IMG/VR virus record: IMGVR_UViG_3300045971_000208
Coordinates: 4,676-68,675 of that record
Direction: 5' to 3' (one strand)
Origin: a virus
Length of the DNA stretch: 64,000 bases
Under the pieces are notes generated by a model. That model was given only the letters and a program-made list of their open reading frames with translations, was not told the origin of the DNA and did not search any database. Numbering within the stretch: the stretch's first letter is position 1; every line of letters starts with the position of its first letter. The position numbers and the translations under genes are program-made. Shown here piece by piece: positions 1 to 64,000 of the stretch.

Positions 1-219
1 CTCGATCAGAAGATCGAACGCATGGGAGCCATTATCAAGGGTGATGACTTCATGCCTGAATACGATATGGAAACCAAGGCTAAGGCCCTGGCTTTCCTGG
101 ACAAGATGAAGGATACTGCCAAGGACATGAACCTTCGCACCTTGATCTCGGTTACGAAGGTTGCTAGCCGCGGAAGCAACTGGGAACGTCGTGCAGAATA
201 CTTACTGACTGCTGTTTAA
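1..219 (+). CDS. 3' part of a gene starting before the window; possible AAA+ ATPase C-terminal lid
   Basis: Frame 1 is open from base 1 (LDQKIERM...NLRTL...WER). It resembles the helical lid of phage AAA ATPases; recognition only. Confidence 0.4.
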   Translation, partial: LDQKIERMGAIIKGDDFMPEYDMETKAKALAFLDKMKDTAKDMNLRTLISVTKVASRGSNWERRAEYLLTAV

Positions 220-228
220 GGGGAACTT

Positions 229-408
229 ATGATGTCTTTGCATCTTCAATATTATCTAGGGATAGTGATGGTTATTTTTACCATTATAGGTGTTGCTCAT
301 CCAATACGTGGCGTGTTGAATGTTTCCCTTAAATCGGCTAGCATTGCATTGAGTATTTCTGCAGGTGTCTTGTTATTTCAGGGTATAGAGTGCATTACTT
401 TAATATGA
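229..408 (+). CDS. small membrane protein (59 aa)
   Basis: Read by hand: AAGGGG SD, MMSLHLQYYLGIVMVIFTIIGV..., two hydrophobic stretches, ATGA overlap with next gene. Confidence 0.55.
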   Translation: MMSLHLQYYLGIVMVIFTIIGVAHPIRGVLNVSLKSASIALSISAGVLLFQGIECITLI

Positions 409-602
409 GAAAATTCACTATCATGGCCGAGTATCTGGACGGACATGTCCGTCTCATGAGTACCGACAAAGACTATCTTATTGCTGACGAAGAAAACGTT
501 CAGTATTTGCGGGAACTTGGTGATCGTTTGCTTGAAGCAGGTTCGATCAATAGCTACCACATATTGGAACTTGTCGGTTCCCCAGTCTCAAAGGTTGAAT
601 AA
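405..602 (+). CDS. hypothetical protein
   Basis: ORF track; start moved to ATG 405 (ATGA coupling). Confidence 0.6.
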   Translation: MRKFTIMAEYLDGHVRLMSTDKDYLIADEENVQYLRELGDRLLEAGSINSYHILELVGSPVSKVE

Positions 603-874
603 TGTCTTATAGTATCCCACAAGTTTACAAATGCCCGAAATGTGGCCATGAGACCAAGTTCGGCCCCCACGACCATTGGGATAAATCTCCAGTTACTGAA
701 GATGGAAACCCTGTCTGCCCTAAATGCTGGAATGAATTCCTTGCTTGGTTTGGAGCTACAATGCTTTGCACAGTAGCCTGGACAAAAGAAGGCAGTGAGT
801 TTGATCAAGCTGCTAGAGCAAAGATACCTGATTTTCGCGCCACCCCATGGATGGACTACCGTTATAATCGTTAA
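602..874 (+). CDS. zinc-ribbon protein
   Basis: Two CPKC motifs; TAATG coupling. Confidence 0.7.
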   Translation: MSYSIPQVYKCPKCGHETKFGPHDHWDKSPVTEDGNPVCPKCWNEFLAWFGATMLCTVAWTKEGSEFDQAARAKIPDFRATPWMDYRYNR

Positions 875-883
875 GGATTTTCT

Positions 884-1117
884 ATGAGCATGGAATTAGT
901 AAAACTTGCAAACAAGGCACTTGACATCTGTGATGTTCGATTTGGTAAATGGAACCCAGCTGATTTTGCCAAGGTTTTCGGCGATCTTGTGATCAAGGAA
1001 TGTGCAAACATCTGTGAAGATGCAGATCAATATCGTGTTCCTGCTTCTGAGTATGCAGGTCTGGTCCGTAAGTTCAAACGTTTAGATGAGGCAGATTATG
1101 TGGTACGAATTGGTTAA
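884..1117 (+). CDS. hypothetical protein, F..LxxxEC paralog family
   Basis: AAGGA SD; motif shared with 4836 and 10346. Confidence 0.7.
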   Translation: MSMELVKLANKALDICDVRFGKWNPADFAKVFGDLVIKECANICEDADQYRVPASEYAGLVRKFKRLDEADYVVRIG

Positions 1118-1182
1118 GGCTTACTGGAAAGCATTTGATGAATGGTGCACTAAATACTTGGAAGCAAACAAGGAGCATCAAG

Positions 1183-1413
1183 GTGATTAAATCTGCAAAT
1201 AAAGTAACTGGGCATTTATTGAGAACTTTTAACCCTGAAGGAGGGGATTATGTCTTTCGCGTTTATGGTCTTGGCGGTACCTTTACTGATTACGATATTC
1301 ACCACGTTGATCTTTGTATTACCATCGAAGATGAAGACGCTTTCTTCTATAGTGGAGATGGAATTGACCGAATTGACCACTCCCCTCAAACTCTTGGATT
1401 GAAGGAAGAATGA
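1183..1413 (+). CDS. hypothetical protein
   Basis: GTG start after AGGAG, in frame with ORF 1135..1413. Confidence 0.6.
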   Translation: MIKSANKVTGHLLRTFNPEGGDYVFRVYGLGGTFTDYDIHHVDLCITIEDEDAFFYSGDGIDRIDHSPQTLGLKEE

Positions 1414-1518
1414 AACATTCTACGCTCTACAAAATCTCTTATCGTATTGGATACGAAGTGGGTTTTGTTGTGAGTGCAATTGGTTCATTGATCAGCTATA
1501 TTATGTTCCCATTCTAAA

Positions 1519-1749
1519 ATGGAACAGTCAACTAAGAATAGTTTGATGCGATATTATGCTTCACTATCAGTTGAAGAACTGTTAGAACAGAAGCTTGAAA
1601 TTGGTGAACACTTGAGATTTGGTAGAGTAAAGAATATGGATGACATGAAGGTCTCCATTGCGATAATAAATGTTGAATTAAAGATGAGGAATGAAAATGA
1701 GCAAAGAGAAATATGCGCCCTTCCTAGCAGCAATGAAAAAGCTGGCTGA
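1519..1749 (+). CDS. hypothetical protein
   Basis: ORF track; operon context. Confidence 0.55.
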   Translation: MEQSTKNSLMRYYASLSVEELLEQKLEIGEHLRFGRVKNMDDMKVSIAIINVELKMRNENEQREICALPSSNEKAG

Positions 1750-2098
1750 GGCACAAGAACTTCTATCACGTGGACCAGCATCCTTCTATGTGGAGCAGAT
1801 GGTTGGTGCCTATGACTATCTGATGGAGCGCTTTGCTCCATTTAAAGCTGGTGATAGGGTCATGCTCTTGAAGACACCAAGCCCAATGCCATCTGGGTGG
1901 GAACACTGCAGGCACTTTCTGGTTCCTGGGGCTTATGCAACAGTTCACCAGATTGCATGTGATGCGAAAGGATTCCGGGTTGATGTTGAATTTCTAGATG
2001 AGAGCTGGATTAATAGCGATGGTGAAGTTATCCTCTTGGAACAAGATCGGCGACATACATTTAGTTTCAGTGATACAAGCTTTGTGAAGGTGCAATGA
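1691..2098 (+). CDS. hypothetical protein
   Basis: GAGG SD; phage-like codon usage. Confidence 0.7.
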   Translation: MKMSKEKYAPFLAAMKKLAEAQELLSRGPASFYVEQMVGAYDYLMERFAPFKAGDRVMLLKTPSPMPSGWEHCRHFLVPGAYATVHQIACDAKGFRVDVEFLDESWINSDGEVILLEQDRRHTFSFSDTSFVKVQ

Positions 2099-2412
2099 TG
2101 TCAATATACAATCCAGATGTTTGGGAAGTATTAGAGCTTACAACAGATGAAGGTGCTGTCCGCAAGGTATTTGCTGGATGGTATGGTGGTTACACGGGCT
2201 CTGATAGTTGGAAGTTGAGCTCAATGATCAACAAGGTTACTGAAACAGATACTCACTATGAGTTTCTTTGTGAAAGCGGAAGCACATACAAGTGTAACAA
2301 GCAATCGCGGCGAATGAGCGGTTATATGATGAGCATCTATTCTGGATGGATCCAAGCTGCCGAAAAAGAGGAAACCTTGAAAATAGAAGTCGTAGAAGGT
2401 AAATTGATGTAA
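2095..2412 (+). CDS. conserved T4-like hypothetical protein
   Basis: YxPDxW...KVxAGWxGGY...DSW pattern typical of large myovirus accessory genes. Confidence 0.7.
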   Translation: MMSIYNPDVWEVLELTTDEGAVRKVFAGWYGGYTGSDSWKLSSMINKVTETDTHYEFLCESGSTYKCNKQSRRMSGYMMSIYSGWIQAAEKEETLKIEVVEGKLM

Positions 2413-2465
2413 GTCTTGTTACATAGTTACAAGAAACTCATTCGCATTTGGTTACTAAATAACCT

Positions 2466-2511
2466 AAATAACAGTGTACATTTAGCAGGTTGTAGTGTAT
2501 AATTACTTATC
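2466..2511 (+). promoter_or_regulatory. early promoter, CAGGTT type
   Basis: TGTACA 2475-2480, 17-nt spacer with CAGGTT, TATAAT 2498-2503. Confidence 0.85.
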
Positions 2512-2535
2512 TTCAAAAATTTAGAAAGGTTCCAA

Positions 2536-2697
2536 ATGTCTTCAATCTTTGTTTCCCGTAGCCCAGCTCCCCAAACCAAAGAACAGAAGAAGATTTCTTC
2601 TCTTGTTTTGAAGCCTTCTACTGCTGCTAAAAAGCGCATGTTGCCTGGTCCAGTTACCGTGGTTTACAAGAAGCCCGAAACCGAAGTCAAGGAGTAA
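2536..2697 (+). CDS. small basic protein (53 aa)
   Basis: Read by hand: GAAAGG SD, MSSIFVSRSPAPQTKEQKK...; first gene after the promoter. Confidence 0.7.
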   Translation: MSSIFVSRSPAPQTKEQKKISSLVLKPSTAAKKRMLPGPVTVVYKKPETEVKE

Positions 2698-2703
2698 TCC
2701 AAA

Positions 2704-2997
2704 ATGTCTTACGTCATCTTCAACAAGGAAACAACCGAATTCTTTCGTGTTTGGCGCCAAGGTTACTGGCAAGATGCCAAGTATGCTGATGAAGGTGCTG
2801 CAAAGACTGCAATGACCAAGCTCACAAAGGCTGGCAAGATCGATCCCTCGAAGTTTTCCATCATGGAAATGTCCGAGTTCAAGAAGATCGAGAAGACTGA
2901 AACGGTTTACAGCTTGATGTCTGGTAAGCCAGTGGTCCAATCGGTTAACACTCCCCTCTGCTGCGATCCTTCCAGCGAAACTTACTGGTGTATGTAA
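2704..2997 (+). CDS. hypothetical protein
   Basis: AAGGAG SD; C-terminal TPLCCDPSSETYW motif. Confidence 0.75.
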   Translation: MSYVIFNKETTEFFRVWRQGYWQDAKYADEGAAKTAMTKLTKAGKIDPSKFSIMEMSEFKKIEKTETVYSLMSGKPVVQSVNTPLCCDPSSETYWCM

Positions 2998-2998
2998 C

Positions 2999-3253
2999 AT
3001 GAACTTCAAACGAAAACTCACTATCGCGAAAACGGCTCAGGAATTTCTCAATCGAGCAATCGCTGAGATGGAATGTGGTAAGGATGGAAATAAGTATGAC
3101 TACGATTTGTGGCATGCTTTCAAAGACTTGAAGAGTATCCAAGATCAAGAAGATGTTCAAGAAGCACTCGATGCTCCACTTCCAATCCTGCTGGATGATG
3201 TTGAACCACCTGATGAATCGACTGGATTCTCCCTCTTTGGTGATTTGAAATGA
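2999..3253 (+). CDS. hypothetical protein
   Basis: ORF track; operon context. Confidence 0.65.
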   Translation: MNFKRKLTIAKTAQEFLNRAIAEMECGKDGNKYDYDLWHAFKDLKSIQDQEDVQEALDAPLPILLDDVEPPDESTGFSLFGDLK

Positions 3254-3432
3254 ACACAATGCTTGTTTGGTTTTTGGTTTCTGTTGGTGGAAATTACAGT
3301 GGCGTAATGAACTACTCTCCACCTTTTGCTACACTCCAAGAATGTGAGCGCGTGCAGAAGATCATCAAAGATGGAGACAACATTGCTTATAAGTTTCACA
3401 CCCAGTGTATTCAAATGACGGTGGTCAAATAG
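3250..3432 (+). CDS. small, possibly exported protein with two Cys
   Basis: Hydrophobic N-terminus; F.T...C...C pattern. Confidence 0.6.
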   Translation: MNTMLVWFLVSVGGNYSGVMNYSPPFATLQECERVQKIIKDGDNIAYKFHTQCIQMTVVK

Positions 3433-3469
3433 TTTATTATTCAGGTAAAGCACTTAAAAATAGAACATT

Positions 3470-3512
3470 TTACTATGTACATTCCGCAGGTTGCAGGGTA
3501 TAATAACTCATC
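3470..3512 (+). promoter_or_regulatory. early promoter, CAGGTT type
   Basis: TGTACA 3476-3481, 17 nt, TATAAT 3499-3504. Confidence 0.85.
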
Positions 3513-3532
3513 AAACGGAAAAAGGAAGTAAA

Positions 3533-3715
3533 ATGGAAGATGATGTCGTGATTGTTGCTCCTGGAGACTATATCAAGACCCCTCTCGGTCTGATCTTGGT
3601 TGAGGAAGTTCGACTTGACTTCGATGTTCTGGCTGCCTTTCTGGCAAACGGTGAAGTGATCGCGGTCAATACGCTCACTCTCGAAGATGTCTTTCTGGAA
3701 TCTGAGGTCATCTAA
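3533..3715 (+). CDS. small acidic protein
   Basis: AAGGAAG SD before ATG 3533. Confidence 0.7.
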   Translation: MEDDVVIVAPGDYIKTPLGLILVEEVRLDFDVLAAFLANGEVIAVNTLTLEDVFLESEVI

Positions 3716-3735
3716 TCCTGTTACACTTTGTTACT

Positions 3736-3780
3736 AAAATAACTGTGTACATTTGACAGGTTACAGAGTATAATACATTT
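3736..3780 (+). promoter_or_regulatory. early promoter, CAGGTT type (probably leaderless transcript)
   Basis: TGTACA 3746-3751, 17 nt, TATAAT 3769-3774; ATG at 3781. Confidence 0.85.
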
Positions 3781-4026
3781 ATGAAAACGAAACAACTCTT
3801 AAACGGTAAATGGGTCTATGCTGAAGCTTCGGAACCTCTGAAGATTGGCGATAAGGTCGAGTTTACCTGCAATGGTGCTGGACGTGGCGGACACTACAAT
3901 GTGACTGCTATCGTGACTGGTATCAAACGCAAGACTTTTACGACACTCGAGGCTAATGGTTCTTATCGTCCAGGAACAATCTGGAAGCTGAATCTGAACA
4001 CCGAAAATCTTTTTGTAAACCGCTAA
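3781..4026 (+). CDS. hypothetical protein
   Basis: ORF lies between two promoters. Confidence 0.7.
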   Translation: MKTKQLLNGKWVYAEASEPLKIGDKVEFTCNGAGRGGHYNVTAIVTGIKRKTFTTLEANGSYRPGTIWKLNLNTENLFVNR

Positions 4027-4071
4027 AATAACTGTTTACATTCCACAGGTTACGTGTTATAATTACTTATC
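4025..4071 (+). promoter_or_regulatory. early promoter, CAGGTT type
   Basis: TTTACA 4035-4040, 17 nt, TATAAT 4058-4063. Confidence 0.85.
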
Positions 4072-4095
4072 GATTGATTAACTTAGAAAGTTTAT

Positions 4096-4557
4096 ATGCT
4101 GAAACAAATCGCTGAAATCACTGGTCTCCGTTACAACGAACAAGACACCATCGCAATGGGTCTCTTGAACCGCATTGCTAACTACATTCCCGCTGGCATC
4201 AAGGTCGAAGACACCTACTTTGACCGCATGGTTCTTCAAGCTGAAGACCGCGTGAATGCCGAAGGTAACCTCTGCATCGTGAACCTCGTCAAGACGATCA
4301 CTGCCGAACCAGTTGCCAAGGTTCTGAAGATCAAGTCCAGCCCTAAGGGTGCTCGCATCAAGGTTGCTGCAGTCAATGGAGTTCGCTTCAGCTTCGGCCC
4401 AATCTGGAATACTTCGGTTATCAAGGGTAAGGGTATCGCATTGGTTGAAGCCAACCGTGTGAAGCTCAATCACCAAGCTGAAATGCTGGGTATCTCGGCT
4501 CCTGAAAAGATGGAAGCTGTTGCTCTTGCTGCTGTTATGGCCCCAATGGTTGCTTAA
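4096..4557 (+). CDS. hypothetical protein
   Basis: Strong codon bias; first gene after the promoter. Confidence 0.75.
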   Translation: MLKQIAEITGLRYNEQDTIAMGLLNRIANYIPAGIKVEDTYFDRMVLQAEDRVNAEGNLCIVNLVKTITAEPVAKVLKIKSSPKGARIKVAAVNGVRFSFGPIWNTSVIKGKGIALVEANRVKLNHQAEMLGISAPEKMEAVALAAVMAPMVA

Positions 4558-4566
4558 GGAAAAATC

Positions 4567-4833
4567 ATGATCACCACGATTGTTGCCGGTTTTGAAGTTC
4601 TTGCTGCAGATGGAGATGGCCGTGGTGAAAGTCATGTTGCCTACTTCAACAATGAAAAGGCTGCTAAGCAACTTGCAGCAACGAGCCCAGGCTGGATGAG
4701 AGTTCAGCCTTTTGAAAAGTCTTTTGCTATCTGTGCGACCCTCGTTGAATACATGCAGGAAAAGAACGAAGAAATAAAAGCTCGAGCTTTGGCTAAACTT
4801 ACTGTTGAAGAACGTTCTGCTCTAGGAGTTTGA
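4567..4833 (+). CDS. hypothetical protein
   Basis: AAGGA SD; ends in ALAKLT.EE..ALG. Confidence 0.7.
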   Translation: MITTIVAGFEVLAADGDGRGESHVAYFNNEKAAKQLAATSPGWMRVQPFEKSFAICATLVEYMQEKNEEIKARALAKLTVEERSALGV

Positions 4834-4835
4834 AG

Positions 4836-5081
4836 ATGTCCGATATCAAAAACATGGTTCGTAAAGTGGGTGGACGGTTCTATACTGAAAACCTCATGAG
4901 CAACCCAGTTCAAGTCCGTGAAAGTGTGACGATGACTGTTGAGCAACTCAATGATTTTGTGAAAGCAATAGTTGATGTGTGTTTGGAGATTGCAGAGCCA
5001 ATGCCTGGCTCTACAGATATTGACGACCGCGCCCGTGGTTGGATTTGTGATCAAATGAAAACTGAATTTGGAGTATTGTGA
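4836..5081 (+). CDS. hypothetical protein, F..LxxxEC paralog family
   Basis: AGGAG SD; FVKAIVDVC...EFGV. Confidence 0.7.
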   Translation: MSDIKNMVRKVGGRFYTENLMSNPVQVRESVTMTVEQLNDFVKAIVDVCLEIAEPMPGSTDIDDRARGWICDQMKTEFGVL

Positions 5082-5293
5082 TGGCAGTTACTATTGATAT
5101 GGTCTTCAATATCTGGAACGAAGATGGTTACGGATACGAAGTTGGTCCTGATGCTGACACTGGATTGGCCCTTGAGGTTCGCTATTACGAAGAGAGTTTT
5201 GGAACCAAAATTCGTCAGCGCATGACCTTCCAAAAGGAAGATGCACTTGCAATTGCTGAAGCCTTTACGAAACTCGCTAAGGAAATGAAATGA
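5078..5293 (+). CDS. hypothetical protein
   Basis: GGAG SD; coupled to upstream gene. Confidence 0.7.
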   Translation: MMAVTIDMVFNIWNEDGYGYEVGPDADTGLALEVRYYEESFGTKIRQRMTFQKEDALAIAEAFTKLAKEMK

Positions 5294-5574
5294 AAAATGC
5301 ATTTGACAATCGCATGACAGATAATCTGAATCAGTTCCGAGCTGAAGATGCTAGGAAAATGGTTAATGATGCCCACAGTTTGGATGGTGAATACAAGCGC
5401 AACGAAACAGTTGCTATCCTGAATAATATCAAGGAAGCTGCTAATAAAGGTCTCTCAGTAATTACCGTAAGCAATACTGACGGTATTGTTGAAGCTCGTT
5501 TGAATAGCTTGGGTTTTTCAACCAAGATCACCTACGAACAGCGTGACGGCGATTACATGACGATCACTTGGTAA
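5290..5574 (+). CDS. hypothetical protein
   Basis: AAGGA SD; ATGA overlap. Confidence 0.7.
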   Translation: MKNAFDNRMTDNLNQFRAEDARKMVNDAHSLDGEYKRNETVAILNNIKEAANKGLSVITVSNTDGIVEARLNSLGFSTKITYEQRDGDYMTITW

Positions 5575-5605
5575 TAAATAACCGATAACGAAAAGGAATA
5601 CTATC

Positions 5606-5779
5606 ATGGGTGGAAAAGCAACATCGATTTATCTGACCGTCTGTCCTAAAGGCAGCCACATCAGTGTCCTGAAGAAAGTTTTCTTCGAGGCTAAAGCCTA
5701 TAACGAATTCGTAAAGGATCCGCTCTTTATTGAGAAGTATCCTAAGGATAAGTTTGACATCATCAAAGAGACCTACTAA
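5606..5779 (+). CDS. small protein (57 aa)
   Basis: Read by hand: AAGGA SD, MGGKATSIYLTVCPKG...; AATAAATA late-like promoter at 5573-5580. Confidence 0.7.
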   Translation: MGGKATSIYLTVCPKGSHISVLKKVFFEAKAYNEFVKDPLFIEKYPKDKFDIIKETY

Positions 5780-5780
5780 C

Positions 5781-6017
5781 ATGTCAAACTTTGAACTACT
5801 TGATGCAGTAGAAACCCAGATCATCCGTCTGGGTGAGTTGACTAATCTCTATAATGTAATCGTTAATGGGATGCCTACTTCACAACCTGAAGAAATTCTG
5901 AGTTCAATTCAGTATATCCAGGGTTCGCTTGAAGATATTAATATGCATCTTGCTGTTGACTTCCAGATACTACACAATGTGGTAATGAAGAATGAAAACT
6001 CTGACCGAAATTTTTGA
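5781..6017 (+). CDS. hypothetical protein
   Basis: ATG 5781 in frame with ORF 5730..6017. Confidence 0.6.
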   Translation: MSNFELLDAVETQIIRLGELTNLYNVIVNGMPTSQPEEILSSIQYIQGSLEDINMHLAVDFQILHNVVMKNENSDRNF

Positions 6018-6264
6018 AGAATTTACTCCTGAACAGCAGGCTGCTATTGTTGCTCGTGCTCAGGAGTTGGTTGGTAACGATTTAGTTTATCGTCTTCGCA
6101 AACGTGCGGAAATACGCCGCCAAATCTCTTCACGAAAGAGTGTGCAAGAAGGTAAGCCTGATAGAATAGCAGACCTTCTTGAAGAGGCTGCAAATGAAAT
6201 AGAACGGCATCGTAAAGATAATGATGCAAGATATAATGAAGAGCTTCACCGCTCGTCTTGGTAA
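5992..6264 (+). CDS. hypothetical protein
   Basis: DLVYRLRKRAEIRRQI...DLLEEAA phage helical motif. Confidence 0.7.
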   Translation: MKTLTEIFEEFTPEQQAAIVARAQELVGNDLVYRLRKRAEIRRQISSRKSVQEGKPDRIADLLEEAANEIERHRKDNDARYNEELHRSSW

Positions 6265-6270
6265 ATAGAA

Positions 6271-6840
6271 ATGGCAAATAAGTTTTTTACATCTGACCTT
6301 CATTTTGGTCATGAAAATATTATAAGGTTCTGTAATAGACCTTACCAATCAGCTCGTCAAATGGACGAGGATTTGATTTACAACTGGAACAATGCTATTC
6401 AGCCAAATGATATTGTCTATGTTTTGGGGGACGTGTTCTTCTGTAATCAAGATGAAGCAAAGACTATCCTAAACCGTTTGAATGGTAAGAAGAGACTTGT
6501 TCTCGGTAACCACGATAAGGTTATTCGCAATCAAAAACCTATTCAGTATCTATTCGAGGAAATTCTCCCCGACCTTTATACTGAATACATTGATGGTGTA
6601 ATGGTTCACATGTGCCACTATCCAATGCATTCTTGGAACAAAGCTTTTCATGGGGCGTACATGCTTCATGGACATGTTCATAGCCCTGTTGCTACCGATG
6701 GAAAGGTTCGTCGCTACGATGTAGGCGTGGATGCTAATAGTTATGCACCAGTTAGGTGGGAAACAATCAAGAAGACACTCGACGGTATTCCAGCTGGAGA
6801 ACCAGATAACATCAGATCAAACAGAAACACAGAGAAATAA
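6271..6840 (+). CDS. calcineurin-like metallophosphoesterase
   Basis: DLH, LGD, GNHD, HYP and GHVH motifs. Confidence 0.92.
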   Translation: MANKFFTSDLHFGHENIIRFCNRPYQSARQMDEDLIYNWNNAIQPNDIVYVLGDVFFCNQDEAKTILNRLNGKKRLVLGNHDKVIRNQKPIQYLFEEILPDLYTEYIDGVMVHMCHYPMHSWNKAFHGAYMLHGHVHSPVATDGKVRRYDVGVDANSYAPVRWETIKKTLDGIPAGEPDNIRSNRNTEK

Positions 6841-6842
6841 TC

Positions 6843-7280
6843 ATGCCAAGCTTTTTAGATGAGATTGCCCACACACTTGCAGCACACCCAGCAAGCGGTG
6901 AATTCCGCGCAGCGGGGGTCTTGATCAAGTCAATACAAACTAATCGTTATCTATTCGTGCAGCGGGGCGACCACGTCAAGCAAGCCCGAACTTGGGCAGG
7001 CTTTGGTGGTGAGATTGATCCTGGTGAAACCCCTGAAGATGCAATCATTCGAGAGCTTGAAGAAGAAGCTGGATTTACAAATGCTGTGAAGCTAAAGAAA
7101 GTTTACACATTTGTTAATGGTGGATTTACTTATCACAACTACATTGGTACAGTGTGGAATGAGTTTGAACCTAAACTCAACTGGGAAAACATGGCTTACA
7201 TTTGGTGTAATGTGAATGATCTGCCAGAGCCATTGCACCCTGGTATCAAAGAGATGCTAAAGACGGTCAAACTGGCCTGA
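6843..7280 (+). CDS. Nudix hydrolase
   Basis: Nudix box GGEIDPGETPEDAIIRELEEEAG. Confidence 0.92.
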   Translation: MPSFLDEIAHTLAAHPASGEFRAAGVLIKSIQTNRYLFVQRGDHVKQARTWAGFGGEIDPGETPEDAIIRELEEEAGFTNAVKLKKVYTFVNGGFTYHNYIGTVWNEFEPKLNWENMAYIWCNVNDLPEPLHPGIKEMLKTVKLA

Positions 7281-7649
7281 TAGTGATTTGTATGCAGTAG
7301 CTTGTTGTTTTACTTCAAGCGCTGCTTTATCTTCCCACGTCATTTTCTTCCAGTCTTTATCTGAGATGTTCCAGTTCGTCTCGGGAAAGCCCATCCAATA
7401 TCCACCCTTCTTTTGCTTTCCTTCTGGGTTGGTGATAGCCATTGTCCCAAATCGCTGAGCGCCCATCGCTTGTTCTTCGCCCTTCGGCGTTTGTCCTACT
7501 ATACGGATGGTGTAGCCTTCCTTATCAGTATAAGCTGCTAATATTTTTCTTGGAGGTATTGGTCCTTTGCTTGCACCTGGAGACTTCCATAGTTCGCCTG
7601 GCTTATTATGGGTGCCGTCAAACTCAAGCAAGAACTGTTTGAAGTTCAT
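7257..7649 (-). CDS. putative internal head protein
   Basis: N-terminus MNFKQFLLE resembles T4 capsid-targeting sequences. Confidence 0.6.
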   Translation of the reverse strand: MNFKQFLLEFDGTHNKPGELWKSPGASKGPIPPRKILAAYTDKEGYTIRIVGQTPKGEEQAMGAQRFGTMAITNPEGKQKKGGYWMGFPETNWNISDKDWKKMTWEDKAALEVKQQATAYKSLSGQFDRL

Positions 7650-8239
7650 AGCTCTTTACCTTGCCAGTAAATCTTTCCTATCTTACCAACTGGGTATAGG
7701 TAGTTACCGCCTTGACATTTGATCATGTTCTTTCTAAGCTGATCAAAGAACTTCTCATTCAAATCACGAGCCTTTAAACCACCTCTTGGAAAGAACCCAA
7801 CTGGGAATGGTTTATTGTCTGCTAGTAAGCCATAAGCTCCAGCACGAGCACGACCTTCATGGCCTGAAATTGTTATCTCTAATTCATCTCCATCATCAAA
7901 TCCTGGGTTGATCTTGAATTCAATCCAAGGTGTTGCGATTGGACATCCAGCTTCAACATACTTCTTAATGCGTTGTAAATCTTCCGATCTGTCAGCTTGA
8001 GTAGCCATCTTCAAGAATATTGTTGGAGCTATATAGGCCACAAAACCTTCATACACGACATTCTGTCCCATAGGAGTAGAACCCATACCCTTTGGATTGC
8101 TGAATGGAACCCCATTGCACATGTAGGAGTCTTCAATATTATCAGGGCTAGGAGCTGGTAAAGCTTTCAACTGTTCAGGAGTATACTTGAATGGCTCTTC
8201 GTCGAACTGTCTAGCTTCTAAAAATTCTTTAAATCTCAT
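7646..8239 (-). CDS. putative internal head protein, possible ParB/Srx-like domain
   Basis: MRFKEFLE N-terminus; ISGHEGRARA resembles the ParB/Srx GxxR motif. Confidence 0.55.
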   Translation of the reverse strand: MRFKEFLEARQFDEEPFKYTPEQLKALPAPSPDNIEDSYMCNGVPFSNPKGMGSTPMGQNVVYEGFVAYIAPTIFLKMATQADRSEDLQRIKKYVEAGCPIATPWIEFKINPGFDDGDELEITISGHEGRARAGAYGLLADNKPFPVGFFPRGGLKARDLNEKFFDQLRKNMIKCQGGNYLYPVGKIGKIYWQGKEL

Positions 8240-8913
8240 ATCTTCAAATCCAAAAGCTTCTTCAATTTTTCCATCATAATGCCGTGTGAACGAACTGCAA
8301 TATAGCTTGAGCCTGTTAGAAGAATATCTTCATACTGATCTTTGATAACTGTTGCTAAATCATTTGAAGATGTTAGGCTCCATGGATCCATAGTCTTGAG
8401 TTCATCTACAATAACTTTCTGAACTTCATTATCTGACATTTCATCAAAATCAACATCATGCTTCCAACGAAGATTACTTAGTTTATAGAATGTGTATGAG
8501 TCCTTGAACTCTTTGAATACGGTTACTGTCCAACCATTTTTAGGGAAGATAACATAGGGTGTTCCCCAGTCACTTGCAATGCTAGTAGATGTGGTGCAGA
8601 AGATTGCATTCTTACGAGTAGCTTTTAGCCCAACCTTTATGAAGCTCTTGTGAAGCTGTTCATGCCAATCGGGATTCATCTCAAGAGATAATCTTTCCTG
8701 CCTAATTTGGGTGATAACTACTTGATCATTTGCGCCCTTAATGCCACGATAGATAGGGTCACCCGCCTTTTGATAAGCCGCAATAATGTCAGAGCACTGT
8801 GCTTTCAAAATGGCAGCTAGGTCCTCAACTTTATTAACCTTGGTGATTTCCTTTTCTTTAGGGTCAGCTAGGTTATGGATTGCATGCGGATCAAAAAGCT
8901 CAGCTACTTTCAT
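8236..8913 (-). CDS. putative internal head protein, ADP-ribosyltransferase-like fold
   Basis: MKVAELF N-terminus; IYRG...IFCTTS..A..WG..YVIFP. Confidence 0.5.
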   Translation of the reverse strand: MKVAELFDPHAIHNLADPKEKEITKVNKVEDLAAILKAQCSDIIAAYQKAGDPIYRGIKGANDQVVITQIRQERLSLEMNPDWHEQLHKSFIKVGLKATRKNAIFCTTSTSIASDWGTPYVIFPKNGWTVTVFKEFKDSYTFYKLSNLRWKHDVDFDEMSDNEVQKVIVDELKTMDPWSLTSSNDLATVIKDQYEDILLTGSSYIAVRSHGIMMEKLKKLLDLKI

Positions 8914-9734
8914 TTCAACATGTCCATTACTGATTTGTGAAGCTGCTTAGCACGGGAGAAAATCATCTTAGCAAATTTTGCTTTAGCATTTGGTTCTTTA
9001 CCCATAAGTTCTACAAAGTTTGCATAGTTAGTTGGGATAGAACCCCATGAACCATAAGCTGCTGCATTGTTAACACGAAGCCACTCTTCCATAGTCTCAC
9101 GTTTGAAACCTCTCTTGACCAAAGCTTCAAGAGCTTCGGCTGCACCAACAGCTCGCTCACGTTCTGACTTATCAAATGTGTATTGCTTGTCAGTCTTTAG
9201 CTTGCGAAGGTTAGCGAAGATGTCATCAAGGTAACCTTCTACTTGCTTCTTTAGTTGAGGACCAAATGTAGCGTTCATGTAGTCTAGAATTTTTTCGGTG
9301 CCGCCTTGGTTAGCTGCGCGAATATCGCCACCCTTTGCTTGACCACGGGTTGTATCGAAGCTGCTGCTATACTTCAAGAAGAAGTATTTTCCAGTAGGGA
9401 AGCTTTGGAATGCTTTCTCTTTTGTTCCGACGAAACTAAACCCTCCACCCTTTTGATCGCTTGTAATCAAACCAACATCACCCTTACCAGACATTGAATA
9501 GTTGTCACGGATGAAGCCAACAGCTGCAAACTTACCATCAGCACCTTGGGAAAGGACTACACCAGTCTTTAGCATTGCAATTGTAGGCTTTGACTTCAAA
9601 AGTTCAGGGAGCTCGTAAGCATCCAGATTATAGGCTTTGTAAACTTTATTGATGAAAGCCTTTGGAAACACTGAAGAAATCGGTGGGGCAACTTTTTCTG
9701 TTACAATTGACTCGAATAAATCGCTAACTTTCAT
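8910..9734 (-). CDS. putative internal head protein
   Basis: MKVSDLFE N-terminus; GGAGAG SD; AATAAATA on the minus strand at about 9759-9766. Confidence 0.6.
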   Translation of the reverse strand: MKVSDLFESIVTEKVAPPISSVFPKAFINKVYKAYNLDAYELPELLKSKPTIAMLKTGVVLSQGADGKFAAVGFIRDNYSMSGKGDVGLITSDQKGGGFSFVGTKEKAFQSFPTGKYFFLKYSSSFDTTRGQAKGGDIRAANQGGTEKILDYMNATFGPQLKKQVEGYLDDIFANLRKLKTDKQYTFDKSERERAVGAAEALEALVKRGFKRETMEEWLRVNNAAAYGSWGSIPTNYANFVELMGKEPNAKAKFAKMIFSRAKQLHKSVMDMLK

Positions 9735-9777
9735 GAAATCTCTCCTAAAATGTTACAATATTTATTGAAATCTGCGC

Positions 9778-9823
9778 AAATAAGTGTGTACTTTTAGCAG
9801 GTTGCAGTGTATAATTACTTATC
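9778..9823 (+). promoter_or_regulatory. early promoter, CAGGTT type
   Basis: TGTACT 9787-9792, 17 nt, TATAAT 9810-9815. Confidence 0.85.
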
Positions 9824-9846
9824 GGTTGGTTATAATAGGAACTTAA

Positions 9847-10020
9847 ATGGAAACAGTTTTTTCGGTTGCTAAAGAGCTTGAAGTTGAATTGTCGGAAAAT
9901 TATTCTGATGCAAGACTTCGTAAGATCATATTCGACTATGGAATGGATTCTACTGACCTTACTCGCAAAGAAATGATCCAGGAGATTGTCGATCTGGAAG
10001 TTTACGCTTTCACTCACTAA
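9847..10020 (+). CDS. small acidic protein (57 aa)
   Basis: Read by hand: AGGA SD, METVFSVAKELEVEL... Confidence 0.7.
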   Translation: METVFSVAKELEVELSENYSDARLRKIIFDYGMDSTDLTRKEMIQEIVDLEVYAFTH

Positions 10021-10029
10021 GGATTAGAA

Positions 10030-10344
10030 ATGGAACTCAAGTTCATTGCCGGTGAAGAGACTTGGAACGAGCTTCAGGCTGAAAAAGTCCTGAAGGTTTC
10101 CCAGAATGCTCGAGGATTTAACTCACGTGAGTTGATCATTCTTCAAGGTGAATGGTCTCGTCGTGGTATTCTTGGTGCTGAACTTGTGGAATCCAGCATG
10201 CGAGGATGGACTCTTCGTTATGATTCCGGTATCCAAAACTGGAGTATCATTGCTGCTGACATGACCAAAGGTGAAGTCATTGAGTATGCAATGGCATGGG
10301 TTGCGATGGACCCCACCCATCGTTATGTTTATGTAAAGGTTTGA
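10030..10344 (+). CDS. hypothetical protein
   Basis: AAGGA SD. Confidence 0.75.
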   Translation: MELKFIAGEETWNELQAEKVLKVSQNARGFNSRELIILQGEWSRRGILGAELVESSMRGWTLRYDSGIQNWSIIAADMTKGEVIEYAMAWVAMDPTHRYVYVKV

Positions 10345-10345
10345 A

Positions 10346-10567
10346 ATGAACGAACGTATTAAAGAACTTGCTGCACAGGCCGGACTACAGCCTTTTGAAG
10401 ATTGTGGCCCTGGGTATGTGTATAAGATGGAAAAGTTTGCAAGGTTGATTGTTACGGAATGCATAGACGTGATCAAGAATGAGTCCATGGACTCTACTGA
10501 TGAATGGGAAGATGGTCTACAGATTGCTATTGAAGCAATCAAACATAATCTTGGAGATAAAGAATGA
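10346..10567 (+). CDS. hypothetical protein, F..LxxxEC paralog family
   Basis: MNERIKELA.QAG...EKFARLIVTEC. Confidence 0.75.
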   Translation: MNERIKELAAQAGLQPFEDCGPGYVYKMEKFARLIVTECIDVIKNESMDSTDEWEDGLQIAIEAIKHNLGDKE

Positions 10568-10770
10568 AAGTTAAAATGGTTATTATGCATGCGACCAGCG
10601 GTCACATTTGGTCTGGTGATGAAAGCGAAGTCACTGAAGATGAACTTGAAGTAGCAAAAAATGCTATCAAAGATCAGCTTGGAAATCTGACTTACATTGA
10701 GTTGGGTCAGACTATCATTCCTGCTGACCTCATTCGTAACCAGTGTGTTATCGCTTTTCAAATTTCGTAA
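10564..10770 (+). CDS. hypothetical protein
   Basis: GGAG SD; ATGA overlap. Confidence 0.7.
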   Translation: MKVKMVIMHATSGHIWSGDESEVTEDELEVAKNAIKDQLGNLTYIELGQTIIPADLIRNQCVIAFQIS

Positions 10771-10773
10771 ATC

Positions 10774-10986
10774 ATGCCTCGTGTAAATCTTGACAAACTA
10801 ACTGATGAGCAGTGCAAGATTGCTGATGCTCTATGGGCTTGTGATACATTTGAAGAGACAGAAGAACTTGTTGAGAGTGGAGGGATTGAGGTTGCAAAAA
10901 TCCGTTCTCTTTTAATGTTTGCATTCTTTGACGATGTGCCCCACACAACTGAAGCCTTAAATCTCTTGAAAAAGTTTAAAAAATAA
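10774..10986 (+). CDS. hypothetical protein
   Basis: ORF track; operon context. Confidence 0.65.
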   Translation: MPRVNLDKLTDEQCKIADALWACDTFEETEELVESGGIEVAKIRSLLMFAFFDDVPHTTEALNLLKKFKK

Positions 10987-11022
10987 CTGTTTACTTTTGT
11001 CAGGTTGCAGTGTATAATAAAC
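10980..11022 (+). promoter_or_regulatory. early promoter, CAGGTT type
   Basis: TTTACT 10990-10995, 17 nt, TATAAT 11013-11018. Confidence 0.85.
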
Positions 11023-11050
11023 TGTAAGAAAATATTAACGGAGTTCAAAG

Positions 11051-11509
11051 ATGAAAAAAGGTGAAATGCTTTCCAAGATGATCGTCATCGCAACGAATGC
11101 TCATGCTGGGCAGTTTGACAAAGGTGGAAACCCCTACATCTTGCACCCATTGCGTGTGATGTCCTACCTCAAAGAGGATGATGAAGAACTCCAATGCATT
11201 GCAGTTGGACATGACATCATTGAGGATACCCCAACCACATACAAGTTCCTTTTCGAAGAGGGAATATCTCCACGGGTTATCGAAGGTATAAAGTGCTTGA
11301 CAAAAGTTCCTGGTGAGACCTACGAAGAATACCAAGTTCGAGTATTTTCCAGTGTTGATGCTATGAAGGTTAAGAAATGCGACCTTCGCCACAACTCAGA
11401 TATTCGGCGCTTGAAGGGTGTTACGGATAAGGACACTGCACGAATGGCAAAGTACATGAAGTTCTATGCCGACATTGAAGCTCGTTTGGCTCTAAAGGTG
11501 GTTGTATGA
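11051..11509 (+). CDS. HD-domain hydrolase, SpoT/Mesh1-like (p)ppGpp hydrolase family
   Basis: AHAGQFDKGGNPYILHP, HDIIEDT and VKKCDLRHN motifs. Confidence 0.85.
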   Translation: MKKGEMLSKMIVIATNAHAGQFDKGGNPYILHPLRVMSYLKEDDEELQCIAVGHDIIEDTPTTYKFLFEEGISPRVIEGIKCLTKVPGETYEEYQVRVFSSVDAMKVKKCDLRHNSDIRRLKGVTDKDTARMAKYMKFYADIEARLALKVVV

Positions 11510-11652
11510 ATATTTTATTCGTATTGCTTTACGATATTACCTTACTTGCTGGTACTGCATATCTTGTGCAAGAGTATAATTGGTCTATGTGGACTTTTTT
11601 ACTAGCAGCTGTTTTCTTTACAACTCTTGAAACCAAGAAGACAAAGGACTGA
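11506..11652 (+). CDS. small membrane protein (48 aa)
   Basis: Read by hand: MNILFVLLYDITLLAG...WTFLLAAVFF. Confidence 0.55.
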   Translation: MNILFVLLYDITLLAGTAYLVQEYNWSMWTFLLAAVFFTTLETKKTKD

Positions 11653-11659
11653 TCTCAAG

Positions 11660-11688
11660 TTTACGTCAGGTCAAGTTTGTGTTATAAT
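11660..11688 (+). promoter_or_regulatory. sigma70-type promoter for topoisomerase
   Basis: TTTACG 11660-11665, 17 nt (shifted CAGGT), TATAAT 11683-11688. Confidence 0.7.
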
Positions 11689-11718
11689 TAGATCACTCGC
11701 TAATAACGTTAGGACAAA

Positions 11719-13686
11719 ATGGCTACTCAAAAAACAATCGAAGCAAAGTTCAAGAAGCTCAATGAAGTTGAACACGTTTTGCTTCGACCAGGCCGCTATA
11801 TCGGCGCAATCACCCCTCACACTGAGGTAACCTATGTCTATGACATCGCTTCTAAGCGCATGGTCAAGAAGGAAGTAACCTACAACCCTGGCTTCATCAA
11901 GCTCTTCGATGAAGTTATCTCCAATTCTGTTGACCACTCGAAGACCCCAGAAGGTAAGCAAGTTGACACCATTCGTGTTGATGTTGATCAAAAGACTGGT
12001 GAGATTTCGGTCTACGATAATGGTGGTATCCCAGTCCTCAAGCATTCTGAATACAACCAATGGGTCCCTGAAATGATCTTTGAACTCCGTGCGGGTTCCA
12101 ATTTCAATGATGACGACCAATCGATGTTGACTGGTCAGAATGGCGAAGGTGCTGCTCTTACCAACATCTTCTCTACTGAATTCATTGTTGAGACTTGTGA
12201 CAAGAAGAACAAGTTCAAGATGAAGTTCGCTGAGAACTCCCAAGTTCGAAACCCTGCTAAAGTGGTTCCTGCTGAAGGTGCTAAGGGTTATACTCGCATC
12301 ACCTACACCCCAGACTTCGAGAAACTCGGATGCGAATTCACTGATGACAACATGATGATGCTTCAGAAGCGCGTCGTGGATGTTGCTGGTTTGAACACTC
12401 ACTTGAAGGTTTACTGGAATGGCGAACGTATTCCTACTCGCGCATTCAAGGACTATGTAGAACTCTACACTGGCCCAGATGCTGATTATGCATACGACGA
12501 AACAGAACATTGGAAGGTTGCAGTCTCTGCTTCTGACGATGGCTTCCAACACATGTCCTTCGTGAATGGTACCCATACTAAGGAAGGTGGTACACACGTC
12601 CTCTATGCAGGTATGCAAATCTGGGAACGCATTCGCGAGTTCATCAAGAAGAAACACAAAATCGATGTGAAGCCTTCTGAGCTCCGCCAGCACATGACTT
12701 TGTTCATTGACTGCTCGATCGTTAACCCTCGCTACTCCAGTCAAACAAAAGAAAACCTCATGACAGAAGTGAAGGACTATAAGACTGTTTGGGAAGTTCC
12801 AGACAAGATGGTAAACAAAATCATCAAGTCCACTATCATTCAATCCATTTTGGATTGGGCTGAAGCTAAGGCTCATCAGGAACACATCAAGGATTTGCGT
12901 AAGCTCAACAAGGATACTGACAAGGCTGATCCCCGCCGTGTTGATAAGTTCTGTGATGCTCTTGAAAAGAAGGACCGTACTAAGTGCGTTCTGTTCCTTG
13001 CCGAGGGAGATTCTGCTGCTAAGTCTTTGTTCGCTGCTCGTGGTAAGACTAACTTCATTGGAACATTCCCTCTGAAGGGTAAGCCTTTGAATGTCCGTGA
13101 AAAGGATATTGCTAGAGTACTCGGTCTTGACAAGAAGAAAGAAGGTAAGACCGAGCCAAACGAAATCCAGAAGATTTTGACTATCATCGGTCTTCGTATC
13201 GGTGAGAAGGTTAACTCGTTGAGTGAACTCCGCTTCGGTAAGGTTGCATTTGCAACTGATGCTGACGTTGATGGCTCTCACATTGCAGGTCTGCTTATGA
13301 ATGTGTTCGATACATTCTGGCCCGAACTGTTCGAGTTAGGATTTGTGCACATCCTTCGTACCCCTGTTGTTAAGGTCTCCCTTAAGAACAAGGAAGTCTT
13401 GGAGTTCTTTACTGAACGCGAGTTCAAGGACTGGGTAAAGAAAGACGGCCAGAAGGCTAAGGGTTGGACACATCGCTACTTCAAGGGTCTTGGTACCACG
13501 AAGACAGATGCTTTCATTCCTTACATGGAAAACTTGAACCAGTATCTCTTCCAGATTACAATGGACGGACAAGATGACAAGCAGGCACTTGACCTTGCTT
13601 TCAATGGAGAACGTGCTGATGACCGTAAGGTATGGCTCGAAACTCCTGCAGATAACTTTGAAGACTTTATCGTTGAAGCAGTATAA
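11719..13686 (+). CDS. gp39: type II DNA topoisomerase large subunit (GHKL ATPase + TOPRIM, gp39+gp60 fused)
   Basis: EHVLLRPGRYIG, EVISNSVD, GQNGEG, EGDSA, PLKGKPLN, DADVDG and YFKGLG motifs. Confidence 0.97.
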   Translation: MATQKTIEAKFKKLNEVEHVLLRPGRYIGAITPHTEVTYVYDIASKRMVKKEVTYNPGFIKLFDEVISNSVDHSKTPEGKQVDTIRVDVDQKTGEISVYDNGGIPVLKHSEYNQWVPEMIFELRAGSNFNDDDQSMLTGQNGEGAALTNIFSTEFIVETCDKKNKFKMKFAENSQVRNPAKVVPAEGAKGYTRITYTPDFEKLGCEFTDDNMMMLQKRVVDVAGLNTHLKVYWNGERIPTRAFKDYVELYTGPDADYAYDETEHWKVAVSASDDGFQHMSFVNGTHTKEGGTHVLYAGMQIWERIREFIKKKHKIDVKPSELRQHMTLFIDCSIVNPRYSSQTKENLMTEVKDYKTVWEVPDKMVNKIIKSTIIQSILDWAEAKAHQEHIKDLRKLNKDTDKADPRRVDKFCDALEKKDRTKCVLFLAEGDSAAKSLFAARGKTNFIGTFPLKGKPLNVREKDIARVLGLDKKKEGKTEPNEIQKILTIIGLRIGEKVNSLSELRFGKVAFATDADVDGSHIAGLLMNVFDTFWPELFELGFVHILRTPVVKVSLKNKEVLEFFTEREFKDWVKKDGQKAKGWTHRYFKGLGTTKTDAFIPYMENLNQYLFQITMDGQDDKQALDLAFNGERADDRKVWLETPADNFEDFIVEAV

Positions 13687-13694
13687 TTTAAGAG

Positions 13695-14156
13695 TTGATC
13701 ATGACAATTATTCAACAAGCACTTTCTTTAACTCCGCTTAGAACAACACGTAAAAGTGGTGAACAGCTAGCTCATCCAATTTACGTTAATGTTAACGTTG
13801 AGGCAAGCCAGGAACTCCTAAAATTACGATTGCAAGATGGTCAAGCTGCAATTTATGGTATTGCCTATAGCCCAATTAAAAATTTTTCTGAAATTGTAGT
13901 AGTTGGAGAAACTGGCCAGACGAAACCACTTCAAAGAATACTTGGTGGGTATCAAGATAGAGTCCAGACTATGAAGCAAGACAATGCTAGAACTATAACA
14001 GGTATTCAACTTAAATGTATTGCTGAAAATCGCAAGAGTTTGACTCTTTATGCATGTCTTTTAGATGTATGCGCATTTGAGCATCGTCGTGTATTGGAAA
14101 AAGAATACATTATGGCGCTTAGACAATTAGGCAATCCTCTTTTGAATGCTACGTGA
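13695..14156 (+). CDS. possible GIY-YIG-like endonuclease
   Basis: AAIYGI...VVVGET...R...E...N pattern; inserted between the topoisomerase genes. Confidence 0.45.
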   Translation: MIMTIIQQALSLTPLRTTRKSGEQLAHPIYVNVNVEASQELLKLRLQDGQAAIYGIAYSPIKNFSEIVVVGETGQTKPLQRILGGYQDRVQTMKQDNARTITGIQLKCIAENRKSLTLYACLLDVCAFEHRRVLEKEYIMALRQLGNPLLNAT

Positions 14157-14173
14157 AGAGTAATCGTTTCAAG

Positions 14174-14207
14174 ATTACTTCCTCTAAAGAACAGGTTATA
14201 ATACTAC
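14174..14207 (+). promoter_or_regulatory. promoter for gp52 (probably leaderless)
   Basis: ATTACT 14174-14179, 17 nt, TATAAT 14197-14202; ATG 5 nt later, no SD. Confidence 0.6.
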
Positions 14208-15575
14208 ATGGCTACAAAACATACCCCTACTGATACTGGCAACCTCAAGGTTCGCCGTATTCCTGCTCGATACTTCTTCAATACTGCATTCAAGGAGTTT
14301 TCACTCTATGATAATTTGCGGTCTATCCCATACCTTACAGATGGATTGAAGCCTTCTCAACGTAAGGCAATCTATGGCACTCAGCTTCGTGGTGAGAATG
14401 CTGGTCTGCTTTCTGTTGAACGTCTTTCTGCTGCTATCGCCGCATCCACCGATTACCACCATGGTATTGGTTCGATGCAGTCCACGATTGTTGGTCTTGC
14501 AAACGATTATGCTGGCTCCAACAACATGAACATCTTTGTTCCTGAAGGACAGTTCGGTTCTCGTTTGACTGCTGATGCAGCTGCTCCACGTTATATTGAG
14601 ACGAAACTCTCGCCTTTCTTCCGTGCACTTTTCCCTAAGGCAGATGACGGCATCTTGGTTCACAATGAAACCGATGGTGAGAAGATTGAACCAAAAACCT
14701 ATCTTCCTATCCTTCCTCTGTCCCTGATTAATGGTGCACAGGGTACTGGTACTGGACATGCTTGCGTTATCATGGCATACAATCCTAAAGAGATTGCAAA
14801 TGCTTGCTTGACAGTTCTAACTGGTAAGAAGCTAAAGGCTGGTACTCTCACTCCTTGGTACAACGGATTCAGTGGACTTGTTCAGCGCAACCCAGATACC
14901 GGTCAAGTGGTTATCACTGGTAAGTTGGAGGTGGTTAATTCCACCGCTATCAAGATCACTGAACTTCCAATCGGAATGTATCTCGATCAGTATAAGAACC
15001 ATCTCAACAAGATGGAAGATGCTGAGTTGATCAAGGACTACGAAGATCGTTCTACTGAAGAAGCATTTGACTTCATGGTAAGCGTTCCTCGTTCACTCAC
15101 TGCATTGTCTGAGGAAGAACTCTACAAGAAGTTCAAGCTCATCTCTCGTGATACAGAAAATCTTACCCTTTGGGGTATTGACGGTCGTTTGAAGCGCTTC
15201 GATTCCGTTGAAGCAATCATTGAAGAGTTTATCCCATGGCGTCTTAGTCAGTACGAAGTTCGCCGTCAGAAGCTGATTGCTGAAGCCAAGGAATCCATCC
15301 GGTGGTCTTCTATGAAAATCAGATTCATTAATTTTTATCTGAAGAATACTACGCTCTTTAAAAACACTGGTAAGAAAGAGTTGATTGAACTCCTTATCAA
15401 GAATGAATTTGATGAGTATGATAGACTGTTGTCAATGGCTCTTTGGAATTTAACACGGGATAAAATTAAAGAGCTCGAAAATGAACTAGATGAGTTTAGA
15501 AAGTATCTTGCAAGTCTTGAAGCCGATACTGCTAAGGCAATGTATTCTCGGGAGTTGAAGGAATTTTCTTACTAA
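14208..15575 (+). CDS. gp52: type II DNA topoisomerase medium subunit (GyrA/ParC-like)
   Basis: DGLKPSQRK, YHHG, GQFGSR and AAPRY (catalytic Tyr) motifs. Confidence 0.97.
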   Translation: MATKHTPTDTGNLKVRRIPARYFFNTAFKEFSLYDNLRSIPYLTDGLKPSQRKAIYGTQLRGENAGLLSVERLSAAIAASTDYHHGIGSMQSTIVGLANDYAGSNNMNIFVPEGQFGSRLTADAAAPRYIETKLSPFFRALFPKADDGILVHNETDGEKIEPKTYLPILPLSLINGAQGTGTGHACVIMAYNPKEIANACLTVLTGKKLKAGTLTPWYNGFSGLVQRNPDTGQVVITGKLEVVNSTAIKITELPIGMYLDQYKNHLNKMEDAELIKDYEDRSTEEAFDFMVSVPRSLTALSEEELYKKFKLISRDTENLTLWGIDGRLKRFDSVEAIIEEFIPWRLSQYEVRRQKLIAEAKESIRWSSMKIRFINFYLKNTTLFKNTGKKELIELLIKNEFDEYDRLLSMALWNLTRDKIKELENELDEFRKYLASLEADTAKAMYSRELKEFSY

Positions 15576-16233
15576 CCGACAGAATAACCCAGCCGACTGT
15601 TTCAGGTTTGTCAGATAGAGCATGTTCTTTTACTGGCATTCCTGATTTTTGTGTTCTAAGTATTCTCTTTTGAGATAAATTATTCTCTTCACAGAATGTT
15701 TTTAAACTATCAGTGAAGAACTTTTTTCCTGATGGAGATTTTAAAGTATAAGAAAAACTTAGACCCGCAGAAATGTTAGCTTTGTGATCTGAGCTCAGAA
15801 GAATTCCAGTTTTACCGATGGATATATTTTGTCTAGCTATTTCAGATTGTTGCTTACCACGTTTAGCATTAGCGATTTTTGATAGGTGTTCTTTACTTTT
15901 AATTCTTCCCTTTTGAAATTCGCTCATGCATTTTGAAAATACTTTCTTGTTAGCTTCATATGCTCTGCTGTTTTGATATTTCGAGTTTTTGTTCTGCATG
16001 CGGTGAAATGCAGAAGCCATTTTATAGAGATACGGTTTAGTCACACATTTGGTCAAGAGCCAGTGACAGATAAAATGTTCTCGTGCTGTTAGTTTTACGA
16101 TATTATTTTTATCCTGTCCTCCCATACTTCTTGGAATGATGTGATGCTTTTCAATATAACCAGTTTGTTGTTTACATTGAGCAGCATTTATGATAGAATG
16201 ATACCATCTAAAGTATTTGTTTTGAATGAACAT
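15532..16233 (-). CDS. HNH homing endonuclease with NUMOD3-like repeats
   Basis: EKHHIIPRSMGG...N.V.LTAREHFICH; minus-strand TATAAATA at 16261-16268. Confidence 0.88.
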   Translation of the reverse strand: MFIQNKYFRWYHSIINAAQCKQQTGYIEKHHIIPRSMGGQDKNNIVKLTAREHFICHWLLTKCVTKPYLYKMASAFHRMQNKNSKYQNSRAYEANKKVFSKCMSEFQKGRIKSKEHLSKIANAKRGKQQSEIARQNISIGKTGILLSSDHKANISAGLSFSYTLKSPSGKKFFTDSLKTFCEENNLSQKRILRTQKSGMPVKEHALSDKPETVGWVILSVSKKIPSTPENTLP

Positions 16234-16279
16234 ATCTTTGGAACCTTACTTATGATAGATTATTTATAGGAATTCAAGT

Positions 16280-16447
16280 ATGTATAAAATTCTGGTTGTT
16301 ATTCGTGCTGTTGGCAGTCTCGATGGTGGTCGATCTGTATCCCAACAGCTTATCGAGTTCGATAATATGTGTGATGCACAGATGGCATATGACAAGTTAA
16401 ACCTCGCTAAGAGTTCTGAGTGGACAGTCGTTAAACTTTGGAAGTAA
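16280..16447 (+). CDS. small protein (55 aa), tandem paralog 1
   Basis: Read by hand: MYKILVVIRAVG...QQLIEFD...KLWK. Confidence 0.7.
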   Translation: MYKILVVIRAVGSLDGGRSVSQQLIEFDNMCDAQMAYDKLNLAKSSEWTVVKLWK

Positions 16448-16450
16448 ATC

Positions 16451-16615
16451 ATGTATAAAATTTTGGTTATTGTGAGTGTGGGTAATGGTAATGCACAGCA
16501 TGTTACTACTCAGGTCATCGAGTTCGATGGAATGAATGCAGCAATTGCTGCAGCAAATGCTATCAACAAGGATTATGGCGGTTCGGCAAATGCACGAGCA
16601 ATCTGCCTCTGGTAA
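16451..16615 (+). CDS. small protein (54 aa), tandem paralog 2
   Basis: Read by hand: MYKILVIVSVG...TQVIEFD...CLW. Confidence 0.7.
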   Translation: MYKILVIVSVGNGNAQHVTTQVIEFDGMNAAIAAANAINKDYGGSANARAICLW

Positions 16616-16618
16616 GAT

Positions 16619-16996
16619 ATGAAAAAGATTTTCACAGAGTTTTTCTCTTTAGTATTATTCCCAATACTATTAGCAATCAATTACTATACTGGACATTTTG
16701 GTCCAATCTTTATTCTTGATTGTATATATGTTATTGCTGGTGTAATAATGGGTTTTGGAATTTGGTTAATTTTTTCTGTTGACAGTGAAAAATACTCAGA
16801 TGCATTTGCAGCTGGATTCAAAAAACTCAATCCTTGGAAAGTATGGCTGGCATATTCTTATTGGACTGTTGCTGCTGCATGGTTCATTTATTTTGAGTAT
16901 TACGTCTCCTTTATTCTTTTAGCTGTTTATGTTTTCCTTTACAAGTTCTATATTTTTAGTTTGAAAGAATTTCATGAAAACAGATCTAGCGTATAA
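16619..16996 (+). CDS. membrane protein (about 4 TM helices)
   Basis: Hydrophobic segments. Confidence 0.75.
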   Translation: MKKIFTEFFSLVLFPILLAINYYTGHFGPIFILDCIYVIAGVIMGFGIWLIFSVDSEKYSDAFAAGFKKLNPWKVWLAYSYWTVAAAWFIYFEYYVSFILLAVYVFLYKFYIFSLKEFHENRSSV

Positions 16997-17642
16997 GCTT
17001 CTTGGGATAGATAAGTCTGCTAACTTCAATCTAGCTCAAAAGGCTTATCGTAAGCTTGTTCAAAAATACCATCCTGATAAACAGGATGGTAATGAAGAGA
17101 AGTTCAAGCTTATCAAAGAAGCTTTTGGAACCCTTTCACCTTTACTAAGCACGGTATCATCTAAGGTAATAATTATTACCTTAGAGGAAGCTTTTACTGG
17201 CTGTACTAAAGAACTGGATAATAAAGAATTCACTATACCTCCAGGTGTTTATCCTAATACCACAATAGGAATGATTCCAGTAGAAGGTGGTCTTCAAGCT
17301 GTTACAGTTCTCATAACTTCTGAATCATGGGCCCCACGTTGGGGTGAAGATGGTTATCCTGCAGGTGATCTAGCAAGAGATATAAAAGTATCTCCATTTA
17401 CCATGATGACCGGAGGATGGATAAATATCCAGACTATTGAGAGTGTTCGCAAAGTTTACATAGCACCTGGCTTCCAAGCTAATCACTGGGTAAAGGTTGC
17501 TCAAGCTGGATACTGGAAGGACCAAGAATCCCTTGAACGTGGTGATGCTTATTTGCGAATCATTCCCTACATTAGAGAACTAAAAGAATACTCGAGGGAC
17601 GAACTAAATGACTTCGCAAGGCAAATCACTGATCTCCTTTGA
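16974..17642 (+). CDS. dnaJ: DnaJ/CbpA-like co-chaperone
   Basis: J-domain with HPD (KYHPDK); ITLEEAFTG and RGDAY C-terminal motifs. Confidence 0.88.
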   Translation: MKTDLAYKLLGIDKSANFNLAQKAYRKLVQKYHPDKQDGNEEKFKLIKEAFGTLSPLLSTVSSKVIIITLEEAFTGCTKELDNKEFTIPPGVYPNTTIGMIPVEGGLQAVTVLITSESWAPRWGEDGYPAGDLARDIKVSPFTMMTGGWINIQTIESVRKVYIAPGFQANHWVKVAQAGYWKDQESLERGDAYLRIIPYIRELKEYSRDELNDFARQITDLL

Positions 17643-18144
17643 CTATAGAGGTCTCCGCAAAGTAATAAGTGGTGGTCAATGTGGAGCAGATCGAGCTGGT
17701 ATTACAGCTGCTCGAGATCATAAAGTAAAGACTGGTGGATATGCTCCTCATGGATGGAGAACACATCATGGCCCGAGACCTGATTTGGCCGAGTTCGGGT
17801 TAATACAACACCACCAAGTTGGGTACCCTGGCCGCACAGAATGGAATGTTGTAGCAAGTGAAGGCACTCTTGTTGTTGCTGCAAACTTCAACTCCCCAGG
17901 TATTAAACTCACCCGCAATCTCAATAAGAAGTATCAGAAACCTTACCTTCAAATCCCACCTTCTATTGAACACACAGAACAAATAGTAGAGTGGCTCATC
18001 AAAAATGATATAAGCATTTTAAACGTTGCTGGTAACAGAGATAAAGAACGCGAGATAGGACCAATTCACAATATGACCTACTGTGTTATGGTGTTGGTCT
18101 TTGTCGAATTAGAACGACAGGGATTTCTGGTTAAAGCAGCATAA
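17608..18144 (+). CDS. SLOG-superfamily (putative molybdenum carrier-like) protein
   Basis: KVISGGQCGADRAG, RT.WNV..S.GT and LNVAGNR motifs. Confidence 0.8.
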   Translation: MTSQGKSLISFDYRGLRKVISGGQCGADRAGITAARDHKVKTGGYAPHGWRTHHGPRPDLAEFGLIQHHQVGYPGRTEWNVVASEGTLVVAANFNSPGIKLTRNLNKKYQKPYLQIPPSIEHTEQIVEWLIKNDISILNVAGNRDKEREIGPIHNMTYCVMVLVFVELERQGFLVKAA

Positions 18145-18171
18145 ATACAAAACCTATAACGAATAGAAAAT

Positions 18172-19095
18172 ATGGAACAACAATATCTAAACCTGATCAA
18201 AGACGTGTACGCAAATGGAGATGATCGCATTGATCGTACTCAGGTTGGTACTCGATCGCTATTTGGACGCCAAATTCGTGGAGACCTTTCCCAAGGTTTC
18301 CCATTGATCACAACAAAGCAAACTCATTTTAGACCAATCCTTGGTGAAATTCTCTGGTTCGTCGAAGGGAGTTCTGATGAACGTCGACTAGCCGAGATCA
18401 CCTATGGCACTCGCGATCCACAGCGCACTACTATATGGACCAAGAATGCTAATGCAGATTACTGGAAACACAAAGCACGTTTTCCTGGAGACCTAGGAGA
18501 CGTGTATGGAGTTCAATGGCGTAAGTGGACTAATGCAACATTGAAAGCAAGTGGCGATAATCTATCCCATCCAACTGGTGGCACTACTTACTTTGATGCA
18601 AAGGTTCTTGTTGAGACGCACGATCAACTCAAGAACATTGTCGAGACAATCAAGAAAGATCCAGCATCACGTCGAATGGTTCTTACAGCATTCAATGTAG
18701 GAGCAATGGATAATATGGCTCTTCCACCTTGTCACATGTTCGCACAGTTCCATGTCAATGCTCGTACTGATAAATTGAGCTGCCAAGTTTACATTCGGTC
18801 AAACGATCTGTTCCTAGGCTTGCCATTCAACATTGCGTCCTATGCTATCCTCACGCAGATGATTGCCCAAGTAACTGGTAAGGGTCTCGGCGAATTGATC
18901 ATTACTATTGGTGATGCCCACATCTATAAGAACCACTTCGAACAAATTAAAGAACAACTATCACGTAAGATGTTTGTTCCACCAGAACTTTCTATTAACC
19001 CCAAGGTAACCGATATTGATAGCTTTGAGATGTCAGACTTCTCTCTCGAAGGTTATCAATGTCACCCATCAATCCAAGCAGACATGGCAGTATGA
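18172..19095 (+). CDS. thyA: thymidylate synthase
   Basis: DRTQVGT, YGVQWR, LPPCH, RSNDLFLGLPFNIASY and HIYKNH motifs. Confidence 0.97.
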   Translation: MEQQYLNLIKDVYANGDDRIDRTQVGTRSLFGRQIRGDLSQGFPLITTKQTHFRPILGEILWFVEGSSDERRLAEITYGTRDPQRTTIWTKNANADYWKHKARFPGDLGDVYGVQWRKWTNATLKASGDNLSHPTGGTTYFDAKVLVETHDQLKNIVETIKKDPASRRMVLTAFNVGAMDNMALPPCHMFAQFHVNARTDKLSCQVYIRSNDLFLGLPFNIASYAILTQMIAQVTGKGLGELIITIGDAHIYKNHFEQIKEQLSRKMFVPPELSINPKVTDIDSFEMSDFSLEGYQCHPSIQADMAV

Positions 19096-19454
19096 ATACA
19101 AAATCCGCAATTGACTCTTTCTTTCCTCAAGACACTGTAACAGAAGAACTTCTAAAATCTATCCCTAAGAAGGTTTATAACTGGCTGGATGGATTGGGAG
19201 AAGATCTTACATGCCCAGGCAGTTATCAAACTCTCCATTGGGAGTTCAATGTTGATGACACTAGTCATGTTTCAGTAGACGTAGATGGGGAAACAGTTAC
19301 ACTCTGGTGGGAAGGCCCTCCAGATAATCCGAGCTCATTGTGCAGTGATAGCAAGAAGTTAGAAGACATCCCAAATAACATTGAGTTCTTTACTCAGCTT
19401 GAAGAAGAATTTTATTCAACGCTCGAATCATTTGAAGAAGAACGTGACCGATAA
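19092..19454 (+). CDS. acidic hypothetical protein
   Basis: ATGA overlap with thyA. Confidence 0.65.
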   Translation: MNTKSAIDSFFPQDTVTEELLKSIPKKVYNWLDGLGEDLTCPGSYQTLHWEFNVDDTSHVSVDVDGETVTLWWEGPPDNPSSLCSDSKKLEDIPNNIEFFTQLEEEFYSTLESFEEERDR

Positions 19455-19866
19455 TACTGAAATCTTTAGACATCTCCGTCCTCAGTACATTGAACATGCA
19501 CAGATGCAGTTAGTTCCTGGAACTAACGGGGGAATCTCTTTCATGCTGAAGCCTGCAGCTGAAAAGAAGTATGACTATTGGATTTACATCTGTCCAAAGG
19601 ATGTCCAATTCTCTACTAAGCAAGCTGTCAAGTCGCTTCGAGATACATCAGCTAGAGATGCAATGCCTTGGGGTACGATAGAGCTAGATGGAACTCCTAT
19701 CATTGATCAGCTAATTAGTTCTGTTCTTGCAGGGCGGCATGGTCTTCCTTCAGAAGTAACTGCCTACATTAGAGATATTCTGAGCCTATCAAACCATGCT
19801 GAAGCACGGTTAGCTGAGTATAAAGCTCTTGCTTCTACAACCAAAGTGCTATATGAAACAAATTAA
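19444..19866 (+). CDS. hypothetical protein
   Basis: GTG 19444 in frame with ORF 19381..19866. Confidence 0.6.
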   Translation: MTDNTEIFRHLRPQYIEHAQMQLVPGTNGGISFMLKPAAEKKYDYWIYICPKDVQFSTKQAVKSLRDTSARDAMPWGTIELDGTPIIDQLISSVLAGRHGLPSEVTAYIRDILSLSNHAEARLAEYKALASTTKVLYETN

Positions 19867-20320
19867 GTTTGGGGATATGCTTCAGACAACTGAAGGTATC
19901 TTAGTCCATGGATGTAATGCCCAAGGTGTTATGGGTTCTGGAATTGCCGTGTCTATTAAGAACAAATACCCAAATGCATTCGCAGACTATAAGCAATTCT
20001 GTAGTCTAACACCGATGAATGAACGTCTTTGTCAAACAATATTCTCTTATGTGGGCACTCATTTAACCATAGCAAACTGTATTACTCAACTTCACTTTGG
20101 TAAAGAAGAAGGAAAACAGTATGTCAGCTACAGAGCTATTCAAGAGTGCTTTGAATCTCTTGCTAAGAGCGCATATCAATATGGCGATCATGTCAACTAC
20201 CCTTTAATCGGTGCGGGTTTAGGTGGTGGCGACTGGGCTATCATTTCCGAGATCATCGACAACGTCTTTGCTAAGCCAGAATATGTTCACATTAACAGAA
20301 CTTTATGGATTTACGAGTAG
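19853..20320 (+). CDS. macrodomain protein (ADP-ribose processing)
   Basis: GD...VHGCNAQGVMGSGIA and PLIGAGLGGGDW motifs. Confidence 0.92.
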   Translation: MKQIKFGDMLQTTEGILVHGCNAQGVMGSGIAVSIKNKYPNAFADYKQFCSLTPMNERLCQTIFSYVGTHLTIANCITQLHFGKEEGKQYVSYRAIQECFESLAKSAYQYGDHVNYPLIGAGLGGGDWAIISEIIDNVFAKPEYVHINRTLWIYE

Positions 20321-20363
20321 ATTCTCATAAATAGTTTATCAATTATGTTTAGATAAACACCCA

Positions 20364-22088
20364 ATGCAACTCATTCAGCTGCTACAAGAAGCAAGTTCCT
20401 TACCCCTGCAAGACTTAAAGAAGGCAATGTCTAAAGACAAGCGTGCCAACCCAGTCTTCAAGAAGGATCTAAAAGTCGAAGATATCCCAGACATGGGCGC
20501 CTTCCTTACAACGCTAAAGTTCTATCTATTCAATAACGATAATGTTCGTTCATTTGTAAAGACACGCGACAACATCAAAGAAGTATTCAAGTCTGGGTAT
20601 GATGAGTTAAAGGTTCTCAAGCCAGCAGATGTTGACCAATCAAAGCTAGATGACATTCTAGAGTTCACTGCAGGTTTATTCAAAGAGCATGCATTCACTG
20701 CTAGAAACGGTATGTCTCCAGACCTAAAGAAAGAACTGAAGACTTGGGTTAACACTAGCAGCAATTACCATAACCTGTCTATGTGGGCTAGAAAAGAACT
20801 TGACTCATTGTCAGGTCTAAAGCCAGACAAGCGTATCATTCTTTATCGTGGCGTTCTATTCAGTGAGTACTCATTGAAGACTGAAAAGTCATGGGATGGC
20901 AAGATGCAAGACGGTAATGGAATGAAGTTCCTAAAGTCTATTCGCGATGGTGGTAAAGAGATCGATATCAACTGGGATAAGCCTTCAAGCTGGACAACAG
21001 ATAAAGAAGTAGCAGACAAGTTTGCTAAGTATGGTCCAGCATCATCTAATTATTCAGCAACTTTGAACTGGCTATCTCGTGGTGAAAAGAAGATTGATGG
21101 AGCTTTAGGTTATGTTATCTCCACATTTGCAAACCCACAAGACGTGCTTATTGACATGCGTAGACTAACTGCTAGCATTGAAATGAAACACGGCGGTGAA
21201 GGTGAAGTTATTCTGAAGCCTGGCTCATATGTTGGACGTGTAGTAAAGAAATATACTGTTGAAGGTGAAGTAGATCCAACAGTCAAACCAGATACTGGTG
21301 AAGATTCCGTTGCAGCTAAATCGATAGAAGCAGTTTCTAAACACACTGAATCATTCTCAATTCCAGATGATGCTAAAGAGATTTTAAAGATTGCATCTGA
21401 ATTAAGAAAGTTCTGGTCTACAGATGCAATCATGCTTCTTAAGTACCCTGACTTATTCAAGAAGCTTATCCTCAATAGCACGACTACTACTGCTACTCAT
21501 TTGCACGATAAGCTTAATGAGTGGTATAAGAAAGAATTGCATCACGTTCAAGACGAAGACCTTCGTGCAGACAAGTACGCTACTAATGCAACCTTGTCGG
21601 AAAAGATACCAAAAGTAAAGAGTGTTGTAGAACACTTTAGAGAGAAGGTTAGTCATTCTAAATTCAAGACGGATAAAAATCCTAAGGCAGTTGGCCTAAA
21701 GCATGAGTTAACAGGTGATGAGTGGCGGTCAACTATCAAGGCATTTGATGTCAATGAAGTTGAAAGAGACTTACTTAGAGACGGATACATTACATCTTCT
21801 GAAGGTGCACGTTCATTCACTAAGATCACAGATGCATTAGGTGTAGAGCTTCCATCATCAGCTCGCTTCAATCAATTTGGTGCTGCTAAACAGAAGCCAG
21901 TCATCCAAGAAACACTTAAGAAGTTTATGAAGATGGTAGGTTTGTCTTATAATGAAGAAGAACCTAAAGAAGCAGAAAAGACTATGATCAACCTTATGCG
22001 TAAAGCGTATCGCAACTATGACATGCTTAGTGACATTGAAAGAATAAAAGAACGCATGGATACGGTAAAAGACGGAGAAAAGGAATGA
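20364..22088 (+). CDS. putative virion-packaged ADP-ribosyltransferase (R-S-E type)
   Basis: MQLIQLLQE N-terminus; LYRG, SSWTT...A..FA and EGEV motifs; CATAAATA upstream. Confidence 0.65.
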   Translation: MQLIQLLQEASSLPLQDLKKAMSKDKRANPVFKKDLKVEDIPDMGAFLTTLKFYLFNNDNVRSFVKTRDNIKEVFKSGYDELKVLKPADVDQSKLDDILEFTAGLFKEHAFTARNGMSPDLKKELKTWVNTSSNYHNLSMWARKELDSLSGLKPDKRIILYRGVLFSEYSLKTEKSWDGKMQDGNGMKFLKSIRDGGKEIDINWDKPSSWTTDKEVADKFAKYGPASSNYSATLNWLSRGEKKIDGALGYVISTFANPQDVLIDMRRLTASIEMKHGGEGEVILKPGSYVGRVVKKYTVEGEVDPTVKPDTGEDSVAAKSIEAVSKHTESFSIPDDAKEILKIASELRKFWSTDAIMLLKYPDLFKKLILNSTTTTATHLHDKLNEWYKKELHHVQDEDLRADKYATNATLSEKIPKVKSVVEHFREKVSHSKFKTDKNPKAVGLKHELTGDEWRSTIKAFDVNEVERDLLRDGYITSSEGARSFTKITDALGVELPSSARFNQFGAAKQKPVIQETLKKFMKMVGLSYNEEEPKEAEKTMINLMRKAYRNYDMLSDIERIKERMDTVKDGEKE

Positions 22089-23212
22089 GTTCATTCTTAC
22101 AAATAATCAATGAGCGAGCTCCCACTGAAGCTCTAAAGTATGCAGAAGTTCTGGTGAACTTTATTGTTGGCAAGATGGATGTTGCTGAGATGAGAACAAA
22201 TCGCGGTAAGGATTTCTCTTCTACTAACATGTACCAAATTCGTGTCAAGCCAAATGATAGAGAGACTGATCTTCAGTCTATCTTGAATCAACTTCAGAAA
22301 ATATTGAAGAGCGCTGAAGCAAAGAAGTTAGGCATCAAGGACGTAGTGATCAACGATACGTCAGTTAACTCTAGTAAGTACTCTAGTGTTTCATTTGAAG
22401 CAGTAGGAACAGACTACGACGTAGTAGTCGCTAAAGGCGGTAATGGTGGTGAGCACTTTGAGCAAGACTTGCTACTTAGCATGGATAATTTTGTAGCTGG
22501 TATTGAAAGTTCAGACGAAGCGCAAAAGGCATTTGCTGCTCTTGAAGCAGTTGATAAGGCATTTAAACTCTCAAACGTTGTAGGTGTTTCTAAAAGAACA
22601 GGAACAACGAAACGCTCTGGTGATTTATCACCAGAAGAAACTGGTAAAATTATTGGAGATGTCATCGTCACATTGAAAAAGGGTGGTGAGAAATATATCT
22701 CTGTCAAAGATAGTAATGGTAAAACAGTTGCACAGTTTGGATTAGCTAAAGCTTTCAATGAAGACTTGACTGTTAATACTTCATCAACAGAATGGAAGAC
22801 GTGGCTAGCACCATTCGGATTAGAACCAAAAAAGGTTGAAGCTGGTCTTAATGCTGCTAAAAATGGAACGAAGTTAGATTTCCCTGATATTGAAACAACT
22901 TCCAAGAAAGTTAAACCTGGTTCTCCTATTCAAAAGATTATGGAGAAGCTTTGGGGCTGCGATTACTATTACCTTCGCAAGAATGGTAAAGACTTCAAAG
23001 CTTTGAAGATTGATAAAAATTACGTCGATAATGAACTGCTTAAAAATATGCAGGTTACAAAGCTATGCTATCCGTCATCAGCCCGGAAGCAAATAAACAT
23101 CTATCTCGAAAGTGATACGATGAGCTTCAAATTAGAAGTACGTAATCCCAGGGGTAAAGGTTCTGTAAAGCCAACTCAGATCCAGCTTACTATCATGAAA
23201 GGTGTCAAGTAA
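22085..23212 (+). CDS. putative virion protein with PD-(D/E)xK nuclease-like motifs
   Basis: MSSFLQIINE N-terminus; GEHFEQ...IGDVIV...YISVK. Confidence 0.5.
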   Translation: MSSFLQIINERAPTEALKYAEVLVNFIVGKMDVAEMRTNRGKDFSSTNMYQIRVKPNDRETDLQSILNQLQKILKSAEAKKLGIKDVVINDTSVNSSKYSSVSFEAVGTDYDVVVAKGGNGGEHFEQDLLLSMDNFVAGIESSDEAQKAFAALEAVDKAFKLSNVVGVSKRTGTTKRSGDLSPEETGKIIGDVIVTLKKGGEKYISVKDSNGKTVAQFGLAKAFNEDLTVNTSSTEWKTWLAPFGLEPKKVEAGLNAAKNGTKLDFPDIETTSKKVKPGSPIQKIMEKLWGCDYYYLRKNGKDFKALKIDKNYVDNELLKNMQVTKLCYPSSARKQINIYLESDTMSFKLEVRNPRGKGSVKPTQIQLTIMKGVK

Positions 23213-23218
23213 GACACC

Positions 23219-23226
23219 TATAAATA
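23219..23226 (+). promoter_or_regulatory. T4-type late promoter
   Basis: TATAAATA, just after hairpin GGTGTC/GACACC. Confidence 0.8.
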
Positions 23227-23253
23227 ACCAGTGTACATATAAGGACAGGAGAA

Positions 23254-23436
23254 ATGCCTAAAAACGAAGAATACATGCATCATCAGCCACGTAAGGCAGA
23301 TAAGAAAAAGAAGCAGCGCTTCAATGAAGATGCACCTGAAAAACGCGTAAGTCGCATTAACTTTAAAAACTACATTCGTCAACTTGAAGAAGAAGATGCG
23401 ATTAATGCAGATTTTGAAGACAGCGAACTTGAATAA
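23254..23436 (+). CDS. small charged protein
   Basis: AGGAG SD; basic N-terminus, acidic C-terminus. Confidence 0.75.
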   Translation: MPKNEEYMHHQPRKADKKKKQRFNEDAPEKRVSRINFKNYIRQLEEEDAINADFEDSELE

Positions 23437-23446
23437 GGATTAACCT

Positions 23447-23950
23447 GTGCTAGTCGTTCCAATACAAAAGGATTCCATCGAAACAAAAGATGGAGCCAAA
23501 TATAAAGTTGTAGAGTACACCAACTATAAGGAAGGTGGGCCAGCTGTTTACGCCAAATCTCCAACGAGCAAAGAAGTAGCATTAGTTTATTTCTTTGACA
23601 TCCAAAGTATTAATGGAACTAAAGTTGAGTATCAGCGTGGTACTAGGGTGTTTCATGCTCTTGGTAAAATTTCAAGAGATCAGCATCTTCCTCAACCTGA
23701 TGATAAAATTGTTGTCCTTGACAATGGTATATCTGATGACGATGATGAAACTGGAAAACAAACTGCTAAGGTTGATAGCTTGAAGCTAAAATCAAAAGCA
23801 TTAGGCATAAACAAGGGAATGTTTGTAAAAGATGATGACGGTAAAACATATCGTCTTAAGCAGATTCTGGATATTGAACCATCATTAGGTGGTGCATCAT
23901 TCAATAGAGAAGCGTTTCTAAAATACTATAAAGATTATACTGGGGTTTAA
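23447..23950 (+). CDS. hypothetical protein
   Basis: AAGGA SD; GTG start. Confidence 0.75.
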   Translation: MLVVPIQKDSIETKDGAKYKVVEYTNYKEGGPAVYAKSPTSKEVALVYFFDIQSINGTKVEYQRGTRVFHALGKISRDQHLPQPDDKIVVLDNGISDDDDETGKQTAKVDSLKLKSKALGINKGMFVKDDDGKTYRLKQILDIEPSLGGASFNREAFLKYYKDYTGV

Positions 23951-23951
23951 T

Positions 23952-24191
23952 ATGGCAAAGTTACTAGGTCACGACATCATTAACGCTGAAGAATTTGGAC
24001 AGTTTGTTGATGGTGAATATCAAATTTTTAAAGCTGCTGTTCAGAATGCTGCAGAAGCACACGCAACACTACTTACTAATGTAGCAATTACGGCTGAGCA
24101 GCATAAAAAAGAACTCCGTTTTTTAAAGATAGCATTAGCCGTTGTATTGGCAATTTCAGTTGTATCTATCTTTTTGGTATTAAAGCACTAA
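23952..24191 (+). CDS. C-terminally membrane-anchored protein
   Basis: C-terminal hydrophobic helix. Confidence 0.7.
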   Translation: MAKLLGHDIINAEEFGQFVDGEYQIFKAAVQNAAEAHATLLTNVAITAEQHKKELRFLKIALAVVLAISVVSIFLVLKH

Positions 24192-24218
24192 ATAATTGAA
24201 TACCATTGCGGAACAAGC

Positions 24219-24437
24219 ATGTCAAAATTCGGTTTCATTTCAGACTTAGAAGAAGATTCTAAATCGCCTAAGCAAAAATACCAACTGTTTGAAGCTGAGA
24301 TAGGTTTCGAAAAGGTGAGTGTATTGGTGCCCTTTGATAAGGCAGAAGACTTTGAGAAAGCAGCTCTGCATGCTAAACCAAAGAGTGCTGTGTCTCTAAT
24401 TAAATTAGCAACAAAATACGGGGGCATTAAACAATGA
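24219..24437 (+). CDS. hypothetical protein
   Basis: ORF track. Confidence 0.65.
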   Translation: MSKFGFISDLEEDSKSPKQKYQLFEAEIGFEKVSVLVPFDKAEDFEKAALHAKPKSAVSLIKLATKYGGIKQ

Positions 24438-25243
24438 CCGTATTACAGTTATTTACCAATAATGCTGTCTCGCTGCTTGACGCCCCACTAAATTCTAATG
24501 ATGCAGTAATTTATGTACAGGCTGGGTTAGGACAGGGGTTTCCGCAACCAATAAATCCAGGCGAATTCTTCTTAGTAACTCTTGAAGACATTGCCAATCC
24601 ATCTAAACGGGAAATTATAAAGTGTATTGCTAGAACTGGTGATTCACTTGTCATTGACCCTGCTGGTCGTGGGTGGGAGGGGTCAACCCCTTTAAACTGG
24701 TTAGCGCATGATACTTTAGTCGACCATCGCATTACAGCAGGTACAATTGAAGACGCTTTTTTGTCTCCTGTTTCTGGTGGGATAGGGCCGGTAGGCCCAA
24801 AGGGCGATAAGGGTGACCAGGGTATTCAGGGTATTCAAGGACCAGCTGGTCCTACTGGACCAGCTGGAACTGGTAGTGGCTCTGGTGGTGCTAGCATCGC
24901 TGGCTCTAATCAAGACCCAGTTACAGTTGAACCTGCCTGGACAAATCCAGTAACTTTACCTGTTCCATATTCTGACTTTAAACGCGGTCACAAATTTTGG
25001 GTAACAATTTACTGTCCAACAAACGGTTTAGCACAGACATTTGAAGTACTTGCTATTGTTCAGGGTCATATTTCTGCAGCAACTGAAGTAATCGAATGGA
25101 CCCGTACTAATCGCATAGGTTACAATTTTGCAGGAACATTTAACATTGTGCTAGATCGTACACTTAACAACCTAGTCTTAGATTGGACAAATAGTGAGCC
25201 ACTAATGACAGTTACTGTGCAAGTTGCACACCTTTCTCTATAA
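24434..25243 (+). CDS. structural protein with short collagen-like segment
   Basis: FTNNA.S.L N-terminus; GxY run GPVGPKGDKGDQGIQ... Confidence 0.75.
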   Translation: MTVLQLFTNNAVSLLDAPLNSNDAVIYVQAGLGQGFPQPINPGEFFLVTLEDIANPSKREIIKCIARTGDSLVIDPAGRGWEGSTPLNWLAHDTLVDHRITAGTIEDAFLSPVSGGIGPVGPKGDKGDQGIQGIQGPAGPTGPAGTGSGSGGASIAGSNQDPVTVEPAWTNPVTLPVPYSDFKRGHKFWVTIYCPTNGLAQTFEVLAIVQGHISAATEVIEWTRTNRIGYNFAGTFNIVLDRTLNNLVLDWTNSEPLMTVTVQVAHLSL

Positions 25244-25318
25244 TGCATAACATTTAATAAATAAGATTTATAAAATTCACCTCGCTCGATTCACGGGCTA
25301 ATTATTAGGAGACACTAA

Positions 25319-26713
25319 ATGTCACAAGATTTCTTCCGCATTGAGCGTGGCCTTGAGCTCGATGAAACAGTTCAAATTCTTCAAGGTTCAGGTATTCCAG
25401 GCGTCACCGGCGATTCAGTTGACGCTCCTGTAGGTTCAACATATCAAGATAGCTCTGACGGTTCTTTGTTTACGAAGATTACTGCTGGTGCTGGCGCTGA
25501 AAAATGGCAGAAAATGGCATCTGAAAAGTATGTCAATGATGCTGTCGGCTCAACAGTTTCTTGGAGAGAGCCAGTTGCAGTACGTGATAATGTAGCAACA
25601 GTTCTACCAACAGGTACAGCTGGTAATCCAACAGTTATCGATGGAGTATCAATTGCTAATGGTGGCCGAGTTCTTTTCTCAGCTATTATTGGTGGTGCTG
25701 GTAAGAACATTTATGTTTACAACCAAGCTGCTGGTACCTTCGCTGAAGATATTAACATGGAATCGACTGGCGATGCTGCTTATGTTATTGGCGGTTCTTC
25801 TGCTGGTAAGACATTCGTATTCAATGGCACGCTTTGGGTTCTTACTGACCAATCTTCACTTGACGAAGAAGGTTTTATTCGTGCATTCATTGGTAAATCT
25901 GGTGCTGGTAATGTTCCGCCAACATACATCTCCAATAACTTCATCAGTGATGGTCAAAGTTTAGAAGTTGCAGTTGGTTATCTTGATACAGCACTTGGTG
26001 CTAATGTTGCTGATGCTAATTTTGTTAGATCTGCTTTCAAGGTAAATGCTAACATTCAGGCTCTTGATACAGGTCTTGGCGCTAAGGTTTCAACTGGTAA
26101 CCATATTTCTACGGCTGACTCGACTAACCAGAACATTCAATCTCTTGACACATTTGCTGGTGCAGCACTTGGCGTAGGTAACTTTATTGCTCTTGATCAG
26201 CAATTGTCTGCTGCTATTACAGCACTTGACTCTGAGCTTGGACCAAATCTTGTTGACGGAACATATGTTCTTAATGCAGCAAAGGTAAACCAAAATATTC
26301 AAGCTCTTGATATGGGTCTTGGCGCTAAGGTTACAACTGGTTCTTATATCAGCGGTACAGTAGCAACAAATGCAAATATTCAAGCTCTTGATACAGCTCT
26401 TGCTGCAACAGCACTTCAAATATCCGTACCATCTGTTCAATCAATCACTACTATTGATTCAATCGCTGGTGCTCTTAGTGCTAAATGGCTTGTTAGAGTT
26501 ACTGATGGTACAAGTGTTTACTCAACTGAAGTTTATGCAACATCAAATGGCGTGTCTGCTGACTATACACGCTATGGTACATTGAAGCTTGGCGCTAGCA
26601 TTACGGGTCTTTCAGTAACTGTTGACCTTGATGTATCTGGTGCTCTTCGTTTGCGCGTTGCATCCGCTGGTATTGTTAGTGTTCTTGCACGTAGAGTTGG
26701 TGTTATTGCTTAA
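25319..26713 (+). CDS. fibre/structural protein with 27-aa NIQALD repeats
   Basis: AGGAG SD; AATAAATA upstream; repeats at 81-nt period (26051, 26132...). Confidence 0.8.
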   Translation: MSQDFFRIERGLELDETVQILQGSGIPGVTGDSVDAPVGSTYQDSSDGSLFTKITAGAGAEKWQKMASEKYVNDAVGSTVSWREPVAVRDNVATVLPTGTAGNPTVIDGVSIANGGRVLFSAIIGGAGKNIYVYNQAAGTFAEDINMESTGDAAYVIGGSSAGKTFVFNGTLWVLTDQSSLDEEGFIRAFIGKSGAGNVPPTYISNNFISDGQSLEVAVGYLDTALGANVADANFVRSAFKVNANIQALDTGLGAKVSTGNHISTADSTNQNIQSLDTFAGAALGVGNFIALDQQLSAAITALDSELGPNLVDGTYVLNAAKVNQNIQALDMGLGAKVTTGSYISGTVATNANIQALDTALAATALQISVPSVQSITTIDSIAGALSAKWLVRVTDGTSVYSTEVYATSNGVSADYTRYGTLKLGASITGLSVTVDLDVSGALRLRVASAGIVSVLARRVGVIA

Positions 26714-26732
26714 TTTTTAAAGGTTACATCTT

Positions 26733-29700
26733 GTGGCGGATATCAGTCTCTCATTTTCAGCTGAAGGTGGTATCAGTCTTGATGATCTTGTAGGCATTTT
26801 CACAGGAACAACGGATCCTAGTATTGCTGGTGAAACAGCTCCCCTAGGTTCGTTGTTTGTACGTCAAAATGGACAGCTATTCCAGAAAACTGGTCCTTCC
26901 GATTTGGATTGGATCAGTTTTTCACAAGGGTTGTCCGAAGCCGTTAAGATTTCATCTACTGATACAACGGCGAATTTTCTTAACTTTAAGTTATTAACAG
27001 CGCCATCCCTTGTAAAGGTCTTAGCAAACCCAAATGGTGATGAAACAATTACTCTTGACTTGTCAGATGTCGGTACTGCGGGGACATACACCCAAATTAC
27101 TACTGATGCTAAGGGACGAGTAATTAGTGGTACCAACCCTGGATTCCTTACACAGAATAACCAAATTACTATTAGCGGTGACGCTACTGGTATAGGTCAA
27201 ACTACAATTTCTCTTACGCTTGTAGATACAGGCGTAGTAGCTGGTTCATACGATGCAGCTACAATCACTGTTGACTCTAAAGGTAGAATTACTAGCGCAT
27301 CTGGTGGTGTAGCTGGTGGTGCAATGACGGCACTTTATAATGCGTCAACTGGTTCTCAAGTTATTGCCGCTCCTGGCAATGGCAAAATTAGATGGAACAC
27401 TGTTACTCAGATTAATGCTACGCATATTATTATTGCAGCATTAACAAATAACAGCCTTGACATCTCTCCTTATCTTGCTACGATTGTTGCTAATACAGTC
27501 CTATGGATACAAGATAAAACGAATTCCCAAAACTATCAACGCTGGTTAGTTGATAGTGTAACTGCTCATACCGGTTGGTATGACTATGGCGTCACGCTAC
27601 TAGATTCTTCTGGTGTTCAGTTCGTAAATAACAGATCACTTGCAGTTAATTTTAACTTCGCTGGTTCTTCAGCATCGGTTACTTCTATAGCACTTGATGC
27701 ACCAGTAGCAGGTATTTCTGTAGCTGGTTCGCCAATTTCAACCTCTGGTACATTCACACTTGCATTAGAGAATGATCTTGCTGCAGTTGAAGGTCTATCT
27801 ACTTTAGGTATTGCAGCCCGTACAGCAATTGATACTTGGACTACACGCACTATTAATGGGACTACAAATAGAGTTGTAGTTACAAATAGTGATGGCATTG
27901 CCGGTAGCCCAACTATTGATATTGATTCTGCATATCTAGGTCAATCTTCTATAAGCACAGTAGGAACAATTACTACTGGCGTTTGGAATGGTACCGTTGT
28001 ATCAACTGAATTTGGTGGTACTGGCCGTAGCACTATTGGTAATCCTAACACCCTTCTTGGCGTTACAACTACCGGAACAGAATTAGAATATAAAGAGCTG
28101 ATTGGTGGTACTGGTATCACTGTTAACCCAACACCTCAACAAATTGTTATTACAAATGCTGGTGTTGTAAAGATTACGGGGACAGCGAATCAAGTTTCAG
28201 TAACTCCTACGTTGGGTACTGGTTATGTAACTCTTGCTCTTCCACAGAATATTGATTCTACAGCATCACCAATATTTACTAAAGTAACTGTTGCTACAGA
28301 TCCAACACAGCCATACCAACTTGCCACTAAGCATTATGTTGATAATGCTATCCAAGGTTTGCAAGTCAAAGGTGCAGTTCGTGCAGCTACAACGTCTGAT
28401 ATTGTCCTTAGTGGTGAACAAACTGTTGATGGTATTGCTCTTGTAACTGGCGATAGAGTTCTTGTTAAGAATCAAAGTGCTGCTCAAAGCAATGGTATCT
28501 ACATTGTTGATGTAGCTTCTTGGACCCGGGCTTTAGACCTTGATGTATGGACTGAAGTTCCAGCATCATTCACTTTCGTTGAAGAAGGCGATTCACTTCA
28601 AGACACTGGATGGATTTCTACTGCTAATGCTGGTGGTACATTAGATACAACAGCTATTACTTGGGTACAATTCAGCTCAGCTGGTATTATCCAAGCAGGT
28701 ACAGGTCTTACAAAGATTGGTAATACAGTTTCTATTACCAACACTTCAGTTACTCCTGGAGCTAGCTACAATAACTTCACAGTAAATGCGCAAGGTCAAG
28801 TAACCTTTGCATCTACTATTCCTTACTTAACCAATAACCAAACAGTTGTTCTTGGTGGAGATGTTAGTGGTAGTGGTGCAAATGCTATTACAACAACTCT
28901 TGCATTAACCGGTGTTGGAGCAGGCACTTATACTTCTGTCACAGTAGATACTAAGGGTCGAGTAACTGCTGGTACAAATCCAAATACATTAGCTGGCTAT
29001 GGTATTACAGATGCTCAGCCGCTAAATTCTTATCTTACTGCAGTCACAGGACTTTCAGTAAATGGTTTCGTTATTAAAGGCGGCGACCTTGCATTCTCTC
29101 GTTCTATAGTTGCTGGATCTTCTAAAGTTGTAGTTGTCGATGGTGATGGTATTCTTGGTAATCCAACAATAGATGTAGTAGAAGCAAATCTAACTCTCAA
29201 TAATATTGGTGGTACTTTAGGCATCACAAAGGGTGGTACAAATCTAACTACTCTTGGAACTTCTAATCAAGTTCTTGCTGTTAATGTTGCTGCAACTGGT
29301 TTAGAATACAAGACCTTCACTGGCACTCACATCACCGTCACATCTACTGACAGTGAAATCAATTTTGAGACAGTCAATAATGGTACCGTAACTTCCATTG
29401 ACGTTCTTGGCTCAACAGGAATTGCTTCTGTTGGTGGACCAATTACTTCTTCTGGAACTATTCAGCTTACTTTAGGTACTGAACTTCAAGCTCTTGACGG
29501 TCTTAGTACATTGGGTTTCGTAACTCGCACAGCTTCTGGAACTTATACAACACGCTCTGTAGTTTCTGGTGCTAGCACTATTAACATTACCAATCCGATA
29601 GGTGCAGTTGGTAATATTGGATTAGACCTAGCAACAGTTGGAACCGCTGGAAATTATTACAAAGTTACAACTGATATTTTTGGTCGCGTAACTTCTGGTG

Positions 29701-30611
29701 CTGCTAATGTTCCTTGGTCCGTGATCAACCTTACTCCATCTACACTAGGTGGATATGGAATTACAGATGCACAGCCTATTAACACCATCCTAACTGGGGT
29801 TATAAATTCTCCATTATCTGGATTGATGGTAAAGAATGGTACAAGCGGAGTTATTCGTACTATAGTAGCAACAACTCCAAAGATTGTTGTAACTAATGGT
29901 GATGGTGTAGCAGGAAATCCTTCTATTGATCTAGGTGCAGTTAATCTTGGTGACCTTGCTAATACAGTAGTTCCTTCTCCAGCTACAGGTGACTCACTCG
30001 TATTCGATGGTACGAACTGGATAAATGGTTCTGTTACTCCTAAGCTTTATGCTGAGCATCACATCTCCGAAGTTCCTCCAGTTGCCACAGGAATCAATTC
30101 AATTGCTTTAGGTTCTGCAGCAGATGCAGCAGCCCATGATTCGGTTGCCATTGGCGTACAATCTCTTTCCAGATTGCCAGGTATAACACAGGCTAATGGC
30201 CGCTTTGCAACCCAAGGTGATGCACAGGCAGGTAAATATCTTCTTAGAACAGGAACTATCAATGCATTCCCTGCAGAGATGTTCTTAGATGGAACTAACG
30301 GTTCAGAAAGATTACAACTTACTTCTGACATGACATGGGTCTGGGAAGTAACTATTATTGCACATAGAACAGACAGTTCAGATCATGCAGGTTTCAAACT
30401 TAAGGGTGTAACTTACTGCGGTGCATCACTAAATAGTATTACTATGCTAGGGACACCTACAAAGGAAATCTTGGCTCGCAGTGACTCTTCATGGGATGTA
30501 TCAGCTTCGGTTGATCCAACTCAAGGGTCTCTAAAATTGACAGTTACAGGTGCTACAGGACAATCGATTAGATGGTTCGCTGTAGTAGAAACAACAGAAG
30601 TTACAAATTAA
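26733..30611 (+). CDS. large fibre protein (1292 aa)
   Basis: Thr/Gly-rich; repeated VTVD.KGRV; GDRVLVKNQ module; C-terminus paralogous to 30625. Confidence 0.85.
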   Translation: MADISLSFSAEGGISLDDLVGIFTGTTDPSIAGETAPLGSLFVRQNGQLFQKTGPSDLDWISFSQGLSEAVKISSTDTTANFLNFKLLTAPSLVKVLANPNGDETITLDLSDVGTAGTYTQITTDAKGRVISGTNPGFLTQNNQITISGDATGIGQTTISLTLVDTGVVAGSYDAATITVDSKGRITSASGGVAGGAMTALYNASTGSQVIAAPGNGKIRWNTVTQINATHIIIAALTNNSLDISPYLATIVANTVLWIQDKTNSQNYQRWLVDSVTAHTGWYDYGVTLLDSSGVQFVNNRSLAVNFNFAGSSASVTSIALDAPVAGISVAGSPISTSGTFTLALENDLAAVEGLSTLGIAARTAIDTWTTRTINGTTNRVVVTNSDGIAGSPTIDIDSAYLGQSSISTVGTITTGVWNGTVVSTEFGGTGRSTIGNPNTLLGVTTTGTELEYKELIGGTGITVNPTPQQIVITNAGVVKITGTANQVSVTPTLGTGYVTLALPQNIDSTASPIFTKVTVATDPTQPYQLATKHYVDNAIQGLQVKGAVRAATTSDIVLSGEQTVDGIALVTGDRVLVKNQSAAQSNGIYIVDVASWTRALDLDVWTEVPASFTFVEEGDSLQDTGWISTANAGGTLDTTAITWVQFSSAGIIQAGTGLTKIGNTVSITNTSVTPGASYNNFTVNAQGQVTFASTIPYLTNNQTVVLGGDVSGSGANAITTTLALTGVGAGTYTSVTVDTKGRVTAGTNPNTLAGYGITDAQPLNSYLTAVTGLSVNGFVIKGGDLAFSRSIVAGSSKVVVVDGDGILGNPTIDVVEANLTLNNIGGTLGITKGGTNLTTLGTSNQVLAVNVAATGLEYKTFTGTHITVTSTDSEINFETVNNGTVTSIDVLGSTGIASVGGPITSSGTIQLTLGTELQALDGLSTLGFVTRTASGTYTTRSVVSGASTINITNPIGAVGNIGLDLATVGTAGNYYKVTTDIFGRVTSGAANVPWSVINLTPSTLGGYGITDAQPINTILTGVINSPLSGLMVKNGTSGVIRTIVATTPKIVVTNGDGVAGNPSIDLGAVNLGDLANTVVPSPATGDSLVFDGTNWINGSVTPKLYAEHHISEVPPVATGINSIALGSAADAAAHDSVAIGVQSLSRLPGITQANGRFATQGDAQAGKYLLRTGTINAFPAEMFLDGTNGSERLQLTSDMTWVWEVTIIAHRTDSSDHAGFKLKGVTYCGASLNSITMLGTPTKEILARSDSSWDVSASVDPTQGSLKLTVTGATGQSIRWFAVVETTEVTN

Positions 30612-30624
30612 AGGGAGTTCTTAA

Positions 30625-33219
30625 ATGGATTTTAATCATGACACCGGTACGATTCTTACTGGTCTACAAACACTTGACGTAACCACAACTCCTCCTCTTG
30701 GTGGTGTAGCTGGTGTTCTTTCAATCATTGGTACTGGTGCTGTTGTTCTAACAGCTGGTACCACCGCACAACGTCCAGCTGGTGTTGTTGGCGCTTTGCG
30801 CTATAACACAGATGCATCTGACCTTGAATACTATAATGGCACAGCTTGGGTTCAGCAAACCGGTGGTACAGTAACTTCTATCGCTGCTACTGGTTCAACC
30901 GGTCTTACAGTTGGTGGTTCCCCAATCACTTCATCTGGTACTCTTACATTCACTTTAGCTTCAATCCTTTCAAGCTTGTCTTCATTGGCAACTTCTGGTT
31001 TGACAGTTAATAATGCTGGTGTTATCTCTGCTGTAACAATTACTGGTACTGCTGGTAATGTTGTTGTCACAAACGGTTCTGGTACTGCTGGTGCTCCAAC
31101 TATTAACCTTGCAACTGCTGGTACTCCAGTAACAGGTTTCTTTGGTCAAGTTACAACTGATACATTTGGTCGCGTAACTGCTACAGCAGCTGCTACTTCG
31201 GCTAACATCACAACTGCTCTTGGTTATACTCCAGTTAATAAAGTTGGTGATACAATGGGCGGCATCCTCAACATGGGTGGTTTCGTTATCTCTAACGTTG
31301 GTACTCCAGTTGCTGGTACAGACGCTGCTAACAAGAATTACATTGACCAAGCTATTGCTGGTCTTTCTTGGAAGCAAGAAGTTGCAGTTGCAACTACTGG
31401 TAACATTACTCTTTCAGGTCTTCAAGCTATCGACGGTTACACAACTATCGCTGGTGATCGCGTCCTTGTTAAGAACCAAACTACTGGCTCTCAGAACGGT
31501 ATCTACATTGCAGCAGCTGGTGCATGGACCCGCTCTACAGATGCTGACCTTGCTACTGAACTTGTTGGCGCAGCAGTTTATATTACTCAAGGCACATCAC
31601 AAGCAGATACAGGCTGGACGCAAACTGTAGACACCATCACTCTTGGCACTACATCACTTGTATGGTCTCAGTTCTCCGGTTCAAATACATACGTTGCAGG
31701 TGCTGGTCTTACTCTTACAGGTAACTCCTTCGCAATCACTGCTCCAGTATCTATCGCTCTTGGTGGTACCGGTCTTACAACAACTCCAGCAAATGGTGCT
31801 CTTGATATCGGTAACGGTACAGGCTTCACACGTACGACTCTTACAGCTGGTACTGGTGTTTCAGTTACTAACGCTGCTGGTTCTATCACACTTGCAAATA
31901 CTGGTGTAACAGCTCTTACAACTAACACTGGTCTTTCAGCTAACGTATCTGCTACAGGTGCTGTAACTGTTACCAACACTGGTGCTCTTTCTGTTGCTGG
32001 TACAGCTAACCAAGTTCTTGTAAACGGTACTTCTGGTGCTGCAACAACTGGTGTTCTTACACTTACATTGCCACAAGCAATTGCAACAACATCTTCTCCA
32101 ACTTTCGCTAACATCACTGACTCTGCTTTGACAGCTAATGGTCATGTTTATGCTGGTGTAGGTGGTCTTCTTTCTTCCACTGCTGCTGGTACAAACGGAC
32201 AGATCCTTATCAGCTCAACAGGTGGTGCTCCAGTTCTTGCTACAATCACTGGTACAGCATCTCAAATTGGCGTAACTAATGCTGCCGGTTCTATCACTCT
32301 TACCAACCTTGGTGTTCTATCCAATGTTGCTGGTGCTGGTATTTCTGTATCTGGCGCAACTGGTAACGTTACTATCGCTAACACTGGTGTTACATCCATT
32401 GTTGCTGGTACTGGAATCTCTATCTCTGGTGCTACAGGTGCAGTCACAGTTAACAACACTGGCGTTACTTCTGTTGCTCTTGCTCTTCCAGCTATCTTCA
32501 CAGTTTCTGGTTCTCCAGTTACAACGACAGGTACCTTGACTGCAGCTCTTGCTACTCAAACTGCTAACACAGTATTCGCAGCTCCTAATGGTTCAACAGG
32601 TGCTCCTACATTCCGTGCTCTTGCATATGCTGATCTTCCAATCAAGTTGTATGTAGAAAATCCATCTACTCCTACAGCTCCTACAGCTGCTGGTGCTAAT
32701 GCAGTTGCTATCGGTTCTGGAGCTTCAGCTTCTGCAGCTAACTCTGTAGCAGTTGGTGCTGGTTCTTCTGCAACTCTTGCTGGTTCATTCGCTACAGCTG
32801 GTGGTTCATTCGCTACAGCTGGTGATGCTCAAGAAGTTGATGCTCTTCTTCGCAACATTACAACTACTGCAACAGCAACCGAATTGTTCCTTGACGGTAC
32901 AGCAGGAACTCAGCGTTTTGTTCTTCCTAACAACTCTGCAGCATCATTCACAATCTTGGTAACAGCACGTCGTACTGATGCTACTGGTGGTGCAGCTGGT
33001 TATAAGTTTGAAGGTAACATCCGTAAGGATACAACTTCAGCTTCTACAGCTCTTACTGGTACTCCAACTAAGAACGTACTTGGTGAAACAAACGTTGGTT
33101 GGGATTGCAGCGTATCAGCTGATACAACAAACGGCTCTATCAAGGTCACAGTAACTGGCGAAGCAGCTAAGACAATCCGTTGGGTTGCTTCTGTTAAGGC
33201 AGTAATCGTAACTAACTAA
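30625..33219 (+). CDS. large fibre protein (864 aa)
   Basis: GTTAQRP...RYNT module, GDRVLVKNQ module, NTGVTS repeats, YadA-head-like A.AIG repeats. Confidence 0.85.
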   Translation: MDFNHDTGTILTGLQTLDVTTTPPLGGVAGVLSIIGTGAVVLTAGTTAQRPAGVVGALRYNTDASDLEYYNGTAWVQQTGGTVTSIAATGSTGLTVGGSPITSSGTLTFTLASILSSLSSLATSGLTVNNAGVISAVTITGTAGNVVVTNGSGTAGAPTINLATAGTPVTGFFGQVTTDTFGRVTATAAATSANITTALGYTPVNKVGDTMGGILNMGGFVISNVGTPVAGTDAANKNYIDQAIAGLSWKQEVAVATTGNITLSGLQAIDGYTTIAGDRVLVKNQTTGSQNGIYIAAAGAWTRSTDADLATELVGAAVYITQGTSQADTGWTQTVDTITLGTTSLVWSQFSGSNTYVAGAGLTLTGNSFAITAPVSIALGGTGLTTTPANGALDIGNGTGFTRTTLTAGTGVSVTNAAGSITLANTGVTALTTNTGLSANVSATGAVTVTNTGALSVAGTANQVLVNGTSGAATTGVLTLTLPQAIATTSSPTFANITDSALTANGHVYAGVGGLLSSTAAGTNGQILISSTGGAPVLATITGTASQIGVTNAAGSITLTNLGVLSNVAGAGISVSGATGNVTIANTGVTSIVAGTGISISGATGAVTVNNTGVTSVALALPAIFTVSGSPVTTTGTLTAALATQTANTVFAAPNGSTGAPTFRALAYADLPIKLYVENPSTPTAPTAAGANAVAIGSGASASAANSVAVGAGSSATLAGSFATAGGSFATAGDAQEVDALLRNITTTATATELFLDGTAGTQRFVLPNNSAASFTILVTARRTDATGGAAGYKFEGNIRKDTTSASTALTGTPTKNVLGETNVGWDCSVSADTTNGSIKVTVTGEAAKTIRWVASVKAVIVTN

Positions 33220-33231
33220 TAGGAAGTAAAA

Positions 33232-34677
33232 GTGGAATTTGACCACAGCTTTGAAGTAATCTACCCTTGGACAACAGGGGTAGATTCAATTACCTTAGGC
33301 GGAACAGCTGGTGTTAATATCCCAGCTGGTGCTACTGCGAGCAGATCATCTGCTCCTGTTGCTGGTTCCACTCGTATCAATACTGATACTTCTCAATTAG
33401 AATACTATACTGGTTCTGCGTGGTTGTCACATGGTGCTATTGCTGCTGGAACTGGTATCGCTATCAACACAGTGAGTGGTGTTTCAACCATCTCATCGTC
33501 TGGTGGTTCTGTTACATCGGTAGGATTATCTTTACCATCAATTTTTACTGTTAGTGGTACGCCTGTTACTTCAACCGGCACGCTAACAGCTTCGCTTACA
33601 TCCCAAGGAGTTAATACCGTTCTTGCTGCTCCTTCGGGAGCAGCAGGCACTCCAACATTCAGAACGATTGGTCTTGCGACTGGTGATCTAAATGATGTGA
33701 CTATTACTGGAGCTGCTGCAGGTCAAGTGCTTTCATATAATGGGTCAAAATGGATTAATGCCGCCGCTGCGGGCGGGTCGGGTGCTGGCAGCGCAAGTGG
33801 TTTAGTTGGTTTTGGTCAGACAGGTGTCTATGCATGGACACTATTATCTGGCACGACTTACTATGCAGACTTCCCGCACAACCTAGGTACTTACAGTGTG
33901 GTTGTAACCATATTCGACAGTTCAACCAACATTGTTGTGCAGGCCGATATGGTCACATTGACATCTAATAACAATGTTAGAGTTCAAGTTACTGGCAATT
34001 CTAGAACACTTAGAGTTGTAGTCGTATCCTTTGGTTCAACAATCACGGGTGTTGCTACTCCGTCAGCTGTTATCACCCAGATGGGTGGCGTACAAGTTAG
34101 TGCAGCAGCTACTACATTGAACTTTACTGGGCAAGCTGTTAAAGTTTCTGATGCTGGTTCAGGTACAACCAATATTTCTATTGGTGCCCGCTACACTTAC
34201 TTTGCTAACTCATTAGACTCTGTTAATAGTGCTGATTTTGCTGTGAATGGATTATCCCCTGTTACGACTGACCCATTGAGCCCAGCATTTAACGTTCGTT
34301 CATTCTTGAACACTGCTGAAACTGGTGTAGGTCTTATGTGTTCCATTCCGCAAGGAGCTACACAGCTTACATTACGTTTGAAAGGTAGACCGGCTACTGC
34401 TCCTGTTGCTTCTTCAGTTGTTATGTTCAAGCTGTACAATCGTTTGATCTCAAGTGGCGCATCAATGGGTGCATGGTCTGGCACTAACTTAGCTAATAAC
34501 GTTATTCCAACAAATGCTTTCTTCCAGTACTTCAATCAAACGCTTTCATTAGCTACTCTTGGATTGACTGCTGGCAATCTTTACCAATTTGAAATTACTA
34601 GACCTACAACGGGTTTCACTGGTACAAACTTACCTTACGCATTCTTATTAGCGGAGATTACTCTGGAGTTCTCTTAA
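33232..34677 (+). CDS. fibre/structural protein
   Basis: N-terminus paralogous to 30625; shares the VTSV.L.LP.IFTVSG.PVT module. Confidence 0.8.
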   Translation: MEFDHSFEVIYPWTTGVDSITLGGTAGVNIPAGATASRSSAPVAGSTRINTDTSQLEYYTGSAWLSHGAIAAGTGIAINTVSGVSTISSSGGSVTSVGLSLPSIFTVSGTPVTSTGTLTASLTSQGVNTVLAAPSGAAGTPTFRTIGLATGDLNDVTITGAAAGQVLSYNGSKWINAAAAGGSGAGSASGLVGFGQTGVYAWTLLSGTTYYADFPHNLGTYSVVVTIFDSSTNIVVQADMVTLTSNNNVRVQVTGNSRTLRVVVVSFGSTITGVATPSAVITQMGGVQVSAAATTLNFTGQAVKVSDAGSGTTNISIGARYTYFANSLDSVNSADFAVNGLSPVTTDPLSPAFNVRSFLNTAETGVGLMCSIPQGATQLTLRLKGRPATAPVASSVVMFKLYNRLISSGASMGAWSGTNLANNVIPTNAFFQYFNQTLSLATLGLTAGNLYQFEITRPTTGFTGTNLPYAFLLAEITLEFS

Positions 34678-34678
34678 A

Positions 34679-35395
34679 ATGGCTATTAAGCTCAATGCTT
34701 CTAATTCGCACATGTATGTTTCTGGAGCAAATTTTTCCGCATCCACCAGTCCATACACTATTAATGTTTGGATAAATGCAAACTGGAATGGTGGCACAGT
34801 AGCAAGCTTTGTTGGCATGTACAATGGCGTACCATTAACAGGAACTCCTACAACAGGTTTGCAAATTGGAACTAGAAACGGTGCAGGTGATGTAGCTATT
34901 TGGACATACGGTGGTACCGTTTTAGTTACTAGTGCTAATGCGGTCATGACTCCCTACAGTAATAAGTATGCAATGGTGACATATACTTATGATGGCACTA
35001 CACACAGATTATATCTTAATGGTGTTCTATTAAATACTGGTACAGTAACTCAGCTGCCAGGTACATTCACACAGATTTTCATTAATGGCTATCCCCCAAC
35101 AGGAAATGCTAATGAGACTGCAGCATATTCTTTAGATACTTACGGTTACTACGATAGAGATTTATCAGCAGATGAACTTATTACCATCTATAATTCTGCT
35201 GGAACACGTAATGGTATTTTCTTTGGAGAGATTGTTAGGTATGAGTTTGATGAACTTGCTGAAGGTGCTACGGCAACAGCAGCAGTTGATCTTTCTGGAC
35301 ATAATAATCCGATGCTATATTCAGGAACAGGAACAGCCATCACGTATACTTACACTACTTCATATGCAGATTCAAACACAAGGCCGGTATTATGA
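34679..35395 (+). CDS. LamG/concanavalin-A-like lectin domain protein
   Basis: T...WI...VTYTYDGTTHRLYLNG...YDRDLSADEL. Confidence 0.8.
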   Translation: MAIKLNASNSHMYVSGANFSASTSPYTINVWINANWNGGTVASFVGMYNGVPLTGTPTTGLQIGTRNGAGDVAIWTYGGTVLVTSANAVMTPYSNKYAMVTYTYDGTTHRLYLNGVLLNTGTVTQLPGTFTQIFINGYPPTGNANETAAYSLDTYGYYDRDLSADELITIYNSAGTRNGIFFGEIVRYEFDELAEGATATAAVDLSGHNNPMLYSGTGTAITYTYTTSYADSNTRPVL

Positions 35396-36279
35396 CAACA
35401 GAAGTCCTAGGTAGTTATTCATTTACATCATCACCTACTATTAATGGCGATCCACTTATAGTTTCGACTAGCGGAACAGTTCCTATTATAGCTGCAGGCA
35501 TTACATCATCGCGACCTACTGCAGGTATAGTAGGTCGAATTTATATTGACACTACTACGTTGAATATTGGTAGAGATAATGGTGCATCTTGGGATACGTT
35601 GGGCGGCGGGGGTAGCGGAAGTATTACTGCTACAGCAAATGAAACATCAGTTGCTGGTTCAACAATTGGACTTGCTAATGATGCTATATTTCCTGGTACT
35701 GGTGGTGTAACATTCCCTATTGGCACTACAGCTGAGCGCCCTGTCGCTCCAAATAATGGTCAGACCCGCTGGAGTTCTACTCTTGGATATGCTGAACAGT
35801 ATAATGGCGCAGTATGGCAGCCATTAGGAAAAGTTATTCAAAATGTTACTGGTCCAGTGCCACAATCTTCTGGTACAATTACTGCTGGTATTCGCTGGAC
35901 CTTAGGTGCTACAGCACCAACTACAGCTCAAGGCTTCCAGCTTTGGACTCAGTCTGTTACTCCAGTGTCTGCAGCTTCTAAATTTATCATTCGCTGTACA
36001 CTATCTGCTTCCTATTCTACTACTAATACACCTATTTTCCTAGCAATCTTCTCTGGCACAACCTGTATTGGCATGACATTACTTTCTGCATCGTCGGTTG
36101 CCAACCAATCTGTAAATATAGCAATCAATATTTCACAGCCTTCTGTGTCTACTGCAGCGATTACATTTAGTGCTCGCTTAGGTGTTACAGCTGGTACAGG
36201 CGTTTTATATTGGAACCAAGGTGCCACAGCATTACCAGCTACAATGGTAACAGAATATGAAATAGAAGAGGTCTTATAA
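35392..36279 (+). CDS. fibre/structural protein
   Basis: Two GTTA.RP modules. Confidence 0.75.
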   Translation: MTTEVLGSYSFTSSPTINGDPLIVSTSGTVPIIAAGITSSRPTAGIVGRIYIDTTTLNIGRDNGASWDTLGGGGSGSITATANETSVAGSTIGLANDAIFPGTGGVTFPIGTTAERPVAPNNGQTRWSSTLGYAEQYNGAVWQPLGKVIQNVTGPVPQSSGTITAGIRWTLGATAPTTAQGFQLWTQSVTPVSAASKFIIRCTLSASYSTTNTPIFLAIFSGTTCIGMTLLSASSVANQSVNIAINISQPSVSTAAITFSARLGVTAGTGVLYWNQGATALPATMVTEYEIEEVL

Positions 36280-36782
36280 TGTCAGCAGCTAGTTACATTG
36301 AAGTTCTAACCCAATATTTTCCGAATGTTGGGGCAACTGCTGTTGGCTCAGCATTTGAGTACAACGACTTATTGCACGTCAATGGTGACCCTATACCTCC
36401 AAAATCAGAATTAGATCCATATCTTATAAAAGTTCTTCAAAACAATAAGTGGAAAGAAATTCAACAATATCGAGATCAGCGTAAAGTACTTGGAACATTA
36501 GTTGGAACTAAGTGGTTTAACTCAGATGACTTCTCCCGTATTCAACAATTGGGATTGGTTATGATGGGAGCAAATATGCCATCAGGCATTATGTGGAAGA
36601 CTATGGATGGTACATTCATCCTTATGACACCACAGTTAGCGCAACAGATCTTCTTTGCTGTTGCTTCGCAAGATATGACCATCTTCGGAATTGCTGAACA
36701 TCATAGACAAGTTATGATGACATCAGAACATCCAGATGTATATGATTTTTCACAAGGTTGGCCTAAAGTGTATGGAGAATAA
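36279..36782 (+). CDS. fibre assembly-like protein (DUF4376-like)
   Basis: W..I...RD...WF.SD..SR.Q...WKTMD...GWP pattern. Confidence 0.7.
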   Translation: MSAASYIEVLTQYFPNVGATAVGSAFEYNDLLHVNGDPIPPKSELDPYLIKVLQNNKWKEIQQYRDQRKVLGTLVGTKWFNSDDFSRIQQLGLVMMGANMPSGIMWKTMDGTFILMTPQLAQQIFFAVASQDMTIFGIAEHHRQVMMTSEHPDVYDFSQGWPKVYGE

Positions 36783-36784
36783 CG

Positions 36785-37420
36785 ATGCAAGAATTTCTTA
36801 GAAAATATTTCGGTGGGTTGATTAACTGGTTCTCGACTGCAGTTGGAAAAGTAAATTGGAAACAAACCCGTCAAATTACAGAAGCAGACAAAGCTACTAT
36901 CATGGCTATGTTAGAGAAGGATTACTACATTATCGCAACGCGACATGGTAATCATCTGTCAACATATGTTATTAGTTTGGCAGGTTTCATAGCTACTGGA
37001 AGATGGAGTGTCTATGGACACGTATGTATGAATCTTGAAGGCGATAATCCAGAAAAGAAAGATTTTCGCTTAGTTGAAGCAGTTGGAACAGGTTCAAAGT
37101 ATTCTACTTTTGATGAAGTCTTTGGTGATGCAGATGGTGTATGCTTGATGAAACCAAGAAGCATGACTGTTGATCATTGGACTGCTGTTCTTGACAAAGC
37201 AAAGACAGAAGTTGGTAAGCCTTACGACACGCTGTTTGACCTAGCAAATGATACTGCAGTTAGCTGTGTTGAATTGGTTAGAGATGCTCTTCAAGGCGAA
37301 CCGCATTACGCTGAAGACTTCTCTCACTTTGAGAAGATGATAAATAAGATTAAGAACTTGACTCCTCAAATGTTTAGAGATTGCCCAGACTTTTCTGTTG
37401 CGTACGAAGTAAGAAGATAA
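36785..37420 (+). CDS. permuted papain-like NlpC/P60 (YiiX/YebB-type) enzyme
   Basis: His (YGHV) precedes EA...G, VGKPYD and Cys (SCVELV). Confidence 0.8.
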   Translation: MQEFLRKYFGGLINWFSTAVGKVNWKQTRQITEADKATIMAMLEKDYYIIATRHGNHLSTYVISLAGFIATGRWSVYGHVCMNLEGDNPEKKDFRLVEAVGTGSKYSTFDEVFGDADGVCLMKPRSMTVDHWTAVLDKAKTEVGKPYDTLFDLANDTAVSCVELVRDALQGEPHYAEDFSHFEKMINKIKNLTPQMFRDCPDFSVAYEVRR

Positions 37421-37786
37421 ATGTCCATTAATGCATGCTCGATTAACGAGTACACCATCAACACCCTATGCGGTAGAAGAAGACAGGCTATCATCGATAG
37501 TCTTCGTCCTCCTGTACCTACAGTTGTTGGTGTAGGCGGACAGCAGCAGCATGTTAGACATCCTCTTCAAGCATTTAGACGAGATGTTGAGCACGAAGAT
37601 CACATTGATGTTAACACACTTGAGCATTCACATGTACAGGTTACAATTGAATTAGCAGGTCAGACATTTACGCAAACGCTACAACAGGACAATAGCGTTC
37701 CTGTCGTGTCTATCTATGCTCTTTCAGTTAGTGATAATGTTAACGAACAAGTAAATATCTCAGATATTTCAATCAAGGTCCTTTAA
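37421..37786 (+). CDS. hypothetical protein
   Basis: Coupled ORF. Confidence 0.7.
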   Translation: MSINACSINEYTINTLCGRRRQAIIDSLRPPVPTVVGVGGQQQHVRHPLQAFRRDVEHEDHIDVNTLEHSHVQVTIELAGQTFTQTLQQDNSVPVVSIYALSVSDNVNEQVNISDISIKVL

Positions 37787-37787
37787 A

Positions 37788-38402
37788 ATGCATCTTTCCT
37801 TTCCAGCAAATAAACAGATAGAATTAAGCTTTAAAGTTGGTATTGCTGGAACATCAAGTGTTCCGCAGTCAGTTCAAATCGTGTTAGAAAAAAATTCGAT
37901 TGCCTTAGCATTTTCAGCTAGCAGTCACGGTGATATGTGGACTGCCATTATTGACAGCCCAGGCACGACATTTGGTACTGGTCAAGTCAAAATGAGCGTT
38001 AACGTTTTGCTTAACAGTAAGCTGTTTACTCCAATGAAAGGCACTGCTGATATAACTGCAGATGCTGAAAGTGAAGAACCTTTAAGTGCAGAAGAGCAAG
38101 TAGAACTTTCTTCTACAGCAGAACAAGTTGTTCCTGACGATGCAGAAGAATTGGCTACATCTAAAGAAAATCCACCAGTTCAGCTAGGAGCTAAAGATAT
38201 AAGGGAATTATTCCTAGCTGCTAAAAAGGCACCTGTTACAGAAAAAGTAGAAGTAGTCGTTCGTCCTATGAAGATGCAACTTCTTAAGTCTATTGAACCT
38301 GGTTCTACTAAGCCGAAAGTAGTAAAAGTGATAGAATCTACGATTGCTAGACAACCCGAGTCACTTTTTAAGCTCAAAAAGTCAAAAATAGTGTACAAAT
38401 AA
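37788..38402 (+). CDS. hypothetical protein
   Basis: AAGG SD. Confidence 0.75.
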   Translation: MHLSFPANKQIELSFKVGIAGTSSVPQSVQIVLEKNSIALAFSASSHGDMWTAIIDSPGTTFGTGQVKMSVNVLLNSKLFTPMKGTADITADAESEEPLSAEEQVELSSTAEQVVPDDAEELATSKENPPVQLGAKDIRELFLAAKKAPVTEKVEVVVRPMKMQLLKSIEPGSTKPKVVKVIESTIARQPESLFKLKKSKIVYK

Positions 38403-38406
38403 GCAT

Positions 38407-38458
38407 AAAACAGTGTACTTTTAACCTGAATCAGTGTATAATTACTTATCAGGTTAAA
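38407..38458 (+). promoter_or_regulatory. early promoter with inverted box (AACCTG)
   Basis: TGTACT 38414-38419, 17 nt, TATAAT 38437-38442, then TACTTATC as in other copies. Confidence 0.8.
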
Positions 38459-38474
38459 GAAAGTAAGGTTCAGT

Positions 38475-38909
38475 ATGTTTATTCTAGCTTTTTATGCATT
38501 TGCTCCAGCAGTCGTAATGTACTTAATTGGGCTTCGTAAGCCAATTCTGTTTTATCTTGCGCTCCTTATCATAATTGCTGTTCTTGTTGTTGGTATTGTT
38601 ACCGGTTTGCTTTGGTCATTCTTTTTTGTGCCAAATGATTATTGGCACAGCATGGAAGCAGATTTTCCTAAGTTCTGGTTTACTTGGGTAATTAATAACG
38701 CTGATCAAAGTGCAGGAACATTATGGTATATTCTTGCTGCTCCTTATGTTCTAGTTGCTGATTTCTTCCGCTTCTATTTCTACCTCAATGTTTTCCACGG
38801 TTCTATTCCACTTTATCTTGCTGAATCTATTACATGGTGGTGGATTTTAGTACATGGTATGCTCGCATTCCGTATAGTTGGTTTCAAACGAGAAGTAGCA
38901 GAAGGTTAA
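38475..38909 (+). CDS. membrane protein
   Basis: Several hydrophobic helices; has its own promoter and terminator. Confidence 0.8.
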   Translation: MFILAFYAFAPAVVMYLIGLRKPILFYLALLIIIAVLVVGIVTGLLWSFFFVPNDYWHSMEADFPKFWFTWVINNADQSAGTLWYILAAPYVLVADFFRFYFYLNVFHGSIPLYLAESITWWWILVHGMLAFRIVGFKREVAEG

Positions 38910-38930
38910 TTGAATTAAATTTCACGATAT

Positions 38931-38955
38931 GAAAAGGCTCCTAGCGGGCCTTTTC
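38931..38955 (+). terminator. intrinsic terminator (possibly bidirectional)
   Basis: GAAAAGGCTC-CTAGC-GGGCCTTTTC. Confidence 0.8.
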
Positions 38956-38977
38956 GCTGTTTCGGAGTAAATAAGTA

Positions 38978-39448
38978 ATGGATAATAAAGCCTATAACGT
39001 CATCACACTTACCCATCTCACGCCAGAATGGTGCGATAGAGATATGGTAATGTTCCACGCGATGTTTCAAGTCTTAGTTGACTTCGTGGAACTCGAACAC
39101 CCCTTTACTTTCGATTTTGACATGACTGAGCGCATGACGGATAAAGGTGTTATGCTTGCAAAAATTGAAGAGATGAAGCGTCAAGAATATGTTGAGGCAC
39201 ATTATTACTATTCAAATATTAGAGACGAAGATAAGTTGGTAGCAAATGTCGAAGCATTAAACCATGCATTTCGAATGGAAGAGATATTTAATCTCTATAA
39301 CTGGTATACATCCAAATTATACGATCTACCAGATGCACACTACGAATTACCTGTGGAGCAAATGATGAAGACAGAAGATGAACACACAAATACTATCAAC
39401 CATATGCTGCAGCGGGTTTTGAACGTCAGACAATACTTATGGACATAG
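38978..39448 (+). CDS. hypothetical protein
   Basis: GGAG SD; W.D.D..M.HA.FQ.LVDFVE pattern. Confidence 0.75.
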   Translation: MDNKAYNVITLTHLTPEWCDRDMVMFHAMFQVLVDFVELEHPFTFDFDMTERMTDKGVMLAKIEEMKRQEYVEAHYYYSNIRDEDKLVANVEALNHAFRMEEIFNLYNWYTSKLYDLPDAHYELPVEQMMKTEDEHTNTINHMLQRVLNVRQYLWT

Positions 39449-40092
39449 CTATGAAGAACTACCTTGAAAATGCAGATGGGAGCAGAGTAGATTTTAATGA
39501 TATATCATTGGAGTCTCTTGGCTCCCATATGTTATTTGGGGGAGTAGATAATGAAACTATTAGAGAGTCTGTGGGATTTATTCTTAAAGCTAACCAAATA
39601 TTCCAGCCGACCAGAGATATTAGTCTGTTTATCAATACTATTGGTGGGGATTGCTACGACGGCTTTGCTCTTATTGATGTTATGGCTATATCGAAAATGG
39701 ACATCAAGACGATAGGTCTTGGAAACATTTTATCAATGGGTGTTTTAATCCTGTGCGCTGGCACAAAAGGTAAACGCTACATGACAAAGAACACTCAAGT
39801 TATGGCTCATCAGTTCTATGATGATGTTGGTGGTAAGTTCCACGAAATCGCTTCAGCCTATAAAGCTAACTTATATCTTGAACAGCAGTTCATACAGCAC
39901 TTCAAAACTCACACCTCTATGAATGAAAAGCAAATCAAAGAGGTGTTGTTTGGGCCTTCAGACAGATGGTTGTCGCCTTCAGAGTGCAAGAAGTTCGGAC
40001 TTATTGACCATATTATAGACGAACTGCCAGACTTTAATAAGGGTCATCAGACTCCATCGACTTCATCGAAATCAGGACGTCGAGCTCATTAA
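39439..40092 (+). CDS. clpP: ClpP-like protease subunit
   Basis: LFINTIGG, SMG (catalytic Ser), AG.KGKR, MAHQ, D.WL...GLID motifs. Confidence 0.9.
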   Translation: MDIAMKNYLENADGSRVDFNDISLESLGSHMLFGGVDNETIRESVGFILKANQIFQPTRDISLFINTIGGDCYDGFALIDVMAISKMDIKTIGLGNILSMGVLILCAGTKGKRYMTKNTQVMAHQFYDDVGGKFHEIASAYKANLYLEQQFIQHFKTHTSMNEKQIKEVLFGPSDRWLSPSECKKFGLIDHIIDELPDFNKGHQTPSTSSKSGRRAH

Positions 40093-40243
40093 TAAATTTG
40101 AGATATTGGTTAGCAAATGAAGCATCAATGCGACGCATGGCATAGTACTTTTCATTCATAAGATGCTTAACATCCATCAATTGAATTACTGACATATCCC
40201 GCCACTCATTTTTAGGTGGTATTATTTTTTCTTCTGTCGCCAT
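40034..40243 (-). CDS. hypothetical protein
   Basis: AGGAG SD and GTAAATA on the minus strand. Confidence 0.65.
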   Translation of the reverse strand: MATEEKIIPPKNEWRDMSVIQLMDVKHLMNEKYYAMRRIDASFANQYLKFINELDVLISMKSMESDDPY

Positions 40244-40300
40244 ATGTTATCTCCTATCATTTATTTACTGATTACCAATCGTGAAAAGCTGGTGGGCAAC

Positions 40301-40308
40301 TATAAATA
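40301..40308 (+). promoter_or_regulatory. T4-type late promoter
   Basis: TATAAATA. Confidence 0.8.
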
Positions 40309-40346
40309 AATCATAACAATGCAGATGTTCAAACATAGGGAACACA

Positions 40347-40739
40347 ATGAGACTTAATGAAATCAAACAGGTAAATGTAGGCGAGTACGATCTCAAGGAA
40401 GGTGTTATTCCTACACATATTTCCATGACATTAGAACAGGTCATAACTGCAGGCAAAATCACAAACAGCGTTCAAAACTTTATCATGGCTGGTTTGATCA
40501 GCATGTTCAAAGATGGCGGCCCTTCTCGTTGGCCTCGTGATCTTAATTCTTATTCCATGGCAACAAGTTCAGATCTAGTAGAAGCAGTTAAGCTTTTATC
40601 AGCTAATGAATCGGTTGAACTTGCAGGCTGGTTGTTACAACAACTGGCAAACCCAGCATCCTTTGAATCTAATACGTTTTGCAATAATACAATGCAGACA
40701 AATGAATGGGTTCGTTGGGTATTGAAACGACAAGAATAA
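40347..40739 (+). CDS. putative head-associated protein
   Basis: MRLNEI N-terminus; late promoter upstream. Confidence 0.65.
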   Translation: MRLNEIKQVNVGEYDLKEGVIPTHISMTLEQVITAGKITNSVQNFIMAGLISMFKDGGPSRWPRDLNSYSMATSSDLVEAVKLLSANESVELAGWLLQQLANPASFESNTFCNNTMQTNEWVRWVLKRQE

Positions 40740-40845
40740 ATTCCAGAAACAATTTTAACTTAAGAAAGGAGTGTTACCCTCAATAGATGAACATTGCCCG
40801 GTGATTGACTTTTATCAACCAAAATTTTAATTAAGGAGATCCTTA

Positions 40846-41661
40846 ATGACAACTAAGCGTAAGCAACGCTATCCACAGCCCGTTCCTGAAACAACAGCGG
40901 GCGCAAAAGTCAAAGTCAGACAACAACTCAAGCCTAAGAATTTTACGCAAGAGATGTATCTAGAATCCCTCCAAGAACAGCTCCTTACGATATGTAGCGG
41001 TCCAGCTGGTTCAGGAAAAACCTACCTCGTTACGCACGTCGCTGTCCAAAAGCTCATCAACAATGAAGTTGATAAGATCGTCCTTACGCGCCCCGTAGTC
41101 GAAGCCGGTGAACACTTGGGATTCTTGCCTGGCACGTTAGAAGAGAAGCTAGATCCATATCTGCTTCCACTTATGGATGCTTTAGAAGACCACGTAGGTC
41201 CTACTATGGCTAAGAAGTTGGTTGAAGCTGGAAAGATTGAGGTGGCACCACTGGCCTTTATGAGAGGTCGGACATTTAACAATGCATTCGTTATTCTTGA
41301 CGAAGCGCAAAATTCAACAGTGGAACAAATTAGAATGTTTGTTACACGACAAGGGTACGATAGCATTTTTGCTATCAATGGTGACTTGAGTCAAACTGAC
41401 TTACAGAAGCCGAGAGATGCTGGAGCTGACTGGGAGAACGGGCTTCAGTACATTATTAGAAAACTTAAGGGGAGGGACGCAAGTATCAACTATATAGAAT
41501 TCCTAAACAGAGACGTTGTTAGATCGGCAATGGTTCAGCGAATCCTTACTTTGCTAGACGCACCTGAACCCCGCAAATCTGCTGAAAAACCTGCAAGGGT
41601 TAACGGCGCTAGACACAGCTTCATAGACGAGCCTGAGGGTATCGCACTACATTCTGCGTAG
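40846..41661 (+). CDS. phoH: PhoH-family ATPase
   Basis: GPAGSGKT, LGFLPG, FMRGRTF, ILDEAQN, GD..Q.D and DVVRS motifs. Confidence 0.96.
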   Translation: MTTKRKQRYPQPVPETTAGAKVKVRQQLKPKNFTQEMYLESLQEQLLTICSGPAGSGKTYLVTHVAVQKLINNEVDKIVLTRPVVEAGEHLGFLPGTLEEKLDPYLLPLMDALEDHVGPTMAKKLVEAGKIEVAPLAFMRGRTFNNAFVILDEAQNSTVEQIRMFVTRQGYDSIFAINGDLSQTDLQKPRDAGADWENGLQYIIRKLKGRDASINYIEFLNRDVVRSAMVQRILTLLDAPEPRKSAEKPARVNGARHSFIDEPEGIALHSA

Positions 41662-41679
41662 AGCACATCATCAATAGAC

Positions 41680-41711
41680 CTGGGCCGATTTCAAAGGAGG
41701 GATCGGCCCAG
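41680..41711 (+). terminator. GC-rich hairpin after phoH
   Basis: CTGGGCCGAT...ATCGGCCCAG; no clear U-tract. Confidence 0.55.
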
Positions 41712-41718
41712 CGTTCTG

Positions 41719-41726
41719 TATAAATA
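41719..41726 (+). promoter_or_regulatory. T4-type late promoter
   Basis: TATAAATA. Confidence 0.8.
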
Positions 41727-41737
41727 TAAGCTATAAG

Positions 41738-41807
41738 CTTATACAACTAAACCGGAATGTTGGATAAGTATTTTACCTAGTGACCCGGCACTATGGAGAC
41801 ACTATGA
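41738..41807 (+). promoter_or_regulatory. structured 5' leader (double hairpin with CCGG loops), copy A
   Basis: Stem CTTATACAAC/GTTGGATAAG with loop TAAACCGGAAT; stem TAGTG/CACTA with loop ACCCGG, next to the SD. Confidence 0.7.
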
Positions 41808-44203
41808 CTTATATTGTAAATTGGGCTAGCAAGAATGCGCAAGGCATTCTTGGGAAGTTGCCTATTGTTCTAGTAGATAAAACAATAGACAACACAAGCA
41901 CCTCATTAGCGCTTACCGGCAAAGCCGTTACTAACTATGGTGAAATTCAGCAGACCAATTTTCTCCAATTGCTAGAAAACTTTACATCTAATATTGCACC
42001 ATTACATCCAACTATTGGTCAATTATGGTTTTGCAATCTAGATTCGACACTTTATCTATGCGTCAATCCTTTAAACACCCTACCAATTGCGATGGGCGGG
42101 CCAACAATTTATTTTGCGTCAGGCGGACTGGGCTGGATTAGAGTAAGTTCAAGCTCTGTAGCTGACGTTATTACAGCTATTGGATATACACCATACCCAT
42201 CAACAAACCCAGCACAATACATTACCGCATCTCAGGCACCAGTCCAATCTGTTACTGTGGCACCGGCAATGTCGGGCATTGTTTCTGTATCAACTGGGCA
42301 ATACCCAACGATAACTATTAACCAGTCTACTGCATCAGTTAGTGGTTACTTAAGTTATACAGACTGGGGTATATTTAATGCCAAGGTTACATCTGTTACT
42401 GCTAGTAGTCCAGTCGTTTCTTCTGGTGGAAAAACTCCAAATATCTCATTAGCACTTGCAACTACTGGTGTTGATGGATATTTAAGTGGAGCTGATTGGG
42501 CAGTATTTAATGCCAAAATTTCTGCAGTTAGTGTCAGCAGTCCGCTTCAATCTTCAGGTGGTAAGTCTCCAAATATATCTATCCCGCCCTCATCTGCGCA
42601 AGCTGATGGATTTTTAACTGGCGGCGATTGGGGATTATTTAATGCGAAGGTAACGTCTGTAAGTGGAACAGGACCAATCGTTTCTTCAGGTGGTAAGACA
42701 CCTGCTATTTCGATTCCTCAAGCCACATCAGCTGTTGACGGATTTTTATCGCATTTAGATTGGTCAGCATTTAATGCTAAACAACCAGCACTTGGATATT
42801 CGCCTGTTGATCGGGCAGGCGATTCGATGTCGAATTTTTTAACACTTCACGCTAAGCCTACATTACCGCTACATGCGGCAACAAAATCATATGTTGATGA
42901 TATGGCTACTACTGATATATCAAATGCTAATACATATGCTAACACGGTTGGGTCAAATACATTAACTTCATCTAAAGCATATACTGACACTGTTGCTACA
43001 AGTACGCTATCTTCAGCTAATTCATATTCGAATACAGTTGGTTCAAATACGTTATCTTCAGCTAATACATATTCTAACACAGTTGGTTCAAATACATTAG
43101 CTTCATCTAAAACATATACTGACACTGTTGCTTCAAGTACATTATCAAGCGCTAATACTTATACAAATAATACTGCCTCAAGTACGCTATCTAGCGCTAA
43201 TGCATTTTCTAATACTGTCGGAACAAATATTCTATCAAGTGCTAATACTTATACAAATAATACTGCCTCAAGTACGTTATCTAGCGCTAATACTTACGCG
43301 GCAGCGGCAGCAGCGGCAGCTACAACGACTGTAACTACAGCAGAGACAAATAATGCTTGGTTCCAGTTGATGGCAACAACACTGTCAACAGGACCAGTAG
43401 CTCAAGCACTGGTCGATCCTCACCTTGTATTTCAGCCTTCAACTGGTAATTTGTGGTCATCACAAATTACCACGCCAAAGGCCACCCTCAACCGAATACT
43501 TTTAGGTGATGGCTCTGCTACTACACCATCATTAGCTTTTGTAAGTGACACTGGACAAGATACAGGTTTTTATTGGGAAAGTGATGGTATCATAAGTTTT
43601 GCAGCAAATGGCGTTAAAGCGGGTATGATATATGGGCCCCATTTACAAATGGTTGGAACAATCAGTGGTAATGCTGTTGTTGCACCTACTCAAGCGACTT
43701 CTGATAGTTCAACAAATATGGCAACTACAGCATTTGTACATAATGCAATTGCAGCCGCGCCAGCACCAACAACTCTTACTGTATCGACTTCAGCACCAGC
43801 GTCACCAGTATCGGGCGCAATGTGGTATGATATTGGCGCGACAGGCCGAACATACGTTTGGACAGGGTATGAGTGGGTTGATGCATCTCCTGCTGGTGCT
43901 GGGTCTGGTGCTGGTGTAGGCTCATCAGGGCAAGTATGGCAAGCAGTTTCTAGAGGCAAGGACACTACTTATACTAATAGTACCGGAAAAGCAATTGCTG
44001 TGTCTGTTGCATTTGCATCAGGTGGCGGTCCCGCATGGACATATTATGTTATAGTAGGTGGCATCGTTATTATAAATGGTGGCCAATCTGACACTACCAA
44101 CGGCGGAACTGCATTCCCACTATCATTCATAGTTCCAGATGGGAAAACTTATCTGGTACATACGAGTGTAAACAATATCTATGTGTGGGCTGAATTACGT
44201 TAA
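41804..44203 (+). CDS. fibre protein (receptor-binding candidate)
   Basis: GGAG SD before ATG 41804; N-terminal anchor domain shared with 44576; 44-aa and 11-aa repeats. Confidence 0.85.
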   Translation: MTYIVNWASKNAQGILGKLPIVLVDKTIDNTSTSLALTGKAVTNYGEIQQTNFLQLLENFTSNIAPLHPTIGQLWFCNLDSTLYLCVNPLNTLPIAMGGPTIYFASGGLGWIRVSSSSVADVITAIGYTPYPSTNPAQYITASQAPVQSVTVAPAMSGIVSVSTGQYPTITINQSTASVSGYLSYTDWGIFNAKVTSVTASSPVVSSGGKTPNISLALATTGVDGYLSGADWAVFNAKISAVSVSSPLQSSGGKSPNISIPPSSAQADGFLTGGDWGLFNAKVTSVSGTGPIVSSGGKTPAISIPQATSAVDGFLSHLDWSAFNAKQPALGYSPVDRAGDSMSNFLTLHAKPTLPLHAATKSYVDDMATTDISNANTYANTVGSNTLTSSKAYTDTVATSTLSSANSYSNTVGSNTLSSANTYSNTVGSNTLASSKTYTDTVASSTLSSANTYTNNTASSTLSSANAFSNTVGTNILSSANTYTNNTASSTLSSANTYAAAAAAAATTTVTTAETNNAWFQLMATTLSTGPVAQALVDPHLVFQPSTGNLWSSQITTPKATLNRILLGDGSATTPSLAFVSDTGQDTGFYWESDGIISFAANGVKAGMIYGPHLQMVGTISGNAVVAPTQATSDSSTNMATTAFVHNAIAAAPAPTTLTVSTSAPASPVSGAMWYDIGATGRTYVWTGYEWVDASPAGAGSGAGVGSSGQVWQAVSRGKDTTYTNSTGKAIAVSVAFASGGGPAWTYYVIVGGIVIINGGQSDTTNGGTAFPLSFIVPDGKTYLVHTSVNNIYVWAELR
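42344..42783 (+). repeat. 132-nt (44-aa) tandem repeats G(Y/F)L...DW..FNAK
   Basis: Three full units plus one partial, starting at 42344, 42476, 42608 and 42740. Confidence 0.85.
42923..43297 (+). repeat. 33-nt (11-aa) hendecad repeats SANTY(T/S)(N/D)
   Basis: About 11 units, e.g. TLSSANTYTNN and TLASSKTYTDT. Confidence 0.85.
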
Positions 44204-44215
44204 TCTGGAATAAAA

Positions 44216-44500
44216 ATGAAACACTACATATCTCCAACTAATGAACTATATGCTTATGAAGAAGATGGTTCACAGGATAATTTAATACCATCTAACTTTA
44301 CACTCATAACTAAAGCAGAGGCAGATGCTAGGCAGATGCCACAGCTTTCGGGCAATGATTTAATTAAGTTGCAGATTTATAATTTAGAAGCAACAATTAC
44401 TCCACGTAGACTTCGCGAAGCTACTTTGTCCCCCGATGGATTAGCCTGGCTAACAACAGTTGATGCGCAAATTGCTGCACTCAGAGCACAGTTAGTGTAG
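44216..44500 (+). CDS. fibre assembly/chaperone-like protein
   Basis: YAYE.DGSQD...I..LEA..TPRRLREA pattern; follows the fibre gene. Confidence 0.7.
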   Translation: MKHYISPTNELYAYEEDGSQDNLIPSNFTLITKAEADARQMPQLSGNDLIKLQIYNLEATITPRRLREATLSPDGLAWLTTVDAQIAALRAQLV

Positions 44501-44512
44501 AAACATTTAAGC

Positions 44513-44579
44513 ATGTTTAGCTTAACCGGATGCTAAACATATTTTCACCTAGTGAACCGGCACTATGGAGACACTATGA
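44513..44579 (+). promoter_or_regulatory. structured 5' leader (double hairpin with CCGG loops), copy B
   Basis: Stem ATGTTTAGC/GCTAAACAT with loop TTAACCGGAT; stem TAGTG/CACTA with loop AACCGG. Confidence 0.7.
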
Positions 44580-46381
44580 CTTATTACGTTAGATGGAGCA
44601 GCAATGCTCCGCAAATTGCGCAGGGTATAGCCGGCAAAACCCCCATTACGCTCTTAGATAAAACCATCGACACTACTAGTACTTCTCTAGTGCTTACTGG
44701 TAAAGGTGTATCAAATTATGGCGAAATTCAGCAAGATAACTTCGTTAGAATAATGGAGCATTTTGCTTCTAATGTCCCGCCTCCACACCCAACTATTGGC
44801 CAACTATGGTTTAATAGTGCTGACTCATCTTTGTATTTGTGCGCCAACCCGACAACCACACTCGCCCCAGCATCTGGCGGGCCTACTGTTTATTTTGCTA
44901 GTGCTGGGTTGGGTTGGGTTAGAGCTAGTGCAAGCTCGAAAGCTGATGTAACAGCTGCTATTGGGTATGTACCATATAATGCTACTACAAATTTATCGGG
45001 ATATGTCAATGCAGCTCAAGCTTCTACTGCTGCACCAGTTCAATCTGTTGCAGGACATACTGGAACGGTTACTCTAACACCTACCGATATTGGAGGTCTT
45101 GCAGCATACGTTGCAACTAGTTCAGCAGTAACATCAGTAAATGGTAAAACTGGCACCGTAGTTCTTACTACTGCAGATTTAGGAGCAACCACTGCAACAA
45201 CAACATTATCTGGCCCATTAATTCTCGCAAACAACCCAATTGACCCAATGGGTGCTGCTACTAAGGCATATGCAGACTCATTGATTATGTCGGGCCCAAC
45301 TGGTCCACAGGGACCACAAGGCATTCAAGGTTTAGTTGGAAATCCTGGTGCAACTGGGCCTGCAGGGCCAATTGGCAATACTGGCAACAATGGTGCAACT
45401 GGACCAGCTGGTCCAACTGGTAACACTGGACCAGCTGGACCGCAGGGAGCGACAGGCCCACAGGGCATTCAGGGACCAGCTGGACCAACTGGAGCGACCG
45501 GTCCAACTGGACCTACCGGTAATACAGGTTTAACTGGACCACAAGGGCCACAAGGTATTCAGGGGGTGGCTGGTACAGCTGGCGCAGCTGGCGCACCGGG
45601 AGCGACTGGCGCAACTGGCCCAATGGGACCAGCTGGTGCATCTGGTTCTAACCCTACTACGTCTGGTGTATTGGCTGCTATTGGGTATACCCCATATGAT
45701 GCTGCTAATCCAACCGGTTTTATTACGACTGGCGGCCGGGCGTATCCACGTAAAGCTGATGGTGGCGATATCAATTTTAGCTGGGCGGGTCAAACTGGTC
45801 AGCCAACTTGGTTGTGGGGCGGCAATTCGGCAAATGATGGTGTTAACATGGTCGTTTACAACCCATCAAACTTTAATGTTAGCCATGCGGTATCAGCTAA
45901 TTCTGCTGTATTATTAACTGGGCCTGCAGCTACAAATGGAACTGATGGATGGTTTAGAAGTGATGGTGATTCAGGATGGTACAGCACCACGTATGGTGCT
46001 GGCATTTATTCAACTGGTGCTGGATTAGTTCAGACATATAATGGATCATCATTTAAATCTCAAGGTTACATTACAGCAGTTGGTGACGTAACAGCTTTCT
46101 CTGATGAAAGATTAAAAACTAACTGGCAAGATTTACCAGTTAATTTTGTGGAACAGCTTTCTGGAGTAAAGGTTGGTATCTATGATAGGCTTGATGTTAA
46201 ATCAACGCAGGTAGGTGTATCAGCTCAGTCGCTTCAAGCAGTTATGCCTAATGCTGTAATAACAAATGACGATGATTTCTTATCTGTAGCTTATGGTAAT
46301 GCAGCTTTAGCTGCATGCATCATGTTGGCTAAGGAAGTTCAAGAACTCAAGGCAAAAATAGCTATCTTGGAAGCAAAATAA
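44576..46381 (+). CDS. collagen-like fibre protein with C-terminal intramolecular chaperone (peptidase S74)
   Basis: N-terminal domain shared with 41804; 40 GxY triplets; SDERLK...GVSAQ...V.Y motif. Confidence 0.88.
45293..45652 (+). repeat. collagen Gly-X-Y repeat (40 triplets)
   Basis: Counted from the translation. Confidence 0.9.
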
Positions 46382-46421
46382 CTGTTTACTTTAGGCAGGT
46401 TATAGGTTATAATAACCTATC
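46375..46421 (+). promoter_or_regulatory. early promoter, CAGGTT type
   Basis: TTTACT 46385-46390, 17 nt, TATAAT 46408-46413. Confidence 0.85.
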
Positions 46422-46435
46422 TAAAGGAAAACAGT

Positions 46436-47569
46436 ATGTTGAAGATAACTGAAGTAGAAGTGTTTCGCGAGCTTGTAGAAGGCAAGGAAGAAATTCGTGA
46501 ATCCCTAATCGGTCATGGGTGTACTTCATTCTGCTACATGATCTCTGGACCAGACACTTTTGATTCGGCTGCTGCACGTGAGTGTCGTGGTATCGTTTTT
46601 GCTGGACCAGATGTAGTGGGTCGCCCATTGCATAAGTTCTTCAACGTGAATGAACGTGAAGAAACCTTGCTTCAGAACCTAGACTGGTCGAAGGTCGTAC
46701 GCGTTATGGACAAGCGAGATGGTTCAATGATCCACTCTGTTTGTACCATGGATGGTATCTTCTTGAAGTCGAAGAAGTCTTTCGAGTCAGATGTGGCTAA
46801 GGCTGCTGATTCGTGGATGCGTTCACCTCAAGGTAAGAATGTTTTCCAGATGGTTAATCATCTGACCGCATTCAACAAGACTTGCATCTTCGAATGGACG
46901 GCTCCATCGGCTCGTATCGTTCTCTTCTACCCAGAAGCTGAACTTCAGTTGCTTCACGCACGTGACAACTTGACTGGCGAATATATGGATAAGGAAACTC
47001 TCCATGGATGGGCAAAGGAATTTGGTGTGAAGGTTGTTGAGGAAGTTGACCTATCCAAGTATGGTGTTGACCTATCCAAGATGGACTTCAAGGCTGCAGA
47101 ACATCTGCATAAGACTGTTGAAGGTGTTGAAGGTTGGGTATTCCAGTTTGAAGATGGAAACATGGTCAAGCTGAAGACTGACTGGTACATCAAGCGTCAC
47201 CATGCTATGACGTTCGTTCGCGAACGCGACATTGCTCAGCTGGTTCTGGACGAAGGTCTTGACGACATGAAGGCAATGCTTGTATCTGAAAATGTGAACA
47301 TCGACCGCATTCTAGAAATAGAGCGTGATGTTGTTTATAAGCTGAACTCGTTGAAGCGCTGTGTTGATTGGACTGTTAAGGAATCCGCTGGTATGGATCG
47401 TAAGACCTTTGCTATGACCCACAATGGTCACCAATATTTTGCGCTGTTCATGAAGGCTTATGTTGGTGCAGAACCACCATACAAGGAATATTTCGAACGA
47501 AATATCCTGAAGCAGGAGTATGGTTTGGACCAAGTTGTAATGATGCCTACTATTGCTGAAGCTGACTGA
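46436..47569 (+). CDS. rnlA: RNA ligase 1 family
   Basis: ECRGIVF, KFFN, KRDGS (motif I), EGWV and VKLKT.WY motifs. Confidence 0.9.
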   Translation: MLKITEVEVFRELVEGKEEIRESLIGHGCTSFCYMISGPDTFDSAAARECRGIVFAGPDVVGRPLHKFFNVNEREETLLQNLDWSKVVRVMDKRDGSMIHSVCTMDGIFLKSKKSFESDVAKAADSWMRSPQGKNVFQMVNHLTAFNKTCIFEWTAPSARIVLFYPEAELQLLHARDNLTGEYMDKETLHGWAKEFGVKVVEEVDLSKYGVDLSKMDFKAAEHLHKTVEGVEGWVFQFEDGNMVKLKTDWYIKRHHAMTFVRERDIAQLVLDEGLDDMKAMLVSENVNIDRILEIERDVVYKLNSLKRCVDWTVKESAGMDRKTFAMTHNGHQYFALFMKAYVGAEPPYKEYFERNILKQEYGLDQVVMMPTIAEAD

Positions 47570-47877
47570 TGGATAAGAAAGCCAGACAACTTCAGGCTGA
47601 CTGGGAAGCCCTGCTCAAGAAGCATTCAAAGCCTCTTGAACGGGGCGCTCAAGCTTTTGGTGTGAAGACTTACAGGTTGAAACCGAAGGTTGAAAAGAAC
47701 CAGGAAGAACTGCAGAAGATTAGAAGCCTTGTTACACCTGGCGGAGATACACCAAAAAGCCCGCCCAAGATTTATAGCGGTGATAAAATGATTGGTATCG
47801 CTGTAGCGCATAAGAGCTGTTTGGTACCAATATTTTCAAAAGAGCAAGCTCAGGACATGTCAAAGATGCGAAGGTAA
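47569..47877 (+). CDS. conserved T4-like hypothetical protein
   Basis: Y.G....GIA..HKS..VP.F...A.DM..MRR. Confidence 0.75.
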   Translation: MDKKARQLQADWEALLKKHSKPLERGAQAFGVKTYRLKPKVEKNQEELQKIRSLVTPGGDTPKSPPKIYSGDKMIGIAVAHKSCLVPIFSKEQAQDMSKMRR

Positions 47878-47910
47878 TAAATACACTGACATAGTATTTA
47901 TTGGAATAAG

Positions 47911-48729
47911 ATGAAGCAGTTCAAACCGACATATCTTTACGTTAAGACCCATAATCAAACTGGGTTAAAATATTTTGGTAAAACATCCAAAAATCCGCAT
48001 ACTTATAAAGGATCTGGGAAATATTGGGTTAGACATTTGAATGTTTATGGTAGAGATATTTCAACTGAAATAATAGGATATTTTGAAGATGCTGTTGAAT
48101 GCAGCGCTGCTGCAATTGAATTCTCTGTGAAGAATAATATAGTTTCTTCAAATGACTGGGCTAATTTAATAAATGAGAATGGATTAGATGGTGGGGCTGT
48201 TGAACGTGCCTATCACCCGCACTCTAAAGAAACTAAAGATAAAATTTCAAAAGCTAATCGTGGAATGATTGCTTGGAATAAAGATAAAGTTGGAGTTACT
48301 CCCGGGAATTCTTCTATAAGAACTGAAGAAACAAAAAGGAAAATTTCGCAGACTTTAACTGGAACCAAACAATCAGCAGAGACAGTTCAAAAAAGAGCAG
48401 AAGCAAATAAAGGTAAAAAGAGATCAGCTGATTTTAAAAAACTGATTTCTGAATTGCATAAAGGTAAAAAACTTTCTGCAGAGCATATTGAAAAATTGAA
48501 AAATAGGATAGTGACTGATGATACTAAGGCTAAAATAAAGTTAGCAAGAAGTAAGCAGATATTTTCTGAAGAAACAAAACAGAAATTATCTGGTAAGGTA
48601 ATAGTAATAGATAAGTTAGGAAATGTTTTGAGAATACCTAAAGAGCAATATAGCTCACAATCTGGCCCTAAGGATGAATGGGAATACTTATTTCATCGTG
48701 ATAAACTTGCAACAATGCGGAGAAACTAA
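47911..48729 (+). CDS. Seg-like (GIY-YIG) homing endonuclease with NUMOD3 repeats
   Basis: YLYVK...GLKYFGK, Y.GSG..W, ANL..ENG; HS.ETK.KIS repeats. Confidence 0.85.
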   Translation: MKQFKPTYLYVKTHNQTGLKYFGKTSKNPHTYKGSGKYWVRHLNVYGRDISTEIIGYFEDAVECSAAAIEFSVKNNIVSSNDWANLINENGLDGGAVERAYHPHSKETKDKISKANRGMIAWNKDKVGVTPGNSSIRTEETKRKISQTLTGTKQSAETVQKRAEANKGKKRSADFKKLISELHKGKKLSAEHIEKLKNRIVTDDTKAKIKLARSKQIFSEETKQKLSGKVIVIDKLGNVLRIPKEQYSSQSGPKDEWEYLFHRDKLATMRRN

Positions 48730-48990
48730 ATGGTAAAAGTTTTTATTGATATGGACCAGGGTTTCCGCTGGTGGCCAGTAATGGAAGATGATCCTATTCA
48801 TGCTTACTGGCACAGGGATATGACGTTAGAAATTACTAATGAGCTAATGGCTGAATATAAAACTGCCTATGAAGCATATCAGGCAGTGCAGGAAAAGTTA
48901 GAAGCATTGTATAGGATACAAAATGGATATGAGCCACATCCAAGTCAAGTGGCTCCAGAACATAAGCTATTGGAGAAGAAAGATGAATGA
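48730..48990 (+). CDS. hypothetical protein
   Basis: GGAG SD. Confidence 0.7.
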   Translation: MVKVFIDMDQGFRWWPVMEDDPIHAYWHRDMTLEITNELMAEYKTAYEAYQAVQEKLEALYRIQNGYEPHPSQVAPEHKLLEKKDE

Positions 48991-50083
48991 TTTTGCTGAT
49001 GCTGAAAAGACCCTTGCTACCGCTGCAGTTCGTATGCAAGTAGAACGCAAGCTTGCTTCTGTCCGTAAGATAGATGACATTCGTCCTATCGAAGGTGCTG
49101 ATGCTATTGAAGTAGCAGTGCTTGGTGGATGGAAAGTTGTTGTCAAGAAGGGTGAATACACACCTGGTGATCTTGCTGTCTACTGTGAAATTGATTGCTG
49201 GATTCCTACTGAGATTGCTTCCTTCCTTTCGAAGGGAAAGGAACCCCGTGTCTATGAAGGTATTAAGGGTGAGAAGCTTCGCACTGTAAAGTTGCGCGGC
49301 CAAATCTCTCAGGGTCTTCTACTTCCTATGGACGTAGTTGATAACATTACTGTCACAGTAGGCGATGATGTGACATCGCATCTTGGTATTGTAAAGTGGG
49401 AACCAGTTCTTCCTGCTAATATGGCTGGGCAAGTAAAGGGCTTGTTCCCCAGCTTCATTCGCAAGACTGATCAAGAACGTTGTCAGAATCTTATTGAAGA
49501 AATCTTTGTAGAGAACAAGGATGCTCGCTACGAAGTTACCATGAAGCTTGATGGTTCTTCGGTCACTGGATACCGACTGCAAAAGGATTCAGGGGTTTGT
49601 TCTCGTAACCTTGAGCTAAAGGTTAATGACGAGAACAAAGATAATGCTCTAGTTAAAATGTTCCAAGGTTCAATGCTTCAAGCTGTGCTTGATAAGATTG
49701 CCGAGAACCTCGCTGTTCAGGGTGAGCTTATGGGGCCTGGTATCCAAGGTAACCGTGAAAACTTTAAGGACACAAAGTTCTTTATCTTTGATGTTCAGTT
49801 TATTGATGATCAAGAATACATGCGGCCAGATGTTAGAGCTCGCTTTATGCAAGAGCTTCTAGATTATGGTGTTGATGGGCAGACAGTGCAGCATGTTCCA
49901 GTTCTTCATATGAATGTTACTCTTGCTGATCTTGGTATTTTTAATGTTGAAGACCTTCTGAAGTTTGCTGAAGGTCCATCGATTAACCACCAGGTTCGGG
50001 AAGGTGTAGTATTCAAGCGAATGGATGGTAAGTTCAGCTTCAAGGCTATTTCGAATAAATTTTTGGAGCGAGAGAAGGATTAG
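48983..50083 (+). CDS. RNA ligase, Rnl2/DRB0094 family
   Basis: RKLAS...PIEGADAIE, KLRGQISQGL, KTDQER, KLDGSS, REGVVFK and SFKAIS motifs. Confidence 0.9.
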   Translation: MNDFADAEKTLATAAVRMQVERKLASVRKIDDIRPIEGADAIEVAVLGGWKVVVKKGEYTPGDLAVYCEIDCWIPTEIASFLSKGKEPRVYEGIKGEKLRTVKLRGQISQGLLLPMDVVDNITVTVGDDVTSHLGIVKWEPVLPANMAGQVKGLFPSFIRKTDQERCQNLIEEIFVENKDARYEVTMKLDGSSVTGYRLQKDSGVCSRNLELKVNDENKDNALVKMFQGSMLQAVLDKIAENLAVQGELMGPGIQGNRENFKDTKFFIFDVQFIDDQEYMRPDVRARFMQELLDYGVDGQTVQHVPVLHMNVTLADLGIFNVEDLLKFAEGPSINHQVREGVVFKRMDGKFSFKAISNKFLEREKD

Positions 50084-50795
50084 CCTTGCACATGTCTCCG
50101 TGATATCGACTAAAGTTTCTAACGTCGATATCACGGAGACAGTGCGGGCATTCTTTAAGAGCGGGAGGAATTTTATTCCCTGTTCTTTTACCCTCAAGCG
50201 ATTGATTTATTCTTGCTTGATGTTCAGGAGTTCTAACGTGGTTAGATAAACCTAAACTTATTTTTGCTTTATGATCTTCTGAAAATGGTCCGATAACTTT
50301 ACCTTTATTTTTAGCAGAAAGTTTTTGTTTTGTTTCTATGCTCCGTTCTTTACCAAACCCTGGGTGATTTTCTCCTGATAAGTATGTGGATTTATCTCTA
50401 AGCTGTTGGCCTTCGCTTATCTTTTTGCATACCTCTTCACTTCGTTCTTTGCCGAAAGCATGATGCTCTTGCCCAGATTTACAGTAAGCAGATGGTTTAT
50501 TGAACCAATGATGGTCTTCGCCCGATGGTGCTCCCTTGCCACCAGGTTTTTGATTTAGACAGTTAGGATCCGTTTTCCATAGATCACCAATGATTATTTT
50601 TTCAGCGGAGAATGCTTCTTCAGAAGAAGAATGCTCAGATATAACGGTTTTTATTCTTTGACTTCCAGGGAATGTTAGAAGTTTAGTGCCTGAACCTGTA
50701 TATCTATCTTTTTTGATGTCTATTTTAGAAGATCGTTTGCCAAAATAGTAAAGATCAGTATTTGCAATGTCGATACGGTAAATGTAGTGGAACAT
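50046..50795 (-). CDS. Seg-like (GIY-YIG) homing endonuclease
   Basis: Start at MFHYIYR...YYFGKR...Y.GSG; NUMOD3 repeats; C-terminal CPHC...H..C. Confidence 0.82.
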   Translation of the reverse strand: MFHYIYRIDIANTDLYYFGKRSSKIDIKKDRYTGSGTKLLTFPGSQRIKTVISEHSSSEEAFSAEKIIIGDLWKTDPNCLNQKPGGKGAPSGEDHHWFNKPSAYCKSGQEHHAFGKERSEEVCKKISEGQQLRDKSTYLSGENHPGFGKERSIETKQKLSAKNKGKVIGPFSEDHKAKISLGLSNHVRTPEHQARINQSLEGKRTGNKIPPALKECPHCLRDIDVRNFSRYHGDMCKANPSLAPKIYSK

Positions 50796-50840
50796 GATAA
50801 GAGTAGTAATAAATAATGTGTATCTATTTATGGAGAAAGT

Positions 50841-51005
50841 ATGAAATATCCAGTTGGAACAAAAGTAGAATGCAATGACTGCATTGGCACCGTAATAGAA
50901 AGTTTCAAATTGCCAAATGACATTTGCATTGAATGGGATGTCGGCATGAAATCTTCTTATGACGAAGAGTGGCTTGACGAGAATGTTTCTATCATCAAGG
51001 ATTGA
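50841..51005 (+). CDS. small protein (54 aa)
   Basis: Read by hand: GGAG SD, MKYPVGTKVECNDCIGTV... Confidence 0.65.
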   Translation: MKYPVGTKVECNDCIGTVIESFKLPNDICIEWDVGMKSSYDEEWLDENVSIIKD

Positions 51006-51047
51006 GGATAAGAGTTTGATAAATAAATCTAATGCATAAGGAATACC

Positions 51048-51356
51048 ATGGCTATAGAATTCAAATATCAAACCCTCTTTACCTGCTCAGTACCTGAGGG
51101 ATATACTGCGATTAAAGACTTCAATGAATTGATCGCGAGTGATGTTCCTCATACTGCTGATTCATTGATGCAAACTATACGATTATCATTCGATAATTCC
51201 GGAGTCGAAGTTGTTGAAATGGCAATGTCGAATGATTTAAATCATTGCGATATCCTTCTAAAGGGTGAAACAATTCCTATTCGAGTTATCATTCGATCAA
51301 GACCCTCTCTGGTTATCGATGGTACTATTTACAAACTTGAAGAATTCGATATCTGA
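51048..51356 (+). CDS. hypothetical protein
   Basis: AAGGA SD; GATAAATA upstream. Confidence 0.7.
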   Translation: MAIEFKYQTLFTCSVPEGYTAIKDFNELIASDVPHTADSLMQTIRLSFDNSGVEVVEMAMSNDLNHCDILLKGETIPIRVIIRSRPSLVIDGTIYKLEEFDI

Positions 51357-51411
51357 TTCAAGTTTAGGTTCCCTGCTAACGTTGATATAATAGATGAAAG
51401 GAAGCACACAA

Positions 51412-51882
51412 ATGGAACTACGTCTTTACTCTTTCGTAAATTTCTACCTCTCTGATATCCAAAAGGGTATCCAGACAGGTCATATGGCAGTTGATCTTGT
51501 TCGCGAATATGGTGATGAAGATATTCTGCCTAAACATTGTGATTTGGTTGCAGATTGGGCAGATAACCATAAGACATTCATTGTCTTGAATGGTGGAAAT
51601 AATCTCATGCTTGACAATACCGCAAATATTTGCGCATACAGCGGATTGCCCTGGACTACATTCTATGAAGATGAGGAATCACTTGGTGGTCTTCGTACCT
51701 GTGTAGGTGTTGTAGTACCAGAAAATTATTTCAATGCCACTTATTCTGCAGCAAATGGATTTGAGACCGTTGATATTGATGGTCGCATTATCTTCGATCA
51801 GAAGATTGATACACCTCCACCAAATTCCGACCAAGCAATCTTCAATCTCATCAAACTTCTGAAGACATCGAGACTTGCATGA
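51412..51882 (+). CDS. Pth2-like peptidyl-tRNA hydrolase fold protein
   Basis: LS.IQ.GIQ.GH, W...HKT.IVL and F.E...L....T.VG motifs. Confidence 0.7.
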   Translation: MELRLYSFVNFYLSDIQKGIQTGHMAVDLVREYGDEDILPKHCDLVADWADNHKTFIVLNGGNNLMLDNTANICAYSGLPWTTFYEDEESLGGLRTCVGVVVPENYFNATYSAANGFETVDIDGRIIFDQKIDTPPPNSDQAIFNLIKLLKTSRLA

Positions 51883-52331
51883 CAATTGAATATAGACATT
51901 ATTTGCGGTATGCACCTGCTGCTGGCATGATTGCGGCCATACTAGTAGTGTTAGGTATTGCAGTTGTTGTAATTCCTAAAGAAGAACCAAAGCGCACAGT
52001 TCAAGAAGTGCAGGTAGTTCAAGTAGCCCCGATTACTGAAGATGTAATGCTTGATTCAATGGTGCGAGCATGGTCTGACCCCATTTCACAACGCTTCAAG
52101 AAGGTCTGTTATGATGGGATTCGGCCTAATGCTAAGTACGGATTCTTTGTTCTGTATGGACCAAAGAATCCTAGCGATGGTGAAAATGTTATGGCAGAAG
52201 GATGGTGGTATGTTGAGCAGGAATTTTTCCGCACGAGTGCTGGCAAATACTACACCAACGATGTTCCAAGTTTAGAAAACAAAGCACACGTTTATCCAGA
52301 CGTAACTGGATTAGTTTGTAAGGATAGATAA
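51879..52331 (+). CDS. N-terminally anchored membrane protein
   Basis: Hydrophobic helix at about residues 12-31. Confidence 0.7.
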   Translation: MTIEYRHYLRYAPAAGMIAAILVVLGIAVVVIPKEEPKRTVQEVQVVQVAPITEDVMLDSMVRAWSDPISQRFKKVCYDGIRPNAKYGFFVLYGPKNPSDGENVMAEGWWYVEQEFFRTSAGKYYTNDVPSLENKAHVYPDVTGLVCKDR

Positions 52332-52927
52332 TGTCAAAAGCAAGAATAGTCGGTCTCTGTGGAACACACGGGACTGGTAAGAGTACCATCATCAATGGTA
52401 TTCGCGACCTCGGTTATAAGGTCAATCAAGCCCAGCTCTCTCGCTCAGCACAGAAAGCTTTAGGATGGGATACTCTATCTCGAGCACAAGAATCAAAAGC
52501 AAACATGTGGGCATTACAGTATGCCATTATGGATGCCATGTTCGATCGAGATCAAGAAGCACTCTCCACTGGAGAGATTGTATTAGTTGAAAGAACACCT
52601 GCAGATATTTGGGCATACACAGAAATGTGGTGTCGTCGTTTGAATATCGATCCAATCAACGATCAGCAAGCACGTGAATACAAAGCACAGTGCCGATCAT
52701 TTGCAGATAACTATTGCCGTTTTCTGTTCATCCCAGTATCAGAAGCAGTAAAGTTTGTAGCAGAACCAAATCGCGCAGACCTCGAAAGTAGAACTTTCGT
52801 TGACATCGCAATTAGAAAGTTCATCGAGTCAGGTGATCTTCCCCTCACAGAAATCAAATCGTCGGGTGTTGTTACCCGCATTGCTGAAGCTCAAACAGCT
52901 ATCTCTATTCAAAGGATGAAACTATGA
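52331..52927 (+). CDS. P-loop nucleotide kinase (AAA_28/NMP kinase-like)
   Basis: GTHGTGKST and LVERTPAD..AY motifs. Confidence 0.8.
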   Translation: MSKARIVGLCGTHGTGKSTIINGIRDLGYKVNQAQLSRSAQKALGWDTLSRAQESKANMWALQYAIMDAMFDRDQEALSTGEIVLVERTPADIWAYTEMWCRRLNIDPINDQQAREYKAQCRSFADNYCRFLFIPVSEAVKFVAEPNRADLESRTFVDIAIRKFIESGDLPLTEIKSSGVVTRIAEAQTAISIQRMKL

Positions 52928-53556
52928 AAAAGAAATCTACACAACAAACTCCTCAGTACGGTCTATGCATTGACTGGGAAACATCTGGTGCTACATGGGG
53001 TGGAGACTCTTCTAAAGACTACCAAGGTCTATCCTTTGGCGCTATTGTCTTTGATGCTAAGACCTTTGAAGAAGTTGAAAAAATTTATGTAGAGATCAAA
53101 TACAATCCTAAGTGGAAGTGGTCTACAGAAGCAGAAGCAATCCACGGTATGTCGAAAGAATACCTGGAAGAGAATGGTATCTCCCAAGAAGATGCAGCAG
53201 TTGCTCTTGCAGAACTTATCTTGAAGTATTGGGGCCCAGATAGTAAGGTGATGTTCATGGGTCATAATGCAGAATTTGACCGTCGATTCACTAATCAGTT
53301 GCTTAATCAAATTGAGATTGAATTCTCAGTTGAAAAACAAACTCAATTCACATCATGGATTCAGTTGCATCATGTCGTCCTTGATACATCGCCTCTTGGT
53401 TTCGTTGCAGTGGGACTTTTCAAGTCAGACTTGCTCTTTGAAAAGATGGGATTTGAACAACGCGGAGATCATAATGCTCTCCAGGATGCTGAACAGACTT
53501 TAGCAACTGCTAAAGGTATTCGAGACCTTGTAAATATTGCTCTAGAACAGCTATGA
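52924..53556 (+). CDS. DEDDh 3'-5' exonuclease
   Basis: IDWETSG, GHNAEFD, LDT and HNALQDA motifs. Confidence 0.9.
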   Translation: MKKKSTQQTPQYGLCIDWETSGATWGGDSSKDYQGLSFGAIVFDAKTFEEVEKIYVEIKYNPKWKWSTEAEAIHGMSKEYLEENGISQEDAAVALAELILKYWGPDSKVMFMGHNAEFDRRFTNQLLNQIEIEFSVEKQTQFTSWIQLHHVVLDTSPLGFVAVGLFKSDLLFEKMGFEQRGDHNALQDAEQTLATAKGIRDLVNIALEQL

Positions 53557-54210
53557 AACAATTCGGAAACCATTAGTATATTTTCCTGAATTTGATCTAT
53601 TGATGAGGGTACGCTGAAGCATTCCGTTATCCTTGCACCATTGTTTGCAACTGTGCAAGGTAAAGATTGTACCATCTGTGTCCTCTATCTTCCATATCTT
53701 TGCATTTGGATTATTTTTGCCAGTAGTCTGTTTTGATATTTGTTGTTTTCTTTCTTCTGTGAAAGTTTTACCGGTCCAATATTTCTTACTACCTTCTAAG
53801 AATGCATTTTTATGATCTTCGGAATGGAGACCACCGAGTTTTATTCCTTTCTTTTTTCTGGCTGCCATAGATGCTCGCATACTTGCTTTATGTTGATCTG
53901 ATTTCGGTCCAATAATTCCACCGTCTAGACCATTTTCACTTATTAAATTTGCCCACTTAGATGATTTAGCAATATTTTCTTGTTTAGAAAACATAGTAGC
54001 AAATTGTGTGCATTCATCTTTAGAATAAAACAAACAAAACCATAGCGTGATGACTAATTTTTTGCCGTGCTTCTTTATATGCCTCTGCCAATATTTTCCA
54101 GAGCCATGATAAGTATTGGGGTTTTTAACGGTCTTACCAAAATATAGCATACCTGTTTTAGAATGCTGCTTGATATAGAGAAATGTTGGTTTGAATGCTC
54201 GTAAATACAT
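53551..54210 (-). CDS. Seg-like (GIY-YIG) homing endonuclease
   Basis: FKPTFLYIKQH..TG.LYFGKT; paralog of 47911; minus-strand TATAAATA at 54272-54279. Confidence 0.85.
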   Translation of the reverse strand: MYLRAFKPTFLYIKQHSKTGMLYFGKTVKNPNTYHGSGKYWQRHIKKHGKKLVITLWFCLFYSKDECTQFATMFSKQENIAKSSKWANLISENGLDGGIIGPKSDQHKASMRASMAARKKKGIKLGGLHSEDHKNAFLEGSKKYWTGKTFTEERKQQISKQTTGKNNPNAKIWKIEDTDGTIFTLHSCKQWCKDNGMLQRTLINRSNSGKYTNGFRIVS

Positions 54211-54288
54211 TGCTGATACTCCTTGAAAGTGTTAGAGTGATTGGAGATGGCAGTCTCGTGAATCACAAAATTATTTATAGGAAACTGT

Positions 54289-54492
54289 ATGTCGGATAAA
54301 ACGTGGGTCCATGAAGGAACTGAAGTCAAGAAGACTGGAAGAGAAGCAACAAGAGTTGTAAAGACCCTACCTGGACAAGGTGGTCGTGTTATGATTCTTG
54401 TTGAGATAACTCCGGTTGAAGACTCAGACTGGAAGAAGTGGGTATCACCTGATCAGCTTTATGAAGTAAGGAATCGAAATGAAAACAGTTAG
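54289..54492 (+). CDS. hypothetical protein
   Basis: AGGA SD; EVKKTGR.A...EITP...WV motif. Confidence 0.75.
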   Translation: MSDKTWVHEGTEVKKTGREATRVVKTLPGQGGRVMILVEITPVEDSDWKKWVSPDQLYEVRNRNENS

Positions 54493-54724
54493 ATACTATC
54501 AAGTTTCCACACTGCAGCTTATTGTTATGGCGATTATCGTAGGCGTTATTGCCTCTGCATTGATCATAATAAATACATCTGTAAAGGAATATCTCCAGCT
54601 ACCACTTGTCACAACAACTACAGATGACAAATGTGTTACTGTTTCTAGCTTCAAGAATGGTGAAATTTATACTTGTAGTGATGTTGGGACTATCCTTAGA
54701 ATTTACAGAGTAAAAGTAAACTAA
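54479..54724 (+). CDS. small membrane-anchored protein
   Basis: N-terminal TM helix. Confidence 0.65.
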   Translation: MKTVRYYQVSTLQLIVMAIIVGVIASALIIINTSVKEYLQLPLVTTTTDDKCVTVSSFKNGEIYTCSDVGTILRIYRVKVN

Positions 54725-55845
54725 TGTCCAATTACATTATCTATCAATGCAACGTATGCCGTAGAACAAAAGATATTCTACGCGATAATTCTCGTGCAAT
54801 TCCTAACATGTGTATTATTACTAAAGGATGTACTGGAAGTTTGCTAAAGATAGGTAGCACTACTAGCCCTAGCAATACACCTAGTCAAGCGGGTTTAGTA
54901 GATTGGTACCCTAGAGGTCAATCTGTTGATGTTACGGCTTTAACATCAACAGAACAAACTATGAAATTATCATGCTCTGCAATCGGTGTATTATCACTTG
55001 CTGTTAAGGTCAATCAACAGTTCGTTGAATTGTATCCGTCATTAACAGTAAAGTTTATTCAGCGACGCATTGACGATATAGCATTTACACTATATCAGTT
55101 TAAAACAGCTTCATTATCAACTGACATTATATCTGGAAGAGATATTTCTGGGAAGATTTTAAGATTTAATCAGCTTGCCATAGACGAAGATAGAGTATTT
55201 GTTCGTGTGAATGGCGTGCTAAGTACTCTTAATTCTGATTTTACTCTTACCACTGATATCGTAACCTTTACAAATATTTTACCTATTGGGGCTTCTATAG
55301 AGATTTCAGTTTATACGGCTCGAGATACAATTTCGCGTGAATTAATATTTACAGCTAATAATTCTGTAAGTGCCACAGTTGGTTCAGGAGCATGGGGTAA
55401 CATACGATACTGCATAGATGATGACGGATATGAGTGGTGGATTTATTCTTGTAATTCAGTATCAACTATTCCAACATCAGCAAGATTAAAAATTTCTTCA
55501 ATTACTGCAGCTGGACCCGGTAATCCAGCACTCGGTATGCAAGATGTTAGAATATTATTAGCATCCCCACCCTACGAAAATGTAGACAGATACACTAATT
55601 TTTATATTGATGGGTCTGTTATGGCACAGGATTTTGTGTTATCGACATTACTAGGAACAGTGAATGAAATGTATGCAGATTATTCGGCAATGGTTGAGAT
55701 TTATCCACCACTTAAATTAGTATATAATACAACCATGACAGCTTCGTCATTCGTGACTAACGATGTATTTACGGCATCGTATGCCATCACAACAGATACC
55801 CCAGCAGTTAGATTATCCGGCACAAAGATTATTGGACCTGCATGA
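54724..55845 (+). CDS. hypothetical, probably structural protein with N-terminal Cys cluster
   Basis: YQCNVC...CIITKGC; beta-rich remainder. Confidence 0.7.
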   Translation: MSNYIIYQCNVCRRTKDILRDNSRAIPNMCIITKGCTGSLLKIGSTTSPSNTPSQAGLVDWYPRGQSVDVTALTSTEQTMKLSCSAIGVLSLAVKVNQQFVELYPSLTVKFIQRRIDDIAFTLYQFKTASLSTDIISGRDISGKILRFNQLAIDEDRVFVRVNGVLSTLNSDFTLTTDIVTFTNILPIGASIEISVYTARDTISRELIFTANNSVSATVGSGAWGNIRYCIDDDGYEWWIYSCNSVSTIPTSARLKISSITAAGPGNPALGMQDVRILLASPPYENVDRYTNFYIDGSVMAQDFVLSTLLGTVNEMYADYSAMVEIYPPLKLVYNTTMTASSFVTNDVFTASYAITTDTPAVRLSGTKIIGPA

Positions 55846-56384
55846 TTGCAAATAAAATACTACCTAGTTTCTATGTAATAGAAGCAGAAGGAAAAGCTAT
55901 TGATAGTATTATTTCTGGAAATTTCGGTATCTCGAAAATTATATTGGGGTCCTCAGATTTTCCTACAGATTTAGCTGCCACTGAAGCAATGCAACAGTCA
56001 GTTGATTTTATAACATCTAATTTAACAGTTGACTGGACACAAGTTGTTGAACACATAGATTTTAATCCTGATTTTTTTCCGTCATTGCCTGTTACAATTT
56101 CTGAAGAGCAAAAATTAGATTTGCTGACGCATGAATTAGCAATGCATGAATATGATACTGAAATGGCAAAATCAAATCAGCTGTCAGTATCAATGACAAA
56201 GCTATTTGATGCTATGGGAGATTATGTTGAGTCAAGATGGTCAATCGAATCTCCTGAATTTAAACTGACTGCTAAAATTGGGGTGAATCCCGACAAATAC
56301 ATGCAGCAAAAGATTTTTGACAAAATAGAAGCAAGCGATTATTTTGTATCTCGCGAAATTATTTCAAACACAACGTTTCATTAA
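55842..56384 (+). CDS. hypothetical protein
   Basis: ATGA overlap. Confidence 0.7.
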   Translation: MIANKILPSFYVIEAEGKAIDSIISGNFGISKIILGSSDFPTDLAATEAMQQSVDFITSNLTVDWTQVVEHIDFNPDFFPSLPVTISEEQKLDLLTHELAMHEYDTEMAKSNQLSVSMTKLFDAMGDYVESRWSIESPEFKLTAKIGVNPDKYMQQKIFDKIEASDYFVSREIISNTTFH

Positions 56385-56385
56385 T

Positions 56386-56787
56386 ATGCCATTAAGCACG
56401 CATTATGCATATGATTTGAAAATAAATCAAACTGCAGGAATATTTTTAACTGATATTTTTATCGATGCATTTCCTGGGTGTGGGGAAATGCTAGTTGTAT
56501 CTAAAAATTTTAATAGTGCCATTGAGTGTGAACAATCGTTATCAGGTCTTTTATCATCCCTAAGTGCCGTCGAATCTCAGGCTATAGCTAGAAATCATGT
56601 TGTTGTAACTAAAAGAAATCCAGTTCTTACTGGTACCACAGCAACAGACAAAGACGATAACTGGGAAAGTAATGTTGTTTTGCGTGCATATGTGGCTGAC
56701 GCAGAGCAATTAAAGAAATCCGTTCTCAAATATAATCTATTTGCGCAGGTTAGGTCGGTTGATCTATACCAGGTGGGCTTACAATAA
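56386..56787 (+). CDS. hypothetical protein
   Basis: ATG 56386 in frame with ORF 56344. Confidence 0.65.
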   Translation: MPLSTHYAYDLKINQTAGIFLTDIFIDAFPGCGEMLVVSKNFNSAIECEQSLSGLLSSLSAVESQAIARNHVVVTKRNPVLTGTTATDKDDNWESNVVLRAYVADAEQLKKSVLKYNLFAQVRSVDLYQVGLQ

Positions 56788-56799
56788 ATCAGGTTTAGT

Positions 56800-56828
56800 T
56801 TTACAATTCAAAATTAGTGTGATATAAT
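56800..56828 (+). promoter_or_regulatory. sigma70-type promoter for the replication operon
   Basis: TTTACA 56800-56805, 17 nt, TATAAT 56823-56828; CAGGTT upstream at 56790-56795. Confidence 0.75.
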
Positions 56829-56868
56829 ACATCATACGGTATATTCATCTTTCATAGGAGAAATTTAG

Positions 56869-57192
56869 ATGGCAAAGAATCAGTTGGTCCCCGGTGGTAA
56901 GAAGCAATTCGTTGAAATCGCAACAGTTTTGCAGAGTCCTGAATTGAAAGCAAAGCTCCAAGGCTTTGTAGATGAAGTCCTCAAGGAGAAAGCAGCTATC
57001 CTTGACAAGCAGGAATCGATTAAGGTCCTTCGTGATCGCGCAGTTGAAACCCTGAATATCGAAGCCAAGATGTTTAACAATATTGTCAGTCTTTATTTCA
57101 ATAACAACTTCGAACAGAAGCATGATGAGCTTGAAAAGCTTACCCAAGTTATTGAACTCCTTACCAACCCAGCATCTATCGGGAACAAATAA
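56869..57192 (+). CDS. dsbA: T4 DsbA-like dsDNA-binding protein
   Basis: F..E......I......IK..R.RA...L....KMFN....LY pattern of T4 DsbA. Confidence 0.75.
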   Translation: MAKNQLVPGGKKQFVEIATVLQSPELKAKLQGFVDEVLKEKAAILDKQESIKVLRDRAVETLNIEAKMFNNIVSLYFNNNFEQKHDELEKLTQVIELLTNPASIGNK

Positions 57193-57392
57193 TGAAAAAG
57201 AATCTTATCATTACACTAGAACTTACTATTGAGGATCCAAATGGTCCTCTTGATGAAGTACGGATTTGTGAAATCAAAGCTCTAGTAGAAGAAGCTACCC
57301 AAGGTTCATTTGCAAAAGTAATGTGGAACTTTGGTAATTACCTTGACGCTGAAGTAAAAGAAGTGCAAGTTGTGGAGAGCTATGGCTTCTGA
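57192..57392 (+). CDS. hypothetical protein
   Basis: TAATG coupling. Confidence 0.6.
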   Translation: MKKNLIITLELTIEDPNGPLDEVRICEIKALVEEATQGSFAKVMWNFGNYLDAEVKEVQVVESYGF

Positions 57393-60162
57393 TCGCAATT
57401 ATGTAGCAGCTTGGACAAATTATCGCCGTGGAGGAAACGGCGAAATTGACGACATCCTGGTATTAGAGCGAGATAGAGATGGTACGCTACATCGTGTGCG
57501 GCACAATCCCCCATATTATTTTTATGTCCCTGATGAAGAGGGAGATTATACTAGCATCTGGGGTGATAAGCTTCTTCGAGCAGAATTTGCCTCGAAAGCT
57601 GAATATGAATATGCTAAATCAAAATACGATGTAAAATTTGAATCAGATTTCACGCCTATAAAACGAGTATTAATGGATTCGTATTATGGCCGTCCAGCTC
57701 CAGTAATTCATTTTGCCTTACTTGACATTGAAGTTGATTATTCTAAAAAGCTAGGTTTTTCCAGTCCAAAGAACCCGTATGCTGCTATCAATGCTGTAAC
57801 GGTTTATCAATCATGGACTAAAAAGTTTATTACGCTGGTAGTTCCACCAAAAGTAGATGGAATTCTTTGGACTAATATTCCAGGAAATTCAGTTCAAACT
57901 CTTAATGATGCTATAACGCAACTTATTAGTGAAAAGAAGTTGCGTGATGGATATATTCCTGAGATTGAAATCTGCAATGATGAGCATGAGCTTCTTAGAA
58001 AGATGCTTGCGGCTCTTGAAGATTCAGATATTATTTCTGGCTGGAATTCAGAGTTCTTCGATATTCCATACATTATTGAACGACTACGTTTGTCTGGTGG
58101 AGATAGTCTAGTAGCCCGAATGGAACATGCTGGTGCTCCGCTTCCGAAGAAGGAAATGCGTTCAAAATTTGCAGTTAAAAAAGGTCAGCAAACAGATGCA
58201 ATTAGCGAATTAGAGTTAACGTACATATTCTCTGGGCGGTCACATTTAGATTACATGGATCTGTTTAAGAAGTTTACCTTTGAAGGTAGAACATCGTATG
58301 CTTTGGGAAATATTCTTCAAGAAGAAGTTGGTGTTGGTAAACTTGAGTATGATGGTTCGCTTGAAGATCTGTATCATTACGACTTTCCTTTGTTCGTTGC
58401 CTATAACTTCCGAGACGTTGATGGACTATTGCAACTGAATGACAAGTTTAAATTCATGGCTCTTGCTAACCAGATGGCGCATGAAAACACCGTAAATTTT
58501 GCTGCAGTTCTAGGTACTGTATCGTATGTTGAAACTGGCATTACAAATCATGCACATAATGTTCTGAACAGAATCGTTCATGACAAGGTGATGGGTAACC
58601 ATGACAAGGTTGAAGGTGCCATTGTTATGACACCTAAGATTGGTTTACATGAATGGATTGGATCTGTTGACATCAACTCTCTTTATCCAAACGTTATCCG
58701 TTCTTTAAACATTTCTCCTGAGAAAATCATTGGTCAATTTACTGCCAAGGAACAAGCATGGAGAGATATTTGGGCTAAGAACGATAAGCGTCACTGCTTG
58801 ATCTTTGAAAATGGTGAACAAGAAGTAATGAGTGCAGCTGAATGGGCTGACATTCTTACTACTAATAAGTTTGCAATGTCTGCTTATGGTACAGTATTCG
58901 ATCAGGGTAATGGTCGAGGAGTAGTTGCAGATATCCTTGGATTCTGGTACAATGAACGTAAGCGTCTCCAGGCTGAAAAGAAGAAGTACGCCAAGCTTGC
59001 TAAAGATGAAAAAGATCCGGTAAAGAAAGCTGAGTATCAGAAGCTTGAAGAAGATTATGACTTGCTTCAGTTGACAAAGAAAATCTCGATGAACTCTTTG
59101 TATGGTGCAATGTTAAATGTTGCATTCAGATTTGGAGATGAACGAGCTGGAGCTTCTGTCACCGCGACTGGCCGCGCAATTACAACCCACATGATCGAAA
59201 CGATTGGTGAGATTTTGACAGGCAATTTAGACCCACTAGTTAAGACCACTACTACAGACAAAGATGGTAAGCTGGTACATGAATACTCTTCTCCTAATGA
59301 TTCGATCATCTATGGGGATACTGACTCATGCTATTACAAGACCTATGGCACAAATAAGGAAGAAGCCATTGAAGCTGCTGACCTTGCTGCTGAAGGTGTG
59401 AATGGTTCCTTCCCAAGGTTCATGCGTGAATCATTCTACTGTCAGCCAGAGTTTGATTGTCTAATTAAAGCTGGTCGTGAAATTGTTGGACGTCGTGGAT
59501 TGTTCCAAGCAAAGAAGAAGTACATGGTCAAGGTAATTGACTTGGAAGGTTTTGCTGTTAACAAGATGAAGTCCATGGGTTCAGAAATCAAGAAGGCTGA
59601 TACACCTAAAGTAATTCAGGTATTTTTGAAAGAAACAGTTGACATGATTCTAGAAGGTGCTGCATATCCTGATATTGTGAAGTATGTTAATGAGCAGCGA
59701 ATTGAAATCCTGAAAAAGAATAAGCTCAGCATCTTCTCCCTAGGGGTTGCAAAGCAAGTAAATAGTCTTGACAAGTACATGGCTGAATATCTAAACCCAG
59801 GAACACAGAAGTCCTTGGATAAGAACAGCAAGATGCGTAGTCTAACTATTCCAGGTCATGTGAAGGCTTCGTTGAATTACAACAAAGCACTTCAGCACTT
59901 TGATAAGGGTTCAAAAGAAATCCATTCAGGTGATAAGGTCATTCAGTTCTATTTGAAGAAGAATGAATTTGGGTTTGAGTCAATGGCTTTACCTTCAGAG
60001 CTCTCTAAGTTTCCGCAGTGGTTCACCGAGAATTTCCAAGTCAATGTAAAAATGACAGAAGATAAGATGTTTGATAACAAACTTGCAGGTATATTCTCAG
60101 CACTTGATTTGGATGTCCCATCACCTCAGTCAGTTTTAACCAACTCTATTTTAAGTTTTTAA
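57382..60162 (+). CDS. gp43: family B DNA polymerase
   Basis: DIEV (Exo I), GWNSEFFD, DINSLYP, KISMNSLYG, YGDTDS and KKKY motifs; GGAG SD before ATG 57382. Confidence 0.97.
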   Translation: MASDRNYVAAWTNYRRGGNGEIDDILVLERDRDGTLHRVRHNPPYYFYVPDEEGDYTSIWGDKLLRAEFASKAEYEYAKSKYDVKFESDFTPIKRVLMDSYYGRPAPVIHFALLDIEVDYSKKLGFSSPKNPYAAINAVTVYQSWTKKFITLVVPPKVDGILWTNIPGNSVQTLNDAITQLISEKKLRDGYIPEIEICNDEHELLRKMLAALEDSDIISGWNSEFFDIPYIIERLRLSGGDSLVARMEHAGAPLPKKEMRSKFAVKKGQQTDAISELELTYIFSGRSHLDYMDLFKKFTFEGRTSYALGNILQEEVGVGKLEYDGSLEDLYHYDFPLFVAYNFRDVDGLLQLNDKFKFMALANQMAHENTVNFAAVLGTVSYVETGITNHAHNVLNRIVHDKVMGNHDKVEGAIVMTPKIGLHEWIGSVDINSLYPNVIRSLNISPEKIIGQFTAKEQAWRDIWAKNDKRHCLIFENGEQEVMSAAEWADILTTNKFAMSAYGTVFDQGNGRGVVADILGFWYNERKRLQAEKKKYAKLAKDEKDPVKKAEYQKLEEDYDLLQLTKKISMNSLYGAMLNVAFRFGDERAGASVTATGRAITTHMIETIGEILTGNLDPLVKTTTTDKDGKLVHEYSSPNDSIIYGDTDSCYYKTYGTNKEEAIEAADLAAEGVNGSFPRFMRESFYCQPEFDCLIKAGREIVGRRGLFQAKKKYMVKVIDLEGFAVNKMKSMGSEIKKADTPKVIQVFLKETVDMILEGAAYPDIVKYVNEQRIEILKKNKLSIFSLGVAKQVNSLDKYMAEYLNPGTQKSLDKNSKMRSLTIPGHVKASLNYNKALQHFDKGSKEIHSGDKVIQFYLKKNEFGFESMALPSELSKFPQWFTENFQVNVKMTEDKMFDNKLAGIFSALDLDVPSPQSVLTNSILSF

Positions 60163-60163
60163 T

Positions 60164-60877
60164 ATGAAGCTCTCTAATCAAGATACACAAAATCTAGAAA
60201 ACATTCTAGCGACTGCAGCAGTTGGTAGCATTGATCAAATCATTATTGAAGATGGCGTTGTTCGTGGTGTAAATCCGGACAAGACTTTTGCTATCATCTC
60301 TAACTTCAATGTGCCGAAGTTCCCACAGAAGGTGGGTATTGCTCGCTTAAGTACTCTTGCACAGCGATTGGCAGTCTTTAAAGGTAAAGAACCAATTATT
60401 GATGCAAAGGAATCTGAGCGTGGAGAAATCTCTTCTCTTGAGATTGTTTGCGGTAAGAATAAGGTTCAGTTCCGTTGTACATCAACAATGTTGATCAAAG
60501 CTCCTAAGGCTATTGGAGATGAGTTTGACTGCACAATTAAACTAACTAAGGAAGAAACCAAGACTATTTTGGATGCTATCAGAGTTATGAGCTGCAAGAA
60601 AGTCACACTTAGTATCCGTAAAGGTGGTAATGTTCAGTTCGAAATCGCAGATGAATCGAATGACACCTTTAAGATTGCACTAGACAATCCCGCTGATAAG
60701 GAAGATGATTCAGTAGTTCATTACTACCAAGCTTCAGTATTGGTTGCTATTTTGAAATCAAAAATGGAATTCGATCTCGCAACACTTGATATCGGACTTC
60801 AAGGTACCATTAAGACAGATATTAATGGGCATAGTATTACAATGTTGCCGCAGATCGGCGACGATGCAGAGGAATAA
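60164..60877 (+). CDS. gp45: sliding clamp
   Basis: 237 aa, MKLS start, follows polB, GI..L..L pattern. Confidence 0.65.
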   Translation: MKLSNQDTQNLENILATAAVGSIDQIIIEDGVVRGVNPDKTFAIISNFNVPKFPQKVGIARLSTLAQRLAVFKGKEPIIDAKESERGEISSLEIVCGKNKVQFRCTSTMLIKAPKAIGDEFDCTIKLTKEETKTILDAIRVMSCKKVTLSIRKGGNVQFEIADESNDTFKIALDNPADKEDDSVVHYYQASVLVAILKSKMEFDLATLDIGLQGTIKTDINGHSITMLPQIGDDAEE

Positions 60878-60879
60878 TT

Positions 60880-61227
60880 ATGGAACACCCCAATGATACT
60901 ACTTCAACGTTATATTATCTTAGCGTAATAAAAGAACAATTGCAAGAAGCAAATAAGCAAGCTAATAAATGGGGCATTACTTTCGATGTAAGAATTGAAA
61001 CGACACCATCATTTTGTATTATGGTAACAGCTAAAAATGGTGGGCGAGCCTATATTAAACATATTCCATTGAATGATGTTCAGTATTTTGCTGATGATCC
61101 AAATGCTCTAGTGAATGAAATTGCTGAAGCAACTTATAGTGCTCTTTTAAAGGATATGCTTCGTGATGAACTTCGCGACCCTTTGAAGAAAGCAATTATT
61201 AATTGCGTAAGGATGGCTACAAAATGA
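60880..61227 (+). CDS. hypothetical protein
   Basis: GAGGA SD. Confidence 0.7.
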   Translation: MEHPNDTTSTLYYLSVIKEQLQEANKQANKWGITFDVRIETTPSFCIMVTAKNGGRAYIKHIPLNDVQYFADDPNALVNEIAEATYSALLKDMLRDELRDPLKKAIINCVRMATK

Positions 61228-61529
61228 AATCAAGATTCTTAATTTGGCTTCAAGAACGTTTCATGTCTTATTCAAAGACTCCTTGGAGCTGCTTTGAGAC
61301 AGATGGCATGAGTGATGATGGGCGCATTGGATGGTCGATGCGTTGGAATCAAGCATTTATTAAGCATCTGCAATCAAAAGGTTTTCAGGGTATAACAGAT
61401 GAAGAGACTGTTCAGCAGTTCTTTATGATGAGCCAAATGATGCCTGATGAATTGGTGCAGCAAGGTGAGACAGTTAATCCTGCTGCAATGCCTAACCTTA
61501 CTAATGAAGCTAACACCTTGCGGAGATAA
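61224..61529 (+). CDS. hypothetical protein
   Basis: ATGA overlap; PW...WN.AFI..L...G..G..DEE.V. Confidence 0.7.
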   Translation: MKSRFLIWLQERFMSYSKTPWSCFETDGMSDDGRIGWSMRWNQAFIKHLQSKGFQGITDEETVQQFFMMSQMMPDELVQQGETVNPAAMPNLTNEANTLRR

Positions 61530-61531
61530 TC

Positions 61532-61819
61532 ATGGATAAAACTGAACGCTATAATGAGATTGTTCAAGAAATGTTTCAAATGCTTTTTGACTGTAGGGAT
61601 TCTGGTAATTATTCTGCCATAGAACGAAAGCTCCAGGAGTTGTTGATGACTTTAAATCGGCACCAAGCTGATGAGATTGCGTTGTACTTGCGATCCTGCG
61701 CAGTGGAAAAGAATAATCTGCCTACCTGGCAAATGCTTTTGCTTCGTGGTATTGAGCTTGGTAAGATGCAAGGCATCGATACTGATGATGCCTTTATGGG
61801 TTTACTTGCTTACAAATAA
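61532..61819 (+). CDS. hypothetical protein
   Basis: GGAG SD. Confidence 0.7.
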   Translation: MDKTERYNEIVQEMFQMLFDCRDSGNYSAIERKLQELLMTLNRHQADEIALYLRSCAVEKNNLPTWQMLLLRGIELGKMQGIDTDDAFMGLLAYK

Positions 61820-61829
61820 AGCTTATAAT
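61801..61829 (+). promoter_or_regulatory. sigma70-type promoter (probably leaderless HNH transcript)
   Basis: TTTACT 61801-61806, 17 nt, TATAAT 61824-61829; ATG at 61837. Confidence 0.6.
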
Positions 61830-61836
61830 AAAACCT

Positions 61837-62298
61837 ATGACACCTGAAGGTAAACGTAATATGTCTAAAGCTTTGAAGGGTAATTCTAAATTATCCGAAG
61901 CTATAAGACAGCTTCATGCTCGGCGAATTGCAAGTGGTGAAGATGCAAAAATTCGAGAGAAGATTAAAGCAACGCGAATAGCTAAAGGTGATTGGAGACC
62001 TCATGATGAAACTGCATGGGCTGCTTTCAGAAAACAAGTCAGAGTTATTACATCTAAACAGCCTGCGCAATTACTTCCTAATTATGACAAGCGAGGACGG
62101 GGAAAGGGTAAATACCACCTTGATCATATCGTAAGTCAGAAGGTTGGTTTTGATTTAGGGTTTACACCTTGGTTTATAGGGCACATTAATAATCTGCAGA
62201 TGATACCTGAACATGAAAATTGTTCAAAGCAGCAGTGGACAAGTGATGATGCGATTCTCGATTTATGGTTTAGTACAACAGAGACTTTTGACATATGA
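61837..62298 (+). CDS. HNH endonuclease
   Basis: YHLDHIVS...NLQMI...EN.SK. Confidence 0.8.
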   Translation: MTPEGKRNMSKALKGNSKLSEAIRQLHARRIASGEDAKIREKIKATRIAKGDWRPHDETAWAAFRKQVRVITSKQPAQLLPNYDKRGRGKGKYHLDHIVSQKVGFDLGFTPWFIGHINNLQMIPEHENCSKQQWTSDDAILDLWFSTTETFDI

Positions 62299-63290
62299 AA
62301 CGTTTGATTTTTGACACAGCAAATATTTTGTTTCGTGTTCATGCTGCTAATAGTGCGAAAAATAAGGGTGCTCCTATAGAAGAAAGTGCAGGTTTTGCAA
62401 TGCACGTTGCATTGCGGTCTCTAAACAAATACTACAAGCAGTTCAAACCAGATCAAGTTGCTGTTACATTTGAAGGTGCAAAGAATTGGCGTAAAGATTA
62501 TACCAAATCTCCCAATTGCAAATCTGGTAAAGTCTACAAAGCAAATCGTGTAAAGGATTCCTCTATGGAACCTTTCTTTGAGTTGATAAAAGCATTCGAA
62601 GAACTTGCACGCAAGCACACCTCATTAGTTTGTTTATCCAATCCTCTTCTTGAAGGCGATGATCTCTTTGCTGGTTATGTTCGACGCTTTACAGATCAAG
62701 GTGATGAAGTTATTGGGGTCTCTGGAGATAAGGACTTCGTACAGCTTTGGAAGCACAAAGGCTTCACGCTCATCAATCCAGATAATGGTAAGCCTCGCAC
62801 ATTGATTGACACTTGCGGCGTTGATGATGCAGATTACTTCATGTTTGAGAAAGCATTTCGCGGCGATAAGGGTGATAATGTATTCCCAGCATATCCTCGA
62901 GTTCAAGCAAAGCGTTTGCAGAAAGCAATCAATGATGATTATGAGCTCACCAAGCTGATGAATGAGACTTGGAAGTTTAAGGACCCTGAGACTGGAGCTG
63001 AGACCGAATATTTGGTCTCAGAGTTGTTTGAAGAGAACAATGTTCTAATGAACCTTGAATGCCAGCCAGATAATATCAAGAAAGTTATTGAAGAGACTCT
63101 TGATCATGAGTTAGTTAATCATGGGAAGTTCTCTCACTTCCACTTTACTAAGTTTTGTGGTAAGTTTGGGTTGAAGCAGATTGCAGAGGATGCAACATCC
63201 TTTGTGAACATGTTTAGTGTAACAGGACAGCGATCTCCTTTGAAGGATGAAACGACTGCTGTTCGTAAGAAAGCTTTACTCGAATTTTAA
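62295..63290 (+). CDS. rnh: T4-type RNase H / 5'-3' flap exonuclease
   Basis: LIFD, NWRK, YKANR, EGDD, SGDKDFVQL and GDKGDNV motifs. Confidence 0.92.
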   Translation: MKRLIFDTANILFRVHAANSAKNKGAPIEESAGFAMHVALRSLNKYYKQFKPDQVAVTFEGAKNWRKDYTKSPNCKSGKVYKANRVKDSSMEPFFELIKAFEELARKHTSLVCLSNPLLEGDDLFAGYVRRFTDQGDEVIGVSGDKDFVQLWKHKGFTLINPDNGKPRTLIDTCGVDDADYFMFEKAFRGDKGDNVFPAYPRVQAKRLQKAINDDYELTKLMNETWKFKDPETGAETEYLVSELFEENNVLMNLECQPDNIKKVIEETLDHELVNHGKFSHFHFTKFCGKFGLKQIAEDATSFVNMFSVTGQRSPLKDETTAVRKKALLEF

Positions 63291-63315
63291 CCTGTAATCA
63301 GTCAGAGAGACTCCT

Positions 63316-63323
63316 ATAAATAT
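63316..63323 (+). promoter_or_regulatory. T4-type late promoter
   Basis: TATAAATA. Confidence 0.75.
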
Positions 63324-63391
63324 CAGGTGAATATTCAACTGTGGGTTCTTAAAACGTATGCACGTTATCCCACTATACTAAAGGAGTCTCT

Positions 63392-63832
63392 ATGGCAACA
63401 CAAGCACGCGATACAATCGAATTATCCCCAACATCTCTTCCACATATTTTCTTGTGCGATATTGATGATTCTGGTCTTCTTAAAGAAATCATGGTTGTTA
63501 AGAAGTTCAAAGATGGTTCTTTGTACTACATTGAAATCGAATCTCTTCATAGCATTGACAAGGGTCGCATTAAGAAGATTGTTACTTCACAACATGCTGA
63601 CAAGTATGAAGCATGGGAATTGTTGTCCCAATCCCGTTTGTCAAATGGTATGAATGCACTTGACTTCTTCCATAGCAACAACGTAAAGGCTAAGCGTCCT
63701 AAGGGTGCTCGCGCAGTTACTGGCGGTGGATTGGATTCAGTACAGGCATATGGTTCGGATAAAATGGTAGGTTCTGACTTCACTAATCCAGCTGAAGCAA
63801 CTCTTGATCAGACAACTAAGAACTTCCTTTAA
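63392..63832 (+). CDS. hypothetical protein
   Basis: AAGGAG SD; bounded by promoter and terminator. Confidence 0.8.
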   Translation: MATQARDTIELSPTSLPHIFLCDIDDSGLLKEIMVVKKFKDGSLYYIEIESLHSIDKGRIKKIVTSQHADKYEAWELLSQSRLSNGMNALDFFHSNNVKAKRPKGARAVTGGGLDSVQAYGSDKMVGSDFTNPAEATLDQTTKNFL

Positions 63833-63852
63833 GATTAATTAATTTTAATTGT

Positions 63853-63890
63853 ACTGGGACCTTGAAGAAATTCAGGTCCCAGTTTTGTTT
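63853..63890 (+). terminator. intrinsic terminator
   Basis: ACTGGGACCT...AGGTCCCAGT followed by a T-rich tract. Confidence 0.85.
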
Positions 63891-63928
63891 TATAGTACTT
63901 TTAGTTATAATAAATGATACTCACCCAG

Positions 63929-63936
63929 TATAAATA
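63929..63936 (+). promoter_or_regulatory. T4-type late promoter
   Basis: TATAAATA. Confidence 0.7.
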
Positions 63937-64000
63937 ATAGTTCATCATCTATATTTTGATATGAAAGCTCTGCTCTCTAACGTAAGAAAGTAAGACCAAC

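Follow-up and report, generated by a model that had tools for sequence, protein, structure and literature searches.

The locus analysed here raises the question of why two paralogous fibre genes of one phage (starting with ATG at 41804 and ATG at 44576) are preceded by the same leader of ~66 nt, and whether this leader acts as an RNA. The window, that is, the whole stretch of 64,000 nt that was analysed, is a piece of an uncultured, T4-related jumbo phage. Each leader runs from a hairpin (P1) through a U-rich, G-poor linker and a mini-hairpin with a 6-nt loop (P2) to a GGAG Shine-Dalgarno (SD) sequence and the ATG, with the individual features located as follows:

41680-41711 (+): terminator-like GC-rich hairpin, 3' of the PhoH gene and 5' of the late-promoter box; 13 pairs, 8 of them G-C
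41719-41726 (+): TATAAATA, box of the T4 late-promoter type, a putative promoter, 11 nt 5' of P1 of copy 1
41738-41747 with 41759-41768 (+): P1 of copy 1, 9 of 10 pairs formed, one A.G mismatch
41748-41758 (+): P1 loop of copy 1, TAAACCGGAAT, 11 nt, with the proposed kissing strand CCGG at 41752-41755
41769-41777 (+): linker of copy 1, U-rich and G-free
41778-41782 with 41789-41793 (+): P2 of copy 1, TAGTG/CACTA
41783-41788 (+): P2 loop of copy 1, ACCCGG, 6 nt, with the proposed kissing strand CCGG at 41785-41788
41795-41798 (+): Shine-Dalgarno GGAG of copy 1, followed by the ATG at 41804-41806 of the fibre gene 41804-44203 (799 aa)
44513-44521 with 44532-44540 (+): P1 of copy 2, 9 of 9 pairs formed
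44522-44531 (+): P1 loop of copy 2, TTAACCGGAT, with CCGG at 44526-44529
44541-44549 (+): linker of copy 2, U-rich
44550-44554 with 44561-44565 (+): P2 of copy 2, TAGTG/CACTA
44555-44560 (+): P2 loop of copy 2, AACCGG, with CCGG at 44557-44560
44567-44570 (+): Shine-Dalgarno GGAG of copy 2, followed by the ATG at 44576-44578 of the fibre gene 44576-46381 (601 aa)

As a first-pass annotation of this DNA had stated, the double-hairpin architecture is the same in both leaders; it can be read directly, and the two P1 stems differ in sequence yet pair (9/10 and 9/9). From ACCTAGTG to ATGACTTAT, copies 1 and 2 differ at 1 of 39 aligned positions (manual count on the alignment), and the downstream coding DNA of the two fibre genes is far more diverged than this leader segment, the proteins being 63% identical over 158 residues. 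The 601-aa protein (44576-46381) contains collagen repeats and Peptidase_S74. P1 of copy 2 begins 12 nt 3' of the stop codon of an ORF at 44216-44500, and no late-promoter box precedes it.

A covariance model built from the two window copies (R1), a search that the same annotation had proposed, retrieved homologous leaders beyond the window. Within the window, it gave only two significant matches (E 2e-22 and 4.9e-21, the next at E 0.54). In 492 kb of related loci from 93 sources, R1 detected 25 leaders at E<=5, and model R2 detected 28 leaders at E<0.03 in the same 492 kb, each abutting the 5' end of a fibre N-domain gene. The gene immediately downstream of every significant match encodes this same fibre N-terminal domain, and all R1 and R2 matches are on the strand of the downstream gene. 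In five full-length jumbo records (239-368 kb, CheckV completeness 100% for four), each with 1-2 copies, 6/6 matches at E<0.02 fall on already known fibre leaders; complete genomes of 343-368 kb carry one or two copies. In gene-blind pattern scans of IMG/VR, in which chance matches dominate and counts hold only among the matches listed and are no census, a late box and SD-ATG occurred together in 5 of the 121 matches listed by the first scan, all five preceding a fibre N-domain; in the second scan, the same was true of all six model-positive matches among 77 tested pattern loci. Four further leaders beyond the 28 came from such gene-blind matches. A cultured Ralstonia phage, RsoM2USA, has a copy as well (E 1.2e-8), 5' of RsoM2USA_355, where it sits within an operon and the late box is missing upstream; the portion of the RsoM2USA paper's text that was available contains neither 'promoter' nor 'ORF355', and its supplementary tables may list ORF355. 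The gene upstream of the leader is PhoH in 5/5 loci tested, and the strict tie to the N-terminal domain could thus reflect plain vertical inheritance.

Several candidates were rejected. Two window loci, 20277-20362 on the minus strand and 57308-57384 on the plus strand, had E values of 0.54 and 1.6 with R1 and were absent under R2, and a match 5' of a tail-tube-like gene (L260, E 0.039) has no CCGG in its second loop and is not a member. Matches in Xoo-sp13 and Atu_ph07 (E 0.16 and 0.33) were too weak for membership; the fibre homologues of Atu_ph07, Phosso and Xoo-sp13 are preceded by short leaders that contain just a late box, and XacN1 gave no model match. Near-identical DNA was not found in GenBank phages, an exact 22-mer search of IMG/VR returned nothing, and a single-protein locus search gave no confirmed locus.

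Comparison among these leaders, at the level of sequence, showed that P1 and P2 form and that four G-C pairs, CCGG with CCGG, join the loop of one to the loop of the other. In alignment A9 (28 sequences), 94.4% of cells are paired, compared with 66.3% in shuffled and 32-38% in slid versions, and both sides of a pair have changed in 149 cells versus 41 in shuffles. All ten P1 pairs covary, as do 4 of the 5 P2 pairs, the P1 counts resting on a model-fitted alignment. One P2 pair is U.G in 10/28 sequences, and the strand is therefore fixed. On the sequence-only alignment A3, 99.1% of the loop-loop cells are paired, with double changes from G-C to A-U (L020) and from G-C to C-G (L013) and compensated variants CCGC/GCGG and CCAG/CUGG; since most sequences have invariant CCGG, the support within this class comes from three variant lineages (L013/L007, L020/L021 and L032). 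When loops were permuted into chimeras, cognate loops scored 493 versus 434 +/- 17, and 3 of 20000 permutations scored as high. Shuffle tests of the 4-bp loop contact within single sequences gave individual p values of 0.08-0.4, and p<=0.05 was reached in 10/92 leaders versus 4.6 expected, with an automatic parser that mis-assigns P1 in several members. Single-sequence folding of the two window copies gained modestly over shuffles (z -1.65 and -2.49), and the evidence for the fold is therefore comparative and not thermodynamic.

Across the family, P1 has 5-10 modelled pairs of variable sequence and a loop of 8-18 nt with ACCGG, a description that both window copies fit. Loop 2 is always 6 nt (28/28), of the form A-N-CCGG and closed by G-C; A77 and the closing pair G76-C83 are unchanged in 28/28. 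The linker is U-rich and single-stranded over 8-9 nt (101 T and 4 G among 200 bases), the distance from the end of P2 to GGAG is 0-6 nt (median 1), and the SD-AUG spacing is 5-10 nt. What the first-pass annotation had read from two copies, namely that the fibre-gene leaders contain a structured, sense-strand cis RNA, that hairpin 1 covaries and that the CCGG loops might kiss, was borne out by the pairing conserved among homologous leaders and the compensated changes in relatives. Other parts of it fared less well. A switch in which TAGTG would re-pair with a second CACTATG lost its basis, as the second CACTA beside the ATG occurs in only 2/28 leaders, both being the near-identical window copies, and an extension of P2 into the SD by CC:GG is possible in the window but conserved in no more than 5/28 leaders. 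CsrA-type sites were also suggested, but GGA, the loop motif of CsrA, is missing from the loops, which carry CCGG.

In more distant relatives P2 is absent and an H-type pseudoknot takes the place of the kiss, formed between the P1 loop and the six bases directly 5' of the SD. In their MAFFT alignment A10, 97% of cells are paired and 6/6 pairs have changed on both sides; none of 500 shuffles was as good, and slid versions pair at 14-52%. P1 of these relatives starts about 3-8 nt after TAAATA (reading of printed sequences). Because they lack P2 and have no loop sequence in common with the window class, one sequence-specific binding factor for both classes is unlikely. The same topology is reached by a loop-loop kiss in one class and by an H-type pseudoknot in the other, which offers a natural case for studying the evolution of RNA tertiary contacts.

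With regard to function, we tentatively propose, with somewhat less than even confidence, that the leader is a cis-acting fold beside the SD that governs translation of the late fibre mRNA, a proposal that draws on sequence comparison. Each leader belongs to a conserved cis-acting RNA family that occupies the 5' untranslated region of late tail-fibre mRNA, and its compact kissing-loop pseudoknot ends just 5' of GGAG, which would place it against the ribosome-binding site (RBS). Acting alone or as a docking site for a phage or host factor, the fold may set the frequency of 30S initiation on the fibre message in the manner of a translational operator, and would do so equally for the two paralogues, whose N-terminal anchor domain is the same. 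Predicted SD accessibility in a nested-structure model is 0.41 versus 0.39 for shuffled leaders (Wilcoxon p 0.44), and the SD is therefore not obviously occluded by the fold. The four sequencing runs listed for this DNA are all DNA runs.

Translational control of this kind has precedents in T4, where structures in the leaders allow gp32 and gp43 to repress translation of their own mRNAs, according to the available portions of a T4 review (PMC3014915). The gene 32 leader of T4, T2 and RB69, like the leaders studied here, is a 5'-leader pseudoknot of a T4-type phage that serves translational control, but it is an H-type pseudoknot located ~67 nt 5' of the start codon, whereas the fold here ends 0-6 nt before the SD, and it serves as the nucleation site for cooperative binding along an A+U-rich tract that has no structure. 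Unlike gene 32, which encodes an ssDNA-binding protein, the fibre genes have a hairpin-hairpin kissing complex without a known binding protein, and the leaders of the two systems have no sequence similarity. The T4/RB69 gene 43 operator is likewise a small hairpin with a conserved loop 5' of a phage-gene RBS (PMC3014915, in part). That operator, however, consists of one hairpin, has a UAAC-type loop, lacks a pseudoknot and is bound by the gene's own product, a nucleic-acid enzyme, whereas here the hairpin loop is engaged by a second loop and the gene encodes a structural fibre. The E. coli rpsO (S15) pseudoknot takes in the SD and the start region, while in the fibre leaders the SD is outside the fold and both sequence and gene are unrelated. 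What the rpsO leader shares with them is a pseudoknot within a translational operator (PMC3014915, in part).

The whole window and 20 related loci had 0 matches in Rfam 15 at the gathering score, in agreement with the earlier statement that the element is not a described family, and a search at E<=10 over 41600-44700 gave five chance-level matches, all outside the leaders. We also found no description of kissing-loop or pseudoknot fibre leaders in the literature on phage tail-fibre leaders. Few structured leaders controlling phage genes are known (e.g., those of T4 genes 32 and 43), and the covariation-backed pseudoknot class identified here is tied to host-recognition genes. The phages that carry it have genomes of 340-370 kb and are nearly all uncultured, and annotators may use the leader as a marker of fibre loci in such genomes. 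Probing, reporter and half-life experiments are now feasible because one copy is present in the cultured phage RsoM2USA. If the element sets fibre dosage, it would bear on the balance of alternative receptor-binding proteins in multi-fibre phages and be relevant to engineered fibre expression.

A different possibility, which we regard as somewhat unlikely, is that the leader is a passive 5' protective and insulating structure whose pseudoknot holds the 5' end and the region near the SD together, without any trans factor or regulation. P1 would then begin about at the late transcription start and the mRNA would resist 5'-end-dependent decay, in the way that 5'-terminal stem-loops stabilise E. 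coli mRNAs (ompA leader), and would fold alike whatever sequence lies upstream. Transcription from T4 late promoters begins a few bases past the box, and in 25/28 family leaders the late box NNTAAATA is found at a median of 10 nt 5' of P1, which starts shortly after TAAATA (about 3-8 nt) in the H-type relatives as well. ATAAATA has been reported ahead of structural genes in Rak2-like jumbo phages (available part of PMC5259590). The sequence of the pseudoknot also varies freely, as would be expected where shape alone counts. On the other hand, window copy 2 and the RsoM2USA copy are inside operons without a preceding late box, and the element is present on just one or two late genes per ~350-kb genome. 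Moreover, the 8-9 nt U-rich linker is kept single-stranded, and mere protection would require neither the unpaired A nor the closing pair that are invariant in loop 2. RNase III processing of P1 was considered separately and rejected, the stem being judged too short for an enzyme that needs about 20 bp.

Translational control by the leader might also be coupled to assembly, with the kissing-loop fold as the operator to which unattached fibre binds, by way of its conserved N-terminal anchor domain or of the baseplate partner that takes it up, so that fibre translation stops, but we consider this distinctly improbable. If true, it would account both for the restriction of the RNA to genes with this domain and for the near-identity of P2, SD and start in the two window copies; paralogous fibres competing for one site would be made in step with free sites, and such control would be the structural-protein counterpart of ribosomal-protein and gp32 autoregulation. 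A PDB sequence search with the fibre N-terminal domain returned no relative, and its AlphaFold2 model (mean pLDDT 71.8) had no Foldseek match at E<=0.001 and a best VIA-align Z of 3.4, which is not meaningful.

It appears very unlikely that the leader is a ligand-sensing riboswitch whose loop-loop contact beside the SD gains stability from a small molecule or ion, as that between the two hairpins of the guanidine-II riboswitch (mini-ykkC, Rfam RF01068) does from guanidinium. The architectures do resemble each other, both having two tandem hairpins, a variable linker and C-G loop contacts just before the RBS (available parts of PMC5558903 and PMC7544219), and conserved adenines flank the loops here. 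However, guanidine-II has identical ACGR tetraloops and controls genes for guanidine carboxylase and SugE-like proteins, whereas the present loops are 6 nt and 8-18 nt long with four-base pairing, and all copies precede fibre N-domain genes, for which a metabolite logic is not obvious. Neither mini-ykkC nor any other riboswitch was matched in Rfam, even at E<=10, and the topology persists in the H-type relatives although their sequences are unrelated, and hence without a conserved common pocket. Where it deals with RNA structure at initiation regions, the T4 review begins to remark that riboswitch systems had not been noted (PMC3014915).

We give equally little credence to a transcription attenuator, with P1 and the U-rich linker forming an intrinsic terminator that gates read-through into the fibre gene. 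Half of the linker bases are T (50%, 101/200) and TTTT directly follows P1 in 9/28 leaders, but the T-run is missing in 19/28, and a terminator scan with a loop limit of 3-8 nt called the hairpin at 41680-41711 and not P1, whose loops are 8-18 nt; the covarying downstream contact and the fixed SD distance would also serve no purpose. Finally, a DNA-level feature without RNA function (a pair of palindromes bound by a protein, sites of restriction or methylation, or a tract held identical in the paralogues by recombination or gene conversion) is extremely unlikely, for although CCGG is palindromic and recent gene conversion might have produced the 38/39 identical positions around P2, SD and ATG, the helices remain paired through sequence change, U.G wobbles are confined to the sense strand (10/28 at one pair), all model matches are on the gene's strand, and at least nine different pseudoknot sequence pairs would demand as many protein specificities. 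As a minor observation, hairpins comparable to the one at 41680-41711 are also present upstream of the promoter box in related loci, as read from their sequences.

The window covers 64 kb of a 68.7-kb IMG/VR record, which CheckV puts at 19% completeness and which is thus a partial jumbo-phage genome. Its genes include T4-type topoisomerase II subunits, a family B DNA polymerase, PhoH, a Clp-type prohead protease, Rnl1- and Rnl2-like RNA ligases and a homing endonuclease. The nearest relative of the polymerase is the one from Ralstonia phage RsoM2USA (44.6% identity), with the XacN1/Xoo-sp13 group next, and no close match to the window at the DNA level was found among GenBank phages. Two fibre genes, whose N-terminal ~150 residues (N-domain) are common to both at 63% identity, lie in the following setting:

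41680-41711, terminator-like hairpin upstream of the first leader (copy 1)
41719-41726, late-promoter-type box TATAAATA before copy 1
start 41804, + strand, fibre gene 1, 799 aa
start 44576, + strand, fibre gene 2, 601 aa, with collagen repeats and a Peptidase_S74 chaperone domain

Direct reading of both leaders agrees with the first-pass annotation, which had described two hairpins with CCGG loops and proposed an RNA switch. Each copy runs from a first hairpin (P1) through a U-rich linker to a mini-hairpin (P2, TAGTG/CACTA, with CCGG at the end of its 6-nt loop), the GGAG Shine-Dalgarno (SD) and ATG. The P1 stems are unrelated in sequence (9/10 pairs in one, 9/9 in the other) and enclose near-identical loops; from ACCTAGTG to ATGACTTAT only 1/39 aligned positions differs by manual count, and the downstream coding DNA is far more divergent. 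A 94-aa ORF precedes copy 2, which begins 12 nt past the ORF's stop codon and lacks a TATAAATA-type box; in this copy AAACAT (44501-44506) might pair with ATGTTT (44513-44518, the P1 5' strand), which could give an alternative small hairpin competing with P1. Folding of single copies barely beats shuffles (z -1.65 and -2.49), and the minimum-energy fold of copy 1 contains the alternative pairing with a second CACTA at the start codon, on which the proposed switch depended.

Relatives were collected by an N-domain protein search (113 proteins, many from contigs of 100-360 kb) and an alignment-driven locus search (78 loci from IMG/VR and 55 from metagenome contigs), and the 105-110 nt preceding each start codon were compared (137 distinct leaders). 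The nearest relatives follow the plan NATAAATA, a hairpin of free sequence with ACCGG in its loop, a linker, GUGA(A/G)CCGGC(A/G)C and GGAG. Distant (H-type) relatives have no second hairpin, and the six bases immediately before their SD are complementary to the P1 loop. In some relatives (L013/L007 3269, L200 1275) a second N-domain gene follows ~12-20 nt after the first with only a short GGAG spacer and no leader element, so the RNA is not kept by every paralogue. Several family members (L216 1495, L224 724, L335, L337) have a GTG or TTG start codon for the fibre gene behind an unchanged P2-GGAG segment, and in two of these the late box is a variant (CATAAACA, TTTATATAG).

Comparative analysis bears out both the first hairpin and the suggested loop-loop contact. 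When fitted to the model, and hence biased toward the structure, the alignment has 94.4% of cells paired vs 66.3% with shuffled and 32-38% with slid partners, both-side changes in 149 cells vs 41 in shuffles, and covariation at 10/10 P1 and 4/5 P2 pairs. Sequence-only MAFFT alignment gives 5/5 covarying P2 pairs and a loop-loop helix that is 99.1% paired, with compensated changes from G-C to A-U (L020) and from G-C to C-G (L013); a third variant joins CCGU with GCGG (L032). U.G occurs at one P2 pair in 10/28 sequences, indicating that the sense strand is the folding strand. Among 11 H-type relatives (plain MAFFT), a 6-bp pseudoknot is 97% paired with both-side changes in 6/6 pairs; none of 500 shuffles was as good, and slid versions paired at 14-52%. 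Exchanging 3' halves among 37 leaders gave a cognate score of 493 vs 434 +/- 17, equalled in 3/20000 permutations; this test was automatic, and several members were mis-assigned by the parser, which is expected only to weaken the signal. One further leader (L222 1421-1503), with a 6-bp loop contact (ACCGGC/GCCGGU) and a P2 3' strand overlapping the SD (GAAAGGA), looks like an intermediate of the kissing and H-type forms.

The covariance model built from the two copies found both of them and nothing else in the window, and retrieved 25 family leaders at E<=5 from 93 sources of relatives (492 kb). Rebuilt on 23 hits, it reported 28 leaders at E<0.03, all running up to the start codon of a gene with the N-domain, and no significant match in the window beyond the two known copies; the intermediate-like leader was not reported at E<=5. 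Each of five whole jumbo records carries one or two copies, at known fibre genes; four of these records have terminal repeats, span 343-368 kb and are rated 100% complete, and the fifth has 239 kb. Two gene-blind scans agree among the matches listed: 5/5 pattern matches with late box and SD-ATG, and 6/6 model-positive loci out of 77 pattern loci, precede an N-domain. A minus-strand hit (L260 1501-1561, record G004, E 0.039) in a leader that follows AATAAATA and precedes a 196-aa tail-tube-like gene has ACCGG in a possible loop; it was left out of the count because the second CCGG loop is absent, and may be a chance match or a degenerate relative. Cultured phage RsoM2USA has one copy (E 1.2e-8) 5' of RsoM2USA_355, a 390-aa hypothetical protein beginning with the N-domain, which opens the function of the leader to experiment there; the element is absent from cultured Atu_ph07, Phosso, Xoo-sp13 and XacN1.

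These leaders form a real RNA family of a known wider kind, the structured leader of phage mRNA. The first-pass annotation did not recognise it as a described family, and it is undescribed as far as we could find: neither the window nor any of 20 related loci matched a family of Rfam 15, and no published description was found in the literature searched. The operators of T4 genes 32 and 43 are nearest to the predicted mode of working (PMC3014915) and the guanidine-II riboswitch is nearest in architecture, but the fibre leader lacks the defining features of each.

Judged from sequence, the conserved fold places its 3' edge against the SD of one late fibre gene class and is present once or twice per genome. 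In P1, 5-10 pairs are modelled and the loop has 8-18 nt; the linker (3-13 nt) is half T with G nearly absent (4/200 bases); loop 2 has 6 nt throughout, with its first A and G-C closing pair invariant. P2 lies 0-6 nt (median 1) from the SD, and SD-AUG spacing is 5-10 nt. The fold would act in cis on the initiation of translation. We tentatively favour an operator-like role, since the element is gene-specific, lies at the point where the 30S platform would encounter either the fold or a factor bound to it, and has invariant unpaired bases. The second CACTA occurs in 2/28 leaders, both the window's own, and the proposed extension of P2 into the SD (CC:GG) is possible in only 5/28, so comparison lends the switch no support; shuffled leaders have the same predicted accessibility of SD and AUG.

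A passive role as 5' stabiliser or insulator, the main rival, is rather unlikely: P1 does begin near the presumed transcription start, but two copies (window copy 2 and that of RsoM2USA) have no box and the element is confined to fibre genes. Less likely still are a riboswitch, an attenuator or a DNA-level feature. The late box precedes 25/28 leaders at a median of 10 nt from P1, the others being window copy 2 and two with variant boxes. CBB and GAP32, two Rak2-like jumbo phages with a gp55-like sigma factor, are reported to have ATAAATA 5' of structural genes (PMC5259590), and by analogy we take the box as a putative late promoter. Exact TATAAATA copies number 7 in the window vs 3.4 expected, an excess and placement consistent with T4-type late promoters; those at 23219, 40301, 63315 and 63929 (+) lie just upstream of plus-strand ORFs, none followed by the leader element.

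The order PhoH, terminator-like hairpin, late box, leader and fibre gene is kept (window 40846-41806; L007, L016, L018, L023, L025), with PhoH upstream in 5/5 related loci tested. We know of no role assigned to PhoH-like ATPases in phages, and their constant position next to this kind of leader could be meaningful or incidental. Between the fibre genes, the 94-aa ORF (44216-44500) belongs to no family in Pfam or NCBIfam and matches only weakly a PHROG of unknown function; a role in helping fibre assembly is possible. Directly 3' of fibre gene 2 (46436-50083) lie three genes: an Rnl1-like one, which is similar to T4 gp63 and bears the PHROG annotation 'RNA ligase and tail fiber protein attachment catalyst', one for a homing endonuclease of the NUMOD3 type, and one for a ligase of the Rnl2 family.
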